From: an uncultured Christensenella sp.
GTDB taxonomy: Bacteria; Bacillota; Clostridia; Christensenellales; CAG-138
DNA: 64,000 nt
Reading direction: 5' to 3'
Assembly: GCA_964383635.1 (NCBI GenBank)
Contig: CAYLIG010000001.1
Coordinates: 91,866 to 155,865, forward strand
Part shown: positions 1-64,000 of the stretch, in pieces
Numbering within the stretch: the stretch's first letter is position 1
How the letters are laid out: each line of letters begins with the position of its first letter
The notes under the pieces: model-generated
What the model was told of the DNA's origin: nothing
Database searches by the model: none
What the model saw: the letters and a program-made list of their open reading frames with translations, nothing else
Program-made: the position numbers and the translations under genes

Positions 1-672
1 GGGCACTATGCCGACGCGACCGCCGAACACATGGTTCAGCCCGGTATGGTATATCTCTCCCAGCCGACGGAGATCGGCACGGTTTATTCCAAACAGGAAC
101 TGACGGACATCCGGGCGGTTTGCGACCGATACGATATGCCGCTTTATATCGACGGCGCGCGGCTCGGCAACTCGTTTGCGGCAGAGGGCGCGGACGTATT
201 TTTGCCGGAGCTTGCGAAGCTTGCAAGCGCGTTTTCCATCGGCGGGACGAAGATGGGCGCGCTGTTTGGCGAGGCGCTGGTGATCTGTTCTCCCGCGCTG
301 AAGAAGGATTTTCGCTATCACATGAAGCAGCGCGGCGGCATGCTCGCGAAAGGCCGCCTGCTCGGCATTCAGTTTGAAACGCTCTTTCAGGACGGACTTT
401 ACGACGAAATCGGCCGCCACGCGGTTGCGCAGGCGCAGCGGATCGCGGCGGGCGTGAAGGCGCGCGGATACGCGCTGTTTGCGGATTCCCCGACCAATCA
501 GGTGTTTCCGATTCTGCCGCGCAAGCTGCTTAGCGAGCTTTCGCACGAATTTGGTTATGCGTTCTGGCAGACAATCGACGACGAGTACGACGCGGTGCGC
601 TTCTGCGCCTCCTGGGCGACGCCCCCGGAGATGGTGGACGCGCTGCTGGACGCGATTCCGGAAAAAGCATAA
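1..672 (+). CDS. threonine aldolase / beta-eliminating lyase family PLP enzyme, 5' end cut by window edge
   Basis: Frame-1 ORF is open from nt 1 to TAA 670-672. C-terminal half (YIDGARLGN, IGGTKMGALFGEA, LAKGRLLGIQF, SWATPPEMVDALL) matches my memory of clostridial threonine-aldolase-family proteins. A hairpin terminator follows. Confidence 0.75.
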   Translation, partial: GHYADATAEHMVQPGMVYLSQPTEIGTVYSKQELTDIRAVCDRYDMPLYIDGARLGNSFAAEGADVFLPELAKLASAFSIGGTKMGALFGEALVICSPALKKDFRYHMKQRGGMLAKGRLLGIQFETLFQDGLYDEIGRHAVAQAQRIAAGVKARGYALFADSPTNQVFPILPRKLLSELSHEFGYAFWQTIDDEYDAVRFCASWATPPEMVDALLDAIPEKA

Positions 673-682
673 CGCGACATAT

Positions 683-710
683 AAAACCGGAGGCGAAAGC
701 CTCCGGTTTT
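683..710. terminator. bidirectional rho-independent terminator
   Basis: AAAA-CCGGAGG-cgaaag-CCTCCGG-TTTT lies between convergent genes. Confidence 0.8.
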
Positions 711-713
711 GCG

Positions 714-1388
714 TTACGCGGCGGCGACCGCGTTTTGTTTCGTTCGCTTGATTCGCTTGCCAAAGATGCGCAGACAGAGCAGCGCGAGCACAAGAAGCCC
801 GACGGCGAGCTGGATTGCGATGCTGATCGGGCGATAGTCCGCCCAGAAGGCGCGAAGAATCGCGTCCGTCAGTGAAAGCAGGATCGCCCCGGCGATTAGA
901 AACACGATGTTGCGCCGGGTCAGAAAGTCCCGCAGGCGCTTATTCGGAAACAGCAGCTTGAAGATGAGCGCGAACAGCCCGAAGAGCAGCGCCGCATTGA
1001 GCAGCACCCCGAGCAGCACCTGCCAGACAGGATTAAGCGCGGTAAACAGCAGGCCAAGCAGGGAAAGCAGAACCTTTCCGAGCGCCCAGAACGGCAGAAG
1101 TAGCGCGCCGCGCAGCACGGACGGACCCGCGAAAAAGAACATGCGCAGGCGGTCGCCGAATCGCAGTTTTTTCCCGGCGGCGGGGGAAACCGTGCCGGAC
1201 GAACGCTTGCCGTCTTCGCTTACCGCAACGGCGGAAACGACCTGCTGATCCTGCGGCGCGCCGGAAAACAGCTCGTCCGGCGAGGCGGCCAGCGACCCGA
1301 GCGCGAGCGAGCAGGCGGCGATCAGCCCCGCCCCGACGGCAACGGCTTTTTTGCCGTGTTTTTTCAGTTTAGTACGGAAATTGTTCAT
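714..1388 (-). CDS. hypothetical polytopic membrane protein
   Basis: ORF 714..1502. I prefer the ATG at 1388 (MNNFRTKLKKHGKK...), which is followed by a signal-like hydrophobic segment. The C-terminal half has several Leu-rich hydrophobic helices. No family recognised. Confidence 0.55.
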   Translation of the reverse strand: MNNFRTKLKKHGKKAVAVGAGLIAACSLALGSLAASPDELFSGAPQDQQVVSAVAVSEDGKRSSGTVSPAAGKKLRFGDRLRMFFFAGPSVLRGALLLPFWALGKVLLSLLGLLFTALNPVWQVLLGVLLNAALLFGLFALIFKLLFPNKRLRDFLTRRNIVFLIAGAILLSLTDAILRAFWADYRPISIAIQLAVGLLVLALLCLRIFGKRIKRTKQNAVAAA

Positions 1389-1482
1389 GCGCTGATTATA
1401 CGCTGCCCGACGCATTGGCGCAACCGCGCGGTAAAACGAACAAAAACAGCCGCCCGAAGGCGGCTGAGTGGAGATTATTTGA

Positions 1483-2259
1483 TTACGCGCCTCTTGCGGC
1501 AACCTGTTCGAGCACGGTTTTTCGGAACACCTCGCCGATGGGGGCGCTGATGCTCAGCGTCGCGCTGCCGGTGCGGCTGGTTGTGCCGAGGTTGATCACG
1601 ACGAGATTGCGTCCGCTGAAATAGTCGACAAGGCCCGCCGCCGGATAGACCGAAAGCGATGTTCCGCCGACGATCAGCGTGTCCGCCTTGCCCATCTGCT
1701 CGATGGCGCTGCGCAGTAATTTTTCGTTGAGCGGCTCTTCATAGAGCACCACGTCCGGCTTGATCACTCCGCCGCAACCGCAGGTCGGGATACCGGTCTT
1801 TTTCAGCACGTCCTGCAGCGAAAACGAACGCCCGCACTTCATGCAGTGGTTGCGGTGCACGCTGCCGTGCAGCTCCAGCACCGTCTTGCTGCCCGCCTTC
1901 TGATGCAGGCCGTCGATGTTTTGCGTAATGACGGCGGCAAGCAGCCCCTGCCGTTCGAGCTGTGCAAGTCCGCGGTGGCAGTCGTTCGGCTGCGCGTTTG
2001 GATGCAGCAGGTATTTGCGGTAGTATTCAAAGAACGTTTCGGTGTGCTTGAGAAAAAAAGTGCGGCTCAGCAGGGTTTCCGGCGGGTAGCCGTAGTTCCG
2101 CATGGCCGCAAACACACCGTCTCCCGAACGAAAATCCGGGATGCCGCTCTCGGTGGACGTGCCCGCTCCGCCGAGAAACACCACGCGCCGCGAACGCGCG
2201 AGGATTCGCTTCAGCTCCTGAATACCGGATAACGCTTCTTCGTTAATCACGACAGACAC
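1483..2259 (-). CDS. cobB: NAD-dependent protein deacylase, Sir2/CobB family
   Basis: GAGTSTESGIPDFRS, QNIDGLH and a Zn ribbon (CMKCG...CGCGG) are present. The ORF is open to 2445, but the Sir2 domain starts near aa 75. GTG starts at 2259 or 2250 sit after an AAGAGAG RBS-like run. Start uncertain. Confidence 0.8.
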   Translation of the reverse strand: MSVVINEEALSGIQELKRILARSRRVVFLGGAGTSTESGIPDFRSGDGVFAAMRNYGYPPETLLSRTFFLKHTETFFEYYRKYLLHPNAQPNDCHRGLAQLERQGLLAAVITQNIDGLHQKAGSKTVLELHGSVHRNHCMKCGRSFSLQDVLKKTGIPTCGCGGVIKPDVVLYEEPLNEKLLRSAIEQMGKADTLIVGGTSLSVYPAAGLVDYFSGRNLVVINLGTTSRTGSATLSISAPIGEVFRKTVLEQVAARGA

Positions 2260-2537
2260 TCTCTTTTCTGCAATTAAATTCGTACGATCGTATGCCGGAA
2301 TCGGCTTGGAATTGCTGACGGAAATTACTTTGTTTTTTATATTGTAGCACGTTTTACGGCATAAGACGCATGAATTCTGCAACAAAATTGTGACTTGCGG
2401 GAGGAGATCGCGCGTCCGTGCTCCTTTTTCCAGGGAAACGCTCATAAAATCCGAAAAATATGCGATTTACCGCACAACGCGCAAAAAAGATGCAAATTTG
2501 CGCCATCTCTTTTGAGTGGATTCCATACAGACGCATG

Positions 2538-2546
2538 TGTTAGAAT
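2538..2546 (+). promoter_or_regulatory. extended -10 element (TGtTAGAAT) 6 nt upstream of the mtaD ATG; possible leaderless transcript
   Basis: TAGAAT at 2541-2546 is preceded by TGt. The ATG is at 2553 and no purine-rich SD lies between them (gatccc). Confidence 0.35.
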
Positions 2547-2552
2547 GATCCC

Positions 2553-3818
2553 ATGAATACGAAATTTTACAACGCCAGAATTCTCCCGCTGGACGGGCAT
2601 ACGCCGCTGTTTTCCGGCGAGCTGATCGTGTCCGGCGGACGCGTTGCCGCGCTGGGCGAGCGCTGCGATTTTGACGGCGCGTTCGAGCGCGAGATCGACT
2701 GCGGCGGGAACCTGATTATGCCGGGGTTTAAAAACGCGCATACGCACAGCGCCATGACGTTTCTGCGTTCGTTGGCGGACGATCTGCCGCTGCAGCGCTG
2801 GCTAAGCGAGCAGGTGTTTCCCAAGGAGGCGCAGCTTACGCCGGACGACGTATATGTGCTGACCAAGCTCGCCATCCTCGAATATCTCACCAGCGGCATC
2901 ACGATGATGTTCGACATGTATTTTTATCGCGACAGCATCGCGCAGGCGGCAATCGACACCGGCTTTCGCGCCGCGCTGGTCGGCTGCGCGAACGATTACG
3001 GCGGCTCGGCGAAAGAGACGGCGCAGGAATACGATCGCTTTTCGAAGATAAACCCGCTGATCTCTTACCGGCTCGGCTTTCACGCGGAGTATACGACGAG
3101 CGAGCCGCTGCTGCGCGATCTGGCCGATATGGTGCAGTCTATCAAGCAGCCGTTTTACACGCACCTGAACGAGACGGCGGCGGAGGTCGAAAGCTGCGTG
3201 CGGCACAGCGGCATGCGCACGATTGAATACCTCGACAATATGGGTCTGTTTAACTTCGGCGGCGGCGGATACCATTGCGTGCACGTTTCCGAGCGCGAGA
3301 TGGAGATTCTCTCCGCGCGCGGAATGACAGTCGTCACCTGCCCGGGTTCGAACGTGAAGCTCGCCAGCGGCGTGGCGCCGGTCTATGAATATCTCCGGCG
3401 CGGCATCCCCGTCGCTATCGGCACGGACGGACCGGCGAGCAACAACTGCCTGGATATGTTCCGAGAGATGTTTCTCACCACCGGCCTGCAAAAGCTCGAA
3501 CACGGCGCGGAGGCCGTGGACGCGGAGGACGTGCTGACCATGGCTTGCCGAAACGGCGCGTACGCCTGCGGGTTTGACGAGTGCGACTGCCTCGCCGCGG
3601 GAAAACAGGCGGATCTGATTCTGATCGATCTGAAGCAGCCGAACATGCAGCCGCTCAACAACATCGAAAAAAACGTCGTCTACAGCGGCAGCAAGCAAAA
3701 CGTTGCGCTGACCATGATCGCGGGAAAGATTCTCTACGAACGCGGCGAATTCTTCGTTGGCGACGATCCGGAGCGCATCTACGCAGAGGCGAACCGCATC
3801 ATTCGCGGCATGAAATAG
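2553..3818 (+). CDS. mtaD: amidohydrolase; 5'-methylthioadenosine/S-adenosylhomocysteine deaminase-like
   Basis: 421 aa. Contains the PGFKNAHTHSAMTFLRSLADDLPLQRWL metal-binding motif, HLNET and GTDGPASNN, typical of the MtaD/chlorohydrolase subgroup. Confidence 0.8.
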   Translation: MNTKFYNARILPLDGHTPLFSGELIVSGGRVAALGERCDFDGAFEREIDCGGNLIMPGFKNAHTHSAMTFLRSLADDLPLQRWLSEQVFPKEAQLTPDDVYVLTKLAILEYLTSGITMMFDMYFYRDSIAQAAIDTGFRAALVGCANDYGGSAKETAQEYDRFSKINPLISYRLGFHAEYTTSEPLLRDLADMVQSIKQPFYTHLNETAAEVESCVRHSGMRTIEYLDNMGLFNFGGGGYHCVHVSEREMEILSARGMTVVTCPGSNVKLASGVAPVYEYLRRGIPVAIGTDGPASNNCLDMFREMFLTTGLQKLEHGAEAVDAEDVLTMACRNGAYACGFDECDCLAAGKQADLILIDLKQPNMQPLNNIEKNVVYSGSKQNVALTMIAGKILYERGEFFVGDDPERIYAEANRIIRGMK

Positions 3819-3852
3819 CGCGCCGGACTTTGTTACAAAAGGACATGAACCA

Positions 3853-4584
3853 ATGACGATATTGCAAAAGATCGCCCCGCTGTTTTCCGGTTGGGACGAA
3901 ACGCTGATCCGGTCCGTTTTGCAGGGACACATGGGTACGGCTATTGTCGACGACGAGGAAAATCCCCGTTCCGCGCAGGTTGTCGTCGGTGGGTTCTGCT
4001 TTTTTGCGGGGCAGCCGAGCGAAGAGCTCGTGCTGAAAGCCGGCGCGCCGGAGCTCGTGCCGCAAAACGACGAATGGGGCGCGGCCATCGAGCGAATACT
4101 GGGCGAGCGCGCCGCAAAGCGCCTGCGCTACGCGATTAAAAAGGAGCCGGACGCGTTCAACCGCGACACGCTGCAATACTATGTCGACGCATTGCCTGCG
4201 GAGTATGAGCTCCAGCTGTTCGACGGGGACGTCTACGCCCAGTCGTTTCGCGAAGACTGGTCGCGTGATTTTTGCGATTGTTTCCGGAGCTGTGAAGATT
4301 TCTTGCGCCGCGGGGTCGGCGCCGCCGTGCTCAAGGACGGCGTGCTTGTCTCCGGCGCGAGCAGTTACGCCGTATACGACGGCGGGTTCGAGATTGAAAT
4401 CGACACCATGCCGGACTACCGGCAGAGGGGGCTTGCGACCGTCTGCGGCGCGCGGCTGATCCTCGAGGCGCTGAAGCGCGGCCTGTATCCGAGCTGGGAC
4501 GCGTTCGACCTTCGCAGCGTGGCGCTCGCGGAAAAGCTCGGCTATCATGTTGAACACCCGTACGCCGTCTACATGATGCGCTGA
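3853..4584 (+). CDS. GNAT family N-acetyltransferase (PF12746-like)
   Basis: 243 aa. The C-terminal RQRGLATVCGARLILEALKRGLYPSWDA..N..S..LAEKLGY is an acetyl-CoA-binding GNAT core. The long antisense ORF 3799..4599 is judged a shadow. Confidence 0.7.
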   Translation: MTILQKIAPLFSGWDETLIRSVLQGHMGTAIVDDEENPRSAQVVVGGFCFFAGQPSEELVLKAGAPELVPQNDEWGAAIERILGERAAKRLRYAIKKEPDAFNRDTLQYYVDALPAEYELQLFDGDVYAQSFREDWSRDFCDCFRSCEDFLRRGVGAAVLKDGVLVSGASSYAVYDGGFEIEIDTMPDYRQRGLATVCGARLILEALKRGLYPSWDAFDLRSVALAEKLGYHVEHPYAVYMMR

Positions 4585-4613
4585 CAAAATAAAAATCAAA
4601 CAGCGAACAAAAA

Positions 4614-4649
4614 AGTATCCCGCAAAACGATGCGGGATACTCTTTTTTG
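4614..4649. terminator. bidirectional rho-independent terminator
   Basis: AGTATCCCGC-aaaacgat-GCGGGATACT has an A-run upstream and a CTTTTTTG run downstream. It lies between the GNAT gene (+) and rpsI (-). Confidence 0.85.
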
Positions 4650-4678
4650 TCGTTGGAATGTGTCCGGCAGAGGAGAGA

Positions 4679-5071
4679 TTATCTCTTGCTGAACTGGGGC
4701 GCTCTGCGGGCTGCGTGCAGGCCGTACTTTTTGCGCTCCTTCATGCGCGGATCGCGCGTGAGGTAACCAGCCTTTTTGAGGGCGGGACGCAGCGCGGGTT
4801 CCGCAACGAGCAGCGCGCGGGCGATGCCGTGGCGGATTGCGCCGGCCTGACCCGTGGTGCCGCCGCCGTAAACGTTGACGAAAACGTCAAACTTTGCGAG
4901 CGTGTCGGTGAGGGTAAGCGGTGCGCGAACGATCATCTTCAGCGTTTCCATGCCAAAGTAGTCGTCCAGCTCGCGCTTGTTGATCGTAATATTGCCGCTG
5001 CCGGGGAGCAACCGAACGCGGGCAATCGACTTTTTACGTCTGCCTGTACCAAGATATTGCGTACTTGCCAT
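4679..5071 (-). CDS. rpsI: 30S ribosomal protein S9
   Basis: 130 aa: [21 protein letters not shown]...[25 protein letters not shown]. Confidence 0.97.
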
Positions 5072-5090
5072 GTTCTTGTCTCTCCTTTCG

Positions 5091-5522
5091 TTACTTCAGC
5101 GTAAGCGGCTGGGGCATCTGTGCGGCGTTGCTGTGCTCGGGGCCCGCGTAAATGCGGAGCTTTTTGAGCATCTTGTCGCCGAGCGGGCCTTTCGGCATCA
5201 TGCGACGGATTGACTCGTAAACCGCAAACTCCGGCTTGGTGGCGAGCAGCGTGCGATAGCTGACCTCGCGGATGCCGCCCGGATAACCGGTGTGGTGGAT
5301 GTACTTCTTTTGGTCGAGTTTCTTGCCGGTGAGACGAACCTTGCTCGCGTTGACGATGATCACGTGGTCGCCGGTGTCGACGTGCGGGGTGTATATGGGC
5401 TTGTGCTTCCCTCTGAGAATGGCTGCTACCTGGGACGAAAGGCGGCCTAAGACCATATCCTGTGCGTCCACAACATACCAGCTGCGCTCGACGGTTTCGC
5501 CCTTTGCCATATAGGATTTCAT
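5091..5522 (-). CDS. rplM: 50S ribosomal protein L13
   Basis: 143 aa: [19 protein letters not shown]...[28 protein letters not shown]. Sits directly upstream of rpsI. Confidence 0.97.
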
Positions 5523-5610
5523 GGCGATTCCTCCATCATATCATTTCGTTTCCGTTGTGTTCTTGAGCGCACACTCCCGGGGCTGTGGCAGTACTCGACC
5601 CAATGGCACA
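5523..5610 (-). promoter_or_regulatory. rplM 5' UTR (about 90 nt), candidate L13-type ribosomal-protein leader
   Basis: A long untranslated stretch lies between a near-consensus promoter and the rplM RBS (GGAGGAATCGCC ATG). Structure was not verified. Confidence 0.3.
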
Positions 5611-5616
5611 CCGAAT

Positions 5617-5645
5617 AGTTTAACAAACGGTCAGGGTGGTGTCAA
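5617..5645 (-). promoter_or_regulatory. sigma-70-type promoter of rplM-rpsI
   Basis: On the minus strand: TTGACA, 17 nt, TAAACT. Confidence 0.7.
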
Positions 5646-5701
5646 CCCTGAAATTGCCGAAATGTCAGGTGTTTTTCAGACAAATTTGACACGGCGGCGA
5701 T

Positions 5702-6838
5702 TCAGAGGATCGCGCGGTAGACGTCCGCGACCGTCCGCGCCCAGCGAGAAAGCGAATATGTGTCCGTAACGGCGCGTCCCGTCTGCTCCAGCGCGTCGTA
5801 AACCGCGGAGGAATCCGGGGCAAAAAGCACGCGTTCCAGCGCCTCGGAAAGCGCGCCCGCGTCGCGCGGCGAAAAAAATGCGCTTTGCGGCAGCGCGAGA
5901 TCACGCTGCGCGTCGATGTTGCTGGCGAGCACCGGCGTGCGGCAGTACGCTGCCTCGATGAGCGCATAACAGAAACCCTCCTGCCGGCTCGGCGAGAGGA
6001 ACACATCCGCCATGTGGTAGCAGGAGGCGACGTCCTCGCGCGGGGGCAGCAGATAAACCCAGTTCGGCGGGGCGGAAACGCCCAGCTGCGCGCAGAGCTT
6101 GCCGCGCACCTCCTCAAGATGGGAGGAGACGACAACGGCGAGGCAGACCGGCATGCCCGTGCGCTCCCGCAGCAGGCGAACGGCGTCCACCGCCAGATCC
6201 ACGCCCTTGACTTCATAGTTGTAGCCGAACATCAACGCAAGCTTCGCTTCTTGCGGCAGCGCGAGGGCCGCGCGTGCGCCGGGGTCGAACGAATCCAGCC
6301 GCGCAAACGAAATCGCGTTTTCGGCGACGGTGACGCGTTCTCGCGGCACGCCGTCCGCAATCAGGTGCTCGGCGACCGAGCGGCTGCAGCAGACAAAGCG
6401 CGACACGGCGGAAAAATACAGCCGGTGCGGCAGGCGCAGAAGCGCGTTTTTGGGCAGCTCGATGTGGTTATGCAAATGCAACACCGTCTTCACGCGGTGG
6501 CCGCAGGTGCAGGATGCGTACAGCGCGGCGAGCTTTTCGCGAAAATGAATGAAGTGCGCGTGCAGAATATCGGCATTGTTTTCGCGAAGAAGCCGACGCA
6601 CCTGACGCGCGTAGGCAAAAAATCCATTCCGTTCGATGCAGCGAACGTTGGTCTGCTGCATCATCGCCTGCACCCAGGGCCTTTCGGCAGCGCGGCGCGG
6701 AAAGACATAGACCATGCCGGTTCCGCGTTCGGCAAGCAGCCGCTCCAGCGCGCGGAGCGACGCGACAAAGTTGCCCTCGTAGGGGGCGCCGTAATCGGTC
6801 AGATGCAGGATACAGCGGGGCGTCGGCTGTGCGTTCAT
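5702..6838 (-). CDS. glycosyltransferase family 4 (GT-B, group 1)
   Basis: EGFCYALIEAAYCRTPVLASNI resembles the EX7E region of GT4 enzymes. I prefer the ATG at 6838 (MNAQPT...), which has GAAAGG 8 nt upstream. Confidence 0.8.
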   Translation of the reverse strand: MNAQPTPRCILHLTDYGAPYEGNFVASLRALERLLAERGTGMVYVFPRRAAERPWVQAMMQQTNVRCIERNGFFAYARQVRRLLRENNADILHAHFIHFREKLAALYASCTCGHRVKTVLHLHNHIELPKNALLRLPHRLYFSAVSRFVCCSRSVAEHLIADGVPRERVTVAENAISFARLDSFDPGARAALALPQEAKLALMFGYNYEVKGVDLAVDAVRLLRERTGMPVCLAVVVSSHLEEVRGKLCAQLGVSAPPNWVYLLPPREDVASCYHMADVFLSPSRQEGFCYALIEAAYCRTPVLASNIDAQRDLALPQSAFFSPRDAGALSEALERVLFAPDSSAVYDALEQTGRAVTDTYSLSRWARTVADVYRAIL

Positions 6839-7085
6839 TGTTGGGCCTTTCTGTGCCGTCGCGGGCGATTTGCCCCGGCGGCTGGATGAAAACATACTTA
6901 TTATACAGGAAGGCGCGCGCTTTGCTCAACTGAATTCGGAACAAGCGGCTGAAACAACTGCGTTTTGGGGAGAGCGAGTGAAAAATATATCATATGATAT
7001 ATTTTCAGCTGCGTTAAGTTGAACGCGTTTTGACAGTAAAAAATATGATATAGTGAAATTATCAAGTGAAGGAGGGGATTTGAAG

Positions 7086-8780
7086 ATGATTCGTAAACTA
7101 ACCGTGATTCTCCTGGTCGTCCTGCTTGCGTTTTCGGTTGCGTGTAAAAAGCCGGACGCGGTTACCGTTGCAGACATAACGCCGACGCCGGAAGCTACCG
7201 CAGCACCGACCCCCGAACCGGCACTGGACAAGGATCTTGCGATCCTGTATACCAACGACGTGCACTGCGCGGTGGACAGCGGCATCGGCTACGCCGGTGT
7301 GGCAGCGCTCAAAAAGCAGCTGCTTGACGAAGGCTGCTATGTGGCGCTTGTTGACGCGGGCGACGCCGTGCAGGGCGACGCCATCGGCACGCTCTCGAAG
7401 GGCAGCTACATCGTCGACATTATGAATGAAGTCGGCTACGACGTCATGACACCGGGCAACCATGAATTCGACTATGGCATGGATCGCTTTTTCGAGCTGC
7501 GGGATATGGCGAAGTTCCCGATCGTTTCGGCAAACTTCGTCGATCTGGCGACCGGCAAACCGGTGCTCGACCAGTTCGCGATGCTCACGTTCAACGGCGT
7601 CAACGTCGCGTTTGTCGGTGTCAGCACGCCGATGACCATCTCGACCTCCACGCCCGCGTTCTTCCAGGATGCGAGCGGAAACTTCATCTACGGCTTTAGT
7701 CAGAAGGACGGCGCGGACGCGTTCTACGCGGTGATCCAGAGTGCCGTGGATGCGGCGGCCGCCGCCGGCGCGGACTACGTCGTCGCGCTGTCGCACCTTG
7801 GCATCGACGCCTCGACCTCGCCCTATACCTCAAGCGAGCTCATTGAAAACACGCGCGGCATCGATGTGGTGATCGACGGACACTCCCACAGCACGGTGGA
7901 ATGCGAGCGCGTGAAGAACCTCGACGGCGATCGCGTGCTGCTCACGCAGACCGGCACCAAGCTGCAGGCGGTCGGGCTTCTCTACATCACCAAGGACGGC
8001 AGCATGTCCACGGGGCTTATCTCCGACTACACGGAGAAGGACGCGGACACCGAAGCGTATATCGCGCAGATTCAGGCGCAGTTTGAAGACCTGCTCAACG
8101 AAGTTGTCGCAAGGACGGACGTCGATCTGACCATCTTCGAGCCGGGCACCGATCCCGCCGTTCGCATCGTTCGCAACAGCGAGACGAATCTCGGCGACCT
8201 CTGCGCGGACGCCTACCGCTATATTTCCGGCGCGGATATCGCGTTTGTCAACGGCGGTGGCGTGCGCACGAGCATCCCGATGGGAGACATCACCTATGGC
8301 GCAATTATCAAGGTGCACCCGTTTGGCAACGAGCTTTGCATGGTTGAGGCGACCGGACAGGAAATTCTGGACGCGCTGGAACTGGGCGCTCGGGTGACGC
8401 CGGCGGAGAGCGGCGGATTTTTACAGGTCTCCGGACTGACATATGAAATCCATACCTACATCCCGTCGTCCGTCACGCTGGACGAAAACAACATGTTTGT
8501 GAGCGTGGACGGCGAATACCGCGTGAAAAACGTGATGGTCGGCGGCGAGCCGCTCGATCTGAACAAGACCTACACGCTGGCGAGCCATAACTACATGCTC
8601 AAAAACGCGGGCGACGGCTATACCATGTTCCAGGACAACAAGTACCTGCTGGATTCCATCATGATCGACAACCAGGTGCTCATCAACTATATTGTGGAAG
8701 GTCTTGGCGGCGTCGTCGGCGAAGCGTATGCCGATCCGTACGGGCAGGGGCGCATCGTCGCGGTGGAATCCGCGCCGTAA
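7086..8780 (+). CDS. bifunctional metallophosphatase/5'-nucleotidase lipoprotein
   Basis: Lipobox LAFSVAC follows MIRKLTVILLVVLL. Also has a P/T/A linker, the metallophosphoesterase motifs DVHCAV, GDAVQGD and GNHEFD, and a C-terminal 5'-nucleotidase domain. A GAAGGAGGGG RBS precedes the ATG at 7086. Confidence 0.9.
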   Translation: MIRKLTVILLVVLLAFSVACKKPDAVTVADITPTPEATAAPTPEPALDKDLAILYTNDVHCAVDSGIGYAGVAALKKQLLDEGCYVALVDAGDAVQGDAIGTLSKGSYIVDIMNEVGYDVMTPGNHEFDYGMDRFFELRDMAKFPIVSANFVDLATGKPVLDQFAMLTFNGVNVAFVGVSTPMTISTSTPAFFQDASGNFIYGFSQKDGADAFYAVIQSAVDAAAAAGADYVVALSHLGIDASTSPYTSSELIENTRGIDVVIDGHSHSTVECERVKNLDGDRVLLTQTGTKLQAVGLLYITKDGSMSTGLISDYTEKDADTEAYIAQIQAQFEDLLNEVVARTDVDLTIFEPGTDPAVRIVRNSETNLGDLCADAYRYISGADIAFVNGGGVRTSIPMGDITYGAIIKVHPFGNELCMVEATGQEILDALELGARVTPAESGGFLQVSGLTYEIHTYIPSSVTLDENNMFVSVDGEYRVKNVMVGGEPLDLNKTYTLASHNYMLKNAGDGYTMFQDNKYLLDSIMIDNQVLINYIVEGLGGVVGEAYADPYGQGRIVAVESAP

Positions 8781-8817
8781 CGAGTCCAATCAACTCAGCG
8801 CAGCAACGCAACAAACA

Positions 8818-8846
8818 AAGCGGCCGGAACATTCCGGCCGCTTTTG
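8818..8846. terminator. bidirectional rho-independent terminator
   Basis: AGCGGCCGG-aacatt-CCGGCCGCT-TTTG with AAA upstream, between convergent genes. Confidence 0.8.
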
Positions 8847-8863
8847 CTGTATCGCAGCGTGGG

Positions 8864-9262
8864 TTAGATTGCTTTCAATCGTTGAAGCAGCTCGTCAAAC
8901 GGGCAGACGACGCGCTCGACGGCGGGGTGATGATAAAACACGCAGAAGCCCTCCGTCCCGTCAAACGGCGCGCTTGATGCGGACCAGAGCAGGATACGCT
9001 TTTGTTCGCTCGTCGCCAGCGCGATGCCGAGCTCCGCGTGCGTGCCAAACCGCCCGGGCAGCAGCAGCACGACGAGATCCGCCTCCGCGACGCCGCGCGA
9101 TTCCAGCGCGGCGACCTCGCGCTTGCGCTCGGGCGTGTTTTTGGAAACGTCCCCGTGTTTAGTCCAGTCGTAGGTGCGCTCGTGCCCGGCTTCGGTCAGC
9201 GCGGCGGCGGCAAGGTTCACCTTTTCGGCGTTTGATACGCCGCTTGCAACGTAAAACTTCAT
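8864..9262 (-). CDS. nucleoside 2-deoxyribosyltransferase-like protein
   Basis: 132 aa from the ATG at 9262 (MKFYVASGVS...DLVVLLLPGRFGTHAELGIALA), 5 nt after the tdk stop. The upstream extension of the ORF overlaps tdk and is Arg/Ser/Ala junk. Confidence 0.7.
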   Translation of the reverse strand: MKFYVASGVSNAEKVNLAAAALTEAGHERTYDWTKHGDVSKNTPERKREVAALESRGVAEADLVVLLLPGRFGTHAELGIALATSEQKRILLWSASSAPFDGTEGFCVFYHHPAVERVVCPFDELLQRLKAI

Positions 9263-9266
9263 GCGC

Positions 9267-9908
9267 TTACGGCTCCTCGTCGGATTCATCCGCAATGCGG
9301 CACTCGCCGGGGACGGCGCCTTTTGCCAGATCCTCCGCCCGGAGGCCGGGGCCGGGATCGCCAATGAGCCAGTGCTTGCGGCAGAGGCCGATGTATTTGT
9401 CGCTCGCGCCGAGCACCACCTGCTCGCCGACCTTGGTGATGCCGCCAACGCCGTCGAGGCGGGCGTTGTTCGTCGCTTTTTTGCCGCACCAGCAGATGGT
9501 TTTGACCTCTTCGATCGTATCCGCGCGCGCGAGCAGCCGCGCGCTGCCGGGGAAGAACTCCCCGCGGAAATCGGTCTTGAGGCCATAGCAGATCACGGGC
9601 ACGTCGTAGTCGTCCACGATGGGCAGCAGCATGTCCACCTGCTCGGCGGAGAGGAACTGCGCCTCGTCGATGATGAGACAGTCGTACTCGCGCGCGCGCA
9701 CCTTGTCCCAGTCGATCTGGTCAAACAGAATGCAGTTTGCCTCGAGTCCGCTGCGCGAGCGGATGGTGTATTCGCCGTCCCGCGTGTCCACGCCCGGCTT
9801 GATCAGCAGCGCTTTTTTGCAGCGTTCCTGATAGTTATACCAAACCATGATGGCGTTTGCGGTCTTGCTGGAACCCATTGCGCCATAACGGAAATAGAGT
9901 TTTGCCAT
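9267..9908 (-). CDS. tdk: thymidine kinase
   Basis: P-loop GAMGSSKT, IIDEAQF and a Zn-binding CxCG...C region; 213 aa. Confidence 0.93.
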   Translation of the reverse strand: MAKLYFRYGAMGSSKTANAIMVWYNYQERCKKALLIKPGVDTRDGEYTIRSRSGLEANCILFDQIDWDKVRAREYDCLIIDEAQFLSAEQVDMLLPIVDDYDVPVICYGLKTDFRGEFFPGSARLLARADTIEEVKTICWCGKKATNNARLDGVGGITKVGEQVVLGASDKYIGLCRKHWLIGDPGPGLRAEDLAKGAVPGECRIADESDEEP

Positions 9909-10021
9909 AATGCCTCCGAGTTAAATTGATAATGATGCTTGCCGGAAAATAAACACGGCGCCGCGGCGAATGCGCTCCGACACGGCGCCGAATGGTTGAA
10001 ATTCGCGTGGGAAAAGAGCTG

Positions 10022-11011
10022 TTACCTGCGACCCTTGTCGTAAGGAATACCCTCGGACTTCGGCGCGCGGGACTTCTTGCTGGTGATGATGAGCAGAATC
10101 ATCGTGACGATGTAGGGAATCATCAGATACAGATACTCGCTCTGATTGATCCGATCGAAGCTCGGCAGAAACGGAATGCTGCTCGAATAGGATCCGATGA
10201 TTTTAAACAGCGCGAAGAAGAGGGAAGCGCCGAGGATATTCATCGGCTTCCAGTTGCCGAAAATCATGACGGCCAGCGCCAGAAAGCCGTATCCGGCGAC
10301 GGACGACTGGAACGTCGACCCCGCAGCCAGCGTATAGGCAAGACCGCCGATTCCGCCGAGAAGGCCGGAGATGAACACGCCCGAATAGCGCATGCGGTAC
10401 ACGTTGACGCCGACGGAGTCCGCCGCCTGCGGATGCTCGCCGCAGGCGCGAAGGCGAAGGCCGAAGCGCGTTTTATAGAGCACAACCGCGGCGATGATGA
10501 AGATGCAGACCGCCCAGATCGTCGTTTGATAGAAGCTCTTGAACAAAAACGCCTGCCAGAAATTATCTTTGACCGCGATGCCGAGCGTTTCCTGCGTGAT
10601 ACGCGACCAGGTCGGAATGATGATGTTGGTCTGTCCCTGACCCTGCACTGCCCAGGTAAGCGCAATGGCGATGGCGGGCGCCATCATGTTCAGCGCCGTG
10701 CCGCCGATCGTTTGATCCGCCTTTAAGCTGACCGACGCAAACGCAAGCAGCAGCGAAAACATCGCGCCCGAAAACGCCGCGACCAAGATGGCGATCAGCA
10801 TGCCGAGCTGCGGCGCGGTATTGCCGATTTCGGTGTGCATATCCAGCGAGCGAAGCGTGAGGCACGCAAACAGCGCGCCGATGACCATGACGCCTTCCAG
10901 AGCGATGTTGATGACGCCGCTGCGTTCGGAAAACATGCCGCCGAGGGCAACGAGAAGCAGCGGAACGGCAAACAGGATTGTGGCGCTGAGGATGTCGGAT
11001 ACAATCGTCAT
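10022..11011 (-). CDS. ABC transporter permease (BMP/nucleoside-type importer, NupQ-like)
   Basis: 329-aa polytopic membrane protein. Its start overlaps the stop of the upstream permease by 4 nt. Confidence 0.85.
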   Translation of the reverse strand: MTIVSDILSATILFAVPLLLVALGGMFSERSGVINIALEGVMVIGALFACLTLRSLDMHTEIGNTAPQLGMLIAILVAAFSGAMFSLLLAFASVSLKADQTIGGTALNMMAPAIAIALTWAVQGQGQTNIIIPTWSRITQETLGIAVKDNFWQAFLFKSFYQTTIWAVCIFIIAAVVLYKTRFGLRLRACGEHPQAADSVGVNVYRMRYSGVFISGLLGGIGGLAYTLAAGSTFQSSVAGYGFLALAVMIFGNWKPMNILGASLFFALFKIIGSYSSSIPFLPSFDRINQSEYLYLMIPYIVTMILLIITSKKSRAPKSEGIPYDKGRR

Positions 11012-12168
11012 GACGGATTCGCCTCGCTTTCATGGGAGTCGCTTGCGCCTGGTTCGCCGGAGGACGGCAACGGTTCCGTCAGCGTCGGTTCCTTGGGTAA
11101 AATCCACTTTCCGATAATGGCGCGAATCAGCAGGGAGAAAGCGGAAAGATAGATGATGACCGACACGATAATGTCGATGATCTCGCGTACAAACTCCGGT
11201 TGCATTGCGTCCCCGCCAACCTGAATGTAGGAGATAAACAACGCCGAGAATATGGTGCCGATTGGATTCGATGTGGCGAGCAGCGCAACGGGAATGCCGT
11301 TGAAGCCCATCGTCGTGAGCGTTTTGAGCAGGGAGTATTGCCCGGTTCCGGCCAGATAATACAACCCGCCGCCCAAACCGGAGAGCGCGCCGGCGATAAT
11401 CATGGAAAGCACGATGCTCCGCTTGGAGTTGATGCCCGCATATTCGCTCGCGTTGCGGTTAAATCCGCAGGCTTTGAGCTCATAGCCGAACGTTGTCTTA
11501 TTCAGGACGATATACATCAGGATCGAAAACAGAATCGCGATGAATATGCCGATATTCATGTAGTTGGATCCGAACAGCTTGTCCAGCCCCAGCTTGGGAA
11601 GCACGGCGGCCGGGTTGGCGACGTCGAGCGGCGCGGTGCGGTCCATCTGCGCCAGTCCCCAGTGCTTGGCGAGCATCTGGCTGAGATTGACGATGACGAG
11701 GTTCACGGAGAACAGCCCGATCCAGTTGAACATGATGGAGGTGATGACCTCGTGCACGTTGAACAGCGCCTTTAAAAGGCCGGGGAAGATGCCCCAGAAC
11801 GCGCCGCCGATGGTTGCGAGCAGGAGACAGACATACCAGGGAAGCTGCAGCTCGATTGCGCCGATGAGCGCAAGCGCGGCGCCGACCGTGTACTGTCCCG
11901 TTGCGCCGATGTTAAACAGCCCCGTGCGAAACGCGAAGCCGACGGATAGGCCGGTCATGATCAGCGGCGCGGCCTGATAGAGCACTTTTGCGAACTTATC
12001 GCTTGAACGCAGCCCGGCCGAGACCAGCGAACCAAAGCCCTGCAGCGCGTGCGGCGCGTTGAAACAAAACAGCAGAATGAGCCCGAACAGCAGCCCGAAG
12101 AGGATGGATATGGCGCTGGCGAGCAGGCTGATGCCGCCGTTGGTTTTAAAGAAATGATTTCGCTTCAT
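11008..12168 (-). CDS. ABC transporter permease (BMP/nucleoside-type importer, NupP-like)
   Basis: 386-aa polytopic membrane protein, translationally coupled to the ATPase (4-nt overlap). Confidence 0.85.
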   Translation of the reverse strand: MKRNHFFKTNGGISLLASAISILFGLLFGLILLFCFNAPHALQGFGSLVSAGLRSSDKFAKVLYQAAPLIMTGLSVGFAFRTGLFNIGATGQYTVGAALALIGAIELQLPWYVCLLLATIGGAFWGIFPGLLKALFNVHEVITSIMFNWIGLFSVNLVIVNLSQMLAKHWGLAQMDRTAPLDVANPAAVLPKLGLDKLFGSNYMNIGIFIAILFSILMYIVLNKTTFGYELKACGFNRNASEYAGINSKRSIVLSMIIAGALSGLGGGLYYLAGTGQYSLLKTLTTMGFNGIPVALLATSNPIGTIFSALFISYIQVGGDAMQPEFVREIIDIIVSVIIYLSAFSLLIRAIIGKWILPKEPTLTEPLPSSGEPGASDSHESEANPS

Positions 12169-13772
12169 GCGCGGTTCGCCTCGCTTTCCTTCGACTGCCG
12201 CTTGGCGCCGGCCATATAAAGGCCGAGCTCCTCGACGGTCGTTACTTTCGGGTCGAACTCTCCGACGATTTCACCTTCGTACATCACGAGGATGCGGTCG
12301 GAAACGTTCATGACCTCGTCCAGTTCAAGGGAGACAAGGAAGACCGCCTTGCCTTTGTCGCGCGCGGCGACGAGCTGCTTGTGAATGTATTCGATTGCGC
12401 CGACGTCGAGTCCGCGCGTGGGTTGTACGGCGACGAGAAGATCGGGGTTTTTGTCGATTTCACGGGCGACGATGGCTTTCTGCTGGTTGCCGCCGGACAT
12501 GCTGCGCGCGCTGGTGACGGGACCCTGACCGCTGCGGATGTCGTACTGCGCGATGAGCTTTTCCGCATACTGGCGGACGGCGGGCTTTTTGATGAAGCCG
12601 CGCTTTTGAAACGCCGGCTCCCAGTAGCGCTGTAGGACGAGGTTTTCCTCCAGCGAGTAATCCAGCACCAGACCGAACTTCTGCCGGTCCTCGGGGATAT
12701 GGCTCATGCCGAGCTTGCTGCGCTGGCGGATGGGCATCAGCGTCGTACGCGCCGCCGCCAGAGAGGCGGCGCTTTGCTTTTCGCGCTTTGCCGCGATGCG
12801 AACGATCGGCTCGCCTTTGAGCGTGATCTCGCCTGCGGACGGCTTCTCCAGACCGGTGAGCGCATAGACAAACTCCGTCTGGCCGTTTCCCTCGATTCCC
12901 GCGAGGCAGACAATTTCGCCCGCGCGGACGGAAAACGAAACGTCCTTGACCGCGTTGTTCTTGTGCGCTTTGCTTGCAACGGTGAGATGCCGGACATCCA
13001 GCACGGTGTCCGTCGGCGTTGCGTCGTCCTTGGAGACGACGAACTCCACGTCCCGGCCAACCATCATGCGGCTGAGCTTTGTTTTGTCGGTGTCCTTGAC
13101 GTCCACCGTGCCGATGCACTTGCCCTTGCGAAGCACCGTGCAGCGATCCGCGACGGCCATGATTTCATTTAGTTTGTGGGTGATGAACAGAATGGATTTG
13201 CCCTCCGCGGCAAACGAGCGCATGATGCCCATGAGTTCGTCGATCTCCTGCGGCGTGAGCACGGCGGTCGGTTCGTCGAAGATGAGGATGTCGTTGTCGC
13301 GGTAGAGCATCTTTAATATTTCCACGCGCTGCTGCATGCCGACCGAGATGTCCTCGATCAGCGCGTCGGGGTCGATTTTCAGCCCGTATCGTTCGCTGAG
13401 CTCGACCACCTTTTTGCGCGCTTCTTTCTTTTCCAGGAACCCCATCTTCTGCGGTTCCACGCCGAGAATGATGTTTTCCAGAACGGTGAACACCTCGACG
13501 AGCTTGAAGTGCTGGTGCACCATGCCGATGTTGAGGGCGTTCGCGTCGTTGGGGTCCTTGATGCGGACGATTTCGCCGTCCTTTTTAATCACGCCCTTTT
13601 CCGGCTGATACAGACCGAAGAGCACACTCATCAACGTGGATTTCCCCGCGCCGTTTTCGCCGAGCAGCGCGTGGATCTCTCCGCGGCGCAGGCGCAGCGT
13701 GATGTCGTCGTTGGCGCGGATGCCGGGAAATTCCTTCGTGATGTTTAGCATCTCGATGACATAATCGTTCAT
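12165..13772 (-). CDS. ABC transporter ATP-binding protein with duplicated ATPase domains (NupO-like)
   Basis: Walker [10 protein letters not shown], signatures [11 protein letters not shown] and [11 protein letters not shown], Walker B ILIFDEPT; 535 aa. Confidence 0.92.
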
Positions 13773-13831
13773 TCGAACTATTTCCTTCCCATCAGGCTCA
13801 AAGATATATGATCAGACAATTGCAACTGTTG

Positions 13832-13864
13832 AAAAGGGGCCAGGCGATGAACCCGGCCCCTTTG
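13832..13864 (-). terminator. intercistronic hairpin/attenuator after the binding-protein gene
   Basis: Minus strand GGGGCCGGG-ttcatcg-CCTGGCCCC-TTTTC, between the BMP lipoprotein gene and the ATPase gene. Confidence 0.55.
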
Positions 13865-13877
13865 TGAGACTGCTTTT

Positions 13878-14939
13878 TTAGCTCATGTAGTCGACGGCGA
13901 TGTCGACCATCGGAGCGTTTTCAATGTCGTTGGAGATAACGAGCGAACCATCCAGAATTTTTGCATAAAGCGCTTCATATTCTGCTACGGTAAACGTGGT
14001 GAATCTCCAGGAGGCATCCGCTGTTGGAATGCCGACGGACTTTGTTGCCGCGCCGAGCAGGACATGCTGTCCGGCGAGATCCGCGGGCCACGTACCCTTG
14101 TTGTCATAGAGCTTCTGGAGGTAGTCGGCCGTGGTGTTCGGGAGCTCTTTGTAAGCGGAGGTGAGGAACCGATCGGAGATGTAGTACTGGTCGGAGTCGA
14201 CGCCGATCACCCATCCTTTGGGGTTCGCTTCGTCGGCAGCTGCGATAACGGAATTGAACAAACCGCCGCCGCAGGCAAAGACGACTTCGGTGCCGTCGGA
14301 GTACCAGCCGTCCATCTTCACTTTGATTTCATCGGTTGCCCAGAACGCCTGTGCATACCAGAACTTGATGGAGACATCCGCGGTGTTGCCGAGCTCGGCA
14401 GCCGCTGCATTAGCGCCCTGCACAAAGCCGTAGCCATAGCGCACGACGGCCGGAACGGCCATGCCGCCGCAGAATCCGAGGTTGGTGTAGCCGTCCATAA
14501 CAACCGCATAACCGGCGCAGTATCCGGCGATTTCTTCCTGATAGGAGCAGATCGTGGTGTTAGAGGTCGGCGTCATGTCGCCCGTGGTCAGGTCGATGCC
14601 AAGGAACATGACTTTAGGATAGAGTTCCTGTGCCTGCGTGATGGAGGGACCAAACATATAGCCGGGGCAGACGATGACTTTTGCGCCTTTTTCCACGGCT
14701 GTTTTCATTGCTTCAACGCGGGCTTCGTCGGAGTCTTCAGAGGGGCGATAATAGTTGTAGGTTTTTCCATTGGCTTCCGCGAATTGCTTCACGCCTTCCC
14801 AGGTGCCTTGGTTAAAGGACTGGTCGTCGATGTTGCCGACGTCTGTGACCAATGCGATTTCATAGGTTTCCTTTGGCGCACAGGCAGCGAACGTCAGAAT
14901 GATCGCCAGCGTTAAGAGAATTGCGACAACTTTCTTCAT
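13878..14939 (-). CDS. BMP family (PnrA/NupN-like) substrate-binding lipoprotein
   Basis: ATG at 14939 follows GGGAGGAAAATC. Signal plus lipobox MKKVVAILLTLAIILTFAAC. The DVGNIDDQSFNQGTWEG motif is typical of basic membrane protein binding proteins. Confidence 0.9.
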   Translation of the reverse strand: MKKVVAILLTLAIILTFAACAPKETYEIALVTDVGNIDDQSFNQGTWEGVKQFAEANGKTYNYYRPSEDSDEARVEAMKTAVEKGAKVIVCPGYMFGPSITQAQELYPKVMFLGIDLTTGDMTPTSNTTICSYQEEIAGYCAGYAVVMDGYTNLGFCGGMAVPAVVRYGYGFVQGANAAAAELGNTADVSIKFWYAQAFWATDEIKVKMDGWYSDGTEVVFACGGGLFNSVIAAADEANPKGWVIGVDSDQYYISDRFLTSAYKELPNTTADYLQKLYDNKGTWPADLAGQHVLLGAATKSVGIPTADASWRFTTFTVAEYEALYAKILDGSLVISNDIENAPMVDIAVDYMS

Positions 14940-14991
14940 GGATTTTCCTCCCAAATGTATTTGCGCCTTTGCAGGCGCAGATTCTGAACAC

Positions 14992-15020
14992 AGTATATCA
15001 CAGTTGTATAGTGGACACAA
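14992..15020 (-). promoter_or_regulatory. promoter of the BMP-ABC operon
   Basis: On the minus strand: TTGTGT, 17 nt, TATACT, with a TGa extended -10. Confidence 0.55.
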
Positions 15021-15079
15021 CAAAGTTAAACCCCGCATACTGTAATATTTTCCACCGTTTTCATGCAGGGAAAAACCTG

Positions 15080-15108
15080 TTGACTTCAAGTGGAGCCTCG
15101 CGTATAAT
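15080..15108 (+). promoter_or_regulatory. sigma-70-type promoter of rpsU
   Basis: TTGACT, 17 nt, TATAAT. Confidence 0.8.
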
Positions 15109-15162
15109 GACTTCTAGCGTCTTCTGAAGAAGGAAGAGTCGTATAAGAGGGGAGGGAAGGAA

Positions 15163-15333
15163 ATGGAAATTCGCGTAGGTGAAAACGAGTCCCTGGAGAG
15201 CGCTCTGAAACGATTCAAACGCAAATGCGCACGCAGCGGCGTCCTGGCAGAGGTCCGTCGTCGCGAGCACTATGAAAAGCCCAGTGTGAAGCGCAAAAAG
15301 AAAGCTGAGGCTGCCAGAAAGCGCAAGTATTGA
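15163..15333 (+). CDS. rpsU: 30S ribosomal protein S21
   Basis: Hand-translated, because it is below the 60-aa cutoff of the ORF track: [72 protein letters not shown] lies upstream. Confidence 0.93.
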
Positions 15334-15410
15334 TCGCATGGCGCTGGAGACGAACGGTTCGCCGCAAATAATTCAGGCTGAGCCGCAGTCAAAAAACAAA
15401 ACAGCATAAA

Positions 15411-15443
15411 AGCGAATCGGTTTCCGGTTCGCTTTTTGTTTTA
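15411..15443 (+). terminator. rho-independent terminator of rpsU
   Basis: AGCGAATCGG-ttt-CCGGTTCGCT followed by TTTTGTTTT. Confidence 0.8.
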
Positions 15444-15581
15444 TAAATTACTGCCGGGTGCGGATTGACTGCGCGCCGAGAGCGTGCACAAATTTGTGAA
15501 ATTACAATTATAATGTGGTATTGCGTTCATAGATATGGTATTATTTACTATATTAATGCACCAAATAAGGAGCATACCGTC

Positions 15582-16040
15582 ATGAAATGCAGATACTGCG
15601 CCAGCATCGAGAGCAAGGTGATCGATTCGCGCCCCACGGAGGATGGCAGCGCCATTCGCCGCAGACGCGAGTGCATCAACTGCGGCAAACGATTTACGAC
15701 CTATGAGAAAATAGAAGAAATACCGATCATGGTCGTCAAGCGGGATGGACGGCGCGAGCAGTTCGACTCCGAAAAAATTCGCATGGGCATCCGCAAGGCC
15801 TGCGAGAAGCGCCCCGTCGCGGCGGACGTACAGGACAAGCTGGTCGAGGACGTCAGCAGGGAGGTCTTCAATACGCTGGCATCCGAGGTGACCACGCGTG
15901 ACATCGGCGAGGTCGTCATGAAAAAGCTCAAGGACGTCGACGAGGTCGCCTATGTGCGCTTTGCGTCGGTCTATCGCGAGTTCAAGGACACGCAGACGTT
16001 TATGAAAGAACTGCAGCGGCTGCTTGACGAAAAGAACTGA
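15582..16040 (+). CDS. nrdR: transcriptional repressor NrdR
   Basis: [42 protein letters not shown] (Zn ribbon) plus an ATP-cone. An AAGGAG RBS lies 9 nt upstream of the ATG at 15582. Confidence 0.95.
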
Positions 16041-16096
16041 CGTGATTTGCCGGATGCGGCGGGGGTGAACTCAACACAGATCCGCACAGCGGACCC

Positions 16097-16120
16097 GGCG
16101 GCGGCAGGCCGCCTTTTTTT
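16097..16120 (+). terminator. rho-independent terminator of nrdR
   Basis: GGCGGC-ggcag-GCCGCC-TTTTTTT. Confidence 0.75.
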
Positions 16121-16141
16121 AACGAAACGGACGGAGACGAC

Positions 16142-17005
16142 ATGGCGCAAAAAGACGCAAATCTAACCAAATTTTCCGAACAATATGCGAAGATTTTCCG
16201 CGGCGTGAAGTTTCGCTATGTGGATGGCGTAGGCATCTATACGGCGCCGTCGCTGGAACGCCTTGCGGGGTTTGACCATGGCTTTTCCGCGCGCAGCGGG
16301 GGCGTGAGCAAGGGGGGCTTTTCCTCGCTTAACCTGAGTTTCGCGCGCCCGGAAAACCGCGAAAACGTCATGGAAAACTATCGCATCTTCTGCCGTGCGG
16401 CGGACATTCCGTTCGAGGGGATGGTCATGGACAGCTATGAACACGGCACAACCGTGCTCAAGGTGGACGGGGCGGACGCCGGAAAAGGGTATCTGCGAGA
16501 TCCGCTGCCCGCCTGTGACGGCCTTGTTACCAACGACCCCGCCGTCACACTGATGACAGGGCACGCGGACTGCATGGCGTTTTTCTGTATTGATCCTGTC
16601 CGCCGTTGCATCGGCCTTGCGCACGCGGGCTGGCGCGGCGCGCTCGGGTGCATCGGCGCGCGCGTCGTCGTCATGATGACGGAGGAATACGGCACGAACC
16701 CGGCGGATGTAGTTGCAAGCGTCGGTCCGTCGATCTGCCCTGCGTGTTTTGAGGTTGGCTTAAATGTAGCGCAAGAGTTTTCAGCGGCGTTTCCCGGCCT
16801 TCCTTGCGTGATTGAACACGCGGGCGCAAGGCCGCACGTCGACCTTTGGATGGTCGCGGTTTACCAGCTTATGGACGCGGGCGTTCTGCCGGAGCATGTT
16901 TCGCTCTTCAACGTCTGCACCATGGAGACGCTGCGGCTTTTTTCGCACCGGCGGGATCATGGAAACACGGGCGGCATGGCTGCGTATCTGCGCATCCTGC
17001 CGTAA
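16142..17005 (+). CDS. pgeF: peptidoglycan editing factor PgeF / YfiH (DUF152, Cu-oxidase_4) family
   Basis: GFSARSGGVS, TGHADCMAFF and LAHAGWRG motifs; 287 aa. Confidence 0.88.
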   Translation: MAQKDANLTKFSEQYAKIFRGVKFRYVDGVGIYTAPSLERLAGFDHGFSARSGGVSKGGFSSLNLSFARPENRENVMENYRIFCRAADIPFEGMVMDSYEHGTTVLKVDGADAGKGYLRDPLPACDGLVTNDPAVTLMTGHADCMAFFCIDPVRRCIGLAHAGWRGALGCIGARVVVMMTEEYGTNPADVVASVGPSICPACFEVGLNVAQEFSAAFPGLPCVIEHAGARPHVDLWMVAVYQLMDAGVLPEHVSLFNVCTMETLRLFSHRRDHGNTGGMAAYLRILP

Positions 17006-17093
17006 ACGGCGCGTGCGCCGACTGCCGCGAAGAGAACGCGGAAAACAGTCGCAAATCAGGGCATATGCCGCTTTTACGGGGGACATGCGCCGA

Positions 17094-17122
17094 TTGACAA
17101 TCGACGCGCCCAAGAGTATAAT
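17094..17122 (+). promoter_or_regulatory. consensus sigma-70-type promoter
   Basis: TTGACA, 17 nt, TATAAT, upstream of the PPIase gene. Confidence 0.8.
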
Positions 17123-17181
17123 TCATTCGTTTCAACGTTTAATCGGCAGAAATGATTTCACCAACACATAAAGGGAGACAG

Positions 17182-18315
17182 ATGTTCATGAAACTCAACA
17201 AAACGATTGCGCTGGCCGTGGTGCTGCTGCTTGCCGCATCCATGCTGTTTGGCTGCCAGAGCAAGCCGCTGCTTGCCGCGACGGTCGGCGATCAGGAAGT
17301 CACCGTTACCCAGCTTGAGAGCTCTTACAACAACAGCCTCAGCTATGCCTCCGCATATGGTTACGATACGACCACGGACGAAGGCATTGCCGGCTTTCGC
17401 GAATATCTGCTGGGCAATCTGATCGCATCCGCGATGAAGACCTATCAGGCGAAGCAGTCCGGCATCACGCTGACCGACGAAGAGCTCGCCGCAGCGGAGG
17501 AAACTGCGCAGTCGAACTATGACGATACCGTGCAGAACTTTGTCGATCAGGCGACGCAGGCGGGCGCAAGCAACCCGGAAGCGTATGCCAAAACGCTGTT
17601 CACCAAAGCGCTGATCCAGAACAACACCACGGTGAAGAAGCTGAAGGCGAGCATGCTCGAGGACGCGATCGACCAGACGCTCGTGAGCAAGCATAAAGAT
17701 GTCCTGCTCGCGGATGTCTCCCTGTCGGACGACGAACTTCTGGCAAAATATGACGAAGAGCTCGCTTCCCAAAAAGCGCTCTTTGACGAGACGCCTTCGC
17801 AGTATTTCACGTATGAAACGTATTCCCAGTATGGCTATTACGCACCGGCTGTATATATGCCGGAAGGCTTCTTCCGCGTACGCCAGATTTTGGTTGCGGA
17901 TGAAGCGACCGCTCTGATTGTCAAGCAGAAAATCGACGCCGGAGAGGACTTCGAAACAGTGCTGAAAGAGTACAACACCGATCCGGGTATGGACGGAGAC
18001 GCTTATGCCGCCGGCTACCTTGTTGGCGACGGTGCGAGCTTTGTGACGGAGTTTCTCAACGCGGCGCTCGCGCTGACACAGGACGGACAGGTTTCCGATC
18101 CGGTGCAGTCCGACTACGGCTGGCACATCATCAAGCGCGTTTCGACAGAGCCCGCGCATGAAATTCCCTATGAGGACGTGAAGATCACGTTTGACGCGTA
18201 CGAGCAAAACGCGTATCAGTCGCAGTATTATTCGGACATCGTCAGCGGCTGGGTCGCGGACGAATCGCTGGTCATCCGTTATCCGGACAACTATGCGTCC
18301 GTTGGCAAATCCTGA
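17182..18315 (+). CDS. peptidylprolyl isomerase lipoprotein (PrsA/SurA-like, parvulin domain)
   Basis: Signal plus lipobox MFMKLNKTIALAVVLLLAASMLFGC. Parvulin core FRVRQILV...GYLVGDG...YGWHIIKR. Start at 17182 or 17188 after AAAGGGAG. Confidence 0.85.
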   Translation: MFMKLNKTIALAVVLLLAASMLFGCQSKPLLAATVGDQEVTVTQLESSYNNSLSYASAYGYDTTTDEGIAGFREYLLGNLIASAMKTYQAKQSGITLTDEELAAAEETAQSNYDDTVQNFVDQATQAGASNPEAYAKTLFTKALIQNNTTVKKLKASMLEDAIDQTLVSKHKDVLLADVSLSDDELLAKYDEELASQKALFDETPSQYFTYETYSQYGYYAPAVYMPEGFFRVRQILVADEATALIVKQKIDAGEDFETVLKEYNTDPGMDGDAYAAGYLVGDGASFVTEFLNAALALTQDGQVSDPVQSDYGWHIIKRVSTEPAHEIPYEDVKITFDAYEQNAYQSQYYSDIVSGWVADESLVIRYPDNYASVGKS

Positions 18316-18330
18316 CAAGGAAGTGATAGC

Positions 18331-18420
18331 ATGAGCAAAGGTCTTAGAATCTTCAGCCTGGTCGTTGCGATCATGATGATTATCGGGACAGCCGCTTCCA
18401 TCATATTTGCATTGGCATAA
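18331..18420 (+). CDS. 29-aa hydrophobic micro-protein (candidate)
   Basis: Hand-translated as MSKGLRIFSLVVAIMMIIGTAASIIFALA. An AAGGAAGTG RBS lies 5-6 nt upstream, and the strong terminator sits only after this ORF. Not in the ORF track. Confidence 0.45.
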   Translation: MSKGLRIFSLVVAIMMIIGTAASIIFALA

Positions 18421-18436
18421 CAGAAGAATCGGAATA

Positions 18437-18470
18437 CAGCGGGGCCGGATGACGGCTCCGCTGTTTTTTT
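18437..18470 (+). terminator. rho-independent terminator
   Basis: CAGCGGGGCC-ggatgac-GGCTCCGCTG-TTTTTTT. Confidence 0.85.
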
Positions 18471-18504
18471 ACGATGATTTTGCGCTGCATACACGCAAGC
18501 AGGA

Positions 18505-18533
18505 TTGATTGTTGAGGCATAAGTCTTTATAAT
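18505..18533 (+). promoter_or_regulatory. sigma-70-type promoter of the 990-aa diguanylate cyclase gene
   Basis: TTGATT, 17 nt, TATAAT. Confidence 0.7.
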
Positions 18534-18625
18534 GAACATACTGACAATACAGGTTTAAAAAACAATTTCTTGTTTCGAACGTAACGATAAAAATCCGAAT
18601 CCGGACAACCGAAGGAGGACGACGA

Positions 18626-21598
18626 ATGAAGAAACGCTCACGCAGTCTTCAAACGCTGCTCGTCCCCTTATGCCTGTTCGCCATAACGATTGCCGCCCTT
18701 ATGTTCTATTCCGCCCAGGCGAAAAAGCGAGCGGAGCAGATGACGGGGGAGGTATTGCTTGCCGCCGCGAGTGAGAAAAACGATCTGCTTACCGCAAAAC
18801 TGGACACGGAATTTTTACAGCTTTCCATCCTCGCCGCGTCGCTCGGAGAGGATGGCGGTTTTTCTGCGGAAACAACCGCAAAATTGTCGCTGCCTTTGGA
18901 AGGAACGCATTTTAGCGGTTTAATCCTTCTTGACACTTCTGCCGAGGGCGTCTTGGAAAACGGTCAGAGCGTGCAGCTGGGCGAATATGCATTTGTTCAG
19001 AGCGGACTTGCAGGAGGACGCGCCGCCGGGTATATGGAAAATATCAGCTTCGGTATGGACGGCGCGGCCGTCGTGCTTGTGGTTCCGGTTTTGTCCGGCG
19101 GGCACGTCGGCGGTGCTTTAGTCGGCATCCTGGACGAGGGAAGCTTTTTCGCGCAGTTTTCCGAAAACGCGTTCGACGGTAGCCGGACCTATCTGTACAC
19201 CGCGGAAGGAACGCCTGTTTTCGGCGGCGAATCACTGTATCAGCAGGCAAGCATACAACCTGAAGCGAATGAATTTCGCGAAATTTCCGTGGAAGGGGTT
19301 CGCTGGTATATCGCATCCGTTTCAGCGGACTATGGCGATTGGCTTGTCTGCCGGGCGATTCCGGCGGAACGGGTGGACGCATCCGTCCGGCAAGAGAAAG
19401 CGATGGGATATCACGTCATCGGCGTCGCGATGGCGAGCGTGATTTTCGCAGTGCTGCTCATTATCCGCGGATACCACAAAGCGATTGGGACTTCGCGCCG
19501 GGAGCGGGAGCGCCTTGCTGCCGTAGAGGAGGACTATCGGATTGCGACGCAACAGGGACGGATGATGATCCTTCGAATTGACATCGAGAGCGGAGAAATC
19601 CTGTCCAGATCGGGTCTGCTGGAGCATCAGTATATCTTTGAAAAGCCCGGAAAGATCGATGCGGAATGGTTGCTGAACGAGCTGGTCGGCGAGGAGAGCC
19701 GCGAGGAGTTTGCGGCGTTCGTGCGCGCTGTATCACGCGGGGACGACTCAGGAAACGCTGAGATCAACATGAAAAATTCGGATGGGCAGTTCCGCTGGTA
19801 CAGCATGGAGTTTACCGCAATCGGCAACGGCGGCGGCAAACACACACAGGCGATTATCACCATACGTGATATTACACTCCATCATCAGCGGATTGCGGCG
19901 TTCAGACGCTGGCAGAACGCCATGGCCGCCTCGGTCGATGTGAGCGCGGCGCTGATGGAGATCAACCTGACGACCGGCGCGTGTGAACGAGTCGAAGGCG
20001 AATTTGCGTTGATAAACAATCCCGAATCCGGTCAGATTGCCGTGGAACGTGTGCTGGACCAGTTTTGTCAGGAAAATGTTGCCCGGGATGATCGCGAAAA
20101 ATTCCTGCAGTTTGTTTCAATACAGCGGCTGATCGGACTGCATAGACAAGGGCAGCAGGCGGACGAGACGGAGATTCATCTGCTAAATTCTGACGGTTCG
20201 CCGCGCCAGTGCATTCTGACGGTTCAGATGGCGGATATGCCGAGAAACGACGAAGTGAAGGCGTTTCTTATGCTGAAGGACTTCGAAAACATTTCACGTG
20301 AGATGGAGCGGCTCAGCGACCTTGCACTGCGCGACGGACTGACCGGACTTCTGAACCGAACCGCGGCCAGAAGCGCGATTGAGGAATCCCTGCTGTTCGG
20401 CAGCGGAGATAAGGTTGCGCTCTTTATGATTGACGCGGATCGGTTCAAGCGGGTAAACGATCTGCTCGGACATCAGCACGGCGACCACGCGCTCAAGCAG
20501 ATGAGCGAAGTGATTCGGAAAACGTTCCGTTCGACGGATGTCGTTGCCCGCATCGGGGGGGACGAATTCTTTGTCTTTCTCTCCGAGGTGCCTGGGGACG
20601 AATTTGCGGAAAACAAAGCGATTGCGCTCTGCGAAAATCTGCGATTCACCTATGCTGTTGAAGAGCGCGGAACGATTTCGCTTTCCGCCAGCGTCGGAAT
20701 TATCGTTGCCGAGCGTGGGTCCTGCGACTATGAAGGCCTTTATAAAGAAGCTGACCTCGCGCTTTACGAAGCGAAAAGAGGAGGGAAGAACCGGTATAGC
20801 ATTCGATACAGTGGACAGGCGAGATCGGAGAAGTCCTCCGGCGCAGCACTCAATTCCTCGGCGCTGCAGTTGAATTCACTGCTGCGGCATCTGGACGGCG
20901 GTGTGGTCATGCTCGAAATTGGCGAGCAGATCGAACCGCTGTTCATCAGCGAAGGATACTTCATGAAGCAGGGACTCATGCGCGAGGCCATCGAGGCGCA
21001 TGCGTTCCCGCGCTCGGTCGTCCATCCGACAGACTATCCGCGTCTGGAGGAAGCGATCAGAACCTGCGCTGTTGAAGGCGAACCGTTTCAAATCAGTTAT
21101 CGAAACGCTTTGGCCGGCGGCGGATATGGCTGGCGGCATATGAACGCGCTGCGCGCGCCGAATCCGCGCGGCAAAAACCCGGTTGTCATTGCGGTCATCT
21201 CGGACATTACCGACTTGCACAACGCCACGGAACGCCTCGAATCCCTTGCGGCGGATTCGCAGATTGGCATTCTCATCATTCGCGTAGGGGAGCGCATTGA
21301 GATTACGTTTTTCAACGACGGCGCGCTTTCCATGTCGGGGTTCCAGTATGAGCAGATGCGGATTTTTTCGCGGGACGCCTCCGCATTTTTCCGCGGGGAC
21401 AACCTCGCGCGTTTTCGCGCGGAGATCGCCGCGGCGGACGCGGAAAACCGCATGGCGGATTTCCTGTATCAATCGCACGGCTTTGTGGGAAAAGAAGCGC
21501 ACAGCCTGCATTTTTACGGCGTGAAACTAGATGTACAGAACGGCGTTCCGTCCTACCTGATCATCATGCTGGAGCAGAAGGATATTCAGACGACGTAA
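18626..21598 (+). CDS. sensor diguanylate cyclase (TM, extracytoplasmic Cache-like domain, TM, PAS repeats, GGDEF, C-terminal PAS-like region)
   Basis: 990 aa. GGDEF core LTGLLNR...DADRFKRVND...RIGGDEFFVF...YEAKRGGKNRY. An RSTD I-site (RxxD) lies 5 residues before GGDEF. There are two TM segments flanking a segment of about 230 aa. Confidence 0.88.
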   Translation: MKKRSRSLQTLLVPLCLFAITIAALMFYSAQAKKRAEQMTGEVLLAAASEKNDLLTAKLDTEFLQLSILAASLGEDGGFSAETTAKLSLPLEGTHFSGLILLDTSAEGVLENGQSVQLGEYAFVQSGLAGGRAAGYMENISFGMDGAAVVLVVPVLSGGHVGGALVGILDEGSFFAQFSENAFDGSRTYLYTAEGTPVFGGESLYQQASIQPEANEFREISVEGVRWYIASVSADYGDWLVCRAIPAERVDASVRQEKAMGYHVIGVAMASVIFAVLLIIRGYHKAIGTSRRERERLAAVEEDYRIATQQGRMMILRIDIESGEILSRSGLLEHQYIFEKPGKIDAEWLLNELVGEESREEFAAFVRAVSRGDDSGNAEINMKNSDGQFRWYSMEFTAIGNGGGKHTQAIITIRDITLHHQRIAAFRRWQNAMAASVDVSAALMEINLTTGACERVEGEFALINNPESGQIAVERVLDQFCQENVARDDREKFLQFVSIQRLIGLHRQGQQADETEIHLLNSDGSPRQCILTVQMADMPRNDEVKAFLMLKDFENISREMERLSDLALRDGLTGLLNRTAARSAIEESLLFGSGDKVALFMIDADRFKRVNDLLGHQHGDHALKQMSEVIRKTFRSTDVVARIGGDEFFVFLSEVPGDEFAENKAIALCENLRFTYAVEERGTISLSASVGIIVAERGSCDYEGLYKEADLALYEAKRGGKNRYSIRYSGQARSEKSSGAALNSSALQLNSLLRHLDGGVVMLEIGEQIEPLFISEGYFMKQGLMREAIEAHAFPRSVVHPTDYPRLEEAIRTCAVEGEPFQISYRNALAGGGYGWRHMNALRAPNPRGKNPVVIAVISDITDLHNATERLESLAADSQIGILIIRVGERIEITFFNDGALSMSGFQYEQMRIFSRDASAFFRGDNLARFRAEIAAADAENRMADFLYQSHGFVGKEAHSLHFYGVKLDVQNGVPSYLIIMLEQKDIQTT

Positions 21599-21649
21599 GA
21601 TGGACTTCCCTATGCGAAAATAATGCAAAAAAGCAATCGCTGCATTGAA

Positions 21650-21671
21650 ATGCAGGATATCCTGCATTTTG
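21650..21671 (+). terminator. hairpin terminator candidate
   Basis: Perfect palindrome ATGCAGGAT/ATCCTGCAT followed by a short TTTG run. Confidence 0.5.
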
Positions 21672-21803
21672 CGCGCAAAAAATGCATACTTGAAAACACT
21701 GGAAATATGCCGAAATCAGGCTGTTTTTTTAGAATATATTACAGATGCGGCAACAGCCGCGGCTGCATATCACACGAGATATATTTGTGATCTGCGATTT
21801 TTC

Positions 21804-21832
21804 TTGCATCGCTTGGTACGGGGCGATATAAT
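21804..21832 (+). promoter_or_regulatory. sigma-70-type promoter of ppdK
   Basis: TTGCAT, 17 nt, TATAAT. Confidence 0.75.
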
Positions 21833-21867
21833 TACATGTTGTTAGATTATTGAAGGAGGAAGAGGTT

Positions 21868-24498
21868 TTGTCACACAAATACGTATACCTGTTCAGCGAA
21901 GGCAGCGCACAGATGCGCGCGCTTCTCGGAGGGAAAGGCGCAAATCTGGCGGAGATGACCACGCTTGGCCTTCCGGTCCCGTTTGGGTTTACGGTCTCCA
22001 CGGAAGCCTGCACGAAGTATTATCAGGATCAAGAGACGATCGCACCCGAAATCATCGAACAGATTGAAGCGGCACTGACCGTTACGGAACAGAACGCAGG
22101 CAAAAAGCTCGGCGATCCGTCCAATCCGTTCCTCGTTTCCGTCCGTTCCGGCGCGCGTGCCTCCATGCCCGGAATGATGGATACCATTCTCAATCTCGGT
22201 CTCAACGACGAGACGGTTGCGGGACTTGCCAAGCTGACGAATAACGAGCGGTTTGCGTTCGACAGCTACCGCCGCTTTATCCAGATGTTTTCGGACGTCG
22301 TCATGGAAGTGAAAAAAGCGAAGTTCGACGAAATTTTCGATGACGCAAAACATATCAACGGTTGCAAACAGGACACCGAACTGACGGCGGATAACCTCAA
22401 GGACGTCGTGAAACGCTATAAAGCGCTCTACCTGAAAGAAAAGGGGACGGAGTTCCCGCAGGATCCGCGCGTACAGCTCATGGAGGCTATCAAGGCCGTC
22501 TTCCGCAGCTGGGACAATCCGCGCGCGATCGTCTACAGAAGAAAGAACGACATCCCCGCGGACTGGGGCACCGCCGTCAACGTGCAGAGCATGGTGTTTG
22601 GCAACATGGGCAACGATTGCGGCACGGGCGTCGCGTTTACGCGTAACCCTAGCACGGGCGAGAAGAAGCTCTACGGTGAGTTCCTGATGAACGCGCAGGG
22701 CGAGGACGTCGTCGCTGGCATCCGTACGCCATGCCCCATCGACGAGCTCAAGAGCACGCAGCCCGACGTTTACAAGCAGTTTGTCAACACCGCGGAAACG
22801 CTTGAACAGCACTACCGCGACATGCAGGACATGGAGTTCACCATCGAGCGCGGCAGGCTCTTCATGCTCCAGACCCGCAACGGAAAGCGCACCGCCGCCG
22901 CCGCCCTGCAGATTGCCGTCGACCTCGTGAACGAGGGCATGATCTCCAAGGAGGAAGCCCTCCTGAAGATCGAACCGCGCTCGCTCGACGCGCTGCTGCA
23001 TCCGACGTTTGAGGCCAAAGCGCTCAAAGCCGCCGCACCGATTGCGAGCGGGCTTCCTGCTTCGCCCGGCGCGGCCTGCGGACGCATCTATTTCACGGCG
23101 GAGGAAGCAAAAGAAGCCGCCAAGCGCGGCGAAAAGGTCATCCTTGTCCGCCTCGAGACGTCCCCCGAGGACATCGAAGGCATGTATGCCGCGGAGGGCA
23201 TCCTCACCGCGCGCGGCGGCATGACCTCCCACGCGGCGGTCGTTGCACGCGGCATGGGCACCTGCTGCGTGGCGGGCTGCTCCGAGGCTTCGATCTCCGA
23301 AAAAAACAAGACGCTTTCGCTCAATGGAAAGACGTTCAAGCAGGGCGACTGGCTTTCGCTCGACGGCTCCACGGGAAATGTCTACGGCGAAGCGCTGCCG
23401 ACCGTTGAAGCGAAGGTTTCCGGCAATTTTGCGACCATCATGCAGTGGGCGGACGAGGTTCGCACGCTGAAAGTGCGCACCAACGCGGACACCCCGCACG
23501 ACGCGGAGGTCGCGGTGAAGTTCGGCGCGGAGGGCATCGGCCTTTGCCGCACCGAGCACATGTTCTTCGACGAAGCCCGCATTCCCGCCATGCGCGAGAT
23601 GATCGTGAGCAAGGACGTCGAGTCCCGCAAGCGCGCGCTCAACAAGCTCCTGCCGATGCAGCGCGGCGACTTCAAGGGCATCTATAAGGCGATGGGCGGC
23701 CGTCCGGTCACCATCCGCTTCCTGGACCCGCCGCTGCACGAGTTCCTTCCGACCGAGGAAGAGGACATCCGCGCGCTGGCAAAAGAGATGAACCTCACCT
23801 ACGAAGACCTGCTGCAGACCGTTGAAAGCCTGCATGAGTTCAACCCCATGCTGGGCCATCGCGGCTGCCGTCTGGCGGTGACGTATCCCGAAATCGCCGA
23901 AATGCAGACCCGCGCGGTCATCGAGGCGGCCATTGAAACCCGCAAGGAGGCCGGCATCGAGGTCGTGCCCGAGATCATGATCCCGCTGGTGGGCGAGGTC
24001 AAGGAGCTCGAGTATGTCAAGAACACGGTGGACGCGACCGCCAAGGCCGTCATGGCCGAGCGCGGCGTGGAGATCCCGTACCTTGTTGGCACCATGATCG
24101 AGGTTCCGCGCGCCGCGCTGACCGCGGACAAGATCGCCGAGCAGGCGCAGTTCTTCAGCTTCGGCACGAACGACCTGAGCCAGATGACGTTCGGGTTCAG
24201 CCGTGACGACTCCGGCAAGTTCCTCGAGGATTATTATAAGAAAAAGATCTTCGAGTCCGATCCGTTTGCGCGCCTCGATCAGGAAGGCGTCGGCAAGCTG
24301 GTCAAGATGGCCGTTGAGCTCGGCAAGAGCACGCGCAAGGACATCAAGCTCGGCATCTGCGGCGAACACGGCGGCGATCCGTCGAGCATCGAGTTTTGCC
24401 ACAAGGTCGGCCTGAACTACGTCTCCTGCTCGCCGTTCAGGGTGCCGATTGCGCGCCTTGCCGCCGCGCAGGCGAAGATCAACGAAAAGAACGCATAA
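21868..24498 (+). CDS. ppdK: pyruvate, phosphate dikinase
   Basis: KYVYLFSEGSAQMRALLGGKGANLAEM, the phospho-His loop GGMTSHAAVVARGMG and the C-terminal GICGEHGGDPSS. A TTG start at 21868 lies 8 nt after AGGAGG. The track ORF begins at 21850. Confidence 0.95.
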   Translation: MSHKYVYLFSEGSAQMRALLGGKGANLAEMTTLGLPVPFGFTVSTEACTKYYQDQETIAPEIIEQIEAALTVTEQNAGKKLGDPSNPFLVSVRSGARASMPGMMDTILNLGLNDETVAGLAKLTNNERFAFDSYRRFIQMFSDVVMEVKKAKFDEIFDDAKHINGCKQDTELTADNLKDVVKRYKALYLKEKGTEFPQDPRVQLMEAIKAVFRSWDNPRAIVYRRKNDIPADWGTAVNVQSMVFGNMGNDCGTGVAFTRNPSTGEKKLYGEFLMNAQGEDVVAGIRTPCPIDELKSTQPDVYKQFVNTAETLEQHYRDMQDMEFTIERGRLFMLQTRNGKRTAAAALQIAVDLVNEGMISKEEALLKIEPRSLDALLHPTFEAKALKAAAPIASGLPASPGAACGRIYFTAEEAKEAAKRGEKVILVRLETSPEDIEGMYAAEGILTARGGMTSHAAVVARGMGTCCVAGCSEASISEKNKTLSLNGKTFKQGDWLSLDGSTGNVYGEALPTVEAKVSGNFATIMQWADEVRTLKVRTNADTPHDAEVAVKFGAEGIGLCRTEHMFFDEARIPAMREMIVSKDVESRKRALNKLLPMQRGDFKGIYKAMGGRPVTIRFLDPPLHEFLPTEEEDIRALAKEMNLTYEDLLQTVESLHEFNPMLGHRGCRLAVTYPEIAEMQTRAVIEAAIETRKEAGIEVVPEIMIPLVGEVKELEYVKNTVDATAKAVMAERGVEIPYLVGTMIEVPRAALTADKIAEQAQFFSFGTNDLSQMTFGFSRDDSGKFLEDYYKKKIFESDPFARLDQEGVGKLVKMAVELGKSTRKDIKLGICGEHGGDPSSIEFCHKVGLNYVSCSPFRVPIARLAAAQAKINEKNA

Positions 24499-24515
24499 TC
24501 CAATTAAGCAGCACA

Positions 24516-24547
24516 AAAGCGTCCGCCGATTCCGGCGGACGCTTTGT
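24516..24547. terminator. bidirectional rho-independent terminator
   Basis: AGCGTCCGCCG-attc-CGGCGGACGCT, an 11-bp perfect stem with a T-run on the minus-strand side, between convergent ppdK and the peptidase gene. Confidence 0.8.
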
Positions 24548-24579
24548 CATGCTTGTGTTTGCGTCTATGAAGCGCCGGA

Positions 24580-25935
24580 CTACTCCACCGGCGTATAGGC
24601 TTCGATATACTCATAGACCTTCCGCAGACCGTCGTTTCCGTCATGACTGATGCGGATGTTGTCGGTCAGCGTAAAGTGCATGCCGTCGCTGGTGGAGACG
24701 TAATAGTGCCCCCACTGGAATCCCGCGCGGTAAAACGCGAGCTCGTAGAGCAGATAGTTGATCACCGTCTCGGGGATGTTCTGATAGACCCAGATCAGAG
24801 AATCGCCGGAATACGTGTAGTCGTAATAGAGCACATTGTTTTCGCTCTTGATGCCGTTGTAGACGAGTTTGTCGCCTACCTCCGTGTTGATGAGCGCGAT
24901 GTTTTCGGCGAGGTTGTCGTTTACGCCCATGCCGCCGTTGAGGTCGGTCGCCGTGCCGAAGGCGTGGTGACTGATGGACTTCAGGCTGGAGGTAAAGCGC
25001 GAGCAGTAGCTGCCGTTGTAGGTGTCGATCAGCTCGCGCAGCAGCAGCACGCCGGAGTCCCCGTTGGTGCCGGAGACGCGCACGTGTACGTTGTTGAGAT
25101 AGTAGGACGCGGCTTTGTAGTAAGGCAGTGCGAGTTTATGGATGCGCCAGAGTTCGCGGCCGGGCAGGCAGTCGAATGAGACGATGTTTTCATCCTCCCA
25201 GTCCGGATCGGCGACGATATACCGCGCGTCCACCCACTGGTAACGGTAGAGAAACGCATCCTTATCCTTGAAAAACGCGATGGCGGTGGTATAGCTGTTG
25301 TTGCTGAAATCCGATTGCTTAATCTTCTCCCACTTGTCAGAGAGGATATAGAACTTCGTTTGAAACAGCTGTTCCGGCTCGGGCTGGCCGGCGCTCGTCG
25401 CGCTGACGGTGAGCGTATGGATGCCGATGTCCAGCTCGGAAAACTGCGTGAGCGAGTCGAGGGAGACGCCCTCGAGCGTGAGCGCGTCGTCCAGCGGGTA
25501 GGAATAGACCGCAGCGGTTGGATCGAATGTGACGGTTTTGACATAGGGATAGCGCGGATCCTCGCTGTAGGCGCAGGTGATCGTGATCGTGACCGACAGC
25601 AGGGGATAGTTGGACTGCACATATCCGCGGAGCTTATAGCCGCGCCCGAACGAAAGCCTGCTGTTCTGGGCGGGCATGGGATCGTCCGAGCTTTCGTCAA
25701 ACGTGAGCACGGACGGAACGCGCGGCGTCGGCGTCGGGGTTGGGGAAGGCGAGACGGTCGGCGTGGGCACGGGTGTTTCGACTGTGACGGGTTGCTCGTT
25801 CGGCGCGCGCAGCGCGCGAAGCGGCAGCACGACAAGCAAAAACAGGACGCAAAGGCCGATTACGGCGGCGAGCGCGAGGATGGCCGCTGTGCGCATTTCC
25901 AAAGGACGCTTTTTTGGGTTTGCCCGTTCCGTCAT
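24580..25935 (-). CDS. membrane-anchored peptidase M15 family (VanY/D-Ala-D-Ala carboxypeptidase-like) protein
   Basis: C-terminal SHHAFGTATDL...GFQWGHYY...DGMHF is an M15 H-x-D...H signature. The N-terminal TM (AAILALAAVIGLCVLFLLVVLPL) is followed by a PTPTVSPSPTPTPTP linker. ATG at 25935 follows GGAAAGG. Confidence 0.75.
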   Translation of the reverse strand: MTERANPKKRPLEMRTAAILALAAVIGLCVLFLLVVLPLRALRAPNEQPVTVETPVPTPTVSPSPTPTPTPRVPSVLTFDESSDDPMPAQNSRLSFGRGYKLRGYVQSNYPLLSVTITITCAYSEDPRYPYVKTVTFDPTAAVYSYPLDDALTLEGVSLDSLTQFSELDIGIHTLTVSATSAGQPEPEQLFQTKFYILSDKWEKIKQSDFSNNSYTTAIAFFKDKDAFLYRYQWVDARYIVADPDWEDENIVSFDCLPGRELWRIHKLALPYYKAASYYLNNVHVRVSGTNGDSGVLLLRELIDTYNGSYCSRFTSSLKSISHHAFGTATDLNGGMGVNDNLAENIALINTEVGDKLVYNGIKSENNVLYYDYTYSGDSLIWVYQNIPETVINYLLYELAFYRAGFQWGHYYVSTSDGMHFTLTDNIRISHDGNDGLRKVYEYIEAYTPVE

Positions 25936-26116
25936 GCTGCTTCGCCTTTCCTGTTTGTTACCCATTCTAGCACAAAAGATACGTTCCTGACAAAGCCCGC
26001 TGTACGGCGCGGGAATTTTGACACCCTGCCCGCGAAGTGTTAAAATATGCGGAGAAATCATATATTTTTACATCGAATTTTACCTATGATAATCCATACG
26101 AAACAGAGGAATCGCC

Positions 26117-27502
26117 ATGTCCATTCAGCTGGCCGCGATCGTGCCGCATCCGCCGATCATCTTGCCCCGGATCGGGCAGGGGCAGGAGCGTGAAATCCGC
26201 GCGACCATAGAGGCATACCGCGAAATCGCGCGGCGCGTTCGGCAGCTTGCGCCCGATACGCTCGTCATGATCTCTTCCCATGCGACGAGTTACGCGGATT
26301 ATTTTCACATTTCGCCCGGCAAAAAGGCGCGCGGGGATATGCATCGATTCGGCGCGGAGCAGGTGCGCGTGACGGCCGCATACGACGAGGAATTTGTGCT
26401 TGCGCTGGAGCAGAACGCAAAGCGGGCGGGGCTTTCCGCCGGAACGCGCGGCGAGCGGGATAAATCGCTCGACCACGGTACGCTGATTCCGCTGACGTTT
26501 CTGGCCGAGGACGAGCTGCCCTGCGAGGTGGTGCGCGTCGGCATCTCCGGCCTGGACGCGGTCGAGCATTACCGCCTCGGCAAGTGCATCAAAAAAACGG
26601 CGGAGGAGCTCGGGCGGGACGTCGTGGTCGTCGCCAGCGGGGATCTTTCGCATAAGTTGCTCGAAAGCGGGCCGTACGGCTACTCTCCCGGCGGGCCGGA
26701 ATTTGACAAACAGGCGACCGCGGCAATGGAGCAGGGCGATTTTTGCGCGTTGATGACTATGGACGCGGAGCTTTGCGAGGAGGCTGCGGAGTGCGGTCTT
26801 GGCACCTTCTGGATTCTGGCCGGAACGCTGGATCGCACGGACGTAAAAAGCGAACTTCTCAGCTACGAAGGCCCGTTCGGGGTCGGCTATGCGGTCGCCG
26901 CGTTTACGCCGGAGGGCATAAACGAGAGCCGTGCGTTCGACGTGCTCTGTCAGCGGGCGGAGCGGGAGCGCGTCGGCAAACGGCGCGCGGGCGAGGATGC
27001 GTTTGTGCGCCTCGCGCGGCAGACGGTGGAGGCGTATGTGAAAACGCGCGAAACGCCGCCGCTGCCGGAAGAATTGCCGGAGGAGCTGACAAACCGGCGC
27101 GCGGGCGTATTCGTCACGCTCAAGCGCGCGGGCAGGCTAAGAGGCTGCATCGGCACCATCTCCGCCGTGACGGACAGCATTGCCGAGGAGATCCAGCGAA
27201 ACGCGGTCTCGGCCTGCAGCGAGGATCCCCGCTTTGAACCCGTCCAGCCGGAGGAGCTGGGGCGCATCACCTATAGCGTGGATGTGCTCGGGCCCACGGA
27301 GAGGATCGATTCGCCGGATGCGCTGGATGTAAAGCGCTACGGCGTGATCGTCGTCTCCGGCTACCGAAAAGGTCTGCTGCTGCCAAACCTCGAGGGTGTG
27401 GATACCGTTGAGGAACAGATTAAAATTGCCAAGCGCAAAGCGGGCATTCCGGAGGACGAGCGCTGCCGGATGGAGCGCTTTGAGGTGGTGCGGCACACAT
27501 GA
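26117..27502 (+). CDS. AmmeMemoRadiSam system protein A (AMMECR1 domain) with N-terminal class-III extradiol dioxygenase (LigB)-like domain
   Basis: N-terminal part: AAIVPHPPII, LDHGTLIPL, ASGDLSHKL (LigB/Memo-like fold signatures). C-terminal part: RRAGVFVTLKRAGRLRGCIGTI, EDPRFEPV, GLLLPN (AMMECR1). Confidence 0.85.
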   Translation: MSIQLAAIVPHPPIILPRIGQGQEREIRATIEAYREIARRVRQLAPDTLVMISSHATSYADYFHISPGKKARGDMHRFGAEQVRVTAAYDEEFVLALEQNAKRAGLSAGTRGERDKSLDHGTLIPLTFLAEDELPCEVVRVGISGLDAVEHYRLGKCIKKTAEELGRDVVVVASGDLSHKLLESGPYGYSPGGPEFDKQATAAMEQGDFCALMTMDAELCEEAAECGLGTFWILAGTLDRTDVKSELLSYEGPFGVGYAVAAFTPEGINESRAFDVLCQRAERERVGKRRAGEDAFVRLARQTVEAYVKTRETPPLPEELPEELTNRRAGVFVTLKRAGRLRGCIGTISAVTDSIAEEIQRNAVSACSEDPRFEPVQPEELGRITYSVDVLGPTERIDSPDALDVKRYGVIVVSGYRKGLLLPNLEGVDTVEEQIKIAKRKAGIPEDERCRMERFEVVRHT

Positions 27503-28326
27503 AGGCGGTCTGCACGATCTGCCCGAAAAGATGCGCGCCGGAAGAGGGTCGGCTCGGCTTCTGCCGCGCGCGGATCAATCGCGGCGGCGTGATCGAATGC
27601 GAAAACTACGGCAGGGTGACGAGCATTTCGCTCGACCCGATCGAGAAAAAGCCGCTTCGCCGCTTTCATCCCGGCGCGGCAATTCTCTCCGTCGGCAGTT
27701 ACGGTTGCAACATGGATTGCGCCTACTGCCAGAACTGCGAAATATCACGGGCGGACGCGGAGAGCGTCGGATGGCGGGAGATGACGCCGGAGGAACTGGT
27801 TGAGCAGGCGAAGCAATACCGCTTTCGGGGAAACATCGGGCTGGCGTTTACCTACAACGAGCCGCTCGTGGGCTACGAATTCGTGCTGGACTGCGCGCAT
27901 CTCGCAAAGAAAAACGATCTCGCGGTCGTGCTTGTGACCAACGGCATGATCCTGCCAGATCCGTGGGAGAAGCTGCTGCCCTATGCGGACGCGGCGAATA
28001 TCGACCTGAAGGCGTTTTCCGCGGAGGGGTATCGCTCGCTCGGCGGGGATTTCGGGGTGGTGCAGGAGACGATTTCGCGCGCGGTCGGTCGCATTCATCT
28101 GGAGATCACCACGCTGATCGTGCCGGGGTTGAGCGACGGGGAGGACGACATGCGCCGTGAGGCGGAGTGGCTCTCCTCGCTGTCGCCGGAGATTCCGCTG
28201 CATCTGTCGCGTTTTTTCCCGAGGCACCGCATGCATGACGCCGCGCCGACACCGGCTAAGACCGTGCTTCGGCTGGCGGATATTGCACGGGACAATCTGA
28301 AATACGTTTACACCGGCAACTTATAA
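27499..28326 (+). CDS. AmmeMemoRadiSam system radical SAM enzyme
   Basis: ATGA overlap with the upstream gene. N-terminal CTICPKRC...C cluster plus the radical-SAM CNMDCAYCQN (CxxxCxxC); 275 aa. Confidence 0.88.
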   Translation: MKAVCTICPKRCAPEEGRLGFCRARINRGGVIECENYGRVTSISLDPIEKKPLRRFHPGAAILSVGSYGCNMDCAYCQNCEISRADAESVGWREMTPEELVEQAKQYRFRGNIGLAFTYNEPLVGYEFVLDCAHLAKKNDLAVVLVTNGMILPDPWEKLLPYADAANIDLKAFSAEGYRSLGGDFGVVQETISRAVGRIHLEITTLIVPGLSDGEDDMRREAEWLSSLSPEIPLHLSRFFPRHRMHDAAPTPAKTVLRLADIARDNLKYVYTGNL

Positions 28327-28353
28327 AAAACAAGATTTAAAAGGAGAATCGGT

Positions 28354-28716
28354 ATGATTAAAACAGCGGGACAGCAGCAGGTTCGCGTGCGGGAAAACGT
28401 GCGCGGCGGGGAAGGCGCGGTGTCTTTTCACGATTTTCTGACGGCGGAGGAAGCGTTCGGCGCGGGGCATCTCTTTTCGCGCACGGTGATCCCGGCGGGC
28501 GCGTCGATCGGCGCGCATCAGCACGAAGGTGAGTTCGAGGTCTATTATATTCTCGACGGCGCGGTGGAGGTTCTCGACGGCGGGGAATGGACCGCCATGA
28601 ACAAGGGCGACATGCACCGCTGCGCAAGCGGGGAGACCCACGCGATACGCAACGTAAGCGAGTGTGAAGCGGAAGTGCTGATGCTCATACTCAACGTAAA
28701 CGCCGCGCGTATCTGA
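28354..28716 (+). CDS. cupin domain protein
   Basis: 120 aa. The GAHQHEGEFEVYYILDG...GETHAIRN spacing is typical of cupin motifs 1 and 2. An AAAAGGAG RBS is present. Confidence 0.8.
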   Translation: MIKTAGQQQVRVRENVRGGEGAVSFHDFLTAEEAFGAGHLFSRTVIPAGASIGAHQHEGEFEVYYILDGAVEVLDGGEWTAMNKGDMHRCASGETHAIRNVSECEAEVLMLILNVNAARI

Positions 28717-28873
28717 CCGGATTTATCTCTCGCGGCGGCGCGAAAAACGTGTTGGATCCGCATTTCATCACATGAAAAAGCGGTTACGATACAATGTCAC
28801 GGTTTTTGTGATTATAATTGTATATACTGACTCAAAATTGAACAATGATGCGGCATTGGAAAGGGAGTTTTGA

Positions 28874-29860
28874 ATGAACTACACGGATAATTTACTGGAA
28901 ACCATCCTCGGCGGGGATACGGTCGGCGCGCTGAGTAAGAGCAGCGGCGCGAAACAATCCCAGGTGGAATCTCTCATCGGCGCCGCGCTGCCGCTGATGC
29001 TCGAAGGAATGCAGCAAAACGCGAGCACGAAAAAGGGCGAACAGGCGCTGACAAAGGCAATCTCCGATCACGCGGCAAACGACGCGACGGATGTGAACTC
29101 CTTCCTTTCCGGTGTGGACGCCGCGGACAGCGCAAAGATTTTGCAGCATCTCTTTGGAGACAACACGAATAAAACCGTCTCAGCTCTCTCGAAAAAGAGC
29201 GGTCTGGAGAAAAGCCAGACCTCGTCTATCCTGCTCCAGCTTGCGCCGCTGCTGCTTTCACTGCTCGGCCAGCAAAACCAGAGCAGTTCCGGCGGAATCG
29301 GATCTATCCTCGGCAGTCTGCTCGGAGGCGGCAGCTCTTCCGGCACCGGCTCGCTGCTCGGCAGCCTGCTCGGCAGTTCTACGAGCGATGCCGCGGGCTC
29401 GTTGATCGGCTCGCTGCTCGGCAGCGGCAGCAACTCCGGCAGCAACTCCGGCTCCTCGCTTGGCGGCGCGCTGCTTGGTTCGCTGCTTGGCTCCAACAGC
29501 AGCAACTCCTCTTCCAGCAGCGGCGGAATCGCGGGTTCGCTACTCGGCTCCCTGCTGTCCGATTCCAACGATGACGACGATGACGACGGCGGCGACCTGC
29601 TCGGCTCCCTGCTCGGCGGCGGCAGCAGCAACAGCAGCTCGGGCGGCCTGCTTGGTTCGCTTCTGGGCGGCAGTTCCGGCAGCAGTTCGTCCAGCCTTGG
29701 CGGGGCGCTGCTTGGCAGCCTCTTTGGCGACGATTCGCAGAAGAGCAGCGGCACGAAATCGTCCTCCACCAAGAAGAGCACGACGAAAAAGACCACGACA
29801 AAGAAAGCCACGACAAAGAAAACTACGACAAAAAAAGCTCCGACAAAGAAAAAGGGCTGA
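28874..29860 (+). CDS. DUF937-like protein with (S/G)LLGSLLG repeat region and Lys/Thr-rich tail
   Basis: The N-terminal 130 aa resemble DUF937 (LLETILGGD...VESLIGAALPLMLEGM...ILQHLFG). Then come 8 LLGSLLG-type repeats, a poly-Asp run, and a KKSTTKKTTTKKATTKKTTTKKAPTKKKG tail. Confidence 0.7.
   Translation: MNYTDNLLETILGGDTVGALSKSSGAKQSQVESLIGAALPLMLEGMQQNASTKKGEQALTKAISDHAANDATDVNSFLSGVDAADSAKILQHLFGDNTNKTVSALSKKSGLEKSQTSSILLQLAPLLLSLLGQQNQSSSGGIGSILGSLLGGGSSSGTGSLLGSLLGSSTSDAAGSLIGSLLGSGSNSGSNSGSSLGGALLGSLLGSNSSNSSSSSGGIAGSLLGSLLSDSNDDDDDDGGDLLGSLLGGGSSNSSSGGLLGSLLGGSSGSSSSSLGGALLGSLFGDDSQKSSGTKSSSTKKSTTKKTTTKKATTKKTTTKKAPTKKKG
29282..29728 (+). repeat. in-frame coding repeats (8 copies of an x-LLGSLLG-Ser/Gly unit)
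   Basis: Counted in the translation at aa 144-152, 160-168, 176-184, 199-207, 222-230, 241-249, 258-266 and 278-286. Confidence 0.85.
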
Positions 29861-29879
29861 GGATCTCCAAATGAAAAAT

Positions 29880-29909
29880 GACGGCCATCTTGGATGGCCG
29901 TCGTTTTTT
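29880..29909. terminator. bidirectional rho-independent terminator
   Basis: GACGGCCATC-ttg-GATGGCCGTC with an AAAAAT run upstream and GTTTTTTG downstream, between convergent genes. Confidence 0.85.
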
Positions 29910-29922
29910 GTGCACATAGGGT

Positions 29923-30600
29923 TTACCAGATGTACGGAATCAAACGATACCGCACCTGCTTTGTATACTCCTCGTATCCGGAAAGGCCTTGCTTGAGCAT
30001 GCGATCCTCCAGCGCGGTGCGCAGTATGGTAATCAGCGCGATGACGACGGCGGTGAGCGCCGTATATTTCGTTTCAAACACCATCGAAACGCCGACGCAC
30101 CAGATCAGGATTGCGGCATAGGTCGGATGCCGGATGGTGCCGTACGGGCCGCACTGGCAGACGCTCTGACAGCGGTCTTTCTGGACGCGCGAGACGGATT
30201 CGAGAAACGGGTTGACGCGAACCGCCCATAGCGAGAGCAAAAACGCGAGCAGCTGCAGCGCAATGCCGACGCCGAACACCCAGCCGAGCTTTTGCGGTGC
30301 GGCGCTTGTCTCCAGCCCGGCGATCAGATAGATAACAAAATATGCTAAAAGCCAATAGATCGCGAGTATAATTTTGTCCCATGCGGGCGAGTCCGACGCG
30401 ATTCTGCCGCGCGCGGCGAGAGCCTCCGGGCTTGCGCTGCGAACGAGCGCCATCGCGACGACGGCAAACACGAGGTACATCGCAAAATACGTCATCGAGC
30501 GCACGCCGATTACCCAGCGCGAACCGATCACGAACAGCAGGATGCCAAGCACGCGCTGCGCCAGCACGCGGAAAATGTAGAAATTCGCCTTTTGTTTCAT
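29923..30600 (-). CDS. isoprenylcysteine carboxyl methyltransferase (ICMT/PEMT)-family membrane methyltransferase
   Basis: C-terminal GPYGTIRHPTYAAILIWCVG...TALEDRML..GL.GYEEY. ATG at 30600 follows GGGAGGATATTGTTT. Confidence 0.8.
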   Translation of the reverse strand: MKQKANFYIFRVLAQRVLGILLFVIGSRWVIGVRSMTYFAMYLVFAVVAMALVRSASPEALAARGRIASDSPAWDKIILAIYWLLAYFVIYLIAGLETSAAPQKLGWVFGVGIALQLLAFLLSLWAVRVNPFLESVSRVQKDRCQSVCQCGPYGTIRHPTYAAILIWCVGVSMVFETKYTALTAVVIALITILRTALEDRMLKQGLSGYEEYTKQVRYRLIPYIW

Positions 30601-30653
30601 AAACAATATCCTCCCGTACGATAACATCCGCGTCCAAAAGGCGCGTGCCAAGG

Positions 30654-31142
30654 CTAAGATCGCTGTATGCTTGCAGGGTGCGGGGCGCGCTGCGGCTGAT
30701 CCGCGCCCGCCGTTTTGAGGACGCACTTCATGGGCGTGAAGCGAATGCCGTTTGTCACCTGTTCGCCGCTGAGCGGGACGAACCCGAGCCGCCGGTAGAT
30801 TTCCACCGCGTAGGGAGAGGAGTTGACGGTCATCACATCGCCCGCACAGGCGGCAGCGGCGGAAAACAGCGCGCGGCCGACGCCCTGCCGCTGTGAATCC
30901 GCGTCCACGAAGAACAACGAGATGTGGCTCTTCCCGCGCATAGCGAGCACGCCGAGCAATTGGGTTTCGGAAAAGGCGCCGTAAATCGTCAGCGCGCCTA
31001 TCGCCTCGGGGTCTTGAAGAAACGAAAGAAACGTCTCTATGCCCTGCCGCGAATAGTCCGGCGCCTCGAAGCGCATGAACACGCGCTCGACAAGCGCGAG
31101 CGCCGACGGTTGTTCATCCGGCTCGATACGGCGTACGTCCAT
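30654..31142 (-). CDS. GNAT family N-acetyltransferase
   Basis: 162 aa with the FVDADSQRQGVGRALFSAA acetyl-CoA motif. Confidence 0.8.
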   Translation of the reverse strand: MDVRRIEPDEQPSALALVERVFMRFEAPDYSRQGIETFLSFLQDPEAIGALTIYGAFSETQLLGVLAMRGKSHISLFFVDADSQRQGVGRALFSAAAACAGDVMTVNSSPYAVEIYRRLGFVPLSGEQVTNGIRFTPMKCVLKTAGADQPQRAPHPASIQRS

Positions 31143-31162
31143 GCTCTCACCTCATCCGTTTG

Positions 31163-31648
31163 CTACAGAAGCAATGCTTCCATATCGCATAGAAACCGTT
31201 CGGCAGCATGTGTCAGCGTCTTTGTCAACGCCTCCGGCTCGTCAAACGCATAGGGCGGCGGAACTGTGAGCGAAATGATCGCGTCCACGCCGGGCTGTAA
31301 TGCACACAGTTCGTAAGCGCCAAGCGACTTTTTGCGCAGCTCGGCTGAGGTCTTTGCCTGTATCGCGCGGTTTCCCGCCGTAAGCCAGAGCGAAAAGCGC
31401 GCTTCCGCGTGCAGAAACACCAGAGAAATCTTCAATCGCTGAACGGCAAGCGAAGCGGGCGCAACCGCGACGAAGCTCATATCGAGATATCCCTGATACA
31501 AAGCGCCGACGCTGTCCTGCGGGTGTGCGTGTTCCCAGGCGGTTTTGAACGCTGTCAGTGCGAACAGAATGCCGCGATAAGCGACCGGATAATCGCCCCC
31601 GGCGACGGCTTTGCAATAGGCGTCGATTTGTTCAGAGAGTGCTTTCAT
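31163..31648 (-). CDS. hypothetical protein (no family recognised)
   Basis: The 161-aa ORF has ordinary amino-acid composition. It overlaps the upstream gene stop by 17 nt. Confidence 0.5.
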   Translation of the reverse strand: MKALSEQIDAYCKAVAGGDYPVAYRGILFALTAFKTAWEHAHPQDSVGALYQGYLDMSFVAVAPASLAVQRLKISLVFLHAEARFSLWLTAGNRAIQAKTSAELRKKSLGAYELCALQPGVDAIISLTVPPPYAFDEPEALTKTLTHAAERFLCDMEALLL

Positions 31649-32219
31649 CGTCGCCTCCCATGCTTGTGTTCGCCAGCTCGCTTAGCTTGGAGATTGTGTT
31701 CCAGTTTCGCACCGTTACGCCGGGCAGCAACTTCTGCAGGCGGATCGCGAGCTTTGAAAGCCGGATGCTCCTCACAAGCAGCAGATAGATATCCCGTCCG
31801 ACGATTTCAAACCGGTCGCCCTCCGGCGGCACGGCTGCAAGCGCGGCGAGCGCCGCGTTGGATACAGGTTCCGGAAGCAGGCAGACATAGAAGCTCTCGC
31901 CGTCCGTGTTGGCGCGTTGCGCACGCTCAATTTCATCCGCCGAAAAGGGACTGCCGCTTACAATAGCGTTCAACTCCTGCGCCGTGCGCAGCACGGCAGT
32001 GGTGTGAATGTCCGCGCCGTCCGTCAGCGCGTACTCGATTTTACGGCGGGCTTCATCCTCGGCTTCAGATGCATCAAAGAGCACGTTGCCGCTCTGAATA
32101 TACGTTTCGACGCCAGAAAACCCCGCGCCTTCAAACAACCGCCGGAGCGCGTCCATGCGGATACGGTTCGCCGCGCCGATGTTGATGCCGCGCAGCAGCG
32201 CGACATAACGCGTCTTCAT
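31632..32219 (-). CDS. DUF1697 domain protein
   Basis: The MKTRYVALLRGINIGAANRIRMDALRRLFEGAGF..V.TYIQSGNVLF signature. ATG at 32219 overlaps the stop of the hydrolase gene. Confidence 0.8.
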   Translation of the reverse strand: MKTRYVALLRGINIGAANRIRMDALRRLFEGAGFSGVETYIQSGNVLFDASEAEDEARRKIEYALTDGADIHTTAVLRTAQELNAIVSGSPFSADEIERAQRANTDGESFYVCLLPEPVSNAALAALAAVPPEGDRFEIVGRDIYLLLVRSIRLSKLAIRLQKLLPGVTVRNWNTISKLSELANTSMGGDDESTL

Positions 32220-32998
32220 GTGCCCTCCCGACAATCCGCAATGATGTCCGCGACGGTTTGCGCAAGCGCGGTGGGATTATCCAGCCCCATGGAATGACCC
32301 GCGTCCGGGATGATTTCCACACGTACCCCGTGTTCGCGCAGGGCGTCCACATCTTTGCTTGGCAGCGTTTTTTCGCCGAACAGATACGCTTTCGGCTTTT
32401 GCAGATCGTAAAGCTGGAGCCGCCAGGAAGGCGTGCCGCCGCGCGCGGCGGAGCTGGAGATGCGCCAGGCGGCCTCCGGCAACCAGGAGGCGAGCGTTGC
32501 GCCCCAGAGCGGGTTTCGCCGCCTCGCGCGGGCGAGGAGATCGTCATATCCGCCGGAAAGAAACTCCTCATACGGCCGCGAAGCGATTTTCCGGCTCACT
32601 GCCCGGGGCGGGCTGGGATCGAGGTTGGATTCCGTCAGGATGAGCTGGCGGAGCCGATCTTTTAAAAGTCCGGCGAGACAGATGGCGACCGCGCCGCCGA
32701 GGCTGTGGCCAAAGAGTATGATATCGCTTAAACCGAGCGAATCGAGCAATTCGTTGAGATACGCCGCGTGTTCTTCCACCGTGTAGCCGAACGAAAGCGG
32801 CTTGTCGCTGTATCCCGCGCCGAGCAGGTCGATGAGAATCGCCCTGCGGCCGCGCAGCGGCGGCTGAACAGCGACGGAGGGATACTCGAAAGAACTCGCG
32901 CAGCCGAGGCCGTGGAGAAAGACGACCGGCGGTTCTTCGCCGGGCAGATCCTGATATCGAACGGCAAATCCGTTGTGCTTCAGCCGGTATTCCTTCAT
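32216..32998 (-). CDS. alpha/beta hydrolase
   Basis: VVFLHGLGCAS, the nucleophile elbow GHSLGG and a C-terminal DAGHS. ATG at 32998 follows AAGAGGAGAGCG. Confidence 0.82.
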   Translation of the reverse strand: MKEYRLKHNGFAVRYQDLPGEEPPVVFLHGLGCASSFEYPSVAVQPPLRGRRAILIDLLGAGYSDKPLSFGYTVEEHAAYLNELLDSLGLSDIILFGHSLGGAVAICLAGLLKDRLRQLILTESNLDPSPPRAVSRKIASRPYEEFLSGGYDDLLARARRRNPLWGATLASWLPEAAWRISSSAARGGTPSWRLQLYDLQKPKAYLFGEKTLPSKDVDALREHGVRVEIIPDAGHSMGLDNPTALAQTVADIIADCREGT

Positions 32999-33017
32999 CG
33001 CTCTCCTCTTGTGTGCA

Positions 33018-34220
33018 TCATTGTTCTGCCGTGGGTTCATCGCCTGCCTGATGAAAGCCGATGTGGCGATGCTGTTCGTTGGCCCCTGCGTCGTAAACAC
33101 GTACGGCGTTTCGAACTTTTTTTGCTTCATAAAGCGCTTCATCCGCCTGAACAAACAGACGGGACGCGCCGTCTTTTTCCGAGTAGGCGGTCAGCCCGAA
33201 GCAGGCGGTGGGCGTAAGATCGGGCGCGCCTTCGAACTCCGCGCGAAGAAAACGAGCCTGCGCGCGCTGGCAGATGCGCACCGCTTCGCCGATTGTCGTA
33301 CCGCGCAGAATCAGGCAGAACTCATCCCCGCCATAGCGAAACACCGTGGACTCGCCGAAACACTCGCTCAGCACGCAGGAAAACTCGACGAGGCAAAGAT
33401 CGCCGACCTGATGTCCGTAAAAATCGTTTGCTGTTTTGAAATGGTCGATATCCGAAATGCCGAAGACAAGCGGTTCCTTTGCGCCTTTCTGCTCAAGCTG
33501 ACGCAGCGCGTCGTGCAGCGCCTTTCGGTTGTAAACACCCGTGAGTTCGTCGAACTGAAGAGACTCCTTGAGCAGCTCGCGCTCAACCTCGCGGCGAAGG
33601 CTCGCCTCGTTTTTACGCCGTTCATACTGAATTGTGATGCTGCAAACGAGGCTGCAACCGATGAGCACGGACAACGCGACGAGAAAATTCATCATCCGCA
33701 CGGAATCGGAAAACACGCTGACCTTGTCGTGATCCCAATAGAACAGCAGCTCGGACAAGGTCATGCTGGTGATGGAAGCCAGCGAGACGATGCCGGTCAG
33801 ACGGTAATCGGCATAAGTTGTGGTGAGAAAAATTGCAAACGCGTAAAGCGAGTAGATTGCGAAAAACGCGCTGTGAACCGTGAAATAAATGAAACAGATG
33901 ATCACAAATAAAATAGAAACGGCATAGCTTTTCGATTGCTGCGTGAGCCGTTTTTCGCGAAGCGTCACCCAACCGGTCAGCAGGCAGAGCCCCGCGAGCC
34001 CGCTTGGGACAGCGATGAATTTGAAGATATAGTTCAGGATTGTGGTGTTGAACATATCGGAGCGCGCAATCAGAAACGCCAGCAGGCACTCGATGATAAA
34101 CGTCGCGCCTACAAGCAGAGCGGTCAGGCGGAAATGCAACCGCAGCCACTCGTCGAGGATCCGGCTCAAATCGCTTCGTATCGCTTCGATATGCAGTGTG
34201 TGGTTTTTTGCTTCTTCCAT
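33018..34220 (-). CDS. membrane-bound diguanylate cyclase (multi-TM N-terminal domain plus GGDEF)
   Basis: LTGVYNRKAL...DIDHFKTANDFYGHQVGD...FRYGGDEFCLIL...YEAKK. There is no RxxD I-site before GGDEF. About 6 hydrophobic helices at the N-terminus. Confidence 0.85.
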   Translation of the reverse strand: MEEAKNHTLHIEAIRSDLSRILDEWLRLHFRLTALLVGATFIIECLLAFLIARSDMFNTTILNYIFKFIAVPSGLAGLCLLTGWVTLREKRLTQQSKSYAVSILFVIICFIYFTVHSAFFAIYSLYAFAIFLTTTYADYRLTGIVSLASITSMTLSELLFYWDHDKVSVFSDSVRMMNFLVALSVLIGCSLVCSITIQYERRKNEASLRREVERELLKESLQFDELTGVYNRKALHDALRQLEQKGAKEPLVFGISDIDHFKTANDFYGHQVGDLCLVEFSCVLSECFGESTVFRYGGDEFCLILRGTTIGEAVRICQRAQARFLRAEFEGAPDLTPTACFGLTAYSEKDGASRLFVQADEALYEAKKVRNAVRVYDAGANEQHRHIGFHQAGDEPTAEQ

Positions 34221-34363
34221 GGTTGGACGGCCATATCCGGGGCCGGAACCGGGAACGCGGGCGCTGCTGACACCGTTAACTCCGGTGTATTCGTATGGTT
34301 TATTTTACTCGGATTTACGCGCGTTTGCAAACGGCATCACGCGGGATTTTTCCGTCGGGCACC

Positions 34364-35245
34364 TTATGGAATCAGCCGATCCGCGCGGATGCGGTGATAA
34401 CCAAAGGTCGCCTCGGCGGCAAAGCCGCAGGAAAGATAGAGATGCAGCGCGCTCGCGTTCGTACTGTCCACCTCGATCAGCACGTCCCTTCCGGGCACCG
34501 AAAGCAACTCCCGCAGCAAAAGCGCGATCATGCCGCGTCCTATGCCACGCCCCTGGAAGGCGGGCAGAACGCCGAGGCCGTAGATGGTCGCCTCATCTTC
34601 CTCCAGACCGGCTCCGCCGATGGCGACGGGTTCGCCGTTCAGCCGCGCGAGGTACTGCATACGGTTCTCCTGTTCGAGCGCGCGAGCAAGAAACTGCCTG
34701 GCGCGCTCCTCCGGCTCGCTGAAACTTTCCGCGCTGATCTGCGCGATGACGTCCAGATCCGCCGCGGTTGCGCGGCATAGCGTCAGTCCGTCGGGAACAG
34801 GCAGGCGCTCCGGCGGCAGGGCGCGGTCATAGCGCAGGCTATATTCGGTATATTCCAACGGCGCGTCCAGTGCGGCGAGCGCCGAAACGCCCGCCGGGGA
34901 CTTCGGTTCGCAGACAAACAACAGCTCGGCAATGCCGAACGCGGCGGCCTGCCGCGCCGCTTCGGCGGCAAGTGCAGAAAATACGCCCGTTCGCCGCGCC
35001 GCCGGATGCGTCAGAGCGGTGAGTTCCGCTTCTGCTTGCGTCGGCGCAAAAAACGTCATTACGCCGTCCAGTCGGTCGCCCTCAAACAGCGCGAGAAGGC
35101 AGGGGATGTCCGGCGAAATATTCAGCGAGGGGTCGAGATAAAGCGAGCCGGACAGGCCGTCGTATGCTTTGCAGACGCGTTCGAGCTCGCGCGTTTGCCG
35201 CACGATGGAAAGGTCGGGTTGCGGATAAGATTGAATGCTGCGCAT
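34364..35245 (-). CDS. GNAT family N-acetyltransferase (tandem GNAT-like halves)
   Basis: 293 aa with a C-terminal VLPAFQGRGIGRGMIALLLREL motif. An AAAGGAG RBS is present. Confidence 0.75.
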   Translation of the reverse strand: MRSIQSYPQPDLSIVRQTRELERVCKAYDGLSGSLYLDPSLNISPDIPCLLALFEGDRLDGVMTFFAPTQAEAELTALTHPAARRTGVFSALAAEAARQAAAFGIAELLFVCEPKSPAGVSALAALDAPLEYTEYSLRYDRALPPERLPVPDGLTLCRATAADLDVIAQISAESFSEPEERARQFLARALEQENRMQYLARLNGEPVAIGGAGLEEDEATIYGLGVLPAFQGRGIGRGMIALLLRELLSVPGRDVLIEVDSTNASALHLYLSCGFAAEATFGYHRIRADRLIP

Positions 35246-35405
35246 AGCGGCTCCTTTTGTGAAACGCTTGACGGAACACCCGCATCAGGACACGGGCTGC
35301 AATCCGTTTGCATGATCGTATCACAGCAGGAATACCAAATCAACCTGTTCAAGAACGCGCGAAAATAAGGCCTGCCGCGCATTCCCCGGGTGCGGCGCCA
35401 GTCGC

Positions 35406-35768
35406 TCAGCCTTTGATGATCTGGATGCCGACGCCGTCGGGATCGTTGACAAAAAAGCACTCCAGATTGCCGCCGAGTTTGACCGGTTCGACTGTGACGA
35501 TTCCTTGCTCACGCGCGGAGCGCAAAAGCGCGGCGTAATCGTCCGGCATGAAGCCGATGGAGACCGCGGAGGATGGTTGTGCTGCGGCTTCGTGCGCCGT
35601 GTCGTGGATCAGCTCAATTTTCGTCCCGCCGTCGGTTGCGAAAAACACGATGGTCATATTTTGTGAAGGCGAAAATTCCCGCTCGACGCTCAGACCGAGA
35701 AAGTCCGTATAAAAATGTTTCGAGCGGTTCAGATCGGTTACGTGGATGGTGATCCAGGGGATTTGCAT
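35406..35768 (-). CDS. VOC (glyoxalase/bleomycin-resistance/dioxygenase) family protein
   Basis: MQIPWITIHVTDLNRSKHFYTDFLGL... ATG at 35768 lies 8 nt after AAAGGAGG. Confidence 0.8.
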   Translation of the reverse strand: MQIPWITIHVTDLNRSKHFYTDFLGLSVEREFSPSQNMTIVFFATDGGTKIELIHDTAHEAAAQPSSAVSIGFMPDDYAALLRSAREQGIVTVEPVKLGGNLECFFVNDPDGVGIQIIKG

Positions 35769-35780
35769 AGGGAAGTCCTC

Positions 35781-35935
35781 CTTTAAATGAATCATGCTTT
35801 AAATGAATCATGAAAATAAACCGTAGTCTTAAGTCTTCCGACAGAGATAACTGATCTCCACTTTGAATGAATCATGAAAACAAAACAAACCGTAGTCAGC
35901 GTGTTTCGTCTGTTGCAGATTCATGCTGCAATCTA
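35781..35935. repeat. cluster of ATGA(A/T)TCAT palindromic cores inside direct repeats
   Basis: CTTTAAATGAATCATG occurs twice in tandem at 35781-35796 and 35797-35812. Longer copies (CTTT[A/G]AATGAATCATGAAAA...AAACCGTAGTC) lie at 35797-35828 and 35861-35897. A further AGATTCATG sits inside the hairpin TGCAG-attcatg-CTGCA at about 35914-35930. Confidence 0.8.
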
Positions 35936-36055
35936 ACGCTATTATACCCGCATACGCCGTCAGTCGTGCGTGAATTTTTATAGCGATATCTTTATAATTC
36001 CCTGTTTGAAATCGCTATAAACGATAACAATGCGCTTGATATCCTCTTTTTCTAT

Positions 36056-36084
36056 TTGCCGAAATGGCAATTCCCCAATAGAAT
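36056..36084 (+). promoter_or_regulatory. candidate promoter of hppA
   Basis: TTGCCG, 17 nt, TAGAAT. An alternative TATAAT lies at 35993-35998. Confidence 0.45.
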
Positions 36085-36145
36085 GGTTGCTAAAGGTTGT
36101 CCAAAGGGATAGGGCGGCCTCTATTGGGTAGATTGGAGAAACAAC

Positions 36146-38320
36146 ATGTCACTGCTTCTGATCCTTGGACTCTTTGCTGCAGTCCTCGGGCTGGCATACG
36201 CCAGCTTTCACTATGTCAAAGTCAAACGGATGGACGAAGGCACCGACCAGATGAAGGCCGTCGCCTCCGCAATCCGCATCGGCGCAAACGCGTTCATCAG
36301 CTACGAATACAAAGTGCTTTTGATCGTGGTTCTCGTCGTAGCCGGAATACTGGCCGTTGTCGTTACGCCGTTTACCGCGATCTGCTTCGTCCTGGGCGCT
36401 ACGATGAGCGGCTTTGCCGGATGGATCGGCATGAAGGTTGCAACCTACGCCAACGTCCGCGTTTCCAACGCCGCGCGCACGACCAAGAACCTCGGCGCGG
36501 CGCTGAAAGTTGCGTTTCAGGGCGGCAGCGTCATGGGCCTCTGCGTCGGCGCCTGCGCGCTGTTCGGGCTCATGCTGGTCTATTTGATCTTCGGTATCGG
36601 CCTGGGCCTGCTCGACGTGAGCAATATGGTTTCCGAGTCGAACTGGCTCGGCGTCGAAGTCGTTCCGTTTACGATGTGCCTTTCGGGCTATGCGCTCGGC
36701 TGTTCGGTCATTGCGATGTTCAACCGCGTCGGCGGCGGCATCTACACAAAAGCCGCGGACATGGGCGCGGACCTCGTCGGCAAGACGGAAGCGCACATTC
36801 CGGAGGACGATCCGCGTAACCCCGCGACCATCGCGGATAACGTCGGCGACAACGTTGGCGACGTCGCGGGCCTCGGCTCCGACCTTCTGGAGAGCTACGT
36901 CGGCGCAATCGCCGCCGCGGCAATCCTTTCGGTGCATCTCTATCTGACGTCCACGGCAAACGCGACGGGCATGAGCGACCTGCTGCTCAACCGTATGCTG
37001 CTCTTCCCGGTGCTCTTTGCGGCGGCGGGTCTGCTCAGCTGCATGGTCGGCATTTTCTCGCTGCTGGCGAAAAAGACGCTGAAAAACCCGCACAGGGAGC
37101 TTAATTTTGCTACCTATATCTCCGCGGGGCTGACCACGATTGCCGGCTTTGTCATTTCATACTTCATGTTCGGCGGGCTGGATACCTCCATGGTCGGCTT
37201 CCAGGCGGGTGCGGTTTCGCCCATGATCGGCGCGTTTATCGGCGTCGCCGCGGGCATTCTCATCGGCGCGACGGCGGAATACTATACCAGCGCGGAGTTT
37301 AAGCCCACGAAGCGCCTTGCGCATATCGCGCTGGAAGGCCCGGCGCTGACCATTACGCAGGGGCTTTCGCTCGGCATGCGCTCCACGGCGATTCCGTGCA
37401 TTATCCTCGGCGGCGGCATCATCATCTCTTACTATGTGTCCGGCTTGTACGGCGTTGCCATGGCAGCAACCGGCATGCTCTCGTTTGTCACCGCGACGGT
37501 CTCCGTAGACACCTACGGCCCGATTTCCGACAACGCGGGCGGCATTGCGGAGATGAGCGGACTGGATGAGGATGTTAGAAAGATCACCGACACGCTGGAT
37601 TCCGTCGGCAACACGACCGCCGCGATCGGCAAAGGCTTTGCCATCGGCAGCGGCGCGCTGGCCGCGCTGTCCCTGATGGTTTCCTACCTCTATTCTTACA
37701 ACGACCCGGCGACGCCGCTTTCGCTGAACCTGATCGAGCCGATCTCTCTGGCGGGCGCGATCATCGGCGGCGCGCTGCCGTTCCTGTTCTCCGGTATGCT
37801 GATCGAGGCCGTGACCAAGGCCGCGCGCAAGATGGTGGACGAGGTTCGCCGCCAGTTCTGCGAGATTCCGGGCATCCTGCTCGGCACCGAGTTGCCGGAC
37901 TATAAGACCTGCATCGAAATTTCCTCCAAGGGCGCGCTGAGCGAGATGAAAGTGCCCGCGTTCATGGCGATTATCGTACCGGTCGTTTCCGGATTTTTAC
38001 TCGGGCCAAAATTCGTCGGCGGACTTCTGATCGGTTCGACCATCTGCTCCATCATGCTTGCTATCTTAACCGGCAACGCGGGCGGTGCGTGGGACAACGG
38101 AAAGAAGTACATCGAGGCGGGTGAAGTTCCCTGCGCGGGCAAAGGCACGGACGCACACGCCGCAGCGGTCGTTGGCGACACGGTTGGCGATCCGCTGAAG
38201 GATACGGTCGGCCCATGCCTGGATATCTTCATCAAGATCATGTCCACGGTTTCGCTGATCGCGGTTGCCGTGTTCAACAAATACAACCTATTGGATTGGG
38301 TGCTGGGCCTGTTTAAATAA
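36146..38320 (+). CDS. hppA: membrane-bound pyrophosphate-energised ion pump (H+/Na+-translocating pyrophosphatase)
   Basis: 724-aa polytopic protein. PEDDPRNPATIADNVGDNVGDVAG, GGAWDNGKKYIE and VGDTVGDPLKDT are hallmark M-PPase motifs. Confidence 0.95.
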   Translation: MSLLLILGLFAAVLGLAYASFHYVKVKRMDEGTDQMKAVASAIRIGANAFISYEYKVLLIVVLVVAGILAVVVTPFTAICFVLGATMSGFAGWIGMKVATYANVRVSNAARTTKNLGAALKVAFQGGSVMGLCVGACALFGLMLVYLIFGIGLGLLDVSNMVSESNWLGVEVVPFTMCLSGYALGCSVIAMFNRVGGGIYTKAADMGADLVGKTEAHIPEDDPRNPATIADNVGDNVGDVAGLGSDLLESYVGAIAAAAILSVHLYLTSTANATGMSDLLLNRMLLFPVLFAAAGLLSCMVGIFSLLAKKTLKNPHRELNFATYISAGLTTIAGFVISYFMFGGLDTSMVGFQAGAVSPMIGAFIGVAAGILIGATAEYYTSAEFKPTKRLAHIALEGPALTITQGLSLGMRSTAIPCIILGGGIIISYYVSGLYGVAMAATGMLSFVTATVSVDTYGPISDNAGGIAEMSGLDEDVRKITDTLDSVGNTTAAIGKGFAIGSGALAALSLMVSYLYSYNDPATPLSLNLIEPISLAGAIIGGALPFLFSGMLIEAVTKAARKMVDEVRRQFCEIPGILLGTELPDYKTCIEISSKGALSEMKVPAFMAIIVPVVSGFLLGPKFVGGLLIGSTICSIMLAILTGNAGGAWDNGKKYIEAGEVPCAGKGTDAHAAAVVGDTVGDPLKDTVGPCLDIFIKIMSTVSLIAVAVFNKYNLLDWVLGLFK

Positions 38321-38354
38321 GCCCGGCAAAGACAAAACAATCTTCCTTTATAGT

Positions 38355-38386
38355 AAAGAAGCGCGTAAAAAGCGCTTCTTTATTTG
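38355..38386 (+). terminator. rho-independent terminator of hppA
   Basis: AAGAAGCGC-gtaaaaa-GCGCTTCTT-TATTTG. Confidence 0.8.
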
Positions 38387-38424
38387 CGTAAGGCAAAGAT
38401 GCGGTGTTTTGCGGGAAAAAGCAT

Positions 38425-38453
38425 TTGCACGAAGGAGAGAAAAATTGTAGAAT
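38425..38453 (+). promoter_or_regulatory. sigma-70-type promoter upstream of the LysR gene
   Basis: TTGCAC, 17 nt, TAGAAT. Confidence 0.6.
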
Positions 38454-38538
38454 AAACGAAATCGAGTTTTTCGATAAGACCGATCTCATTCGACAAGAGC
38501 AAAGTCGAAAAACAGACTGCCGATCGGCTTGAATATCA

Positions 38539-38551
38539 TTCTATGCTAGAA
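38539..38551. promoter_or_regulatory. T-N11-A interrupted palindrome (candidate LysR-type binding site)
   Basis: TTCTA-tgc-TAGAA, 29 nt upstream of the LysR start codon. Confidence 0.35.
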
Positions 38552-38579
38552 GACCATTTTATGAAAGACATGATCAACA

Positions 38580-39488
38580 TTGATTAATTTCAGCATCAGA
38601 CAACTTGAGGTATTCATTGCGGTTGCCGAGACCAATAGCTTTTCGCGCGCGGCATTCGACCTTTCGCTTGCGCAGAGCACGGTCAGCGCGCATATCAAGG
38701 GGCTTGAGGACGCGCTCGGTGTGCCGCTGTTCGTGCGCACCGCAAAGAAGCAGATTGTGCCGACCAAACACTGCAAGGAGCTCTACTCCTATGCCAAGGC
38801 GATTATGGAGCAATGCAGGATATTGAGCGACGAGGTTACCGGAAGCACCGCGAAACAGGAGCTCTTCATCGCCGCCTCTACGGACTCGTTTGAACATCTG
38901 CTGCCGGGACTGATGGCGGATTATGCAAAGCTGCATCCCGCGTGCCGGTTTGTGCTGCTCAACGGGGACAGTACGTTTGTCCACGAACAGCTGCACAACC
39001 AAAACGCGCGCATCGGTTTTTGCGGAACCGCGCTGAATCGCAAGGAACTGGAGTATCGCGCCGTATGCCGCGACAAACTGGTGATGATCGCGCCGAACAA
39101 TCGGCGGTATCAAAAGCTTCAGCAGCGCGGGCTGTACGGCTGCGACCTGCTGGACGAGCCGATGATCGAGCGCAGCAAAAGCTCCGGGACGAAGAAGGAA
39201 TTTGACCACTACCTCAACAAGATCGGTCTGTCGGAGCGCAAACTCAACATCGTTGCAATGATGAACCAGGCGGATGCCGTGAAGCGTTCGGTCATCAGCG
39301 GGCTCGGCGTTGCGGTCGTCTCCCAGATGGCGGCAAAGAAATATGAAAACAACAGGGATCTATTGGTGTTCGATCTGGACGCGGAGGGCGCCTACCGGGA
39401 CATCTATCTCGTCTACCCCAAAGAGCTTGTGTTCAGCAAGGCGGAGCGGGACTTCGTGAGCTTTGCGGTGCACAGCCTGAAGCAATAG
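38580..39488 (+). CDS. LysR family transcriptional regulator
   Basis: N-terminal wHTH IRQLEVFIAVAETNSFSRAAFDLSLAQSTVSAHIKGLE. The only start in frame after the stop at 38571-38573 is TTG at 38580. Confidence 0.88.
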   Translation: MINFSIRQLEVFIAVAETNSFSRAAFDLSLAQSTVSAHIKGLEDALGVPLFVRTAKKQIVPTKHCKELYSYAKAIMEQCRILSDEVTGSTAKQELFIAASTDSFEHLLPGLMADYAKLHPACRFVLLNGDSTFVHEQLHNQNARIGFCGTALNRKELEYRAVCRDKLVMIAPNNRRYQKLQQRGLYGCDLLDEPMIERSKSSGTKKEFDHYLNKIGLSERKLNIVAMMNQADAVKRSVISGLGVAVVSQMAAKKYENNRDLLVFDLDAEGAYRDIYLVYPKELVFSKAERDFVSFAVHSLKQ

Positions 39489-39542
39489 CAAAACGGACGC
39501 TTGCCGGAAGATCGCGACCGGATTGGAATTTGGGCGCTTCCT

Positions 39543-41150
39543 TTATTTCCACTCCACAACACAGTTTCCCGCATTGCCCTTTGCCTGATACATCGCCTTA
39601 TCGGCGCACTTGAGTATATCCTCTCCGCTTGAAGCGATTTCGTTGTCGCAAACCCCGATGCTGAGTTTCAGTTGGAGGCTCATCTGCGCCTCGAGAAGGA
39701 CCGCCTTCTGGTTGGCGGCGGAGAGAATCCGGCTGGCAATCTGGGCGGCTTCCTTTCCGCCGACGCCTGGAAGCACGGCTGCAAACTCATCCCCGCCGAT
39801 GCGGGCGACCGAATCCTCATGCCGGAGCACTTCCCGGAAAACACCCGAAACCGCTTTCAATACGCGGTCGCCGCTGTCGTGGCCGTACGTATCGTTTACC
39901 AGCTTAAATTTATCCAGATCCATCATCAGCACAGAGACGCGTTCCCCGGCAGATGCGGCGGTGCGCAGTGCCTGCGCGAGCACATTGATAAAGCTGTCCC
40001 GATTCAGCAGGCCTGTCAGGCTGTCCGTTTCGGCTTTCTTTTTCAGCAGGAGTTCCTGTTTGCGGCGGGCGGTGACATCCCGCAGGATGGATACCGCGCC
40101 GATGGCGTTTTTCTTGGCGGACTGCAGCGGATAGACATGGATGCGGATGTAATGGCGGCCGTCGGCGATTTTCAGATCCCCCTCGCCCGCTTCGCAGGCG
40201 TTTGTCAACGATACCCAGTCGGTAAATTCACCGAAAACTTCATCCATCCGTTTGCCCGTCAGCTTGTCTTCCAATCCGAAAATGTCACGCAGAAGCTGAC
40301 TTGCATGCGGGTTCAAATCCGCAATCTTTCCGGAAGCGTTGGTCACGAGGACGCCGATGTCGATGACATCGAACGCTTTGTCCCGCGCGATAGGGGAGAC
40401 GCTGAAGAAATCGTTTTGATAGAGATTATAAAACAGAATCAGGCTGCCCGGCAGATAGATTGTTACGATGGGCAGATTGACGCTGGTACCTTCGAGAAAC
40501 GCGTTTTTGAAAAAGGCGAGGATGAAAATAAGGCCTGTGGCGAAAAGCACAAAAAGCACCTGTCGGCGCAGTCCTTTTGCAACCTGCCTGGAGAAGATGA
40601 ACAGTATCGCCAGCGAAGCAAAGACGAGCAGATAGTTATACGAGACAAATATTACGCCTGTGATCGTTTGATGGACAGACAGCGCCTTTCCAAATAACGG
40701 GCTGTAAACGACGGTATATCCCGTGCGCATGATATGGGTGGTTGCATCCGAAAAGATCAGCGTGATTGCGGCAACCGGTACGATTAAAAGCAGCGGGAGA
40801 TATTTTTTCAGAGAATCGTACCGCGCGTAGTCCACCGCAAAATATACGCACGCAACGGGAAGAAGAAACACGCCGATTTGCTCAATATTTCGCCAAAGAA
40901 GCATGCCCTGCTCGGTTGGGGCGAGCATCTCGAGCAGAGAGCCGACCGACCAGATCGTTACGAAGAAAATTTGTAGCAGAAACGCTTTTGATCCGGCGAC
41001 GCGGATATTGCGCATCGCGAAAAAAGCAACGACAAACAACAGTGTCAGCGAACAGCCGACGATGAAGATGTAACCAAGCTCCAAGAATCGCAGATCTCCT
41101 TCCAACCAGATCCCCGTGAACCGGGGGCGTCGCCAAGCAAATTGAAACAC
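39543..41150 (-). CDS. sensor diguanylate cyclase (N-terminal 7-TM-type membrane domain, PAS, GGDEF)
   Basis: LTGLLNRDSF...DLDKFKLVNDTYGHDSGD...RIGGDEFAAVL...YQAKGNAGN. An RHED I-site lies 5 residues before GGDEF. The GTG start at 41150 is uncertain. Confidence 0.85.
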   Translation of the reverse strand: MFQFAWRRPRFTGIWLEGDLRFLELGYIFIVGCSLTLLFVVAFFAMRNIRVAGSKAFLLQIFFVTIWSVGSLLEMLAPTEQGMLLWRNIEQIGVFLLPVACVYFAVDYARYDSLKKYLPLLLIVPVAAITLIFSDATTHIMRTGYTVVYSPLFGKALSVHQTITGVIFVSYNYLLVFASLAILFIFSRQVAKGLRRQVLFVLFATGLIFILAFFKNAFLEGTSVNLPIVTIYLPGSLILFYNLYQNDFFSVSPIARDKAFDVIDIGVLVTNASGKIADLNPHASQLLRDIFGLEDKLTGKRMDEVFGEFTDWVSLTNACEAGEGDLKIADGRHYIRIHVYPLQSAKKNAIGAVSILRDVTARRKQELLLKKKAETDSLTGLLNRDSFINVLAQALRTAASAGERVSVLMMDLDKFKLVNDTYGHDSGDRVLKAVSGVFREVLRHEDSVARIGGDEFAAVLPGVGGKEAAQIASRILSAANQKAVLLEAQMSLQLKLSIGVCDNEIASSGEDILKCADKAMYQAKGNAGNCVVEWK

Positions 41151-41225
41151 GCTGTGCTTAGGCTCAATGAGAAAGCTAAATACCCTGCTTTGGCCAAACC
41201 TGAGAGGGCAAATGAATGCCTGCGT

Positions 41226-41432
41226 TCAGCGTACAATCAGCGCGGCGATAAGCCACAAAACGAGAGACACGAAGCAGTACGCAACACCGATGAGGCGAAT
41301 TTGTTTCAGCGTCAGTTCTTTTTTCAGAAACCACACGGAATCCCATGAATAGAGAAACTGCGTCACCTTCGGAAGCAGAATGGACACGACGCCCAATACC
41401 GCAAAGAGAATGACGAATACCCAAATAACCAA
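41226..41432 (-). CDS. 68-aa two-TM membrane protein (hypothetical)
   Basis: MVIWVFVILFAVLGVVSILL...LIGVAYCFVSLVLWLIAALIV. It has its own promoter and a CAGGAA RBS. Confidence 0.5.
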   Translation of the reverse strand: MVIWVFVILFAVLGVVSILLPKVTQFLYSWDSVWFLKKELTLKQIRLIGVAYCFVSLVLWLIAALIVR

Positions 41433-41475
41433 GTTCAGTTCCTGTCTTTTTGTGTTCTTCGGAATATTGGTTTAT

Positions 41476-41504
41476 ATTCTACAACACTTCACAACTGCGA
41501 ACAA
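41476..41504 (-). promoter_or_regulatory. promoter candidate for the 68-aa membrane protein (and possibly the downstream cyclase)
   Basis: On the minus strand: TTGTTC, 17 nt, TAGAAT, with a TGt extended -10. Confidence 0.5.
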
Positions 41505-41573
41505 GCAAGCCGTCTCCAAACGGTGTATCTGTCGGCATACATCCGCGGAGCGAACGATAGCAAAAAAGGCCGA

Positions 41574-41930
41574 TCACTCGCCGTCACAACGAATCGTTTT
41601 CTCGATGACCGAATACAGATGCTCTTTCGTCGTGAGCGGATATGCGGTGTATTCCTCCGGCTCGTCTGGATCACACCCGATCGTAAAGTGACCGGGTTCA
41701 ATCTGCAGTTCGACAAACATTTTTCCATGTTTTCCCTGAATGTCGATACACTGATAATCACTAAGCCAATCGATATGGATTCCAATGCGTTTGAGCCCAA
41801 GTTGCCTTAGTTCTTTCTGCAGCGTATGATCAATGGAATCGCTTAGCAAACAGTCAAATACTGACAACGCGCCGTTTGCCTGCCGATCGTTCAGATATTG
41901 CCGGATCAGTCGTTTTTTTGTTTGAAGCAT
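41574..41930 (-). CDS. hypothetical protein, AT-rich island 1
   Basis: 118-aa ORF with a GAGGA RBS-like element upstream. No motif recognised. Confidence 0.5.
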   Translation of the reverse strand: MLQTKKRLIRQYLNDRQANGALSVFDCLLSDSIDHTLQKELRQLGLKRIGIHIDWLSDYQCIDIQGKHGKMFVELQIEPGHFTIGCDPDEPEEYTAYPLTTKEHLYSVIEKTIRCDGE

Positions 41931-41958
41931 GATTCACGCATCCTCACGAGAAATGATA

Positions 41959-42336
41959 TTACAGCAACCGCACTACAGGATGACTCGGCGAGCGCCAGCC
42001 GCCCTCTACTGAAATTTCGATCTCACAGCGGTCGGCTTCGCTGTCAAAACAAACTTCGTTCGACAGCAAGCCTTCACTTGTCATCACGAACAAGGACGGA
42101 ATGCTCCTGTCCGAAACGATGGTGAGCGCTTTGCCCGCGAATATCGGCACGCCGTATTCTGTCGGATTGCTTTCGCCTAACCGGGAGAGCGGATAGGCCC
42201 CGTCCATTTCGCAAGTCAAATCGTCCTGCAGATGAAACAACTTCATAAACTGGCCCTTATCCACTCCGAACACAATCCAGAACGGGAGAAAAACAGAACT
42301 GAATTTCAGCAGGCGCTTGACATGGATGGTTTTCAC
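41959..42336 (-). CDS. hypothetical protein, AT-rich island 1
   Basis: 125-aa ORF. An alternative ATG at 42246 (MKLFHLQDD...) has a better RBS (TAAGGG). No motif recognised. Confidence 0.45.
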   Translation of the reverse strand: MKTIHVKRLLKFSSVFLPFWIVFGVDKGQFMKLFHLQDDLTCEMDGAYPLSRLGESNPTEYGVPIFAGKALTIVSDRSIPSLFVMTSEGLLSNEVCFDSEADRCEIEISVEGGWRSPSHPVVRLL

Positions 42337-42386
42337 AAATTGTTCCTCGTATTCTGATGGATGAATATCGGCCCGTAAAACAGATA

Positions 42387-42746
42387 TCAGCTATCTGCGT
42401 GCACTGTCCAAACGCAGTGATCCATTTGATTGATTTTGTTTGCAATCATTTTGGTGGCTTGAATCAAAAATCTGATGTTCTTGTGATATAGATTCAATTG
42501 CCATTCATCATTTTTTCCGCCATAATCAAATTCAATTTGCCCTTTATATCCGTCTCGATATACGCTGGCTAGTTGCAGCTCGACCTCATCGAGAACCGAA
42601 ATCATGGTGTTTCTATCGCTATCTTTGTTTTCCAAACTCGATTTGATTCTGTCACTGTTATGAATAAACCACGAAACGAAAGCATCTGCTTTCTTTTCAT
42701 CAACATTCTTTTGCTAAAAAAACGAAACATTCTCTTTCACTTTCAT
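42387..42746 (-). pseudogene. hypothetical gene interrupted by an in-frame TAG at codon 11
   Basis: Hand translation from the ATG at 42746 gives MKVKENVSFF*QKNVDEKKADAFVSWFIHNSDRIKSSLENKDSDRNTMISVLDEVELQ... The stop is at 42714-42716 and the same frame continues into track ORF 42387..42635. Confidence 0.5.
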
Positions 42747-42829
42747 AAATTCAAATGATTATTTCGAGTTCGCCAGGGGATGAACCTGAATGACAACGCA
42801 GATAATTGCTTCGAAATTGAGCTGTTTTC

Positions 42830-44188
42830 TTATGTTCTTGTCATCAATACCACCGTCTCGACATGGCACGTCTGCGGGAACATGTCCACGGGGCGGACGG
42901 CGGAGAGGGAGAAGCCGCGCTCGGCGAGTAGCTTGCAGTCCCGCGCGAGCGTCGCGGGGTTGCAGGACACATACACCACGCGCTTTGCTCCGCTTTTGGC
43001 GATTGCTTCCAGCGCGGCGGGCTCGCAACCCTTTCGCGGCGGGTCGAGCACAATCGCGTCCACGCCGCCCTCGCGCGCAAACAGGCCGGGGAGCACGTCC
43101 TCAACGTTTCCGCAGAGGAACTCCGCGTTCGCTACGCCGTTTGCCGCCGCGTTCGCTTTCGCGTCCTCAATCGCGGGGGCGACCTGTTCGATACCGATGA
43201 CGCGCGCGCAGTCACCAGCGATCAGCAGCGATATGGTGCCGACGCCGCAGTACGCGTCCACGACGGTTTCGTCCGGTTTGGCGGCGAGAAACGACCGCGC
43301 GGTTTCGTAGAGCGCCTGCGTCTGCACGGGGTTAACCTGCAGAAACGACTGCGGGCCGACGGAGAACCGCTTTTCGCCGATGGTTTCGCTCAGCGCGGGC
43401 TTGCCGGCAAGCAGCGTGAAGCGCTCGCCAAAGACCACGTTGGTCTGGTTCGGGTTTTCGTTGTGCCAGACGCTGTCCGCGTCCTCGAGGAACGAGAGCA
43501 GATCGTCCTTCTTTTTCAGCTGGCCTTTTGTGACGACGGTGACCATGAGTTCGCCGCCGGCTGTCGTCCGCGCGACGACGTGCCGAAGCTGCCCGCCTCC
43601 CGTTGTTTCGTCGTACACGGGCACGCCGAAGGTGTTGGCCCAGGCCGCGACGCGGCGCGCGGCGTCCACGATGCGCTCGTCCTGAATCAGACAGTCCGAA
43701 AACGGCACGAGCCGATGGCTGCGTTCGGCGTAAAAGCCGAATACGGCGGCGTTTCCGATGACGCCGAAGGGGAAGCTGCCCTTGTTGCGATAGCGCACGG
43801 GTTCCTCCATGCCGAGGATGGGTTGCATGGGCACCTCGGCAAAACCGCCAAGCCGCTGGAGCGCGTCCTCGACCCACTGCTGCTTTTGCGTCAGCTGTGC
43901 GTCATAGCGCAGATGCCAGAGCGTGCAGCCGCCGCACTGCGCAAACACGGGGCAGGCGGGGGTGATCCGATCGGACGAGGGCGTTAAAATCTCGACGGCC
44001 TTGGCGATGGCATAGGACGGCATGACCTTGATCACGTGCGCTTTGACTTCTTCGCCTGCGAGCGCGCCTATGACGAACACCGCGTAACCATCCACACGGG
44101 CGACGCCCTGGCCTTCGTTGGTCAGTGCGTCTATGGTGAGGACGAGATCGTCGTTTTTCTGTACGGGGGGACGTTGTTTGGGGGACAT
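42830..44188 (-). CDS. rlmD: 23S rRNA (uracil-C5)-methyltransferase, RlmD/RumA family (TRAM plus SAM MTase)
   Basis: TRAM domain (LTIDALTNEGQGVARVDGYAVFV), Fe-S Cys cluster (CPVFAQCGGC) and DAYCGVGTISL...DPPRKG...YVSCNPATLARD. Confidence 0.9.
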   Translation of the reverse strand: MSPKQRPPVQKNDDLVLTIDALTNEGQGVARVDGYAVFVIGALAGEEVKAHVIKVMPSYAIAKAVEILTPSSDRITPACPVFAQCGGCTLWHLRYDAQLTQKQQWVEDALQRLGGFAEVPMQPILGMEEPVRYRNKGSFPFGVIGNAAVFGFYAERSHRLVPFSDCLIQDERIVDAARRVAAWANTFGVPVYDETTGGGQLRHVVARTTAGGELMVTVVTKGQLKKKDDLLSFLEDADSVWHNENPNQTNVVFGERFTLLAGKPALSETIGEKRFSVGPQSFLQVNPVQTQALYETARSFLAAKPDETVVDAYCGVGTISLLIAGDCARVIGIEQVAPAIEDAKANAAANGVANAEFLCGNVEDVLPGLFAREGGVDAIVLDPPRKGCEPAALEAIAKSGAKRVVYVSCNPATLARDCKLLAERGFSLSAVRPVDMFPQTCHVETVVLMTRT

Positions 44189-44258
44189 AAATTAATTCAT
44201 CCTTTCGGCGCGTGCTGCGCGCGGAATATTCGGGTTAAATAGGTTGAAAACGTGCGGG

Positions 44259-47200
44259 CTATTTGACTTTGACGCTGTCCGTTCCGAAGCGGCCTTCCGC
44301 CTCGGCAAGGAACGCGTCCGAAATAGAAACATAGTATTCTTTCGGCACGCCTTTGCCGATCTTCTTCGCCGCGTCGTAGAGCACGACGGGCGCCGTGCCT
44401 GGATAGCGCTTCAAAAAAGCGCAGGCGCTGTTCGCTGCTTCGTCCGGCAGCGAATCGAAGCGGATGTAGACGCTGCGGCTGGTTTCGCCAAGCGGCTGCA
44501 TCTGTTCGACAAGCAGCGAATTTGCGCGGTCTTCGCGGATGTTGAGCCGACCGCGCACGAGCACCGGCGCGTCGTCCGTAAACAGTGATCCGACCTGCTG
44601 TAGTACGCGCGGAAAGAGCACCGCCTCCACGCTGCCGGTCAGCCCTTCGAGCACCGCGTAGCCCATCAGTCCGCTGCCGGAGCGCGTCGGCTTTTGCTTG
44701 CACTGTGTGAGGAGCCCGCCGACGGTGACGGTTTCTTCGTCCTTTACCATGCCGGTGCCGTCCGCCTCCGCGAGTTCTTCGAGCGTATAGCGCAGCTTCT
44801 TCAGCTGGTCGCCATAGTTGTCGAGCGGATGACCGGAAAGATAGATGCCCGTGGACTCGCGCTCGCGCAGCAGCATGAGCTGATGCGGCAGCTCCGCGAT
44901 ATTCGGCAGCGGAATCTCCGCGCCCTGCAGCTGCTCGCCGCCGTCGAGGTCGAAGAGCGAGAGCTGACCCGCGCCGCGCGCTTTGCGGAGCGCGACGGAA
45001 GCGTCCAGCGCGCGTTCGTAGACGCCGAGGTACTGCGAGCGTCTGCCGCCCATGGAGTCGAAGCAGCCCGCGCTGATCAGCGATTCGATCATGCGCTTGT
45101 TCAGCCCGTCCACGCGGTCGCAAAAGTCGAATATACTCGAAAACTTCCCGTGCTGCGTGCGCTCCTGTACCATGGCCTCCATGGCGGCGGCGCCGACGTT
45201 TCTCACGGCGGAAAGCCCGAAGCGGATCGCGCCTTTTTCCGGCGCAAAGCGCGCGCGGGAATAGTTCACGTCCGGCGGGAGCACCTTGATGCCGTGGTTC
45301 TTGGCGCTGTAGACATACGCCGCGACCGAGCCGACCGAGCCGAGATAGCTGTTGATCAACGCGGTGAGAAACTCTACCGGATAATAGTATTTCAGGTAGG
45401 CCGTGCGGTAGGCGAGTACCGCGTATGCCGCCGCGTGGGATTTGTTGAACGCATACGACGCAAAGTCCATCATCTCGTCGAAGATTTTATCCGCGACCGC
45501 CTCCGGCACGCCGTTTGCCACCGCGCCGACGACGCCCTCCGTGCCGTGGATGAAATATTCGCGCTCCTTTGCCATCACGTCGTGCTTCTTCTTCGCCATC
45601 GCTCGGCGCACGAGGTCGCTGCGGCCGTAGGAATAGCCCGCGAGCGCGCGGACGATCTCCATGACCTGCTCCTGATAGACCATGCAGCCATAGGTGGTGC
45701 AGAGAATCGGTTCAAGCAGCGGATGCGAGTAGACGACGCTGCTCGGGTCGTGCTTGCCTTTGACATAGCGCGGAATCTGCTCCATGGGGCCCGGGCGGTA
45801 GAGGGAGATGCCCGCGATGAGATCCTCAAAACAGTCCGGCTTGAGCTGCTGGAGAAACTGGCGCATGCCGCCGGACTCCAACTGGAACACCCCGTCGGTG
45901 TCGCCGGAGGCGATCATGCGATAGACCGCGTCGTCGGTAAACGGCATGTTCTCGAGATCCGGCACGGGCAGGCCGTCCTCCTCGATAAAGCCGAGCGTGT
46001 CGCGGATGACCGTCAGCGTCCGAAGCCCGAGAAAGTCCATCTTGAGAAGCCCCAGCTCCTCAAGCGTGGTCATCGGAAACTGCGTGGTGACGACGGAATC
46101 GTTCACCTGCAGCGGCACGACGTCCGTAATCGGCACGCTGGAGATCACGACGCCCGCCGCGTGGGTCGAGCTGTGCCGCGGCAATCCTTCCAGACGGAGC
46201 GAAAGGTCGATGATCTTTTTGGTCGTCTCGTCGTTTTGATACTGCGCCTTGAGATCCGGCGAGATGGAAAGCGCGCGCTCGAGCGTCATATTCAGCTCAA
46301 ACGGCACCATCTTGCTCAGGCGGTCCACGTCCGCATACGGCACGCGCAGCACGCGCCCGACGTCCCGGATGACCGCGCGCGCCGCCATGGTGCCAAACGT
46401 GATGATCTGGCTGACGTGTCCGTCCCCGTATTTCTCGGCGACATAATCGATGACCTCCTGGCGACGCTCGTAGCAGAAGTCGATGTCAAAGTCCGGCATG
46501 CTGATGCGCTCCGGGTTGAGGAAGCGCTCGAAGAGCAGGTTGTACTGGATCGGGTCTACGTCCGTAATGTCGAGGCAGTACGCCGCGAGGCTGCCCGCGC
46601 CGCTGCCACGGCCTGGACCGACCATAATGCCGTTGACCTTGGCGTAATGAATGAAGTCCCAGACGATGAGAAAGTAGTCCACAAAGCCCATCTGCACGAT
46701 GACGCCGAGCTCGTATTCCAGCCGCTCTTTGGCTTCTTCGTCCGCATTCGGCAGCTTTTTTGCCATGCCCTCATAGCAGAGGCGGCGAAGATAGTCCGCG
46801 TTGTCCATGCCGTCCGGCGCGGTGAACGCGGGCATGCGGCGCACGCCAAACTGGATTTCGAGGTTGCACTTATCGACGATTTCGGCGGTGTTATCCAGCG
46901 CCTCCGCGTCCTCGGGCAGGGCTTTGAGCATCTCCTCCCCGCTTTTGAGGAAGAACTGCTGTCCCTCCATGCGCATGCGGTCGGGCTCGTCCACAAAGCG
47001 CTGCGTCTGGATGCAGAGCAGCACGTCCTGCGCCTCCGCGTCGTCCGAGGAGACATAGTGCACGTCGTTGGTGGCGACGCACTTGGCGCCGATTTCGGCG
47101 GCGATTTTGCGAAGCCCCGGCAGAACCTGAAGCTGTTCCGGGATGCCGTGGTTTTGCAGCTCGATGTAAAAATCCTCGCCAAACATGCCCTGCAGGCGCT

Positions 47201-47678
47201 TTGCGTGCCGCAGCGCGCCGTCGTAGTCGTTTGCCAGCAGCGCCTGCGGGATATCCCCTGCAAGGCATGCGGAGAGACAGACGAGTCCTTCGGCATGCTG
47301 CTCGAGCAGCTCGTAGTCGATCCGCGGGCGGTAATAGAACCCGTGCAGAAACGCCTCGCTTGAGAGAACCATGAGGTTTTGATAGCCGGTTTCGTTTTTG
47401 CAAAGCAGGATCAGGTGCGCGTATTCGCGATCCTGCGACCCCTCGCGATCCTGCATGGAACGCGGGGCGACGTAGGTCTCCATGCCGATGATGGGCTTGA
47501 CGCCCTCTTTCTGGCAGGCCTTATAAAAATCGATCACGCCGTACATCACGCCGTGGTCGGTGATGGCGAGGGAGGTCTGCCCGAGCGCCTTTGCGCGCTT
47601 CACCAGATCGGGAATGCGCGCCGCTCCGTCGAGCAGGCTGTATTGCGTGTGTACGTGCAGATGCGTGAAATTACCCAT
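44259..47678 (-). CDS. dnaE: DNA polymerase III subunit alpha
   Basis: 1139 aa. PHP domain FTHLHVHTQYSLLDGA, then PDFDIDF and the finger/OB regions. Confidence 0.97.
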   Translation of the reverse strand: MGNFTHLHVHTQYSLLDGAARIPDLVKRAKALGQTSLAITDHGVMYGVIDFYKACQKEGVKPIIGMETYVAPRSMQDREGSQDREYAHLILLCKNETGYQNLMVLSSEAFLHGFYYRPRIDYELLEQHAEGLVCLSACLAGDIPQALLANDYDGALRHAKRLQGMFGEDFYIELQNHGIPEQLQVLPGLRKIAAEIGAKCVATNDVHYVSSDDAEAQDVLLCIQTQRFVDEPDRMRMEGQQFFLKSGEEMLKALPEDAEALDNTAEIVDKCNLEIQFGVRRMPAFTAPDGMDNADYLRRLCYEGMAKKLPNADEEAKERLEYELGVIVQMGFVDYFLIVWDFIHYAKVNGIMVGPGRGSGAGSLAAYCLDITDVDPIQYNLLFERFLNPERISMPDFDIDFCYERRQEVIDYVAEKYGDGHVSQIITFGTMAARAVIRDVGRVLRVPYADVDRLSKMVPFELNMTLERALSISPDLKAQYQNDETTKKIIDLSLRLEGLPRHSSTHAAGVVISSVPITDVVPLQVNDSVVTTQFPMTTLEELGLLKMDFLGLRTLTVIRDTLGFIEEDGLPVPDLENMPFTDDAVYRMIASGDTDGVFQLESGGMRQFLQQLKPDCFEDLIAGISLYRPGPMEQIPRYVKGKHDPSSVVYSHPLLEPILCTTYGCMVYQEQVMEIVRALAGYSYGRSDLVRRAMAKKKHDVMAKEREYFIHGTEGVVGAVANGVPEAVADKIFDEMMDFASYAFNKSHAAAYAVLAYRTAYLKYYYPVEFLTALINSYLGSVGSVAAYVYSAKNHGIKVLPPDVNYSRARFAPEKGAIRFGLSAVRNVGAAAMEAMVQERTQHGKFSSIFDFCDRVDGLNKRMIESLISAGCFDSMGGRRSQYLGVYERALDASVALRKARGAGQLSLFDLDGGEQLQGAEIPLPNIAELPHQLMLLRERESTGIYLSGHPLDNYGDQLKKLRYTLEELAEADGTGMVKDEETVTVGGLLTQCKQKPTRSGSGLMGYAVLEGLTGSVEAVLFPRVLQQVGSLFTDDAPVLVRGRLNIREDRANSLLVEQMQPLGETSRSVYIRFDSLPDEAANSACAFLKRYPGTAPVVLYDAAKKIGKGVPKEYYVSISDAFLAEAEGRFGTDSVKVK

Positions 47679-48594
47679 GTCGGATCTCCTTTGCGAGGCG
47701 AACCAGCCGCGCGAGGCGGTGGTTCATGCCGCTTTTGCCGATTTCGGCGAGCTCGGCGAGCTCCTGCAGCGTGGCCTCGGGGTGGTTGAGGCGCAAAAGC
47801 GCAGCTTCGTAGAGCGGGGCTGGCAGGCGGTTTAAGCCCATGTGCTCCTCGATCATATCGATGGCCTGCCGCTGCTCGGTTGCCGCATAGACCGTTTTTT
47901 CGATGTTGGCGGTCTCGCAGTTGGTCTTTCGGTTGACATAGTTGCGAAAGTCCCGCTCGGCACGGGCGCTTTCAAAATTGAGCGCGGAGCCGTTTGCGCC
48001 GACGAGCGCGAGAAAAGCGGAGACATCGTCGCCCTTGAGGTAGACGACCGGCTTTTCGCGGCGCAGCATCGTCCTGCCCTGCGGGCCGAACACGGCGAGT
48101 ACGGCGACGAGCTGGGCGGCGAATGCATCGGACCGCGCGACGATCTCCAGATGGTACCCGCGGTACGGATTGGTACACGAGCCGCTGCCCAGAAACGCGC
48201 CGCGCAGGAACGCGCGCCTGCATTCGTCGTCGGCAAGCAGCTGCTCCGGCACGGTTTCGCCGATGGCGAATTCGCCTCCGTCGATCAACAAAAGGCCGGT
48301 TTGAATGAGCATTTTTTCCGCGTCGTCGCCATGAAGCGTGACAAGCGTGAGCGGGCGCCGGTGCTCGCGTTCGCTTAATTCAATGGTCGGCTCCAGCGAA
48401 TAGAGCGCGGCGGCGAGGGAGACGATGAGCTTGCCGACGGCGAGGGATTCGGTTGTGAACACTGCGCCGCGACCGCGTCCAATCGTGAGCGCGCCGCAGG
48501 TATGGACAAGCCCCGCCAGTTCGGCGAGGCGGACAAGATCCGACTTGAGGCGAATCTTGACGAGGTCTTCCTTTGCGCTGCTCGAAAACGACAT
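47671..48594 (-). CDS. whiA: DNA-binding protein WhiA
   Basis: MSFSSSAKEDLV..., LAGLIDADG-like halves and a C-terminal HTH (LQELAELAEIGKSGMNHRLARL). Its stop overlaps the dnaE start by 8 nt. Confidence 0.92.
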   Translation of the reverse strand: MSFSSSAKEDLVKIRLKSDLVRLAELAGLVHTCGALTIGRGRGAVFTTESLAVGKLIVSLAAALYSLEPTIELSEREHRRPLTLVTLHGDDAEKMLIQTGLLLIDGGEFAIGETVPEQLLADDECRRAFLRGAFLGSGSCTNPYRGYHLEIVARSDAFAAQLVAVLAVFGPQGRTMLRREKPVVYLKGDDVSAFLALVGANGSALNFESARAERDFRNYVNRKTNCETANIEKTVYAATEQRQAIDMIEEHMGLNRLPAPLYEAALLRLNHPEATLQELAELAEIGKSGMNHRLARLVRLAKEIRHG

Positions 48595-48644
48595 TGGCTG
48601 CTCCGTTTCTGTCGCGGCAGGGGTAAGCCCGCGCCGCTTTTCTT

Positions 48645-48673
48645 ATTATAAACGATTTTCAAGATGAAGTCAG
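48645..48673 (-). promoter_or_regulatory. sigma-70-type promoter of whiA
   Basis: On the minus strand: CTGACT, 17 nt, TATAAT. Confidence 0.6.
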
Positions 48674-48701
48674 TGAAAAATAACGTCGGATCCGCGCGCA
48701 A

Positions 48702-48727
48702 ACAAAAAACGCCGCGCGGGCGTTTTG
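48702..48727 (-). terminator. rho-independent terminator after rapZ
   Basis: Minus strand ACGCC-cgcgc-GGCGT-TTTTTGT. Confidence 0.65.
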
Positions 48728-48756
48728 AGCTTACCGGATCAGGTTTATATGTTTGA

Positions 48757-49644
48757 TCATCCCTTGTCGAACCGGTCCTTGATATCCGCTGCCTCGGTGG
48801 TGAGGTCGCGGTGATAGATGCGGACGTTCATATCCCGTCCCGCAAAGCGTTTTGCCATCTCCTCCGCCGCGGCGACAGAGCGATGCCGCCCGCCCGTGCA
48901 GCCGAAGCAGACGCGAAGGATATGCTTGTCCTGCTCCAGATACAGCGGAATCAGAGATGTGAGCATCTGCTCCACGCCGTCGAAAAACGCGCCGACAAGC
49001 GGCTGCTCGCAGACGAACGCCTGCACCTGCGCATCGAGGCCGGAGAGCGGGCGCAGTTCAGGAATGTAAAACGGGTTCGGCATAAAGCGCATGTCCAGAA
49101 CAAAGTCCGCGTCCACGGGCACGCCGCGCTTATAGCCAAAGCTGCAGAACAGCAGCGTAATGGCTTTGCTTTCATACTCCGGCAGCACCTTGCCGATCAG
49201 CCCCGGAAAATCGCGGGGCTTGACGTCGCTGGTGTCGAGGATATAGTTCGCGCGGTCGCGCAGGGGCTGGAGGAACACGCGCTCGTGCTTGACGCCCGTC
49301 GCCGCGTCGCCCGCCTCGCCGAGCGGATGGCGGCGGCGCACCTCGTTATAGCGCTTCATGAGCACGTCGTCTCGCGCGTCGAGAAAGAGCATTTCATACG
49401 GCGCGTCGAGCTGGTCGAACGCCGTGGTGATGGTTGCGGAGGAATGGGAGAGCAGGCTCTCGCGGCTGTCTATGGTGACCGCCGCCTTTTGAATGGCGGG
49501 ATCCGCGCTGTTGCAGAGATTGACGAACTCTTTGAGCATGGACGAAGGCAGATTGTCGACGCAGAAATAGCCCTGCTCCTCTAAGCAGCGGAGGGCGAGG
49601 GATTTTCCCGCGCCGGACAGGCCGGTTACGATTAATAAATACAT
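48757..49644 (-). CDS. rapZ: RNase adapter protein RapZ (YvcJ, P-loop NTPase)
   Basis: MYLLIVTGLSGAGKS..LRCLEEQGYFCVDNLP...CTGGRHRSV. Confidence 0.93.
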   Translation of the reverse strand: MYLLIVTGLSGAGKSLALRCLEEQGYFCVDNLPSSMLKEFVNLCNSADPAIQKAAVTIDSRESLLSHSSATITTAFDQLDAPYEMLFLDARDDVLMKRYNEVRRRHPLGEAGDAATGVKHERVFLQPLRDRANYILDTSDVKPRDFPGLIGKVLPEYESKAITLLFCSFGYKRGVPVDADFVLDMRFMPNPFYIPELRPLSGLDAQVQAFVCEQPLVGAFFDGVEQMLTSLIPLYLEQDKHILRVCFGCTGGRHRSVAAAEEMAKRFAGRDMNVRIYHRDLTTEAADIKDRFDKG

Positions 49645-49695
49645 ATACTGTCAACCTCAAAGGTGAAGAATGTCGGTTCATTGTGTGCGCGTTCT

Positions 49696-50598
49696 TTACA
49701 GCTCGCGCAGAAGCTTGACCTCGCGCTCGAGTTGCACGCCGGTTTCATCCAGCACGCGCTGCTGGATGATGGAGATGAGCTCCAGCACGTCCCGCTCGGT
49801 GGCGTTTCCGTTGTTAACGATAAAGCCCGCGTGGAGGGGGCTGACCTGCGCGCCGCCGACGGAAAAGCCCTTGAGGCCGCAGCCTTCGATGAGCGCGCCT
49901 GCAAAGCGACCTTTTGGACGCTTGAATACGCTGCCCGCGCTGGGCAGGGTCAGCGGCTGCTTCTCCTTGCGTTGGCGGGTGGTTTCGAGCATGCGCTCCT
50001 TCGCGCCGCCGTCGTCCTCCTCGAGCTGAAACGTCGCGGAGAGCACGATAACGCCCGGCGCGGAAAATTTGCTCGTACGGTTGCCAAAGTCGGTTTTCTT
50101 TGTGTCAACGTCCAGCACACGCCCGTTTTTAAGGATGCGCAGGCTCTTGATGATGTGTCGAATCTCCGCGCCGTAAGCGCCCGCGTTCATCGCGACCGCG
50201 CCGCCGACCGTGCCGGGAATGCCGCTGAGTGTTTCAAGTCCCATCAGGCGCATATTGACGCTTTCGCGCGCCAGAACGGACAGAGCGGTTCCCGCTGGGC
50301 AGGTGACGGTGGTGTCCACAAACAGGGGCGTGGTCAGCGGGGTGTCGATGCGGATGACGACGCCGCCGTAACCCGCGTCCGGCGCGAGTACGTTGGTGCC
50401 GTTGCCCAGCACGCAAAACGGTGTGCCGAACTGGCTGCAGGCCTGTATCGTGCGGCGGATGTCCTCGGCGTTGTGCGGGCGCATGACGATGGCCGCCGGG
50501 CCGCCGATGCGGAAGCTCGTCAGTGTCGAGAGCGGTACGTTGCATTTGAGGTCGAGTCCCTTGAGGGCAAGGAAGACGCGGTTGAGCGAATTTTCCAT
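49696..50598 (-). CDS. murB: UDP-N-acetylmuramate dehydrogenase
   Basis: TSFRIGGPA, GNGTNVL, GIPGTVGGAV.MNAGAYG and SAGSVFKRP motifs; 300 aa. Confidence 0.95.
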   Translation of the reverse strand: MENSLNRVFLALKGLDLKCNVPLSTLTSFRIGGPAAIVMRPHNAEDIRRTIQACSQFGTPFCVLGNGTNVLAPDAGYGGVVIRIDTPLTTPLFVDTTVTCPAGTALSVLARESVNMRLMGLETLSGIPGTVGGAVAMNAGAYGAEIRHIIKSLRILKNGRVLDVDTKKTDFGNRTSKFSAPGVIVLSATFQLEEDDGGAKERMLETTRQRKEKQPLTLPSAGSVFKRPKGRFAGALIEGCGLKGFSVGGAQVSPLHAGFIVNNGNATERDVLELISIIQQRVLDETGVQLEREVKLLREL

Positions 50599-50780
50599 GC
50601 TGTTATCATAACAAACTGTTCACAATTAGACAACCGAAAATGCAGGCGATTTTGCATAATTACACGAACAGTACAGTTTTACTGAAAATAAGAGATGCCA
50701 TTGACAGCGCAGATTAAAAAAACTTAAGATAATCACAAAAGCAATTTGTATTCCGTCATCCGGTCTCGTATCATTGACAT

Positions 50781-51958
50781 CAGGTCAATCGATTGCAGAA
50801 AACAAAATGGGGTCGAAAAGGCCAATCATGGATAAAAGCAAACTCGCCAAATATATATTGCTGTTTCTTGCGCTGCCGTTTGCGGCGTATCTGTTGATCG
50901 ACTGCATTGCAGGATACATCCCGCCGACGGAATCTTATAAAAAAACTCCATATCAGTTTGAGGAAGCATTTAACGAAGAGATGGCGCAATACGGCATGTC
51001 GATTGATATCGACAGCGCCAACTTTTCCTATGGCGGCGATCGTGTAAGCAAAACGGTACCCATAGTCTGCGAAGATGGGAGCAAGATCACCTGTACCTAT
51101 TTTCCGACAAGCGAGCGAAACAAAGCGTTGATCAACTATATCGTTTTTGAGCAGGAATTAACGGGGGAAAAGGGGGAGACGGTTTACATTGAGCCATTAC
51201 TAACCTTCCTGCTGGATGAATTTGAAACGGCCATGACGGTAAATAAAGATGAATCGCTCAATCCAATCCGGGGGGTTAGTTATAACGAGGCGTTGCGCCT
51301 TTGCCGAGAATTTGTTGATGGAGAGGATAAAGATACAAGATTCACAATTTATCCGGAAACGGATCGTGGCAGGGCTGTGAAATTAAAAAGAGAGACTGAT
51401 GTGGCAATGCGCCTTTCCATCAGCTTGCTTATATGGGATTAACAGTTAGCCATTATACGTACCAAATTCAACAATACTCAAACAGGTCAATCGATTGCAG
51501 AAAACAATATGGGGTTGAAAAGGCCAATCATGGATAAAAGCAAACTCGCCAAATATATATTGCTGTTTCTTGCGCTGCCGTTTGCGGCGTATCTGTTGAT
51601 CGACTGCATTGCAGGATACATCCCGCCGACGGAATCTTATAAAAAAACTCCATATCAGTTTGAGGAAGCATTTAACGAAGAGATGGCGCAATACGGCATG
51701 TCGATTGATATCGACAGCGCCAACTTTTCCTATGGCGGCGATCGTGTAAGCAAAACGGTACCCATAGTCTGCGAAGATGGGAGCAAGATCACCTGTACCT
51801 ATTTTCCGACAAGCGAGCGAAACAAAGCGTTGATCAACTATATCGTTTTTGAGCAGGAATTAACGGGGGAAAAGGGGGAGATGGTTTACATTGAGCCATT
51901 ACTGATCTTCCTGCTGGATGAATTTGAAACGGCCATGACGGTAAATAACGACGAATCG
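50781..51958 (+). repeat. tandem direct duplication, 702-bp period (near-identical blocks 50781-51256 and 51483-51958)
   Basis: By-eye alignment. The blocks start at CAGGTCAATCGATTGCAGAAAACAA in both copies, and I saw only a handful of substitutions across about 476 bp. Downstream of GAATCG the copies diverge. Confidence 0.9.
50807..51442 (+). CDS. hypothetical N-terminally membrane-anchored protein, paralog A (AT-rich island 2)
   Basis: MGSKRPIMDKSKLAKYILLFLALPFAAYLLIDCIAG... An alternative start at 50828 (MDKSK) follows AAAAGG. No family recognised. Confidence 0.6.
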   Translation: MGSKRPIMDKSKLAKYILLFLALPFAAYLLIDCIAGYIPPTESYKKTPYQFEEAFNEEMAQYGMSIDIDSANFSYGGDRVSKTVPIVCEDGSKITCTYFPTSERNKALINYIVFEQELTGEKGETVYIEPLLTFLLDEFETAMTVNKDESLNPIRGVSYNEALRLCREFVDGEDKDTRFTIYPETDRGRAVKLKRETDVAMRLSISLLIWD

Positions 51959-52144
51959 ATAGACTCCTATTTCGGCGTAAGTTATAACGAGGCGCTGGAA
52001 TATTGCCGGAACTTTATAGAAGGCGATGAAACAAGCGAGAAGTTTTTTGTTTGTCCGGAACAAGGATACGGAACGGCAGTTACATTGAGAAGACAGGCGT
52101 GCGAAACGACATGCCTGTCTATTCACATGCTTGTGTGGGATTAA
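51509..52144 (+). CDS. hypothetical N-terminally membrane-anchored protein, paralog B (AT-rich island 2)
   Basis: The first 150 or so aa are almost identical to paralog A, and the last 60 or so aa are diverged but alignable. Alternative start at 51530. Confidence 0.6.
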   Translation: MGLKRPIMDKSKLAKYILLFLALPFAAYLLIDCIAGYIPPTESYKKTPYQFEEAFNEEMAQYGMSIDIDSANFSYGGDRVSKTVPIVCEDGSKITCTYFPTSERNKALINYIVFEQELTGEKGEMVYIEPLLIFLLDEFETAMTVNNDESIDSYFGVSYNEALEYCRNFIEGDETSEKFFVCPEQGYGTAVTLRRQACETTCLSIHMLVWD

Positions 52145-52147
52145 AAA

Positions 52148-54100
52148 TTAACCTTTATATGTGTTGAATCTTACGAGAGCTTGTTCGGTATTCGCGCTAT
52201 TTTGATAATGGGTTACTATAATTAGTGAAATTGTTTCCTTCGTTAGGTGTGCAGTGTGATCCCACGGATCAATTTTATCTAGAAACTCACCAAGGTAAGG
52301 GAGATCGGAAGGAGATAGATTTTCAGGGATAAATGCAGGCATACCATTGTAAACGCCAAATTCATACGCTGCATCGACTATCATAGCTGGTGCTGCTAGC
52401 AGCTTCAGGCCGAGACCGACCTGTTCACCGATCATATCCCAAACTGTCGTGCGTTTCACTTCTATTGAAACTTCAGAGGGGAGTTTATTTCCTAAATGAA
52501 CTTCGATGTCGTCGCCGTCACATGAAATAGTAACGTGGTACTGTCCTCCTTCATAATAATAACCACCTATTTGGATGTTTTTTTCTTCAACAATATCCAT
52601 GCCATTCCAAATCCGCGGGCGGATCGGAGAATGAGTTTCGTCTGCGATGATCGCTTGCGCGGAATCTTGATCGGAGAGAAGATCGCGCATCAACTTCTCG
52701 AAATTTCTGGGGTTCGACAATTTTTTTACGCCTTTTTCATTAATCTGATCGACCAATGTTTGTAATTGAGATATCGATAGTTCGTTAATCAGACTTTTAA
52801 ACTGTGATTCTGGAAACTGTAGCAACTTAGCTTCGTCGATGATACTGGCAAGCTGTCGCCGGTACATTGAGTCGTTTTTATTGTATGCAGAGGTGAGGTA
52901 ATCCAGATAATGTTGTTTCGCTGCTTCACCGCTAAACTCAATCTTGCCGGATTCAACTTCACTGATTAAAGTATCCAGTTTCGACATGTCTGAAAAAAAT
53001 TCATCGGCTGTATTAAAAACGTCCGAATCACGATGAAGCAAGCCGTCGATTGAAGCATCGCCGGTTAAGAGTTCCCCGATCTGACCGCGTACTTCGTTCG
53101 CATCTTCTCGCTTTCCGCTATATCCCCGCACACCAAACCCAAATGAGGCAAGGAGCGTATCCTCTTTTTCATTTAGCATAGTTAAAAATGTATTTGCTGT
53201 TCTTGGGGTGGCAAAAAGCGGTAGATCATGATTCTTCACACCGATTCGTGCGCTGGCAATCTTGAATAATTCATCCGCAATTTCAGTTGTTTGTGATGAA
53301 GATAATCCATAAGCGAATCTGTTTTTCTGGATATCTTGAATAATAGCAATCGTTTCAAGCGATGTACTCGCGTTAAGAAGCTTCATTTGTGCTTCCTTAC
53401 TTTGGCCGCTGCTTTGCAGTTTTCGCTGTTGCTGCCTGGCGGATAAATCATCCCAGCCGGTTAGGTCAAAGTCTTCTGGAAGGTCTGCAACGAGTTCAGC
53501 AATGCCTTGATATTCGTCTGGAATGGGAGGAATAGCGGGCTGAAGCTGAAATGGATAGAACAGCGAATCTGGCTTTTTCGCGCTTTTCCCCGAAGGCAGG
53601 GTGGATCCGGTCTTGTCCTGTTTTAAAACCGGAGGAGAAACAAGACCTGCATTCAGATCGGATTTTCCGTTATGTACTTGTAGCAAAAGAGTTTTTATCA
53701 CTTTCGGGTCGACAGACAGAAGAGATAAGGACAGGGGCGAAGACGATGTGGCTTTACCAGATTGCTTGATAGTAGAGGCGGAGGGAGTTATTCCAGCAGG
53801 ATTGTTGCTGTAATCACTATTAAGTGCGGCAAATAATTTCTCAGCCGCAACGATATCCACTTTGAATGGCAGAAATAGAAGATCGTTATGGTTAGTTTTG
53901 GCAGTTGTTTTATTTCCGACAGGTGGCGTTGCCAGCGAAGAGGCGCTTCCGGTGCCGGTAGTTGCGTTTTGCTTAGACTTGTCCGCAATGATCGGAGCAT
54001 GAGTAAGATCAAAATGTAACGGCGAAGCACCAGTCTGGTTCGGAGGGACGGCTTTTTTGGACGATTGAATTGGAAGCCGCAGCGTCTTTAACACGAGCAT
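52148..54100 (-). CDS. 650-aa orphan protein (AT-rich island 2)
   Basis: Long uninterrupted ORF in an AT-rich context. An AAAGGAG RBS lies 6 nt before the ATG at 54100. The N-terminal 230 or so aa are Ser/Thr/Pro/Lys/Gln-rich. I saw no signal peptide, TM segment or known motif. Confidence 0.65.
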   Translation of the reverse strand: MLVLKTLRLPIQSSKKAVPPNQTGASPLHFDLTHAPIIADKSKQNATTGTGSASSLATPPVGNKTTAKTNHNDLLFLPFKVDIVAAEKLFAALNSDYSNNPAGITPSASTIKQSGKATSSSPLSLSLLSVDPKVIKTLLLQVHNGKSDLNAGLVSPPVLKQDKTGSTLPSGKSAKKPDSLFYPFQLQPAIPPIPDEYQGIAELVADLPEDFDLTGWDDLSARQQQRKLQSSGQSKEAQMKLLNASTSLETIAIIQDIQKNRFAYGLSSSQTTEIADELFKIASARIGVKNHDLPLFATPRTANTFLTMLNEKEDTLLASFGFGVRGYSGKREDANEVRGQIGELLTGDASIDGLLHRDSDVFNTADEFFSDMSKLDTLISEVESGKIEFSGEAAKQHYLDYLTSAYNKNDSMYRRQLASIIDEAKLLQFPESQFKSLINELSISQLQTLVDQINEKGVKKLSNPRNFEKLMRDLLSDQDSAQAIIADETHSPIRPRIWNGMDIVEEKNIQIGGYYYEGGQYHVTISCDGDDIEVHLGNKLPSEVSIEVKRTTVWDMIGEQVGLGLKLLAAPAMIVDAAYEFGVYNGMPAFIPENLSPSDLPYLGEFLDKIDPWDHTAHLTKETISLIIVTHYQNSANTEQALVRFNTYKG

Positions 54101-54186
54101 AAAAATCTCCTTTGTTACGTTTTATTCAGCATAACAAGAGGATAGATCAAAAATTATTATAATTAGTTATTTTAAAATAATCGGAA

Positions 54187-54681
54187 TCAACGCGCCTGCC
54201 CCAGGATCACCCGCCGGTATTCCCTTGCAAGATCCTCCAGCCGCATCCGCGCGTTCGCCGCGCTGGGTGAAGGCAGGATTTCGCAGGGGATGTTTGTTTT
54301 CGGATAAACGAGCTTCGTATACAGCCGCGCGGAAGTTGTCCCCGTGCAGAGCACGCGCGTAATATGCGAGGAGGCAATCAGCGCGGGGATGTCGTTCGGC
54401 ATGGGGTTTTTGATGCTCGCGTCACTCGCGCCGACGATATCGCAGCTATAGAGTACGTCCCAGAGGGCGAGACGGTGCGTAAGGATCAGCGCGGCTTTTT
54501 CCTCGCGCGTGTTCGGCAGGTCAACGCCGTATACGAGCGCGAGCGCGGGCCAGAACCGGTTCTGCGGGTGCGCGTAATAAAACGCCGCCTCGCGCGATTT
54601 CGGAGAAGGCATGGTGCCCAGTATGAGGATTTCGCTCTCCGGCGAGACGATCGGCGCTATGCCGTGGGTGACGTGTTCCAT
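54187..54681 (-). CDS. DNA-deoxyinosine (hypoxanthine) glycosylase, UDG superfamily
   Basis: ILILGTMPSPKSREAAFYYAHPQNRFW is typical of family-6 UDG/HDG. I prefer the ATG at 54681 (MEHVTHG). Confidence 0.8.
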   Translation of the reverse strand: MEHVTHGIAPIVSPESEILILGTMPSPKSREAAFYYAHPQNRFWPALALVYGVDLPNTREEKAALILTHRLALWDVLYSCDIVGASDASIKNPMPNDIPALIASSHITRVLCTGTTSARLYTKLVYPKTNIPCEILPSPSAANARMRLEDLAREYRRVILGQAR

Positions 54682-54817
54682 ACGACAAAGCCTATCGCAT
54701 TTTAAACGGGATGACAAGAAGGAAAGACGTAAAAACCGGCGCGGCGAGCCGCCCGAAAACGGCGGAATACCACAGGCGGCGGTTGATATTGAGCCGCCGT
54801 TCTGCTAAGATGTGTGC

Positions 54818-56554
54818 ATGAGCAAAATCAGGCGATTTATCGCATATTACAGGCCGCACAAGGGCTTATTGATCCTGGATTTAAGCTGCGCGTTTCTCGT
54901 CGCCGCAATCGACGTTGCCTACCCGCTGCTGACGCAGTATATCCTGCGGACGCTTTTACCGCGTATGGCGGTCGATTCCGCGCTGGTTCGGACGTTTGTC
55001 GGGCTGATCGTCGTCGCGTTTGGCGCATATGTTGTGCGTGCGCTGCTGCTGTACATCATCAACTACTGGGGGCATCTGCTCGGCGTGCGCATGGAGGCGG
55101 ACATCCGCCGGGATATTTTTTCGCACATTCAGGAGCTTTCGTTCAGCTTTTACGACAACGTCCGTACGGGCAAGCTGATGTCCCGCGTGACGACCGACCT
55201 GTTCGACATCACGGAACTGGCACATCACGGGCCGGAGGACGTTTTGATCTCGGGCACGACGGTGATCGGCGCGTTTATCGCCATGTCGTTTGTGGAATGG
55301 CGGCTTGCGCTCGCGCTTTTATGCATCGTTCCCGTCGCAATCTACTATGTGATCAAGCTGCGCGTATACATGCGCAAAGCGTCGCTCCGGGTCAAGGAAC
55401 GCGTTTCGGAGATCAACGCGGACATCGAATCCTCCATCTCGGGCGCGCGCGTGGCGAAGGCATTTACCAATGAGGACCACGAGCGGGATAAATTTGACAA
55501 GGGAAACGCGCGGTTCGTCCACGCGAAGGACAGCTTCTACCGCTATATGGCTTATTTCAACAGCGGGATGGAGTTCTTCGTCGCCATGTTCAACCTCGTC
55601 GTACTCGCGTTCGGCGGGTATCTGATCTACAAGAGCAGCCTGGATCCGATCCTGCTCGTTACGTTTACGCTGTATATCGCGACGTTTGTCCAGCCGCTCA
55701 AGCGCCTTGCCGCGTTTGCGGAGCTGTATATCCTCGGCATGGCGGGCTTTACGCGCTTTTGCGAGATCATGGACATCGAGCCGGAGATCAAAGACCGGCC
55801 GAACGCGAAGGAGCTCGGAATCGTCCGCGGAGACATCTGTTTTACGGACGTAACGTTTGCCTACGGAAACGGCAGGAGTGTGCTTTCGCACATCGACCTC
55901 GACATTCCGGCGGGCAAGACGCTTGCGCTTGTCGGCCCCAGCGGCGGCGGCAAGACGACGCTGTGCCACCTGATTCCGCGGTTTTACGAACAGCATTCCG
56001 GCGAGATTACCATTGACGGCGTGGATACGCGGGACGTCACGCTCCGCTCGCTGCGCAGAAACGTCGGCATCGTGCAGCAGGACGTGTTCCTCTTTGCCAG
56101 CAGCGTGATGGAAAACATCCGCTACGGGCGCATCGAGGCCACGGACGAGGAGGTCGTGGAGGCCGCAAAGCGCGCGCATATCCATGAGGAAATCCTGCGC
56201 TTCCCGGACGGATACGAAACGCAGGTCGGCGAGCGCGGTCTGATGCTCTCCGGCGGGCAGAAGCAGCGCGTCTCCATTGCGCGGCTGTTTCTGAAAAACC
56301 CGCCGATCCTGATTCTGGACGAAGCCACGAGCGCGCTGGACACCATGACCGAGCACGACATTCAGCATTCGTTTGAAGAGCTCGCCAAAGGGCGCACCAC
56401 GCTGGTCATCGCGCACCGGCTCTCGACCGTGAAACACGCGGACGAGATCGTCGTTCTGGACGAGCACGGCATTCGCGAGCGCGGCACGCACGAGGAACTG
56501 CTTCAATCTGGCGGGCTATACGCGCAGCTCTACAATGCTTCTTTGATCGATTGA
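54818..56554 (+). CDS. ABC transporter ATP-binding/permease fusion (type I exporter, MsbA/MdlB-like)
   Basis: 6-TM N-terminal domain, Walker A GPSGGGKTT, signature LSGGQKQRVSIAR and Walker B ILILDEATSALD. Confidence 0.92.
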   Translation: MSKIRRFIAYYRPHKGLLILDLSCAFLVAAIDVAYPLLTQYILRTLLPRMAVDSALVRTFVGLIVVAFGAYVVRALLLYIINYWGHLLGVRMEADIRRDIFSHIQELSFSFYDNVRTGKLMSRVTTDLFDITELAHHGPEDVLISGTTVIGAFIAMSFVEWRLALALLCIVPVAIYYVIKLRVYMRKASLRVKERVSEINADIESSISGARVAKAFTNEDHERDKFDKGNARFVHAKDSFYRYMAYFNSGMEFFVAMFNLVVLAFGGYLIYKSSLDPILLVTFTLYIATFVQPLKRLAAFAELYILGMAGFTRFCEIMDIEPEIKDRPNAKELGIVRGDICFTDVTFAYGNGRSVLSHIDLDIPAGKTLALVGPSGGGKTTLCHLIPRFYEQHSGEITIDGVDTRDVTLRSLRRNVGIVQQDVFLFASSVMENIRYGRIEATDEEVVEAAKRAHIHEEILRFPDGYETQVGERGLMLSGGQKQRVSIARLFLKNPPILILDEATSALDTMTEHDIQHSFEELAKGRTTLVIAHRLSTVKHADEIVVLDEHGIRERGTHEELLQSGGLYAQLYNASLID

Positions 56555-56651
56555 GGTAGACTGAACGATTCACAATCGTCGTTCATATCACCGGATAGAT
56601 CGAACGATGATCGACGCACGTCGTTCTTACCAATTTTGAAAGGACTATTTC

Positions 56652-57224
56652 GTGAAGAGACGCACCCTTGCGATCATCGTGATCGTACTCGTCATACTCG
56701 CCGGACTCTGGTTTTCGCGTCAGCAGACCGTTTCACCGGCGGAGAACGCGGCCGCCGAACCGGCGCAGACCGCCGAGCTCGTTCTGCTGGACGAAACGCA
56801 GGATCAGGGCGCTGCGCAGTCCCCGCAGATATCCACGGCGCAGGACGAGGACACGCCCGCGCCGCAGCAGGCGGCAATCGACGAATACGGCACGTATACC
56901 TCAAAAGAGGATGTGAGCCTGTATCTGTATACCTACGGGCGGCTGCCGGACAACTTTATTACGAAGGACGAGGCGCGCTCGCTGGGCTGGAGCGGCGGCG
57001 GGCTGGACGATTATTCCTACGGCAAATGCATCGGCGGCGATCGCTTCGGCAATTACGAAGGGCTGTTGCCGGAGGCATACGGGCGGACGTATACGGAATG
57101 CGACGTCGACACGCTGCATCAAAGCAGTCGCGGGGCGAAACGCATCGTCTTCTCCAACGACGGGTTGATCTACTATACGGACGACCACTATGAATCGTTT
57201 ACCCTGCTCTACGGAGAGCCATGA
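56652..57224 (+). CDS. secreted/membrane-anchored ribonuclease, barnase (microbial RNase N1/T1) family
   Basis: N-terminal anchor MKRRTLAIIVIVLVILAGLWF. The C-terminal domain YGRLPDNFITKDEARSLGW...GGDRFGNYEGLLP...YTECDV...RGAKRIVFSNDGLIYYTDDHYESF matches the barnase active-site layout. GTG start. Confidence 0.88.
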   Translation: MKRRTLAIIVIVLVILAGLWFSRQQTVSPAENAAAEPAQTAELVLLDETQDQGAAQSPQISTAQDEDTPAPQQAAIDEYGTYTSKEDVSLYLYTYGRLPDNFITKDEARSLGWSGGGLDDYSYGKCIGGDRFGNYEGLLPEAYGRTYTECDVDTLHQSSRGAKRIVFSNDGLIYYTDDHYESFTLLYGEP

Positions 57225-57535
57225 CCAGAAACGGCGGGGGATTACACTTGATTTACGAACGCAGGCTGACCCTGAACGCAAGGCGCATGACCACGCGGGA
57301 GGAAGCGCACGCACATCTGTCGGCGCGTCTGCGCCTGCCGGAATGGTACGGCAATAACCTCGACGCGCTGAACGACTGTCTCGGCGAAATCGGCGTTCCG
57401 ACGTGCATCACGGTGCGCTTTACGCCTGCGCTGGAAGAGGCGCTCGGTACATACGGAACGAATCTGCTCGGCGTTTTGCGGCGCGCGGCGGAGGAAAACA
57501 AAAACATCCGGCTGGTGCTGCGGGAACGCTTTTAG
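57221..57535 (+). CDS. barstar family ribonuclease inhibitor
   Basis: ATGA overlap with the RNase gene. The LRLPEWYGNNLDALNDCL motif corresponds to the barstar helix that plugs barnase. Confidence 0.88.
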   Translation: MTRNGGGLHLIYERRLTLNARRMTTREEAHAHLSARLRLPEWYGNNLDALNDCLGEIGVPTCITVRFTPALEEALGTYGTNLLGVLRRAAEENKNIRLVLRERF

Positions 57536-57628
57536 GCGGCGCGGCGGCGGTCGCGGGAACGGCATTGGAAAGACGCGGCGCAAAGGACGAACAGGCAGGG
57601 AACATGCCTGCGAAGGGAGACGGAGTAT

Positions 57629-58732
57629 TTGGCCTTGATATGGACGCTACTCAACGGACTGATCGCCATCATGGCGGCGGTGCTCGCGCTCGGCGCGGCG
57701 CTGCTGCTGCTGCTGCACCTGACCCGCAGGGCGGACAGCCGCAGGCTGACGAGGATGCACGAGCAGCTGCTCTGCTTTGTCTCCGGCGAGGCAAAAGCCT
57801 GCCAGATGAAAAGCCGCATCTATGAGATGGTGGAGCCCGGCGGCGCGATCGACGCGCTCTGTGATATCCGCGGGATCCGCTCGCCGCGCGGGCTGATCGT
57901 CATCGCCGAAACGGCGGGCGAGCTTTCCGGAGCGGCGCTGGAAAAGCTCCGAAAAGAAGCGGCGGGCGAATGGTACGGCGCCTATCTTCGGGAGGTGCTG
58001 GACGGCGTGGACGAGGAGGAGATGGCGCTGGTCATCCGGCTCATCGGCGCGCTCAAGCTCAAGAGCTACACGGCGGACGTGGTCACGCAGATCTACTGCT
58101 GCCGCACGACGGCGCAGATGCAGCACGTCGGCATGCTGACGCTCTGTATGCTTGGCGCGGAGCGGGACATCATCGCCCTCTGCCGCGACCATACGATTGC
58201 TTCGCTGCTGTCATTCCGCACGCTGGAAGAAATCTTTTCGATCTATACCGGCGATTTGAAAAAGCTCTGCCGGAAACTGATCACGACCGCGTCCGATCCT
58301 TATATCCGGCGCACGTGCATCAAGACCATCGGCGAAAAACGATATGAAGACCTCGGCGATCTCATACTGCCGCACTTGTTAAACGGGCACATCAACACCC
58401 GCATCGATGCGGCGCGCGCGCTTGGGCAGATTCGCTTTGCGGAGGCGCTTGCGCCAATCGCTGCGAACGCGGAGGACCCGCGCTGGGAAATGCGCGCGGT
58501 CGTCGCCACGGCGCTCGGCTCTTTTGGAGCGGAGGAAAACATGGAGACGCTGATCAAACTGCTCTGCGACAAGGAATGGTGGGTGCGCTACCGCGCGGCG
58601 GAGTCGCTTGCGCAGATAGGTGATACCGAGAAGCTGCTCCGTCTCGTGGACTGCACACACGACCGCTTTGCGGGTGAAATGATGCGCTTTGCGCTCGATC
58701 AGGCGGCGCTCAGGAGAGGGGAGGCGGCGTAG
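57629..58732 (+). CDS. membrane-anchored HEAT-repeat (PBS-lyase HEAT-like) protein
   Basis: N-terminal TM LIAIMAAVLALGAALLLLLHL. C-terminal repeats DPYIRRTCIKTIGE, NTRIDAARALGQI, RWEMRAVVATALGSFG and EWWVRYRAAESLAQIG. TTG start uncertain. Confidence 0.75.
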   Translation: MALIWTLLNGLIAIMAAVLALGAALLLLLHLTRRADSRRLTRMHEQLLCFVSGEAKACQMKSRIYEMVEPGGAIDALCDIRGIRSPRGLIVIAETAGELSGAALEKLRKEAAGEWYGAYLREVLDGVDEEEMALVIRLIGALKLKSYTADVVTQIYCCRTTAQMQHVGMLTLCMLGAERDIIALCRDHTIASLLSFRTLEEIFSIYTGDLKKLCRKLITTASDPYIRRTCIKTIGEKRYEDLGDLILPHLLNGHINTRIDAARALGQIRFAEALAPIAANAEDPRWEMRAVVATALGSFGAEENMETLIKLLCDKEWWVRYRAAESLAQIGDTEKLLRLVDCTHDRFAGEMMRFALDQAALRRGEAA

Positions 58733-58733
58733 A

Positions 58734-60050
58734 ATGCAAATACCGGAAATTGTGACGACGATTCTGCGGGTTTCGTGCTGGCTGTTTGCCGCGTTGCTGT
58801 TCTTTGGCGGGGTGTTTCGGCTGCTTGCGCTTGCGGCGTCCTCGTCGAAGGTGCGCAGATACGCGCATTCGCTTCGCTCCGTGGATTACCGGCGTTTTCA
58901 GGACTCCGAGCATATCATGCCGGTTTCTCTGGTTCTGCCCGCGACGCAGGAGACGGAGTCCCTCAAAGACGTTGTGGAAAATCTGCTTTCGCTTGAGTTT
59001 CGGCAATATGAACTCATCGTCGTTGCCGACAGCCGAAGCGAAAAGAGCTGGGCGAGCCTCTGTGAACCGTATCATCTGCTGCCGTTTCAGCAGCCGTATA
59101 AGAAAACGCTCAAATCCGGCGAAATCGACGGGATCTACCGCTCGGCGAAGGACGTCCGGCTCGTGGTGCTGGATCAGCGCGGCGGCTCGCGCGCGGCGGC
59201 GCTCAACGCGGGCGTCAACGTTTCGTCCTACCCGATCGTTGCGGCGGCATATCCGAACCAGCGGCTGACGAAAAACGCGCTGCTCAAGGCGGTATATGCG
59301 TTTGTCGGCGATTCCGCCTGCGTGTTCATCGGCGCGTATCCGCGCATTGGCGAACTGGAAGAAGGCCGAGAGCAAAAGAGGACATCCGCACTGGGTCACT
59401 ATCAGGCCATCGAACGGCTGCGGCTTCTGTATACGCATCCGATTGCGCACCGGAATCTGGGCGTATATCTGCCCGCGCAGGCGGCGTTTGCCGTGTTTCT
59501 CAAAAGCGCGGTACTCGAATGCGGCGGTTTTTCCGCGGAGTCGACGGCGGAACAGGCGGATCTGCTGCTTCGCATGCATGCGCGCTGCCGCCGCGAAAAG
59601 CGGGCGTACAGCGTGCGCCTGCTGAAGGACGCCGTCTGCTTCGAGAAAGCGAAAAAAACCATGCGCGCGGTGTCCGCGGACAGGGGACGCGCACAGCGGG
59701 CGATGAATAAAACCCTTCGAAGAAACAGACATCTGCATATGCCGCACTCCGGAATTCCTTATACCCGCCTTGCGGAAACCGGCTGGCCGCTGATCCAACT
59801 GATCGGATTTATCGTCGTGCTCGGTGCGGCGGTAATCGGCGCGGTGCCATACTGGTTTCTTGCTTCCTGCCTGCTGCTTGGCGCGCTGATCGGCGCGCTG
59901 CAGTCCGCCGGGGCGGTGCTGCTGGAGGAGAACGCGTTCCGCCTTGGAACGGACACGGCGCTGCTGCTGCGCAGCTATAGCCTTGCTGTGGCGGAGAACT
60001 TCGGCTACCGCCAGCGCGTCGCGCTCGCGCGGCTGTTTGTCCGCCGCTGA
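58734..60050 (+). CDS. membrane glycosyltransferase family 2-like protein, catalytic motifs apparently degenerate
   Basis: The ATG lies 2 nt after the HEAT gene stop. GT2 fold markers VSLVLPATQE, ELIVVADSRS and GGSRAAALNAGV are present, with 1 N-terminal and 2 C-terminal TM helices. The positions of DxD, TED and QxxRW read AYP, AEQ and QRAMN in my by-eye alignment. Confidence 0.7.
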   Translation: MQIPEIVTTILRVSCWLFAALLFFGGVFRLLALAASSSKVRRYAHSLRSVDYRRFQDSEHIMPVSLVLPATQETESLKDVVENLLSLEFRQYELIVVADSRSEKSWASLCEPYHLLPFQQPYKKTLKSGEIDGIYRSAKDVRLVVLDQRGGSRAAALNAGVNVSSYPIVAAAYPNQRLTKNALLKAVYAFVGDSACVFIGAYPRIGELEEGREQKRTSALGHYQAIERLRLLYTHPIAHRNLGVYLPAQAAFAVFLKSAVLECGGFSAESTAEQADLLLRMHARCRREKRAYSVRLLKDAVCFEKAKKTMRAVSADRGRAQRAMNKTLRRNRHLHMPHSGIPYTRLAETGWPLIQLIGFIVVLGAAVIGAVPYWFLASCLLLGALIGALQSAGAVLLEENAFRLGTDTALLLRSYSLAVAENFGYRQRVALARLFVRR

Positions 60051-60081
60051 CAGACGAACGGCGTAAAACGGAAGTGATCCC

Positions 60082-60111
60082 GGCCGCCGGCTGATCTCCG
60101 GCGGCCTTTTT
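60082..60111 (+). terminator. rho-independent terminator
   Basis: GGCCGCCGG-ctgatct-CCGGCGGCC-TTTTTAT. Confidence 0.85.
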
Positions 60112-60375
60112 ATCAACAGGCCTGAAAACCGATTGAATCAAGAGCCGTAACGGAGCAAGCGGCTTTGAACGACGGATTTTGTCAGCAGATCGTAAATAAA
60201 TCGTCTATATTCTTGAAATATATGCATTCGATATGAAAAAAGCACTTGAATGCCACAAGCACGTTCCGCTATACTATATTTGGTGACATATGGCAATGTA
60301 TTGCGCCGAATATCATTTGATATGCGCGCAGGCAATGCCAAAATAACGGAATCCGACAGCAAGGGGCGCGCATAG

Positions 60376-61095
60376 ATGCTGCGATTGCAAAAATACCTGG
60401 CCGAGGCGGGCGTTGCCTCCCGCCGCGCGAGCGAGCAGCTCATCAGCGCGGGGCGTGTTCAGGTAAACGGTGAAACCGCGACCATCGGCATGAGCGTGGA
60501 TCCCGAAGCGGACGTCGTTCTTCTGGATGGGAAACCCGTCCGGCAGGAAGAGCAGCTCGTCACCATCATGCTCTACAAACCCAAGGGCGTCGTCAGCACA
60601 AGCGACGACCCGCAGGGGCGAAAGACCGTTCAGGATTTCGTCCGTGATATCCCCGCGCGGCTTTACAACATCGGCCGACTCGATATCAATTCCGAAGGGC
60701 TGCTGCTGATGACCAACGACGGGGAACTTGCGCACCGCATGACGCATCCGAAGTTTTCGGTGGACAAGACCTACTATGCCATCTGCGACGGGACGCTGCG
60801 GCCTTCGGAAATCGCTTCCCTTGTCAACGGCGTATCGCTGGAGGACGGCATGACGGCGCCTGCGAAGGTGACGCACGTGCGGCCGACGAAGACGGGGGAC
60901 ACGTCGTTTCTGATCACGATTCACGAGGGCAAAAACCGGCAGATCCGGCGGATGCTCGAGGCGGTCGGACATCGTACGCTCCGGCTCAAGCGCGAGCGCT
61001 TCGGTCCGCTCTCCATCGGTGAACTCAAGCCGGGCGAGACGCGGCGGCTGACCGACGAGGAGCTTCTTTCGCTCAGGCGCGCGCTGGGCCTTTAA
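60376..61095 (+). CDS. rluB: pseudouridine synthase, RsuA/RluB family (S4 domain plus catalytic domain)
   Basis: MLRLQKYLAEAGVASRRASEQLISAGRVQVNG (S4) and GRLDINSEGLLLMTNDGEL (catalytic Asp motif). Confidence 0.9.
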   Translation: MLRLQKYLAEAGVASRRASEQLISAGRVQVNGETATIGMSVDPEADVVLLDGKPVRQEEQLVTIMLYKPKGVVSTSDDPQGRKTVQDFVRDIPARLYNIGRLDINSEGLLLMTNDGELAHRMTHPKFSVDKTYYAICDGTLRPSEIASLVNGVSLEDGMTAPAKVTHVRPTKTGDTSFLITIHEGKNRQIRRMLEAVGHRTLRLKRERFGPLSIGELKPGETRRLTDEELLSLRRALGL

Positions 61096-61174
61096 AAAAC
61101 GGGCAACAATGCAGGGATGAAAACAACGCATCCTTGATAGATTCAACAAATGCAAAACAGCGGAGGTACATACC

Positions 61175-61444
61175 ATGACAGAAGTTGAAAGAACACTATT
61201 GGTGATCGTAGGCGTGTTTGCCGGCCTGATCGTTCTGATTCAGGCGCTCAAGTTTGTGCGCGCCGAACAGGATCGCCGCGAACGCCGCGAGAGCGCCGGA
61301 CAGGCACAGCAGCCCGCCGCCGCGCCCGCACTCGCCATAACAAACCGCAGCGAACTCGTCGCCGTCGTGGCGAGCTGCCTCGCCGAAGTGATGGGAAGAG
61401 ACGTCTCCGGACTTCGCATCGTATCCATCAAGCGGGTTCAGTAA
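61175..61444 (+). CDS. OadG family small membrane subunit (Na+-decarboxylase gamma/delta-type)
   Basis: 89 aa with an N-terminal TM LLVIVGVFAGLIVLIQAL and a C-terminal ELVAVVASCLAEVMG...RIVSIKR, typical of OadG-like proteins. Confidence 0.7.
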   Translation: MTEVERTLLVIVGVFAGLIVLIQALKFVRAEQDRRERRESAGQAQQPAAAPALAITNRSELVAVVASCLAEVMGRDVSGLRIVSIKRVQ

Positions 61445-61498
61445 TTTAGCCGGAAACAAACGAAACGTTTCACATACAGAATAATATCGGAGGTTTTT

Positions 61499-61882
61499 AT
61501 GCGTAATTTTCTTGTTAACGTCAATGGAACTCAGTACGAAGTAGCCGTCGAAGAGATCGACGGAAAAGCGGCCCCCGCCGTGACGGCGGCACCCGTTGCA
61601 GCGCCCGTTGCCGCGCCTGTCGCAGCGCCTGTTGCGGCTCCCGCCGCACCCGTCGCCGCTCCCGCCGGTGCAACCCCGGTCTCCGCGCCGATGCCCGGCA
61701 CCATCCTCGGCGTTAATGTCGGCGAAGGCGACGTCGTTAAGGCCGGTCAGGCGATTTTCGTACTCGAAGCCATGAAGATGGAGAGCGACATCACCGCCCC
61801 CGTGGCCGGCACCGTTCGCGGCATTACCGTCACCAAGGGCGCATCCGTAGAAGCGGGTAAGCTGCTCTGCTCGATCGCATAA
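61499..61882 (+). CDS. biotin carboxyl carrier (biotin/lipoyl attachment) protein
   Basis: Ala/Pro linker (APVAAPVAAPVAAPVAAPAAPVAAPA) followed by the biotinyl domain with the EAMKME motif. Confidence 0.88.
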   Translation: MRNFLVNVNGTQYEVAVEEIDGKAAPAVTAAPVAAPVAAPVAAPVAAPAAPVAAPAGATPVSAPMPGTILGVNVGEGDVVKAGQAIFVLEAMKMESDITAPVAGTVRGITVTKGASVEAGKLLCSIA

Positions 61883-61978
61883 ATCGGGTTCCATTGTTTT
61901 CCTCGCAAGACACCGCGGCGACGCGCGCGGCTGGATAAACGCCACGCCCCTGCACCGCCGAAGAAGGAGAAATACCAT

Positions 61979-63388
61979 ATGAGCAAGCTATATATCACCG
62001 ACACGATCCTTCGCGACGCGCATCAGTCCAAGGCTGCCACGCGTATGCGCACGGAGGACATGCTCCCCGCCTGCGAAGTGCTCGATTCCATCGGTTACTG
62101 GTCGCTGGAAGTCTGGGGCGGCGCGACATTTGACGCCTGCCTGCGCTTCTTAAACGAAGATCCCTGGGATCGCCTCAGAACGCTGCGCAAGGCCCTGCCA
62201 AACACAAAGCTGCAGATGCTCTTCCGCGGACAAAACATCCTCGGATACAAGCATTATGCGGACGACGTGGTCGAGCAGTTCTGCAAGAAGGCGATTGAAA
62301 ACGGCATCGACATCATCCGCATCTTCGATGCGCTGAACGATCCGAGAAACCTGGAAAGCGCGATTCATTTTACGAAGAAATACGGCGGCTTCTGCGAGCC
62401 TGCCATCAGCTACACCGTATCCCCCGTGCACAACGAGGATTATTTTGTGAAGCTGGCCAAAGAACTCGTCCAGATGGGTGCGGACAGCATCTGCATCAAG
62501 GACATGGCGAACCTGCTGCTGCCGTACGACGCGTATTCGCTCGTTTCGCGGCTCAAGAAGGATATCGATGTGCCGATTCATCTGCACACGCACAACACCA
62601 CCGGCACCGGCGACATGGTCTATCTCATGGCCGCGCAGGCCGGCGTGGATATCGTGGACTGTGCGCTTTCGCCTTTCGGCAACGGCACGGCGCAGCCCGC
62701 GACCGAGCCGCTCGTGGCCACCCTCAAGGGAACCGACCGCGACACCGGGCTCGACCTGCTCAAGCTCTCCGAGGCGGCGAAGATTTTCCGTCCCGTCGCG
62801 GATCGCATGCTCAAGGACGGCACCATGTCCGTCAAGGCGCTGCAGGTGGACGTCAACACGCTGCTGTATCAGGTTCCGGGCGGCATGCTTTCAAACCTGA
62901 TCTCCCAGCTCAAAGAAGCGGGCAAATCCGACAAGTATTACGAGGTGCTTGAGGAAGTGCCGCGCGTACGCAAGGACTTCGGCTATCCGCCGCTTGTCAC
63001 GCCGACCAGCCAGATCGTCGGCACGCAAGCCGTTCTGAACGTCATCAGCGGCGAGCGCTATAAGGTCTTTACCAAGGAATCCAAGGCGCTGCTGCGCGGT
63101 GAATACGGCCAGCTGCCCGCGCCCGTCAACGAAGAAGTGCGCAAGAAGGCCATCGGTGACGACGAAGTGATTACCTGCCGTCCGGCGGACCTGCTCAAGC
63201 CCGAGCTGGAGCAGTACCGCGAGGAGATCAAGGATCACATCCGTCAGGACGAGGATGTTCTCAGCTATGCGCTCTTCCCGCAGGTTGCGCTCAAGTTCTT
63301 TGAAGCGCGCGAGGAAGCGGAACGCAAGGCGCAGGAGCAGAAAGACGACGGCGTACGTTCGCTCTACGTCGAGGACATCGGCGCGTAA
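61979..63388 (+). CDS. carboxyltransferase 5S / oxaloacetate decarboxylase alpha-like subunit (no own biotin domain)
   Basis: ITDTILRDAHQS, GGATFDA, IKDMANLLLP and HLHTHNTTGTG motifs of the pyruvate carboxyltransferase (HMGL-like) domain; 469 aa. Confidence 0.88.
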   Translation: MSKLYITDTILRDAHQSKAATRMRTEDMLPACEVLDSIGYWSLEVWGGATFDACLRFLNEDPWDRLRTLRKALPNTKLQMLFRGQNILGYKHYADDVVEQFCKKAIENGIDIIRIFDALNDPRNLESAIHFTKKYGGFCEPAISYTVSPVHNEDYFVKLAKELVQMGADSICIKDMANLLLPYDAYSLVSRLKKDIDVPIHLHTHNTTGTGDMVYLMAAQAGVDIVDCALSPFGNGTAQPATEPLVATLKGTDRDTGLDLLKLSEAAKIFRPVADRMLKDGTMSVKALQVDVNTLLYQVPGGMLSNLISQLKEAGKSDKYYEVLEEVPRVRKDFGYPPLVTPTSQIVGTQAVLNVISGERYKVFTKESKALLRGEYGQLPAPVNEEVRKKAIGDDEVITCRPADLLKPELEQYREEIKDHIRQDEDVLSYALFPQVALKFFEAREEAERKAQEQKDDGVRSLYVEDIGA

Positions 63389-63390
63389 CG

Positions 63391-63966
63391 ATGCGACATC
63401 TTCCGAACATTCTATCCGGAATACGCATTATTCTCGTGGGTGTGTTCGCGATGCTGTTTCGGGCAGGCAGATATCTGCCTGCCCTTTCCGTATTTGTGTT
63501 CGCTTTTTTCACGGATGTTCTGGACGGCCAGCTTGCGCGCGCGAACGGCTGGGTGACAAACCTCGGCAAGCTGCTCGATCCTCTGGCGGATAAGCTCATG
63601 ACGCTTGCCGCGCTTGTTTGCATCTATCTGGGCAAACAGAAAGCGGCTTACCTGATTCTGTTTCTGCTCATGGCGCTCAAGGAACTGCTCATGGTCGTCG
63701 GCGGGCTGTTCATGGCCAAGCGAAACGTCGTCGCCATGGCGGACTGGCCGGGCAAGATTGCCACGGGGCTGTTTGCCGTGGGCGTGATGCTTTCGCTGCT
63801 GTCGTTCCTCTCGCTCCAGGTGGAACCCTGGAACCTGATCATCCTAGCGGTGGCGACGGCGATGTCCTATTTTGCGCTGATCTACTATGCGGCGACGCAG
63901 CTGCCCAAGGCACTCGGAAAAAACAGCGGCGCGCGGGACGGTGCGAGCGAGCGCATAAATAGCTGA
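63391..63966 (+). CDS. pgsA: CDP-diacylglycerol--glycerol-3-phosphate 3-phosphatidyltransferase
   Basis: CDP-alcohol phosphotransferase motif DVLDGQLAR...GKLLDPLADK, on a multi-TM 191-aa protein. Confidence 0.88.
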   Translation: MRHLPNILSGIRIILVGVFAMLFRAGRYLPALSVFVFAFFTDVLDGQLARANGWVTNLGKLLDPLADKLMTLAALVCIYLGKQKAAYLILFLLMALKELLMVVGGLFMAKRNVVAMADWPGKIATGLFAVGVMLSLLSFLSLQVEPWNLIILAVATAMSYFALIYYAATQLPKALGKNSGARDGASERINS

Positions 63967-64000
63967 GCGGACAACGCGAAGTTTTCGGAAAATGACTTGC

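Follow-up and report, generated by a model that had tools for sequence, protein, structure and literature searches.

Judging from its sequence and predicted structure, the second of two tightly linked genes in the stretch of DNA analysed here (64 kb in full, called the window below) very probably encodes a catalytically dead pseudo-synthase. The protein looks like one because every catalytic signature of a sugar-polymer synthase has been lost from it, yet it is conserved together with a helical-repeat partner, the product of the first gene. We refer to the two genes and their products as A (the partner) and B. Taken as a whole and loosely defined, the reading of A and B as a complex that regulates or scaffolds without catalysis has, in our view, slightly better than an even chance of being right. 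A preliminary description of this DNA had proposed a pseudo-glycosyltransferase of family GT2 coupled to a HEAT-repeat partner, and that proposal is supported by the fold of B, by the loss of its motifs, by its sub-threshold profile scores, by the selection acting on it, and by the linkage of the two genes at 78 of 78 loci.

The operon and its two proteins

Gene A occupies positions 57629..58732 of the window and gene B positions 58734..60050; these and all features given below lie on the + strand. Gene A starts with TTG, encodes 367 amino acids and ends with a TAG stop codon at 58730-58732, while gene B starts with the ATG at 58734 and encodes 438 amino acids. A Shine-Dalgarno-like sequence, AAGGGAG (57613..57619), stands 9 nt before the TTG start, and that of gene B, GGGGAGG (58718..58724), lies within the 3' end of gene A. 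Since the stop codon of A and the start codon of B are separated by a single nucleotide, the two genes are likely to be translationally coupled. The operon ends at a hairpin resembling an intrinsic terminator (60082..60111; stem at 60082-60106 with 9 GC pairs, a 7-nt loop and a TTTTT tail), and a scan of the sequence found no terminator-like site between A and B or directly upstream of A. The one-nucleotide spacing and the common terminator that the preliminary description reported are thus borne out by the sequence.

Homologues of A back its TTG start, as their N-termini can be aligned with residues 1-3 of the window protein; the NCBI gene call (P0121, 353 aa) uses a later start, which would cut into the transmembrane (TM) helix. 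This single helix comprises residues 11-29 (57659..57715; hydropathy 2.94, within an AF2 helix at 2-34), and the 21 residues that follow it include five K/R. The topology predicted from these features places a short N-terminus outside and the HEAT domain in the cytoplasm. According to the AF2 secondary structure, residues 86-362 (57884..58714) form a HEAT-like solenoid of about nine helical hairpins, and the model as a whole (pLDDT 91) is a solenoid whose Foldseek matches are alphaRep/PBS-HEAT designs, the PP2A A subunit and CpcE/F. Pfam repeat matches span residues 226-345, with HEAT_2 at 5.8e-22 (78.2 bits against a cut-off of 27.7), HEAT at 1.3e-10 (40.9 bits against 23.5) and HEAT_PBS at 3.6e-7 (30.5 bits against 20.9). 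One TM helix and repeats of the HEAT/PBS-lyase type are what had been claimed for this protein.

Protein B has an N-terminal TM helix at residues ~6-35 (58749..58838; by hydropathy, with an AF2 helix at 3-49), a cytoplasmic domain of GT-A fold at residues ~63-304 (58920..59645; from AF2, Foldseek and alignment to intact GT2 proteins), and a C-terminal TM hairpin formed by residues 353-371 and 379-397 (59790..59924; by hydropathy, with AF2 helices at 341-368 and 373-402). The order of TM helix, GT-A domain and two TM helices, as given in the preliminary description, therefore holds when hydropathy, AF2 and Foldseek are used. The AF2 model (pLDDT 88, pTM 0.86) includes an interface helix at residues 310-330; its best Foldseek match is the Chlorella-virus hyaluronan synthase, CvHAS (E 3e-11, TM 0.64-0.67), and further matches are BcsA, Chs1 and CesA. 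By these models, B matches the membrane-embedded processive GT2 synthases of the HAS/BcsA/PgaC type in both fold and topology.

With processive GT2 enzymes at large (CvHAS/XlHAS1, BcsA, chitin synthase, NodC, PgaC/IcaA), B thus shares its GT-A domain, flanking TM helices and interface helix, and its intact relatives bear the D, DxD, G/TED and QxxRW motifs of that group. Unlike those enzymes, B itself has neither DxD nor the catalytic Asp, and it is also without QxxRW, a conserved Lys and the WG..R tail at the C-terminus. Moreover, no more than three TM helices are present, and the protein that B pairs with is of the TM-HEAT kind, in place of BcsB, PgaD/IcaD or a PilZ domain. B also falls below the cut-off of every curated GT2 profile. 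For example, it scores 21.9 bits against PF13632 (cut-off 27), 19.4 against PF13641 (cut-off 27) and 19.0 against PF00535 (cut-off 23.3), and its best NCBIfam match, the PgaC_IcaA equivalog TIGR03937, gives 44 bits for a cut-off of 422, which the intact relatives of B, at 151-160 bits, do not reach either. The comparison with PgaCD/IcaAD in particular fails on two further counts, since the neighbours in the window are barnase, barstar and RluB genes without a deacetylase (PgaB/IcaB), and the partner is a HEAT protein of 367 aa instead of the small PgaD/IcaD.

Loss of the catalytic motifs from B

Motifs were placed by an ungapped alignment to 61 intact members of the family from many phyla, and their conservation was followed across a clade set of 13 degenerate members. 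An intact homologue of B aligns motif-for-motif with BcsA (4HG6), such that its G-E-D falls on the T-E-D of BcsA. The gap-free alignment to the intact D-A-D puts the former DxD site of B, which in active synthases binds metal and diphosphate, at TAT CCG AAC, that is Y173-P174-N175 (59250..59258); across the clade these positions hold Y (11/13), P (13/13) and then D, Q, N or R. The former G/TED site reads GCG GAA CAG, or A272-E273-Q274 (59547..59555), so the Asp that serves as catalytic base is lost, and position 274 varies across the clade among Q, A, T, S and others. The former site of the acceptor-binding motif QxxRW, aligned to the intact QR(K/R)RW, is D316-R317-G318-R319-A320 (59679..59693) on the AF2 helix at 310-330, and both its Q and its W positions vary within the clade.

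The preliminary description had called all three motifs lost. It was right in both placement and loss for the TED site (A-E-Q). For the DxD site, its reading of A-Y-P was one residue off the true Y173-P174-N175, and for QxxRW its reading of QRAMN (321-325) was five residues off D316-A320, although the loss itself stands in each case. A displaced but intact DxD, TED or QxxRW would have changed this result; the alignment found none, and all three motifs are missing under either placement. As far as the alignment can tell, then, the two errors of placement leave the conclusion of motif loss unchanged.

The losses extend well beyond these three sites. In the motif that contains the first Asp (DDG/NDGS), the residue that binds the donor's uracil/ribose in active synthases, window B reads A98-D99-S100-R101, so that the Asp is kept while the flanking N, G and S are lost; in 8 of the 13 clade members the Asp itself is an Asn. 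Neither PxYNE nor the conserved Lys survives, and the acceptor loop ISGAFG has disappeared as well. Altogether, 52 of the 89 positions that are invariant in the family, as judged against the 61 intact members, are lost or variable in B's clade, among them N72, N98/G100/S101, K153, D155, D173/D175, S249-G250-A251-G253, D274, W303-T304 and Q316/R317/R319/W320.

The C-terminus is also shortened. B stops at 60048..60050, where intact relatives run on with a tail of at least 17 residues bearing W-G..(K)R(K).F; such a tail is found in 60 of 61 intact proteins, and all 13 degenerate ones have 0-1 residue in its place. The gating-loop motif of processive synthases is WGTR in HAS and Chs and FxVTxK in BcsA, and is essential in CvHAS (PMC11750622). 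In its sequence, the W-G..R tail of the intact relatives resembles this HAS motif.

The intact cassette, its duplicate and selection

Among the 80 related loci listed, from many phyla, the gene immediately upstream of GT2, on the same strand, encodes a HEAT protein at all 78 that can be evaluated; the remaining 2 of 80 are cut by a contig end. The association of HEAT and GT2 genes is far above chance, and the pairing first seen in the window recurs at every evaluable locus among those listed. A natural HEAT+GT2 fusion protein (P0380) also exists, as do lipoprotein+HEAT fusions (P0326 and others).

The intact cassette consists of a lipoprotein of ~730 aa, a TM-HEAT protein and a GT2 protein; the lipoprotein gene, upstream of HEAT or fused to it, is usual at intact loci and present in 37 of those listed. 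The cassette was seen in Clostridia, Paenibacillus, Peribacillus, Alkalibacterium, Nitrospinaceae, Bacteroidota, Acidobacteriota, Chloroflexota, Treponema and Proteobacteria, and its neighbours often include genes for receiver, GGDEF or HD-GYP proteins as well as c-di-GMP riboswitches. The lipoprotein has no sequence match in Pfam, NCBIfam or the PDB, even with a profile of 29 sequences; its NEP and AExGIP motifs recall, as we presume, the hydrolases of clan GH-A. Since we found no description of the cassette in a full-text literature search, nor a model in Pfam or NCBIfam, it appears to be itself uncharacterised. A role for the window pair in anti-phage defence was considered and rejected: PADLOC gave a weak generic HEAT-ARM match for A (19.6 bits) and none for B or the lipoprotein.

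Over their full lengths, window B is homologous to the cassette's GT2 protein (36-39% identity, E ~1e-85) and window A to its HEAT protein (48-59% identity, compared with 70-85% to the A homologues of degenerate loci); the two genes also follow in the same order, with the same tight junction. The window pair differs from the cassette in lacking the catalytic motifs, the C-terminal tail and the lipoprotein gene, which occurs at none of the degenerate loci and nowhere in the 64 kb of the window. Nor does the window contain an intact GT2 copy, any receiver, GGDEF or HD-GYP gene beside the pair, or, in an Rfam scan, any RNA element.

In the GT2 tree and the HEAT tree alike, the degenerate members form one monophyletic clade, which stands next to the intact clade of Christensenellaceae. 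These neighbour-joining trees are crude, however, and long-branch attraction may have influenced how the decayed lineages group. Fourteen assemblies carry the dead copy. At least 7 of the 14 have an intact copy elsewhere; for the other 7, no such copy is among the loci listed. On this evidence from sequence comparison, the window pair is a duplicate of the widespread intact HEAT-GT2 cassette, and the duplicated clade to which it belongs is one of Christensenellaceae-like Clostridia. What looked like a second HEAT copy on chromosome OY762290 was rejected as a candidate intact-type locus, because the entire syntenic block is present there twice. The tight junction and synteny of the dead pair are kept across the clade; its conserved neighbours (genes for UDG, an ABC exporter, barnase/barstar, RluB and oxaloacetate decarboxylase) offer no hint of function.

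The ratio dN/dS for the dead GT2 is 0.24 in a pair of 97% identity, 0.27 in a pair of 75% identity and 0.14-0.20 within the clade, compared with 0.02-0.09 for intact copies. These values indicate that the dead GT2 is under purifying selection. At intact loci the median identity is 0.90 for GT2 and 0.70 for HEAT, with GT2 the higher in 78 of 78 pairs; at degenerate loci it is 0.55 for GT2 and 0.72 for HEAT, and HEAT is the higher in 55 of 55. The order of rates between enzyme and partner is thus reversed in the dead loci, with the HEAT partner evolving at the rate normal for its family.

Full-length B-type reading frames are maintained in ~85 clusters at 52-97% identity. Similar decay is seen in other lineages too, and the canonical motifs are missing from 33 of the nearest 150 representatives of 50% clusters. 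All four decayed representatives that were placed in their genomic context have an adjacent HEAT gene. One decayed lineage other than that of the window (L090) has an operon of receiver-domain, HEAT and pseudo-GT2 genes with overlaps of 4 nt.

Possible roles of the dead pair

We propose that A and B form a membrane complex which descends from a sugar-polymer synthase and would no longer make polymer, the nucleotide-sugar site (PxYNE, Lys, DxD), the catalytic base (TED) and the acceptor site (ISGAFG, QxxRW) all being gone. The cytoplasmic HEAT solenoid of A would bind the GT-A domain or the juxtamembrane helix of B, as adjacency, translational coupling and natural fusions suggest. Such a complex would act without catalysis, most likely by regulating or scaffolding its active paralogue, much as COSMC does with T-synthase; titration or recruitment of factors common to both, or assemblies that mix the two, are ways in which it might do so. 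That the dead pair regulates the intact synthase is, on sequence, models and context, a tentative proposal that we would not bet on, and the scaffold or receptor role suggested in the preliminary description is likewise a conjecture.

EpsE of Bacillus subtilis is a GT2 glycosyltransferase that doubles as a flagellar clutch. Like B as proposed here, it is a bacterial protein of GT2 fold with a role independent of the catalytic site; unlike B, it is soluble and still catalytically active, and we saw no link of the window pair to flagella, nor one of EpsE to HEAT proteins. The closest precedents are otherwise eukaryotic. COSMC (C1GALT1C1, family GT31) has lost both DxD and xED and serves as scaffold or chaperone for its active paralogue T-synthase (PMC7185993), and IRX9 (family GT43), in plant xylan synthesis, works without glycosyltransferase activity (PMC4132061). 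B resembles COSMC in having lost DxD/xED while retaining the fold, in its purifying selection, and in the active paralogue present in at least 7 of 14 assemblies. Both precedents differ from B in belonging to other glycosyltransferase families, in not being of the membrane-channel type and in having no HEAT partner, and the role demonstrated for COSMC is, for the window pair, a conjecture.

A dead GT2 that keeps its own HEAT partner instead of sharing one fits an independent complex just as well as a regulator. A and B might have taken on a new function that has nothing to do with the intact synthase, for example sensing or binding a nucleotide sugar, a glycan or a lipid as a receptor, or serving as an anchor that recruits other proteins through the HEAT solenoid. 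We regard this as rather unlikely, though the dedicated partner, own operon and own terminator favour it, as do the seven assemblies with a dead pair and no intact copy among the loci listed and the receiver-domain operon of the other decayed lineage, which hints at a signalling role. So does a set of newly conserved positions in the clade (Y173 in 11/13, P174 in 13/13, R228 in 12/13, Y233, F266 and L296 in 13/13), which suggest remodelling over pure drift. However, no ligand, partner or informative gene neighbourhood was found, and with residues that vary at both the acceptor site and the catalytic base, there is no obvious sign that the old pocket has been preserved.

The same variability bears on whether B is still an active transferase working through non-canonical residues, either independent of metal or with another donor or acceptor. 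In favour of this, B retains its GT-A fold along with the ALNAG loop and E273, the window protein has also kept D99 of NDGS, the second Asp of DxD persists in 7 of 13 members, and some GT-A enzymes, as noted for GT14, function without DxD (PMC7185993). Nevertheless, position 274 and the Q and W of QxxRW are not exchanged for other conserved residues but vary freely; the Lys, the Asn of YNE and the ISGAFG loop have been lost together; the tail deleted in 13/13 members resembles the gating loop essential in CvHAS (PMC11750622); and dN/dS is 4-6 times that of the intact paralogues. We therefore consider continued activity improbable. The loss of motifs, the raised evolutionary rate and the absence of the third gene of the cassette would also be expected of a functionless relic of duplication on its way to a pseudogene. 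This we think highly improbable, because full-length reading frames are intact across the ~85 clusters (52-97% identity), dN/dS at 0.14-0.27 is far below 1, the HEAT partner evolves at its normal rate, and the gene junction and synteny are conserved across the clade.

Returning to a regulatory or scaffolding complex, dead paralogues in such roles are, to our knowledge, familiar among kinases and from a small number of eukaryotic glycosyltransferases. A full-text literature search found no description of a dead bacterial membrane synthase of the cellulose, hyaluronan or PNAG type. The present case is a clean one because intact and dead copies occur in the same genomes, the partner is retained, and the rates of enzyme and partner are reversed. 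It also exposes a widespread and apparently undescribed synthase cassette of lipoprotein, TM-HEAT and GT2 proteins, whose HEAT subunit may be the point at which it is regulated. Should the live synthase be modulated by the dead pair, matrix production would be under a new layer of control in abundant anaerobes, the Christensenellaceae and their relatives. More broadly, the HEAT-GT2 module could have a second function, independent of catalysis and repeatedly kept after catalysis died, a candidate being a membrane switch that reads phosphorylated receivers or signals linked to c-di-GMP. This is a doubtful but conceivable extension; if it is true, there would be a class of bacterial 'pseudo-synthases' that regulate or replace a three-part exopolysaccharide machine, and the operon described here would be one example of it.

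The gene pair and the predicted folds of its products

The two genes are arranged head to tail on the forward strand. Gene A, which encodes the 367-residue TM-HEAT protein, runs from a TTG start at 57629 to 58732; gene B, which encodes the 438-residue GT2-fold protein, occupies 58734-60050. As claimed in a preliminary description of this DNA, the junction is tight, with the TAG stop of A at 58730-58732 and the ATG of B at 58734. A Shine-Dalgarno-like GGGGAGG lies within the 3' end of A, 9 nt ahead of that ATG. The single shared terminator proposed there is also found: a terminator-like hairpin, consisting of a 9-bp all-GC stem and a T-run, follows B at 60082-60111, and no such site occurs between the genes or immediately upstream of A.

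Five K/R residues come after the single TM helix of protein A (residues 11-29), and so the bulk of the protein is predicted to be cytoplasmic. It passes the Pfam cut-offs for HEAT_2, HEAT and HEAT_PBS, and AF2 models it (pLDDT 91) as about nine hairpins arranged in an alpha-solenoid, similar to alphaRep/PBS-HEAT designs, the PP2A A subunit and CpcE/F. These results agree with the partner as first described, a protein with one TM helix and HEAT/PBS-type repeats. The NCBI call for the HEAT gene (P0121, 353 aa) begins 14 codons 3' of the TTG (skipping 57629-57670), a start that would truncate the protein into its TM helix; the longer N-terminus is conserved among homologues, which makes an error in the public start probable.

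Protein B has TM segments at residues 6-35, 353-371 and 379-397. Its AF2 model (pLDDT 88, pTM 0.86) assigns residues 64-304 to a GT-A domain and residues 310-330 to an interface helix. The top match among solved structures is the Chlorella-virus hyaluronan synthase (E 3e-11, TM 0.64-0.67), and further matches include BcsA, Chs1 and plant CesA. Thus, the processive GT2 synthase architecture proposed from the sequence is upheld by the model, the TM segments and the structural matches. The GT2 Pfam models all fall under cut-off on B, and the PgaC_IcaA equivalog scores 44 bits versus a cut-off of 422.

Loss of the catalytic motifs

Homologues of B split into two groups: some 85 clusters at 52-97% identity, and a second group at 36-39% with strong GT2 domain matches. 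The alignment between the groups is gap-free around the motifs, which read PAYNE, NDGS, GGKADALNAG, DADS, ISGAFG, GEDMEL, CWTQ and QR(K/R)RW in intact members; when an intact member is compared with BcsA (4HG6), DDG, DAD, TED and QRGRW are in register. At the same sites, the window protein reads PATQE, ADSR, GSRAAALNAG, YPNQ, AQAAFA, AEQADL, CFEK and DRGRA. That is, DxD is replaced by Y173-P174-N175, TED by A272-E273-Q274, and QxxRW by D316-R317-G318-R319-A320. The preliminary description had placed TED correctly; it had rightly called DxD and QxxRW lost, but set the first one residue and the second five residues away from their true positions. Its claim that DxD, TED and QxxRW are all gone therefore stands under alignment to intact homologues, despite the two misplacements.

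The loss extends beyond the motifs. A comparison of 61 intact members, drawn from many phyla, gives 89 positions at which at least 93% of them agree; in the degenerate clade, 52 of these positions are lost or variable. The clade varies freely at the catalytic base and at the Q and W of QxxRW, with no substitute residue fixed. At several other substituted positions a new residue has become fixed within the clade: P174, Y233, F266 and L296 (13/13), R228 (12/13) and Y173 (11/13). All 13 full-length degenerate members end before a tail, W-G..(K)R(K).F, that is found at the C-terminus of 60 of the 61 intact members. The tail resembles the WGTRG gating-loop motif of CvHAS, whose Trp and Gly are essential (PMC11750622). 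The top conserved block common to both clades is the juxtamembrane RSLRxxDYRRFxDSEH (residues 41-60), a candidate site of contact with the HEAT protein.

Similar decay is found in other lineages. Searched exhaustively, 1.84 billion 50%-identity representatives yielded 1856 matches, in which the Christensenellaceae degenerate clade counts as a single representative. At least one canonical motif is missing in 33 of the best 150 of these 1856. Of these 33, 17 had their alignment blocks checked by eye: none has DxD, and in most the catalytic Asp, QxxRW and the WG tail are missing as well. No other motif is absent from every decayed lineage, and the loss of DxD may therefore have been the earliest. 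Partly decayed intermediates also occur (L026:5992-7380, L030:5998-7374, P0085, P0113 and P0114). For example, L026 retains NDGS and CEDMEL and has lost DxD, Lys and the Trp of QxxRW; in L030 the Trp survives, and NDGS, DxD and the TED Asp do not.

All four decayed representatives that could be placed in genomic context have an adjacent HEAT gene: HEAT then pseudo-GT2 in overlapping genes at L094 and L089, a HEAT gene convergent with the pseudo-GT2 at L093, and, at L090:3374-6428, an operon with 4-nt overlaps in which a single-domain response regulator precedes HEAT and the pseudo-GT2. The pseudo-GT2 of this last, separate lineage (P0378) reads ESG for DxD, AEE for TED and SRLRR for QxxRW. The operon hints that HEAT may couple a phosphorylated receiver to the GT2-fold protein. 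The decayed lineages may have arisen by repeated, independent loss or descend from a small number of old clades; the neighbour-joining tree fits either.

The intact cassette and the origin of the pair

Of the 80 related loci listed by a scan that took one genome from each species, 78 have a homologue of A immediately upstream of the GT2 gene and on its strand; contig ends cut the other two. The pair is thus kept in all 78 evaluable loci listed, and the co-occurrence on which the earlier reading depended is observed. Hosts include Christensenellaceae, Oscillospiraceae, Lachnospiraceae, Clostridium, Paenibacillus, Peribacillus, Alkalibacterium, Nitrospinaceae, Bacteroidota, Acidobacteriota, Chloroflexota, Treponema and Proteobacteria; the GT2 genes of these multi-phylum loci are catalytically intact. 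Fusion proteins, such as P0380 with HEAT, GT2 and TPR domains, support the view that HEAT and GT2 form a physical unit.

Just upstream of HEAT, 37 intact loci carry a third gene, whose product is about 730 aa long and has a lipoprotein-type signal peptide (for example L013:2550-4745, +). This protein has more than 3800 homologues and no sequence match in Pfam, NCBIfam or PDB; its conserved NEP and AExGIP motifs are reminiscent of clan GH-A glycosidases. NCBI often names it 'family 2 glycosyl transferase', a probable misannotation because no GT2 domain is detectable. Several genomes encode lipoprotein-TM-HEAT fusions (such as P0326, 1111 aa, L088:4001-7336), followed with a 4-nt overlap by an intact-type GT2 gene. 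Given these fusions and the gene order, the ancestral machine appears to have comprised a lipoprotein domain on the outside, a HEAT solenoid on the inside, a TM helix between them, and a GT2 synthase.

Genes for receiver-domain, receiver-GGDEF, receiver-HD-GYP and PAS-kinase proteins recur beside intact loci (for example L046:3391-4860, L051:4403-4810, L014:3-869). At two loci a c-di-GMP-I riboswitch closely follows an intact GT2 gene with a HEAT partner: L053:7659-7745 (85.8 bits) and L027:7590-7676 (75.6 bits). This suggests that c-di-GMP or two-component signalling controls the intact system. GT2-family relatives are also fused to TPR, to a FecR domain, or to a second GT2 plus PilZ (P0372, P0381, P0380, P0477; in P0477 the second GT2 is cellulose-synthase-like), which points to much modular variation around the synthase core. 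We found no family model or paper on the intact cassette or its dead derivatives, in literature searched largely outside subscription journals.

Every degenerate locus (the window, L001-L012, L037, L044) belongs to a Christensenellaceae-like Clostridia MAG, and in the distance-based, neighbour-joining trees of GT2 and of HEAT alike these loci group as a single clade. Thus HEAT and GT2 were, by their phylogeny, duplicated together as a pair. The partly decayed L030 and L026 are successive sisters of this clade, and the whole group adjoins the intact Christensenellaceae clade. An intact copy is also present in at least 7 of 14 assemblies with the dead pair (OY762962, OY776633, DATMYE01, JAAYUE01, DLGD01, PGZM01, JAEWYV01). 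The lipoprotein gene is absent from every degenerate locus and from the whole 64-kb window.

Upstream of the pair in the window lie genes for a UDG-family protein, an ABC exporter, a barnase-type ribonuclease (PF00545; 56652-57224, +) with an N-terminal hydrophobic segment, and its inhibitor barstar (PF01337; 57221-57535, +; 4-nt overlap with the barnase gene); downstream are an RluB-type pseudouridine synthase and oxaloacetate-decarboxylase-type genes. The same neighbourhood flanks the pair in related genomes. No terminator was found between barnase/barstar and the HEAT gene directly following them, and, because this order is kept across the degenerate clade, barnase, barstar, HEAT and pseudo-GT2 may be one co-transcribed unit. 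In OY762290, a 3.67-Mb Christensenellaceae MAG 'chromosome', the whole syntenic block (UDG, ABC, barnase, barstar, HEAT, pseudo-GT2, RluB and further genes) occurs twice, at L084 (3.66 Mb) and L085 (1.05 Mb), in copies diverged in sequence, reflecting either a large segmental duplication or a chimeric two-strain assembly. Elsewhere in the window, a 650-aa ORF (52148-54100, -) has a Ser/Thr/Pro-rich, low-complexity N-terminal half and no Pfam match.

Constraint on the dead copy and its possible role

The dN/dS of B is 0.24 against a 97%-identical relative and 0.27 against a 75%-identical one; values are 0.14-0.20 within the degenerate clade versus 0.02-0.09 among intact copies. Therefore, constraint on the dead GT2 is several-fold relaxed yet clearly present. 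Of the two proteins, the GT2 is the better conserved at intact loci (median identity 0.90 versus 0.70 for HEAT; higher in 78/78 pairs) and HEAT at degenerate loci (0.72 versus 0.55 for the GT2; higher in 55/55 pairs). The order of rates is reversed: constraint on HEAT is unchanged, and the GT2 has lost the share that derived from catalysis. Plain decay of the pair is judged highly improbable beside the constraint that persists. Very probably, B is a pseudo-enzyme kept under selection together with its HEAT partner.

Protein B has the fold of a processive synthase without donor site, catalytic base, acceptor site or, by likeness, gating tail. Residual, non-canonical catalysis is unlikely, given the free variation at the catalytic-base, Q and W positions. 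A new function of the pair as a membrane complex in its own right, for instance a sensor or an anchor, is a rival held with low confidence and ranked nearly equal to the regulator or scaffold reading.

Taken loosely, a non-catalytic complex with a regulatory or scaffolding role is the reading we lean towards. The cytoplasmic HEAT solenoid would bind the cytoplasmic face of B, and the complex would then act non-catalytically. Following the precedent of COSMC, a non-catalytic GT31 paralogue of T-synthase (PMC7185993), and IRX9, a GT43 protein that functions without GT activity (PMC4132061), regulation of the intact synthase in particular is offered tentatively. By this analogy, the most plausible role for the pair would be that of a regulatory or scaffolding paralogue of an active lipoprotein-HEAT-GT2 synthase encoded elsewhere in the genome.
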